From an uncultured archaeon (GTDB taxonomy: Archaea > Asgardarchaeota > Thorarchaeia > Thorarchaeales > Thorarchaeaceae): a stretch of 5,902 nucleotides of DNA. The position numbers were made by a program, and so were the translations under genes. Positions 1 through 5,902 of this stretch are shown one piece after another (the first letter of the stretch is position 1; every line of letters begins with the position of its first letter). The notes beneath the pieces are model-generated. The model was given only the letters and a program-made list of their open reading frames with translations, did no database searches and was not told where the DNA came from. The stretch lies in NCBI GenBank assembly GCA_964354495.1, contig CAYHAA010000043.1, positions 1-5,902 of the forward strand. Reading direction: 5' to 3'.

Positions 1-173
1 ATGCAGACATGAACGATTAGCAGTATTGTGATTGAAACAATCGACGATAGTGGGATTATGGCGAATATCGCTGATTCTATTACAAAAAAGAAAAGAAAAT
101 GGCCAACTCTCTTGGGCCATGGAGCATTGGGCAACCTCTGATGGCCTCGCTTTTCTATCTCTATGTCACTCAA
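1..173 (-). CDS. Partial hypothetical membrane protein (continues past the left edge)
   Basis: My translation from TTG at 173 is open to the edge: MSDIEIEKRGHQRLPNAPWPKRVGHFLFFFVIESAIFAIIPLSSIVSITILLIVHVC.... It has a charged N-terminus followed by a hydrophobic TM-like stretch. It is not in the ORF track and the start is uncertain. Confidence 0.4.
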   Translation of the reverse strand, partial: MSDIEIEKRGHQRLPNAPWPKRVGHFLFFFVIESAIFAIIPLSSIVSITILLIVHVC

Positions 174-246
174 ATGAAATCTTTCCTTCTGTTCCTTACT
201 TAATCTGATTTAGTAATGAGTATGAGCCAGTTCAGTATTTCATATG

Positions 247-346
247 ACCCTAGTATTTAATTCACACGTTGGTACATATTTCGGGGATGAAACGAGTGCT
301 AATCCTTGGACCTAGATTTCGCCAGAAGGAGCCCAAGAAAAACTGA
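247..346 (+). pseudogene. Remnant duplicate of the promoter and 5' end of the flaR-like gene
   Basis: 247-264 matches 3210-3227 at 17/18. 286-312 is identical to 3250-3276 over 27 nt (ATG AAA CGA GTG CTA ATC CTT GGA CC = MKRVLILGP). 309-332 matches the internal segment 3608-3631 at 19/24. The frame stops at 344-346, giving the 19-aa peptide MKRVLILGPRFRQKEPKKN. Confidence 0.75.
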
Positions 347-487
347 GGTTAGAATCAGACTACAACTACGGTTGAAATAGAGGCCGTTCACTCGACAGAG
401 AACGAAGATAGGAGTAGGAATCGAACAACTAATAGGATTAAGGATTCGACACCCTGTCTAGCTACAGATGCCTTCGACAATGATGTA

Positions 488-1285
488 TCACCTTCTTCTC
501 TTGACAAGTACTGCGATCAGAATCGTCACGATAATAGCAGACACCATTATCGTGGCATAGAGAAGCCAAGGTGTCGCTTGTCCTATGGGTACGCGAATGA
601 TATAGAAGTCCAGCAATGTGCCATTACTCAGGAAGAACATCATTCCGTCTGAGATCACCTCGGTCTCCTCTGGTTCCATATATGGCAGATTCCCCTGAGT
701 GTCGTTGGTTCTAAACATAATCTCCCAATGAGTCTCGTCAAATGATGCATTGTTGGTATACTTGTTATTCGGACCACTATATGTGGGACGCCCGTACTCT
801 CCTGACCAGAGCAGCGGCATGACAACATCATCTACAAGGATGTGATTTCTTGCACTTAGCTCCTCAACAGTCCTTCCAATTATCCTTGTCACATTATAGT
901 CTAACCACTCATCAGTGACAATCACGAAATCTTCGACTGAACCTTCGGATGAACTCAACCTGACCACTATCTCCAGAAAGACAGATCCATTGAACCCTGC
1001 AAGTATCAGTATCTCTCCTGAAACAGTGAAGTATAGGAACGATTCGGAGTAGTTTGAGAGGATCTCCGAGAAGGTTGAGTCATTCATAAGCTGTGGCCTG
1101 TACTCATACACTTCGGTTATGTTCTGGGAGAGAATCGTCACATTGCGGTCTCCTACATCAATTGTCACATTGTTATTCTCACTAGAGCAAACGCTACTGG
1201 TCATATACTGACAATACATCGGATGGGCATCGGTCTGCGGCACAGCAGCAATCAGTAATAACAATAGTATGATCAAGCACTTCAT
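488..1285 (-). CDS. Secreted, C-terminally membrane-anchored surface glycoprotein, function unknown
   Basis: 265-aa ORF with an N-terminal signal peptide (MKCLIILLLLLIAAVPQTDA) and a C-terminal TM helix plus basic tail (WLLYATIMVSAIIVTILIAVLVKRRR). It has 10 N-X-S/T sequons. A GGTGA SD-like motif overlaps the upstream gene's stop codon, 6 nt before the ATG. Confidence 0.85.
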   Translation of the reverse strand: MKCLIILLLLLIAAVPQTDAHPMYCQYMTSSVCSSENNNVTIDVGDRNVTILSQNITEVYEYRPQLMNDSTFSEILSNYSESFLYFTVSGEILILAGFNGSVFLEIVVRLSSSEGSVEDFVIVTDEWLDYNVTRIIGRTVEELSARNHILVDDVVMPLLWSGEYGRPTYSGPNNKYTNNASFDETHWEIMFRTNDTQGNLPYMEPEETEVISDGMMFFLSNGTLLDFYIIRVPIGQATPWLLYATIMVSAIIVTILIAVLVKRRR

Positions 1286-1291
1286 TGGTCA

Positions 1292-2668
1292 TCACCCGTA
1301 TGGGTCACAGAATACATTGTACGGTGGGGGCGTAGTGCAGTACTGATTCAAGCCATCGTATCCACAAATGTAATAGAAATCGTGATAACAAGCGAGTTTT
1401 CCATCAGTGTTGCTTCCGTCACCCTGATATCCATTATCATCCCCTCGCGCGTGTATCTGTACTCCAGTCCAGTAAGTAAACAATTGCTGGTAAATGTAAG
1501 AATTATTCCAAATCGCTATGCCAAAGTCCGTTAACCATGTTGGATCAGAATGAATCCAGAGGTAGCCATCCCATAGCTCACACCAAGCATGAACCATACT
1601 ACTAGATTGAGCCAGAATCAACCTCGCTGGAATCCCCATTGCCCTGCTTAGAGAGATTGTCAGAACTGCCTTTTCGTCACACACGCCTTTTAGGTCTTGA
1701 AGGACTCTCAAATCACGCAGGGTATAGTTATGATAGTCTCCGTAATCTGTGTAGATAATTGCGATTGTCACCCATTCTGTTAGCTCACGTCCACATGAAA
1801 ACGGTGTTGTGCATCCATCTGCCCATGTAGCTGCTGTAAACCTGAGATTCCAGTCTGCACAGTGCCATAGTGCATTCATAGCATTGATATTCCAACCATC
1901 ACCTGGAAGTCCTTCTAAGTAGTACAACGAGCTCGAAGACTCAGATGCCATGTTGTCCGAAGGAGGGGTGTACTGAAAATTACTGCTACCGAATATCTGG
2001 ACATATTGATAGCCCCAGTCCCATTGTAGTGACACGGAGCCTGCAACAGTCGAAGCGGCTCCTTTCAGACCAACAGTTGTTGTAGGGATTATTCCAGTTA
2101 GATAGACTGTCTTGAAGCTCGCTTTTCTCACATTAACGAATGTGTTCAGATGCAGTTCAGTACCAGGATCATAAGTGTAGAAGTTTAAGTAGAGAGATGC
2201 TGTTGTGTATCCATCATTGAATATATCATATTTTATACTGATTGCATTGCCCTGTGTCCACACTTTTGGTACAGTGACCCATACCATTACATCAGAACTC
2301 GTAAGTTCTTGTTGAACCAGCATCATTGATATCGATTCTATTTCGGAGGATTCAGGTGCAGCAATGGCAGCACTTGAACTGATATTTCCAGAGTTTCCGA
2401 GAATCCAATATATGTCACCTGCGTTCGTTGCGACTGTTACTGGTTCTCCATTTACATCCCAAAGAGTTCGTGGTACCTCAGGATAACTGTTGTTTATCGA
2501 TGCGTCTTTTAAACTGGCCTTTGAACCATTAAAGACCGGATTCTTGTCTTGAGAATTCGTCGGACAAACTAATGAACAATCAAGAGTCAAAGCGCTCGTA
2601 AGTGATGGAGTGGTGAACATTATTGATATGACCAGAACTAGAAAATAGACTCTTCTGAGTATTCTCAT
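1292..2668 (-). CDS. Secreted transglutaminase-like (cysteine protease fold) domain protein
   Basis: The C-terminal domain has the transglutaminase-like core motifs GVCDEKA (Cys), SRAMGIPARL, HAWCE (His) and WIHSDPT (Asp). The ORF is open to 2746, but ATG 2668 (MRILRRVYFLVLVISIMF, signal-peptide-like) has a GGGGGA SD-like motif at 2683-2678 and is the more likely start. Confidence 0.85.
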   Translation of the reverse strand: MRILRRVYFLVLVISIMFTTPSLTSALTLDCSLVCPTNSQDKNPVFNGSKASLKDASINNSYPEVPRTLWDVNGEPVTVATNAGDIYWILGNSGNISSSAAIAAPESSEIESISMMLVQQELTSSDVMVWVTVPKVWTQGNAISIKYDIFNDGYTTASLYLNFYTYDPGTELHLNTFVNVRKASFKTVYLTGIIPTTTVGLKGAASTVAGSVSLQWDWGYQYVQIFGSSNFQYTPPSDNMASESSSSLYYLEGLPGDGWNINAMNALWHCADWNLRFTAATWADGCTTPFSCGRELTEWVTIAIIYTDYGDYHNYTLRDLRVLQDLKGVCDEKAVLTISLSRAMGIPARLILAQSSSMVHAWCELWDGYLWIHSDPTWLTDFGIAIWNNSYIYQQLFTYWTGVQIHARGDDNGYQGDGSNTDGKLACYHDFYYICGYDGLNQYCTTPPPYNVFCDPYG

Positions 2669-3209
2669 ATTCGTTAGTCCCCCGTGCGTTTCAGATTGCG
2701 CAGGTATGCTTCCCTTGCAGAAACTAATAAAATCATCGAAAATCAATCGTCAATGAACGTTTCAGAGTGTCCACAATCAATGCAAACATACCCCTCTTTG
2801 AACGCGTATTTGCGATTCCAAACAAAACGAACTGAGATTACAATGATCCACGTTCTTGTAGGATGCTTACAATTTTCATGAACTGAGAATTATCCCGAGT
2901 ACTCAGACTGTTGCACTTTGGACATTGTTCTGATTGCTTCAAATACAATCATCTCTCTACTCACACTGAATCAGGGCTGAGAAAACATGTCTTACGAGGG
3001 CTCTTTCTACTTGTGAATAATCAACAATGACAAAATTACGAACCTTGTCGGACAAACTTGGACACTAGAGCGTTGCCCGCTTAGAAAACGGCACCGGACT
3101 TGACTCAGTGAGAACAGAGTTCATGTCAGGTCATCCTCACGGGACTACTTCAGACTGCACTACTTAGACACCTGCCCAACTTTGTCCAAGGTCTTTGCGG
3201 TTTCTGCAC

Positions 3210-3227
3210 ACCCTAGTACTTAATTCA
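3210..3227 (+). promoter_or_regulatory. Putative archaeal TATA-containing promoter element of the flaR-like gene (duplicated at 247-264)
   Basis: ACCCTAGTACTTAATTCA lies 23 nt before ATG 3251. The copy ACCCTAGTATTTAATTCA lies 22 nt before ATG 287. Motif and spacing are conserved although the spacer sequence is not, consistent with a leaderless or short-leader promoter (inference). Confidence 0.5.
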
Positions 3228-3250
3228 GTCTTTATCATCATGCCTTGATG

Positions 3251-3808
3251 ATGAAACGAGTGCTAATCCTTGGACCCAGCGGCTCAGGAAAGTCCACCCT
3301 GGGCGAAAGACTTGGTCGAATGCTCAGTGTTCCCATTATTCATTTGGACCAATGTTATTGGAAGCCGAATTGGGTATGCACTCCTGAAGATGAATGGCAG
3401 GCCAAGGTCAAGGATCTCATCGGTTCAGACGCGTGGGTCATGGATGGGAACTATACATCGACCCTCAGTCTTCGTGCCTCCGCTGCAGACACCATCATCT
3501 TCATTGATGTTCCTCGAAGGTTGTCGTACCTCCGCATATTCACCAGGTTTCTCAGATTTCGAGGCAGCACAAGACCGGACCTTACTGAAGACTGCCCAGA
3601 GAAGATAGACTTAGATTTCATCAGATGGATCTGGGACTACCCTCGCACCCGCAGACCGGCGATTCTGAGGTTTCTGGAGAAACAGAAGGCGACGAAGAAC
3701 GTGTTTGTCCTTCGGGGTCAACGGGAGACTGAAGCATTCCTTCGCACTCTTAGAAGTAGAGATGGCGGAGAGTTGTCGGGCCGTCACTCCCTTGAGAGTT
3801 CCAGCTGA
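3251..3808 (+). CDS. flaR: FlaR-like DNA topology modulation protein / adenylate-kinase-like P-loop protein
   Basis: Walker A motif ILGPSGSGKST, plus HLDQCYWKPNW, WVMDGNY, ADTIIFID and RPDLTEDCPEKIDLDFIRWIWDY, which are characteristic of the FlaR family. The start could be 3245, 3248 or 3251. The duplicate at 287 supports 3251. Confidence 0.85.
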   Translation: MKRVLILGPSGSGKSTLGERLGRMLSVPIIHLDQCYWKPNWVCTPEDEWQAKVKDLIGSDAWVMDGNYTSTLSLRASAADTIIFIDVPRRLSYLRIFTRFLRFRGSTRPDLTEDCPEKIDLDFIRWIWDYPRTRRPAILRFLEKQKATKNVFVLRGQRETEAFLRTLRSRDGGELSGRHSLESSS

Positions 3809-3875
3809 TACTAGTAGTACGCGCAATCTACAGACCTTAAGACTATAAGGAAATAGAGCATAGTATGGATGGGGG

Positions 3876-4427
3876 TTGATAGTGAAGCGCCTGTCGCGAT
3901 TTCAGGGACTTCTTGTTGCGGGCCTGCTCCTAGTTCTTGCCGGGAGTTTCCTGCCTATTCGTTTCCCAATCTGGAGCAGTCAGAGCACTCTTGAGATGGG
4001 CCTCGCCCCTCAGGATAACATCGATATTCCAGTGAGCATACCGCATGGTTGGTCACTCTGGATCAATGTCATATTCGATGACTCAGCCGTTCCAGAGGAC
4101 TGTTGGGTATGGACGCAGGTAGACTACCGATACCCGACAAAGTACATTGGCGAGACTGCAATCCGCCTCGAGGGTCAGCGCGAAGTGAGCTTCACCTTCG
4201 GCTGGGAGAATGTGCGCCTCATTCCTATCTTCGTCACTGGGTTCATGGTCAGGCTGTTCTACCTTGGTTCAGAGACCGTCACCGTCAATGTCACTATCAG
4301 TAGCCTGGCAACCGTAGCCACTGTGGTGGGTCTTGGCCTCATCCTTGTCTCTGTCTTGGTCACCATAGCTCCGGTCATGATGAACATGTTTGGTGGGTGG
4401 AGAACTAAGGAACAACTGATGAAATAA
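3876..4427 (+). CDS. Hypothetical membrane protein with N- and C-terminal TM helices
   Basis: 183-aa ORF with hydrophobic GLLVAGLLLVLAGSFLP and VATVVGLGLILVSVLVTIAPV flanking a beta-rich soluble region. A G-rich SD-like GGGGG lies upstream. The start is TTG 3876 or GTG 3882. Confidence 0.75.
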   Translation: MIVKRLSRFQGLLVAGLLLVLAGSFLPIRFPIWSSQSTLEMGLAPQDNIDIPVSIPHGWSLWINVIFDDSAVPEDCWVWTQVDYRYPTKYIGETAIRLEGQREVSFTFGWENVRLIPIFVTGFMVRLFYLGSETVTVNVTISSLATVATVVGLGLILVSVLVTIAPVMMNMFGGWRTKEQLMK

Positions 4428-4539
4428 TGGTCGGAGTGGCAGGACTCTCAGCAGTCCTAGAGTTCGTGATTGATTGTCTACGACACACTCCTTCATTGTG
4501 AATGACCCGCTCATCAGAATAATGCATTACCAATCAGTA

Positions 4540-4550
4540 ATCCTTTTAAC
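4540..4550 (+). promoter_or_regulatory. Putative TATA box of tRNA-Tyr
   Basis: TTTTAA at 4544-4549, about 29 nt upstream of the mature tRNA 5' end at 4578. Confidence 0.5.
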
Positions 4551-4615
4551 GAGATATTCAAGACTCCATGCCGGAATCGGGATGTAGCTCAACCTGGCAG
4601 AGCTATGGACTGTAG

Positions 4616-4645
4616 AAGGCTCGGCTTTGGTCGTTGCCTGGAGAG
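4616..4645 (+). other. tRNA intron 1 (canonical 37/38, 30 nt, relaxed BHB)
   Basis: The central helix CTGT(4610-13)/GGAG(4640-43) has one G:G mismatch. The 3-nt bulges are AGA and AGA. The outer helix is AGGC(4617-20)/GCCT(4636-39). Confidence 0.9.
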
Positions 4646-4667
4646 ATCCATTGGTTGCCGGTTCAAA

Positions 4668-4697
4668 GGCTTTCGCAATTCCTGCGATGACTGAATG
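4668..4697 (+). other. tRNA intron 2 (non-canonical T-loop position 59/60, 30 nt, BHB)
   Basis: The central helix TTCA(4662-65)/TGAA(4692-95) is perfect. The 3-nt bulges are AAG and TGT. The intron hairpin is TCGCA(4673-77)/TGCGA(4683-87). Confidence 0.9.
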
Positions 4698-4714
4698 TCC
4701 GGCCATCCCGACCA

Positions 4715-4727
4715 TTTTTCCTTTTTC
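4715..4727 (+). terminator. Oligo-T archaeal terminator of tRNA-Tyr
   Basis: TTTTTCCTTTTTC immediately follows the CCA end. Confidence 0.65.
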
Positions 4728-4774
4728 GTCATGACTTAACAGCAATGGACTGTAGCTGACCTGTTTCTTACATG

Positions 4775-4881
4775 TGAGTGAACATCAACTGTAAGCAACT
4801 TCTGTGTTCTGTCCTTACTCAACCTGATGTCGCCATCAATCTCAGGTGTCATCCTGAAACTAGTCGAGTCATTGTCCAATC
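4775..4881 (-). ncRNA. Putative TnpB omegaRNA scaffold / IS200-IS605 right end, copy 1
   Basis: 107 nt directly after the tnpB stop, colinear without indels with 5463-5569 (73/107 identical; 53/63 in the 3'-most part). It has covarying stems and a GCGA tetraloop hairpin, and ends ...GATGTTCACTCA. The true 5' boundary may extend into the CDS. Confidence 0.7.
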
Positions 4882-5365
4882 TCATTGGAAAGCAATCCCT
4901 CCAATAGACCTGACGTCTTTATCCTGCTTCACTACTGATTCATCATTAACAGCAGCAGAAATGGTTTCCACAGTCTTTCCACGCATGGTCATTCTCACCC
5001 TTCCTGATTTCTTCACTGAATCTAAGAAAATCCGTTTGGATGTGGTGAGAGGCTGCGGACTCTCTAGAACCTGATGATTGTTCAATAACAGAGAGTAAGG
5101 ACTTCCCTCGAGGTTTTCTCCCTTGGATTTTCGGTCGTGGACTCTTTGCCTTTTGGACTGCATCATTCCACTTACCTTGTCCTCTCATAGAGTGAAGCGA
5201 ATCTGTGAGCGTAATGAGTCTTCCAGCGATATTGATGGATTCATTTCAGTCTGCACTCGTCTTGCGCGCGCATGAGGGGCAGATGAAAAGATTCTGTCTA
5301 GGCCGGGCTCCCTTCGGCCTGCGTTTCCAACACGTGATAGAGGTCCATGATTCTGGAATGTCATA
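4882..5365 (-). pseudogene. tnpB: 5'-truncated IS200/IS605 TnpB pseudogene (Zn ribbon, RuvC-III and long C-terminal tail), copy 1
   Basis: My translation: IPESWTSITCWKRRPKGARPRQNLFICPSCARKTSAD*NESINIAGRLITLTDSLHSMRGQGKW.... This matches the TnpB C-terminal pattern TS..C..C...F.CP.C...AD.NA..NIA.R. Lesions: Zn-ligand Cys to Arg (5323-5321), TGA at 5248-5246 right after the RuvC-III Asp, and a frameshift at about 4972-4985 joining the track ORFs 4946..5188 and 4882..5166. Confidence 0.85.
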
Positions 5366-5462
5366 CTAGTTGGTTTCTTTGCGAGTCTAGTTGAGCATCT
5401 GCAACAATCGATTACGGATTGACTTTTCGGAGCGTATCTCTTGACCTATCTCCTGCTATTGT

Positions 5463-5569
5463 TGAGTGAACATCAACCGCAAGAAACCTCTGTGTTCTAC
5501 CATTTCTTGACCTGATGTCGCCATCGCACTTTGGCACCACCCAAAGGTCAGTCAAGACTTCATCCCCAG
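5463..5569 (-). ncRNA. Putative TnpB omegaRNA scaffold / IS200-IS605 right end, copy 2
   Basis: Homolog of 4775-4881 with compensatory changes. It ends ...GATGTTCACTCA(A), followed by an unrelated flank. Confidence 0.7.
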
Positions 5570-5902
5570 TCATCGAGACACTGTCCCTCCTAGGGCTCTG
5601 GTTTCTTTCTCCTGTATTTCTGGCGGAGTATCATTTCCGCAGACAGAGAGTCTTTCCACAGTTCTTTCCACGGCGGGGTCATTCTCACTCCTCTCGGGTT
5701 CGTCGCCGAAGTCGAGAAGGTCCGACTGGACAAAGTGATCAGCCGCGGACTCCCTGGAGTCTGATACGTGACTCCTCTTTTGGAGTAAGGACATCAGTTG
5801 TGGATTCTTCCCTGTGTTCACAGAGTCCACCCACTTTCCTCGTCCTCTCACAGAATGAAGTTATCCTGTGAGCGTGATAAGGCGTGCACCAATATTGATG
5901 GA
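5570..5902 (-). CDS. tnpB: 3' end of a second TnpB (begins beyond the right edge), with an in-frame TAA at 5863-5861
   Basis: SINIGARLITLTG*LHSVRGRGKWVDSV...SRESAADHFVQSDLLDF...GGTVSR* aligns with copy 1 (SINIAGRLITLTDSLHSMRGQGKW...SRESAASHHIQTDFLRF...GGIAFQ*), with mostly synonymous differences in conserved blocks. Whether the upstream catalytic core is intact cannot be seen in this window. Confidence 0.75.

Follow-up and report, generated by a model that had tools for sequence, protein, structure and literature searches.

Among the described systems closest to this locus are the Asgard archaeal tnpB genes associated with aCas1, for which a GTTCACTCA motif has been reported downstream of tnpB and the region upstream of that motif was called hypervariable and possibly spacer-like (Altae-Tran et al. 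2023, PNAS, PMC10691335). In those loci (Cas1H-Asgard-1/-2), as in the element family described here, the host is an Asgard archaeon, tnpB stands with a very large partner gene, GTTCACTCA lies downstream of tnpB and repeats flank the locus; the window, in contrast, holds truncated tails without the partner gene. IS200/IS605 TnpB with its omegaRNA and the guide-RNA-bearing PATE elements (10.1101/2023.03.14.532601) likewise combine a TnpB-family nuclease with a structured RNA that shares sequence with the gene's 3' end and extends to the right end, beyond which the flank would, by analogy, serve as guide, and they too have protein-less, RNA-only derivatives. The present family differs from them in that Y1 TnpA (PF01797) is absent from the six genomes searched (G000, which is 97.7% complete, G015, G024, G007, G011 and G012; controls positive), its RNA module is unusually long (~480 nt), and its complete elements show tRNA-linked target sites. 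Moreover, the dozens of RNA-only modules in the genus are flanked by their own 10-11-bp direct target duplications, with empty sites in other genomes, whereas IS200/IS605 elements make none and insert 3' of a short target motif.

The window, by which we mean the whole stretch of 5,902 nt that was analysed, is one entire contig (C43) of a Thorarchaeota genome, and it holds the 3' tails of two distinct dead copies of a Thorarchaeota mobile element with tnpB. Its minus strand carries two homologous modules arranged head to tail, 688 nt apart and ~65-70% identical, each made of the Zn-finger/RuvC-III end of TnpB and a ~480-nt RNA module rich in covarying helices. Both point toward a tRNA-Tyr(GTA) gene at 4578-4714, in agreement with the first-pass annotation, which had described two tnpB-3'/omegaRNA tails in tandem directed at a tRNA. 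The tandem is bridged by metagenome contigs X1 and X2 and is therefore not an assembly artefact; the same tandem is present, ~93% identical, on a 37.5-kb sediment-metagenome contig. The features of the locus are:

4428-4451, minus strand: 24 nt left over from the 3' end of a tRNA-Tyr, inverted relative to the intact gene (inverted-repeat arm I1)
4578-4714, plus strand: intact tRNA-Tyr(GTA) with encoded CCA and two 30-nt introns (ARAGORN on the spliced sequence)
4741-4755, plus strand: true flank of copy 1, a 15-nt copy of tRNA-Tyr ~22-37 (direct repeat D4)
4757-5237, minus strand: structured RNA (omegaRNA-like) module of copy 1 (nhmmer positions 6-503 of the 503-column family profile)
5238-5359, minus strand: remnant of the copy-1 TnpB C-terminus (alignment with intact paralogues; tblastn)
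5360-5425, no strand assigned: filler, of unknown origin, that separates copy 1 from the copy-2 flank (27% identity to the family consensus, the random level)
5426-5441, plus strand: true copy-2 flank, conserved in the sister genomes (homology to G012 begins at 5426)
5442-5902, minus strand: RNA module and last tnpB codons of copy 2, with TAA at 5871-5873 (nhmmer positions 7-503)

The host genome has ten loci of the family, and the genus has hundreds. The homologues, all of ~550-560 aa, go by the names Candidatus Thorarchaeota TnpB or transposase. Complete elements consist of tnpB (~550 codons) and a divergently oriented giant gene of 1540-1913 codons, which stands beside tnpB in four paralogous host loci and in relatives; none is found in the window. 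Four or five paralogous tnpB genes of the host genome are apparently intact. With the catalytic motifs placed by mapping onto solved TnpB structures, the full-length paralogues contain RuvC-I (GVDLG), the Zn finger and RuvC-III (NADRNG) and carry R, not E, at the canonical RuvC-II column. They match the Pfam TNB domain PF07282 and reach 90 bits against NCBIfam guided_TnpB NF040570, for which the cut-off is 100. Searches of the giant partner protein against Pfam, PADLOC, NCBIfam, PDB sequences and profiles and a protein atlas found no Cas1 homology, a library-wide HMMER profile search with it returned 140 matches that were all of the same family and none Cas1, and Pfam Cas1 (PF01867) was not found in a genome-wide search. 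The mean AlphaFold pLDDT of this protein is 53 for the C-terminal 420 aa and 44 for the N-terminal 380 aa. Inspected by eye, its N-terminus displays EG...LNxLLNY...H...DFxD motifs, which we record as a lead only.

The RNA module overlaps the last 110 tnpB codons and ends with a stem, a GTTCACTCA-loop hairpin and the tail AGGTCA. The parallel with IS605-type TnpB suggests that it is an omegaRNA scaffold and that a guide would lie just past AGGTCA. The GTTCACTCA motif occurs downstream of tnpB in both window copies and in ~40 relatives, and the first-pass annotation had the homology of the two copies stop at this motif, with two differing guide-like flanks beyond it. The homology does not stop there. 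Past GTTCACTCA lies a short, indel-prone linker, followed by TGTAAGA-like and AGGTCA motifs common to both copies and ~40 relatives, and in 40-plus aligned copies homology runs through TGTAAGA...AGGTCA, with divergence only beyond. Unoccupied sites in other genomes, together with target duplications of 11 bp, fix the end at AGGTYA, and the element ends lie at 4757 (copy 1) and 5442 (copy 2), ±1 nt. Consequently, 18 of the 20 nt of the supposed copy-1 flank and all 20 nt of that of copy 2 are element sequence; they are the 3' strand of a covarying stem and the conserved AGGTCA tail, the last 18-20 nt of the module. All six pairs of this terminal stem (CTTACA/TGTAAG) have changed on both sides; the stem is 84.8% paired, compared with 29-49% for the whole ten-pair structure with its partners slid, and its scores were reached by none of 500 shuffles. 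In copy 1, 4790-4795 pairs with 4767-4772 around a GTTCACTCA loop at 4775-4783, and the tail occupies 4757-4762; in copy 2, 5479-5483 pairs with 5452-5456 and the motif stands at 5463-5471. The region upstream of GTTCACTCA is formed here by the 5' arms of covarying stems and is hence scaffold, not guide. Neither of the two proposed guide 20-mers matches the genome anywhere else when up to three mismatches are allowed. Guides predicted from GTTCACTCA are wrong because the element ends ~20-25 nt further on, after the covarying stem and AGGTCA. The use of the locus is thus as a caution and an anatomical example: for these Asgard TnpB elements, a conspicuous motif does not mark the end.

Beyond the ends thus placed, the true flanks of copies 1 and 2 are both antisense pieces of tRNA-Tyr. 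The gene itself is interrupted by introns at 4616-4645 (position 37/38) and 4668-4697 (in the T-loop), and ARAGORN recovered it only once both had been removed by hand; default ARAGORN on the unspliced window made zero tRNA calls, and no Rfam model matched the window with an E-value of 1 or less. A separate ARAGORN call on contig C6, a tRNA-Pro with a 469-nt intron, was rejected as a prediction artefact around a multi-intron tRNA, with no element insertion. The copy-1 flank at 4741-4755 adjoins the end of that copy, is identical to 4601-4615 at 14 of 15 positions and ends at the 37/38 intron site, a junction pattern that matches other family members with ends abutting tRNA pieces. At copy 2, 5428-5440 is similar to nt 1-13 of tRNA-Tyr (10/13 in the window, 12/13 in G012), and the same 13-mer adjoins the element end in sister genomes G012 and G023, as read from the alignments. 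Searched against the genome, the true-flank 16-mers gave chance-level matches only, apart from the nearby tRNA-Tyr. The remnant at 4428-4451 comprises the end of the T-loop intron, the T-stem, the acceptor and CCA and is 79% complementary to 4691-4719; at its site, G012 has an intact tRNA-Tyr directly after the same membrane-protein gene. Target duplications around copies 1 and 2 were looked for, and none were found.

Junctions of this kind recur across the family. Right-end flanks match tRNAs in 11 of 54 cases (shuffled controls: mean ~1.3, maximum 5), most of these matches begin at flank nt 1, and the tRNAs concerned are tRNA-Gly, Arg, Asp and Ser, with tRNA-Tyr for copy 1. The C27 copy and its G012 counterpart each lie between tRNA-Gly and a 47-nt repeat of the tRNA-Gly 3' half (27-76), and the repeats in G013 and G023 are inverted 13-14-mers. 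Partial right ends are stacked behind full copies in other genomes, for example at L018, L019 and L033. Complete elements frequently lie within tRNA genes or next to them, so antisense tRNA is a common occupant of the predicted guide position in this family, and we propose that these nucleases may be aimed at tRNA-gene target sites.

Neither copy encodes a functional nuclease. The tnpB gene of copy 1, rightly called dead and 5'-truncated in the first-pass annotation, is cut near codon 389, with homology beginning near 5359; one Zn-finger Cys is lost, the RuvC-III motif is interrupted by TGA (5246-5248), and a deletion of 2 nt near 4981 shifts the frame and disrupts one conserved 7-bp helix in this genome. 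Since this deletion is missing from a 93%-identical metagenome contig, it is recent. The accompanying claim that the copy-1 RNA is fully intact stands in part: 85% of the 104 well-supported consensus pairs are kept, compared with 88% in the nearest intact relative, C27, but the family median is 98% and the 7-bp helix is broken. That copy 1 is nearly equal to an intact sister lineage in this respect counts against a reading of decay. An apparently faster decay of the copy-1 tnpB core than of its RNA module (52% versus 71% consensus identity) was gone once the non-homologous filler at 5360-5425 was excluded. Copy 2, whose protein had been put forward as a possible user of both RNAs, continues into contig C6 (56-430), which encodes TnpB codons ~307-449 with stops; the C43-C6 join is given by a 55-nt exact overlap and by synteny with the complete elements of G012 and G023. 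It is cut at ~codon 307, with codons 1-306 and the giant partner gene lost, and RuvC-I and RuvC-II are missing from both copies by truncation.

The two copies fall in separate clades of the present tree. Copy 2 clusters with the elements of G012 (92%) and G023 (83%) and copy 1 with the C27 lineage, and the copies are 65% identical to each other. G012 and G023 both have a complete copy-2-lineage element, with tnpB and the giant gene, at the site and lack copy 1.

Taken together, the anatomy and boundaries of the two copies, their lineages, tRNA junctions and lesions, and their counterparts in relatives, as observed here, are best read as debris of repeated insertion rather than a primitive CRISPR-like array. 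Our explanation of the locus, to which we give a probability of roughly 0.8, is that elements inserted serially at a tRNA hotspot, were rearranged there and then decayed; a hotspot of repeated insertion beside the tRNA had been the fallback reading of the first-pass annotation, and it is the one now supported. Since both true flanks are tRNA-Tyr pieces, we envision that two lineages would have arrived separately at one tRNA-Tyr target and that rearrangement would have followed, in which an inversion took in the tRNA, copy 2 lost ~5.7 kb by deletion and copy 1 lost its 5' part; both copies would have been decaying since. The order of these events, the enzyme responsible and the guide function of the flanks we infer. 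So read, the locus is ordinary for the genus, the wreckage of a multi-copy element at a usual landing site.

The alternative that survives best, although it is unlikely, is that the RNA module of copy 2 survives as a guide-RNA gene used in trans while copy 1 is junk. Copy 2 is 90-98% identical to G012 over 5426-5850, as against 81% for the neighbouring protein genes, and its identity falls to 77-78% and then 48-63% upstream of ~5850; it also keeps 87% of the well-supported pairs, the same preservation as in intact counterparts (87-88%). These values weigh against the debris reading, yet they fit selection on the RNA and a recent independent, site-specific arrival equally, as a recent landing at the same tRNA site also predicts high identity to G012. 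The upstream drop, for its part, is explained by chimerism, because the upstream part of copy 2 is 79% identical to copy 1 and thus of other-lineage origin. Two RNA libraries of a single soil study yielded contigs of 370-410 nt that are 97% identical and cover 5457-5857 only, hence just this module; however, they come from another organism, may derive from a complete copy there, and have ends that are unreliable in a repeat family. The public sequencing data were contigs only, and at most 19% of the sampled words were found in any run. RNA genes of this kind find support in the genus, where RNA-only modules that have target duplications of their own number in the dozens, but the genome is without an intact TnpB of the copy-2 lineage, and the nearest module is 68% identical.

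A wider version of this idea, that the tails, above all copy 2, persist as trans-acting guide genes loaded by the intact paralogous TnpBs and adding tRNA-Tyr-directed specificities, strikes us as quite improbable. The family often lands in tRNA genes, so read-through from the scaffold may yield a tRNA-directed guide; even with the tRNA-Tyr flanks and the 97%-identical RNA contigs weighed, trans use of the modules is unlikely. If true, it would make the locus a natural multi-guide locus formed by target-site accretion, and arrays may then have arisen from transposon guide RNAs by such a route.

We give very little credence to a functional two-guide locus in which both modules are transcribed and loaded in trans by intact TnpB paralogues as a step toward an array, the proto-array of the first-pass annotation. 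That proposal was built on flanks that now read as conserved scaffold, and it joins modules that are 65% identical, stem from different deep lineages and thus are not repeats of one unit, both with dead tnpB genes. Intact paralogues for loading exist, four or five of them, but they are just 64-68% identical to either module. The modules keep 85-87% of the well-supported pairs, although copy 1 carries a fresh helix-breaking deletion and has no RNA contig (weak evidence, as contigs only were available). Both true flanks derive from tRNA-Tyr, but they match the intact gene imperfectly (14/15 and 10/13) and nothing else above chance. The tandem is retained in related strains; at this site, G012 and G023 have the complete copy-2-lineage element alone. 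For the IS605 type, elements that consist of a guide RNA and depend on TnpB in trans have been discussed (Meers et al. 2023 preprint, 10.1101/2023.03.14.532601). Finally, the idea that one module was duplicated in tandem on the spot and the copies then diverged can practically be set aside: the head-to-tail order, the 688-nt spacing and the 79% identity of the 5' portions would suit it, but by BLAST the 3' 300 nt are 67% identical, each copy is closer to elements elsewhere (G012 at 92%; the C27 group), and copy 1 is missing from G012 and G023.

Set beside other known systems, the locus recalls tRNA-targeting integrative elements and casposons with tandem accretion at one tRNA. The C27 copy adjoins a tRNA gene whose 3' half is repeated at the opposite end of the element, and successive elements and fragments are stacked at one tRNA, both in the window and at L018, L019 and L033. 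The family departs from those systems in its junctions at several tRNA positions (13, 37-39 and 76) and in having some repeats that are not direct but inverted, as 13-14-mers; in the window, both element ends adjoin tRNA-Tyr fragments and the far ends are deleted. With CRISPR arrays and type V proto-arrays the locus shares the direct repetition of an RNA-scaffold unit beside Cas12-related genes, but its units measure 480-690 nt, differ in origin and are 65% identical, short unique spacers and an adaptation module are lacking, and the supposed spacers are conserved scaffold.

Contig C43, all 5.9 kb of which make up the window, is one of 51 contigs of a 3.3-Mb genome and carries the following features:

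286–315 and 3250–3279, a 30-nt direct repeat (29/30 identical)
4578–4714, tRNA-Tyr(GTA) gene
4757–5359, minus strand, copy 1, homologous to copy 2 (~65–70% identity)
4757–4762, AGGTCA tail of copy 1
4767–4772, 3' strand of the terminal stem of copy 1
4775–4783 (copy 1) and 5463–5471 (copy 2), minus strand, GTTCACTCA motif
5442–5902, minus strand, copy 2, homologous to copy 1 (~65–70% identity)

The first-pass annotation of this locus is partly confirmed, and its core observation, two homologous modules in tandem, stands. The whole tandem is bridged by metagenome contigs, namely a 37.5-kb contig (~93% identity) and several shorter contigs (~95%); the arrangement is therefore real and common to related strains. 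C43 ends in 55 nt that recur exactly at the start of a second contig, C6, where copy 2 continues as TnpB codons ~307–449 with stops, followed by unrelated genes, the same as those found after the complete element in sister genomes. Because C6 resumes at codon ~307 and then enters these bordering genes, copy 2 is also truncated. The tRNA-Tyr gene, missed by default ARAGORN and Rfam, has two 30-nt introns, at the canonical 37/38 position and in the T-loop; its counterpart in the relative G012 has its introns elsewhere (D-loop, 37/38) and a different acceptor stem. The 30-nt repeat corresponds to the first codons of a P-loop kinase-like gene (3245–3808), with its second copy 2964 nt upstream; two minus-strand genes lie between, encoding a secreted or membrane protein of 265 aa and a transglutaminase-like protein of 484 aa, and this arrangement suggests that a cassette was inserted and the gene start duplicated in the process.

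Homologues of the window TnpB are labelled Candidatus Thorarchaeota, and the family has already been described computationally. Complete copies number four in this genome (C17, C27, C6 and C31); in addition, C15 has a full-length fifth copy interrupted by a single in-frame TGA, the C24 copy runs off its contig, and there are several 3' fragments. Within the 551–593-residue protein, TnpB models and solved TnpB structures align to about residue 437–445, Zn finger and RuvC motifs included, beyond which the protein runs on for ~110 residues. At four paralogous loci of this genome and also in relatives, tnpB lies head-to-head with a giant gene of 1540–1913 codons, in which a domain search returned no recognisable domains. 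A PNAS survey associated Asgard tnpB genes with Cas1 homologues and described a ‘hypervariable region’ downstream of tnpB, then a conserved GTTCACTCA motif, leaving its meaning open (PMC10691335). By eye, the invariant residues in the N-terminal 380 aa of the giant proteins (E..R, N.E..RV.S, G.LN...N..G..LRD, H...P..DF.D..R.H; e.g. L061:2238–3377) may recall Cas1 catalytic motifs; the sequence and profile searches run here gave no support for a Cas1 likeness. Also of note, a ~95-nt structured segment lies between tnpB and the giant gene, upstream of tnpB, in the four paralogues (C17:~1990–2200; C27:~8940–9170; C6:~15290–15520; C31:~7680–7850). Its terminus is right-end-like (AAGAC-AGGTCAG), and it is bordered by a 12–20-nt direct repeat with a TATA-like box, matching inside each paralogue and different between paralogues.

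A protein query against the genus gave dozens of matches to residues ~440–551 only, which form discrete modules of ~480–500 nt. We aligned twenty such modules with the window copies and full-length copies, and found a constant 3' end whose flanks diverge only past AGGTCA/AGGTTA: an outer stem (CTTACA/TGTAAG) and an inner hairpin with loop GTTCACTCA are followed by a linker that is short and variable, and then by a tail whose last bases are AGGTCA or AGGTTA. An RNAalifold consensus of 44 sequences predicts ~27 helices, many with compensatory changes (8/9 pairs in one hairpin, 6/8 in its enclosing stem). The terminal stem shows both-side changes in 6/6 pairs and is 84.8% paired, versus 29–49% for the whole ten-pair structure with slid partners; its observed scores were reached by 0/500 shuffles. 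This anatomy suggests that the survey's ‘hypervariable region’ is a set of 5' stem arms. It also corrects the right end and shifts the guide position. Homology had been said to stop at GTTCACTCA, with guide-like flanks beyond; the aligned copies instead share sequence through to AGGTCA/AGGTTA, the supposed copy-1 flank (4774–4755) holds the stem strand and tail, and that of copy 2 (5462–5443) lies wholly within the RNA module. The two ‘flanks’ differ because the copies have diverged and the linker has indels, not because they are guides.

Neither copy has nuclease-coding capacity, and RuvC-I and RuvC-II are missing from both. Copy 1, correctly read as dead and truncated, has also lost a Zn-finger cysteine, is frameshifted and carries a TGA within RuvC-III; copy 2, whose integrity the rightward extension was meant to settle, has a TAA at 5871–5873 as well as the stops in its C6 part. 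The RNA modules show less damage. Copy 1 keeps 85% of 104 well-supported pairs (intact sister C27, 88%) and copy 2 87% (intact counterparts, 87–88%), with a family median of 98%. The claim of a fully intact copy-1 RNA thus holds for most pairs but fails at one helix, 98% paired family-wide, which a 2-nt deletion breaks here. The two deleted nucleotides are present in a related metagenome contig, where the helix would be complete, a G-to-A change being offset by a C-to-U change; if so, the lesion is probably recent and strain-specific, matching decay. Residual function of the copy-2 module, an unlikely alternative, has two observations on its side: contigs of 370 and 410 nt from two RNA libraries, both of a single soil study, span only 5457–5857 at 97% identity, and the module is 90–98% identical to G012, above the 81% of adjacent protein genes. 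Both observations are, however, equally explained by recent same-site landing of a circulating element in both lineages, and by transcription of complete copies in other organisms.

When the 60 nt past the right end of 54 copies were compared with this genome's tRNA set, 11 flanks matched a tRNA (shuffles, mean ~1.3, maximum 5), most from flank nucleotide 1. On the tnpB-sense strand the junctions are:

C27 and its G012 counterpart, tRNA-Gly complement from the CCA end
G015, tRNA-Arg from ~position 39
G003, G013 and G016, tRNA-Asp positions 13 to 1
G002, tRNA-Ser
after copy 1, tRNA-Tyr positions ~37 to 22
after copy 2 and after the corresponding elements of G012 and G023, tRNA-Tyr positions 13 to 1, as read from alignments

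The C27 copy has an intact tRNA-Gly on one side and, directly after the giant-gene stop codon on the other, a 47-nt repeat of the tRNA 3' half, a hallmark of elements residing in tRNA genes. The far end is marked instead by an inverted 13–14-mer in G013 and G023. The 13–14-mers bracketing these complete elements (L019+L079, G013:C11; L023+L082, G023:C62) are identical to a tRNA 5' end (tRNA-Asp in G013, tRNA-Tyr-like in G023), and the far one in G013 is part of an intact tRNA-Asp, 20 nt past the giant-gene stop. That the tandem points at a tRNA, as first noted, reflects a preference of the family for such targets, and the locus adds one more example of tRNA-derived flanks. If these scaffolds continue into the flank, as in IS605-type omegaRNAs, the guides would be antisense tRNA sequence.

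In the closest relative, G012, whose neighbouring genes are 81% identical, the same membrane-protein gene is followed by a tRNA-Tyr that is intact and lies on the opposite strand; a spacer of 72 nt then leads to the 13-mer and a complete element. G023 has the same layout. Over 5426–5901, flank included, the G012 element and the copy-2 region share 92% identity. Relative to G012, the tRNA and promoter region is inverted here (a shared 15-mer is oppositely oriented), a 24-nt remnant of the tRNA-Tyr 3' end is left at the old place (4428–4451), and copy 1 and 66 nt of filler separate the tRNA from the copy-2 flank. Copy 2 is 90–98% identical to G012 downstream of ~5850 (window 5426–5850, G012:C16), versus 77–78%, then 48–63%, upstream, where it is 79% identical to copy 1; by these identities, copy 2 is a chimera, recombinant of two lineages. 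In a tree of modules, copy 1 groups with the C27 lineage and copy 2 with its counterparts in G012 and G023, which indicates two separate arrivals. A two-guide proto-array is not supported, its ‘flanks’ being scaffold and its copies separate arrivals. The tree makes local duplication of one module very unlikely. We thus favor repeated insertion at a hotspot next to the tRNA, supported by the separate lineages and by the tRNA-derived flanks across the family; partial right ends are stacked behind full copies in other genomes as well.

Modules lacking tnpB are true insertions flanked by target duplications of 10–11 bp; their 3' end is constant, and the 5' end varies in position (0–138 nt upstream of the module). 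Their clade is shallow and star-like, and some genomes have dozens of copies. Two in G009 (one at L052, G009:C92:1200–4900) are missing from corresponding sites in G015, G007, G006 and this genome (empty sites at G015:C176:~8062–8072, G007:C28:~4210–4220 and G000:C15:~50130–50242, G000 being this genome), and are flanked by 11-bp direct duplications starting directly after AGGTYA. Empty sites and duplications together settle the element boundary at AGGTYA, and the duplications at RNA-only modules imply that target duplications are made by this TnpB family. A Y1 transposase was not found in the six genomes searched. The Thorarchaeota TnpB family here thereby differs from IS200/IS605, which makes no target duplications.

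Follow-up and report, generated by a model that had tools for sequence, protein, structure and literature searches.

A covarying RNA scaffold of some 450 nt that overlaps the end of tnpB in a Thorarchaeota-specific family, probably its omegaRNA

Introduction

Two related segments on the minus strand of a 5,902-nt stretch of Asgard archaeal DNA (the window, which is the whole 5.9-kb contig C43 of a 3.3-Mb assembly in 51 contigs) raise the question of whether they encode a structured RNA, to which class such an RNA would belong and where it begins and ends. A first-pass annotation had described window positions 4775 to 4881 as a compact 107-nt fold, located after a stop codon, that may define a lineage-specific omegaRNA family. 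Loci of Asgard archaea in which TnpB is associated with aCas1 are reportedly also named in work by Makarova et al. from 2020.

The guide RNA of such Asgard aCas1-TnpB elements was left open in PMC10691335 ("further work is required"), and the elements have been catalogued by computer but never reconstituted. In that account GTTCACTCA is reported downstream of Asgard aCas1-associated tnpB genes, the structure of the RNA is not described, and a hypervariable, spacer-like region is tentatively put upstream of GTTCACTCA.

Results

Two related modules in the window

The window contains two modules that lie head-to-tail on its minus strand and share 73% identity. By comparison of the copies, copy 1 runs from about 5365 to 4757 and copy 2 from 5902, the contig end, to 5442, with the rest on contig C6 (C6:55-1). 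Window 5848-5902 and C6:1-55 are 55 identical bases, so that C43 and C6 join and copy 2 runs on. The host genome holds 10 module copies, namely the window pair and 8 more, and 4 of those 8 have intact ORFs of 550-590 aa. The reading frame of the family ends at stop codon 4884-4882 in copy 1 and 5572-5570 in copy 2 (columns 104-106 of alignment A3, below).

Both window ORFs are dead. That of copy 1 is 5'-truncated, with its cut at about TnpB residue 395, and out of frame through the loss of 2 nt near 4985; a remnant of the TnpB zinc finger and RuvC-III (WTSITCW ... FICPSC ... SINIAGR) is still found at 5240-5365 on the minus strand, frameshifted and truncated at about 5365. The upstream portion of copy 2 on C6 shows short open frames only. 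Any activity of the window copies, if they act at all, would need TnpB from intact paralogues elsewhere in the genome. At the other end of the window, a promoter-like region with the first codons of a P-loop kinase-like gene (3245-3808) is duplicated about 2.96 kb upstream (247-315 vs 3210-3279), and these duplicates flank a block with an unknown ORF and, on the minus strand, a transglutaminase-like gene (1292-2746).

A covarying three-way junction on the tnpB sense strand

The first-pass annotation had suggested collecting homologues, building a covariance model from a larger alignment and comparing the fold with Rfam. Homologue loci came from Thorarchaeota genomes (18) and from metagenomes (80), and they were analyzed as alignment A3, with 78 distinct modules, and as alignment A5, in which 100 modules were re-aligned to covariance model R1. 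Covariation was strong in both. The 33 pairs of A3 were 98.4% paired, 21 of them with double changes, and A5, a fitted alignment that follows the structure of its own model, was 90.9% paired overall with double changes at 27 of 37 pairs; none of 500 shuffles was as good in either case, in tests that ignore phylogeny and are inflated by kinship among the copies. When the partner strand was slid by 1-3 columns, pairing fell to roughly 39-54% in A3 and A5 (from 98% to about 40% for a one-column slide in A3). Many pairs show 3-6 standard pair types, e.g., 122/177, 123/176, and 72/142. The paired columns include 257 G.U cells vs 31 A.C cells, and this excess places the RNA on the tnpB sense strand and rules out a DNA hairpin or an antisense RNA.

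Copy 1 retains 36 of the 39 pairs of the 3' domain. Copy 2, whose scaffold (5442-5902, minus strand) is cut by the contig end and continues at C6:55-1, keeps 37 and scores 117.7 bits with R1. Single-sequence minimum free energy folds of each copy give the consensus layout. The fold matches no Rfam family: a search of the whole window with the Rfam 15 covariance models at E <= 1 returned no match, and a local rerun gave a sub-threshold tRNA hit nearby and nothing else.

Most of the stems proposed for the 107 nt held up in these alignments. Covariation and the single-sequence folds agree that stems c, a, and b meet in a genuine three-way junction (4817-4869, minus strand), with stem c at 4869-4862/4824-4817, hairpin a at 4860-4839, and the GNRA hairpin b at 4838-4825. 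Stem c lies at 5557-5550/5512-5505 in copy 2, the three changes listed for it between the copies are present, and it was 97.4% paired in the 78 homologues of A3 and 97.9% in the 100 modules of A5, with both-side changes at 7 of its 8 pairs. Hairpin a reads UUCAGG/CCUGAG (4858-4853/4846-4841) in copy 1 and CUUUGG/CCAAAG (5546-5541/5534-5529, within 5546-5529) in copy 2, just as claimed, with double changes from C-G to U-A and from A-U to U-A plus one from U.G to C-G. Its length and sequence vary by subfamily, yet the hairpin always forms; the six outer pairs were 88.1% paired in A5, and 5 of the 6 covary. Stem b, GAUG-GCGA-CAUC, is likewise present at 4837-4826 and 5525-5514 and was 92.0% paired in A5, where one of its pairs is GC in 58 modules and AU in 11.

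The 3' domain is closed by a helix within the coding sequence

The annotation had also paired an invariant GAACA with UGUUC (pairing d) and regarded this as pseudoknot-like and next to the guide. The letters are present; however, pairing at these columns across 78 sequences was 73.4%, a value that shuffles also gave on average (73.4%), double changes were absent, and the innermost pairs, A192-U214 and C191-G215, form in 11 and 53 of the 78 sequences, respectively. We rejected pairing d, which arises solely when the 107 nt are folded out of context. The partners differ from those proposed: CACAG (4802-4806, inside invariant GAACACAG, 4809-4802) pairs with CUGUG at 4973-4969, about 165 nt upstream within the ORF tail, to form helix P1. 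By RNAalifold and our own counts on A3, P1 was 99.7% paired with 3 covarying pairs; one pair of the helix is G-C in 47 modules, G-U in 24, and A-U in 7 with zero broken, and single C-G and U-A variants are compensated. The copy 2 counterpart of P1 is 5661-5657/5494-5490.

Several further helices lie between the two strands of P1, all on the minus strand. Hairpin H1 (4921-4962), located in the ORF, combines 4962-4955/4927-4921 with an inner helix, 4953-4949/4938-4934, in which 5 of 5 pairs covary. The segment 4874-4914 holds the 5' strand of P2 (4914-4912, pairing with 4813-4811), helix P3 (4909-4904/4879-4874), and a small hairpin (4899-4895/4891-4887) just before stop codon 4884-4882; P3 encloses both the small hairpin and the stop codon. 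Two frequent U.U positions reduce P3 to 75% paired, yet 5 of its 6 pairs covary.

The scaffold extends about 325 nt into the tnpB ORF

Covarying pairs continue further upstream, and the entire covarying scaffold of copy 1, comprising the helices above and the upstream pairs, spans about 450 nt (4757-5208, minus strand) in a broken, 5'-truncated frame. The upstream set in the ORF tail consists of 53 predicted pairs that were 97.5% paired, 27 of them with double changes, and 0 of 300 shuffles equaled it; slid partners gave about 40%. A helix proposed by RNAalifold for columns 37-41/314-318 of the upstream alignment was dropped since it clashes with P1 and consists mostly of G.U pairs. Copy 1 holds 44 of the 53 upstream pairs, the worst count among 77 sequences, and with 9 of the 53 lost it is probably decaying.

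These results change two parts of the earlier description. The 107 nt are not a compact unit; they make up the 3' quarter of a covarying fold that measures about 450 nt. The stretch does start right after stop codon 4884-4882, as noted; the RNA as a whole, however, extends upstream of the stop and overlaps the coding tail of tnpB by about 325 nt. The fold begins in the last third of the TnpB ORF, and ORFs of 550-590 aa terminate inside it.

Terminal hairpin, guide junction, and a probable pseudoknot

The scaffold ends in a terminal hairpin (4763-4799, minus strand) with outer stem 4799-4790/4772-4763 and with invariant GUUCACUCA (4783-4775) in its loop region; the copy 2 hairpin is 5487-5448. 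In A5 the terminal stem was 89% paired with 5 of 5 pairs covarying, and the inner part of the hairpin is almost invariant. The GTTCACTCA motif, at window positions 4783-4775 and 5471-5463, is essentially invariant in 78 modules. UGUUC (near 4780) had been thought to adjoin the guide, but conservation extends 18-23 nt more, to AGGUCA at 4762-4757. Homology between copies runs past GUUCACUCA to AGGUCA or AGGUUA in about 80 modules, after which the flanks differ. Because homology ends after AGGUCA, we set the scaffold/guide junction at 4757/4756 in copy 1 and 5442/5441 in copy 2; a boundary at GATGTTCACTCA was rejected as contradicted by the module alignments. The predicted guides, on the minus strand and based on this boundary, are GCUACAGUCCAUUGCU... 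(4737-4756) for copy 1 and AGAGAUACGCUCCGAAAAGU (5422-5441) for copy 2.

A pseudoknot next to the guide is probable, although the likelier partners are UGACC and GGUCA and not GAACA and UGUUC. GGUCA (4757-4761), the final five bases of the scaffold, is kept as GGUCA or GGUUA in about 80 modules, and its proposed 5' partner UGACC lies about 230 nt upstream (4987-4991); both are on the minus strand, and the corresponding strands of copy 2 are 5446-5442 and 5681-5677. Of 380 cells, 93.9% were paired vs 92.2 +/- 0.3% in shuffles (0 of 1000 as high), and slid partners gave 8-69%. Double-change cells numbered 7 vs 1.0 +/- 0.9 in shuffles and come from few, partly related sequences; compensated variants include UGAUC with GAUCA and CGAUC with GGUCG. 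Since the pairing crosses helix 5058-5052/4984-4980, it would be a true pseudoknot, with support below that of the helices. Two other contacts were considered and discarded. Pairing of the UGAC right after the stop with terminal GUCA gave no signal above shuffles, and P3 uses that UGAC, while a loop-loop contact between AGUGA in the H1 loop and UCACU in the terminal loop showed, by eye, uncompensated G-to-A variants.

The associated TnpB and its giant partner protein

The intact ORFs are TnpB-like by Pfam (Cas12f1-like_TNB, E 1e-12) and by comparison with a solved TnpB (9nzp_A, E 4e-12), and they reach 94 bits with the NCBIfam model guided_TnpB, whose cut-off is 100. Around AIGRLKNIR (TnpB residues ~340-348), 8 of 8 aligned TnpBs lack the canonical RuvC-II glutamate, and NIRLL aligns with NVEFL of the solved TnpB. 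D239 and D434 are kept, and E310 and E315, just upstream of AIGRLKNIR, are invariant. Judging from this conservation, E310/E315 may substitute for the missing glutamate, and rearranged RuvC sites of such a kind are reported in PMC10691335. A TnpB of this sequence, lacking the canonical RuvC-II glutamate, may also bind without cutting.

Two units of the host genome, on contigs C27 and C6, share 7,084 nt at 74% identity that comprise tnpB, an intergenic region, and a divergent 1,700-aa ORF, ending at the stop codon of the latter. This 7.1-kb unit contains tnpB and the giant ORF alone, and we found no Y1 or serine-recombinase TnpA in it. The giant protein is encoded, at 1,700-1,900 aa and divergently from tnpB, at L027:286-5391, L028:334-6042, and L029:338-5440. 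It has more than 160 homologues, none of them functionally named; where a taxon is given, it is almost always Thorarchaeota, with a few from other Asgard archaea. Searches of the giant ORF against Pfam (also at E <= 10), NCBIfam, PADLOC, and PHROGs gave nothing usable and no transposase family, and those against the PDB (sequence and profile) and the ESM Atlas gave nothing usable either. The PF01867 (Cas1) profile had zero matches in the genome.

An AlphaFold model of giant-protein residues 900-1500 reached a pLDDT of 80.8. Foldseek found no match to the giant-protein model in the PDB; in a VIA-align comparison, Cas1/casposase chains were 10 of the top 13 at weak Z scores of 4.9-6.1, with Cas1 and casposase ranked first at 5.1-6.1, over model residues 104-283. 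A helical domain at about residues 1004-1182 of the giant protein thus resembles Cas1 weakly (Z 5-6), and by eye the protein also has PD-(D/E)xK-like (IDLVLF...ILEVKTK) and Walker A/B-like motifs. GTTCACTCA and this weak Cas1-like match make it probable that the element is a member of the aCas1-TnpB group described by Altae-Tran et al. 2023 (PMC10691335).

The region upstream of tnpB has features of its own. In L001-L019, 30-140 nt upstream of the tnpB start, a covarying hairpin is followed by GAGTGAAC, which is the reverse complement of 3' GTTCACTC, and then by CTGACC-N4-6-GGTCAG. Past the latter, 13-19 nt with a TATA-like box repeat a sequence about 105 nt upstream; these are locus-specific and match within the locus. 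This upstream block may be a second, promoter-directed guide unit.

The family is confined to the host's lineage

Of 26 sampled genomes from the host's family, 21 contained the fold in a search with R1, at up to at least 19 copies per genome, and in about 120 other genomes of the phylum there was one weak hit and otherwise none. Together with the lack of an Rfam match, this bears out the proposal of a lineage-specific family. The proposed class is also upheld: the fold is that of a structured non-coding RNA encoded in the sense orientation of tnpB, where the gene ends.

Guide segments and tRNA genes

A tRNA-Tyr(GUA) gene with an encoded CCA and two introns, which follow the anticodon loop and interrupt the T loop, respectively, lies outside the RNA at 4578-4714 on the plus strand. 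The Rfam tRNA model gives it 16.4 bits, below threshold, and ARAGORN finds nothing in the window; after removal of the introns in silico, ARAGORN's commonest call is tRNA-Tyr(gta). The copy 1 flank at 4741-4756 repeats tRNA-Tyr positions 4601-4616, from the D-stem to the anticodon loop, with 14 of 15 bases in agreement. Copy 1 is therefore predicted to have a guide antisense to the anticodon arm of this gene, which lies 140 nt away; guide positions 1 and 13 are mismatched. For the copy 2 guide, a second match of at least 14 nt was sought in the genome and none was found.

Matches of this kind recur among the right-end flanks of L001-L109. tRNA genes of this genome are matched by 20 of 80 flanks vs 2 of 80 shuffled ones and 1-4 in ORF-internal controls, and the matches usually begin at flank position 1-2 and are 14-16 nt long. 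In 14 of 77 modules, copy 1 included, a second occurrence of the 16 nt that adjoin the scaffold lies no more than 600 nt downstream, vs 8 of 760 in a cross-locus control. In L042, L043, and L099 the second guide copy follows a right-end-like hexamer (AGGTTA, AGATTA, and TGGTAA). A fixed CAST-like insertion distance from guide to second copy was rejected, as the distances range from 21 to 190 nt, and no TAM could be derived from the module flanks.

The two-gene element is often located at tRNA genes. In the C27 unit (C27:7054-14335; L001 and L027; 7.1 kb), the scaffold end directly adjoins a complete tRNA-Gly(UCC) gene, and on the other side a 45-nt tRNA-Gly 3' fragment follows right after the stop of the giant ORF, an att-like direct repeat that we examined in the C27 copy alone. 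The C27 guide also matches the 3' end of tRNA-Gly(CCC) perfectly over 22 nt (C6:77916-77937). At L011:1875-1970 and L012:3312-3425, short tandem rows of a terminal 30-55-nt unit (GAACAYAG ... or GUUCACUCA ... AGGUYR) have flanks that all differ, and these rows resemble a repeat-spacer array.

Discussion

We consider the 107-nt fold to be the 3' domain of an omegaRNA whose TnpB family is specific to Thorarchaeota, with a probability of about 85%. In intact elements, this omegaRNA would presumably be part of the tnpB transcript, where it would form a branched scaffold of about 450 nt with several helices inside the codons for the ~110-residue C-terminal tail of TnpB. P1 (CUGUG/CACAG) would close the 3' domain and enclose H1, P2, P3, the small hairpin, and stems c, a, and b, with P3 and the small hairpin straddling the stop codon. 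The terminal hairpin bearing GUUCACUCA would follow 3' of P1, after which GGUCA would pair back to UGACC about 230 nt upstream, and the 16-20 nt after the scaffold, starting at 4756 (copy 1) or 5441 (copy 2), would serve as the guide. By analogy with ISDra2 TnpB, the protein would bind the scaffold and the guide would pair with DNA beside a short motif. We infer TnpB binding, processing, guide length, a target-adjacent motif, and nuclease activity in this way, in contrast to the strand, structure, and boundary of the RNA, its link to the TnpB gene, and its taxonomic range, which are established by the alignments and searches above.

The same hairpins could be read as DNA signals at the right end of the element, namely single-strand hairpins used by a transposase or integrase as at IS200/IS605 ends and unrelated to any RNA scaffold. 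The fold does stop exactly at the element boundary, the left-end region has the reverse complement GAGTGAAC and a ...CAGGTCA repeat, and the near-invariant inner terminal hairpin could be a protein or DNA site. We nevertheless regard this as improbable, because 257 G.U against 31 A.C cells would not be tolerable for a DNA hairpin or for the opposite strand, and because long-range covarying helices span up to 175 nt in a fold that covers 450 nt including coding sequence. Location within the ORF points in turn to a cis-acting element of the tnpB mRNA, with a role in stability, translation of the C-terminal tail, or 3'-end formation or processing and with no guide function; about 325 nt lie inside the ORF, and the small hairpin and P3 span the stop codon. 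Such an element would not be expected to persist in copies that lack the ORF, which keep 36-37 of 39 pairs and score 118-124 bits with R1 vs 96-149 for intact-ORF copies, nor as ORF-free free-standing modules (L025:3502-3669 and L074:3130-3291), and the segment adjoining the scaffold varies by copy, as a guide would. This makes a purely mRNA-based role slightly less credible still than DNA signals, although the 5' part of the ~450-nt fold could be an mRNA structure with another role.

Least credible of all is that no functional RNA exists and that codon constraints and the common descent of the repeat copies only mimic covariation. The copies are indeed related, and shuffle tests take no account of phylogeny. 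Kinship, however, would not be expected to give 3-6 standard pair types at many pairs, a drop in pairing from 98% to about 40% on a one-column slide, or a hairpin a that changes in length and sequence by subfamily and is always kept.

Beyond the omegaRNA itself, the tRNA-matching flanks (20/80), the recurring guides (14/77), and the tandem rows at L011 and L012 hint at a more speculative arrangement, which we think doubtful but worth stating. The last 33-55 nt of the scaffold (GUUCACUCA ... AGGUYA) might act as a proto-CRISPR repeat, the ORF-less modules of the window might be a two-guide array for a TnpB made elsewhere, with guide 1 directed to the tRNA-Tyr anticodon arm, and the aCas1-like partner might set or move tRNA-derived guides. 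If true, the element family would be an extant link from the omegaRNA of a transposon to a CRISPR array fed by Cas1, and it would also be a selfish system directed at tRNA genes.

For the omegaRNA, the analysis provides a structure backed by covariation, the strand, the ~450-nt 5' extent, the exact scaffold/guide junction, and a likely pseudoknot, and these are the data that expression constructs and guide design for a first biochemical test require. The position of the guide relative to GTTCACTCA is also corrected. The class of the RNA, an omegaRNA, is ordinary; its size is unusual, as is a protein tail of about 110 residues encoded by the sequence of RNA helices.

Like the ISDra2 omegaRNA (reRNA; PMC10097598), the RNA described here lies on the tnpB strand, overlaps the 3' end of the ORF, and forms a multi-stem scaffold up to the right end of the element, past which flanking DNA would supply the guide. 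The probable pseudoknot just 5' of the guide would also be like those of ISDra2 and Cas12 guide RNAs; bases -5 to -3 pair with -103 to -105 in ISDra2 (PMC10097598), and here -5 to -1 would pair with about -235 to -231. The ISDra2 scaffold, however, is 116 nt long compared to about 450 nt here, and the helices differ, with no sequence similarity. Unlike IS200/IS605 TnpB elements, the unit has no Y1 or serine TnpA and instead has a 1,700-aa partner, and its TnpB differs from IS200/IS605-type TnpBs such as that of ISDra2 in lacking the canonical RuvC-II glutamate and in having a tail of ~110 residues whose codons double as RNA helices.

The modules of the window, like stand-alone omegaRNAs and mini-elements of OMEGA systems, keep the fold without a working tnpB, and other loci have free-standing 3' modules. 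Unlike omegaRNA-only mini-elements, the window modules are decayed full elements, as seen from the zinc-finger/RuvC-III remnants, the frameshift, and the 44 of 53 pairs in copy 1. Compared by description, Cas1H-Asgard-1 and -2 (PMC10691335) share an Asgard (here Thorarchaeota) host, a TnpB with one large partner, flanking repeats (here the 45-nt tRNA-Gly repeat of the C27 unit), and GTTCACTCA downstream. The two accounts differ in where the variable segment lies: in our modules GTTCACTCA occupies the loop of the terminal hairpin, and sequence becomes variable 18-30 nt downstream of it.
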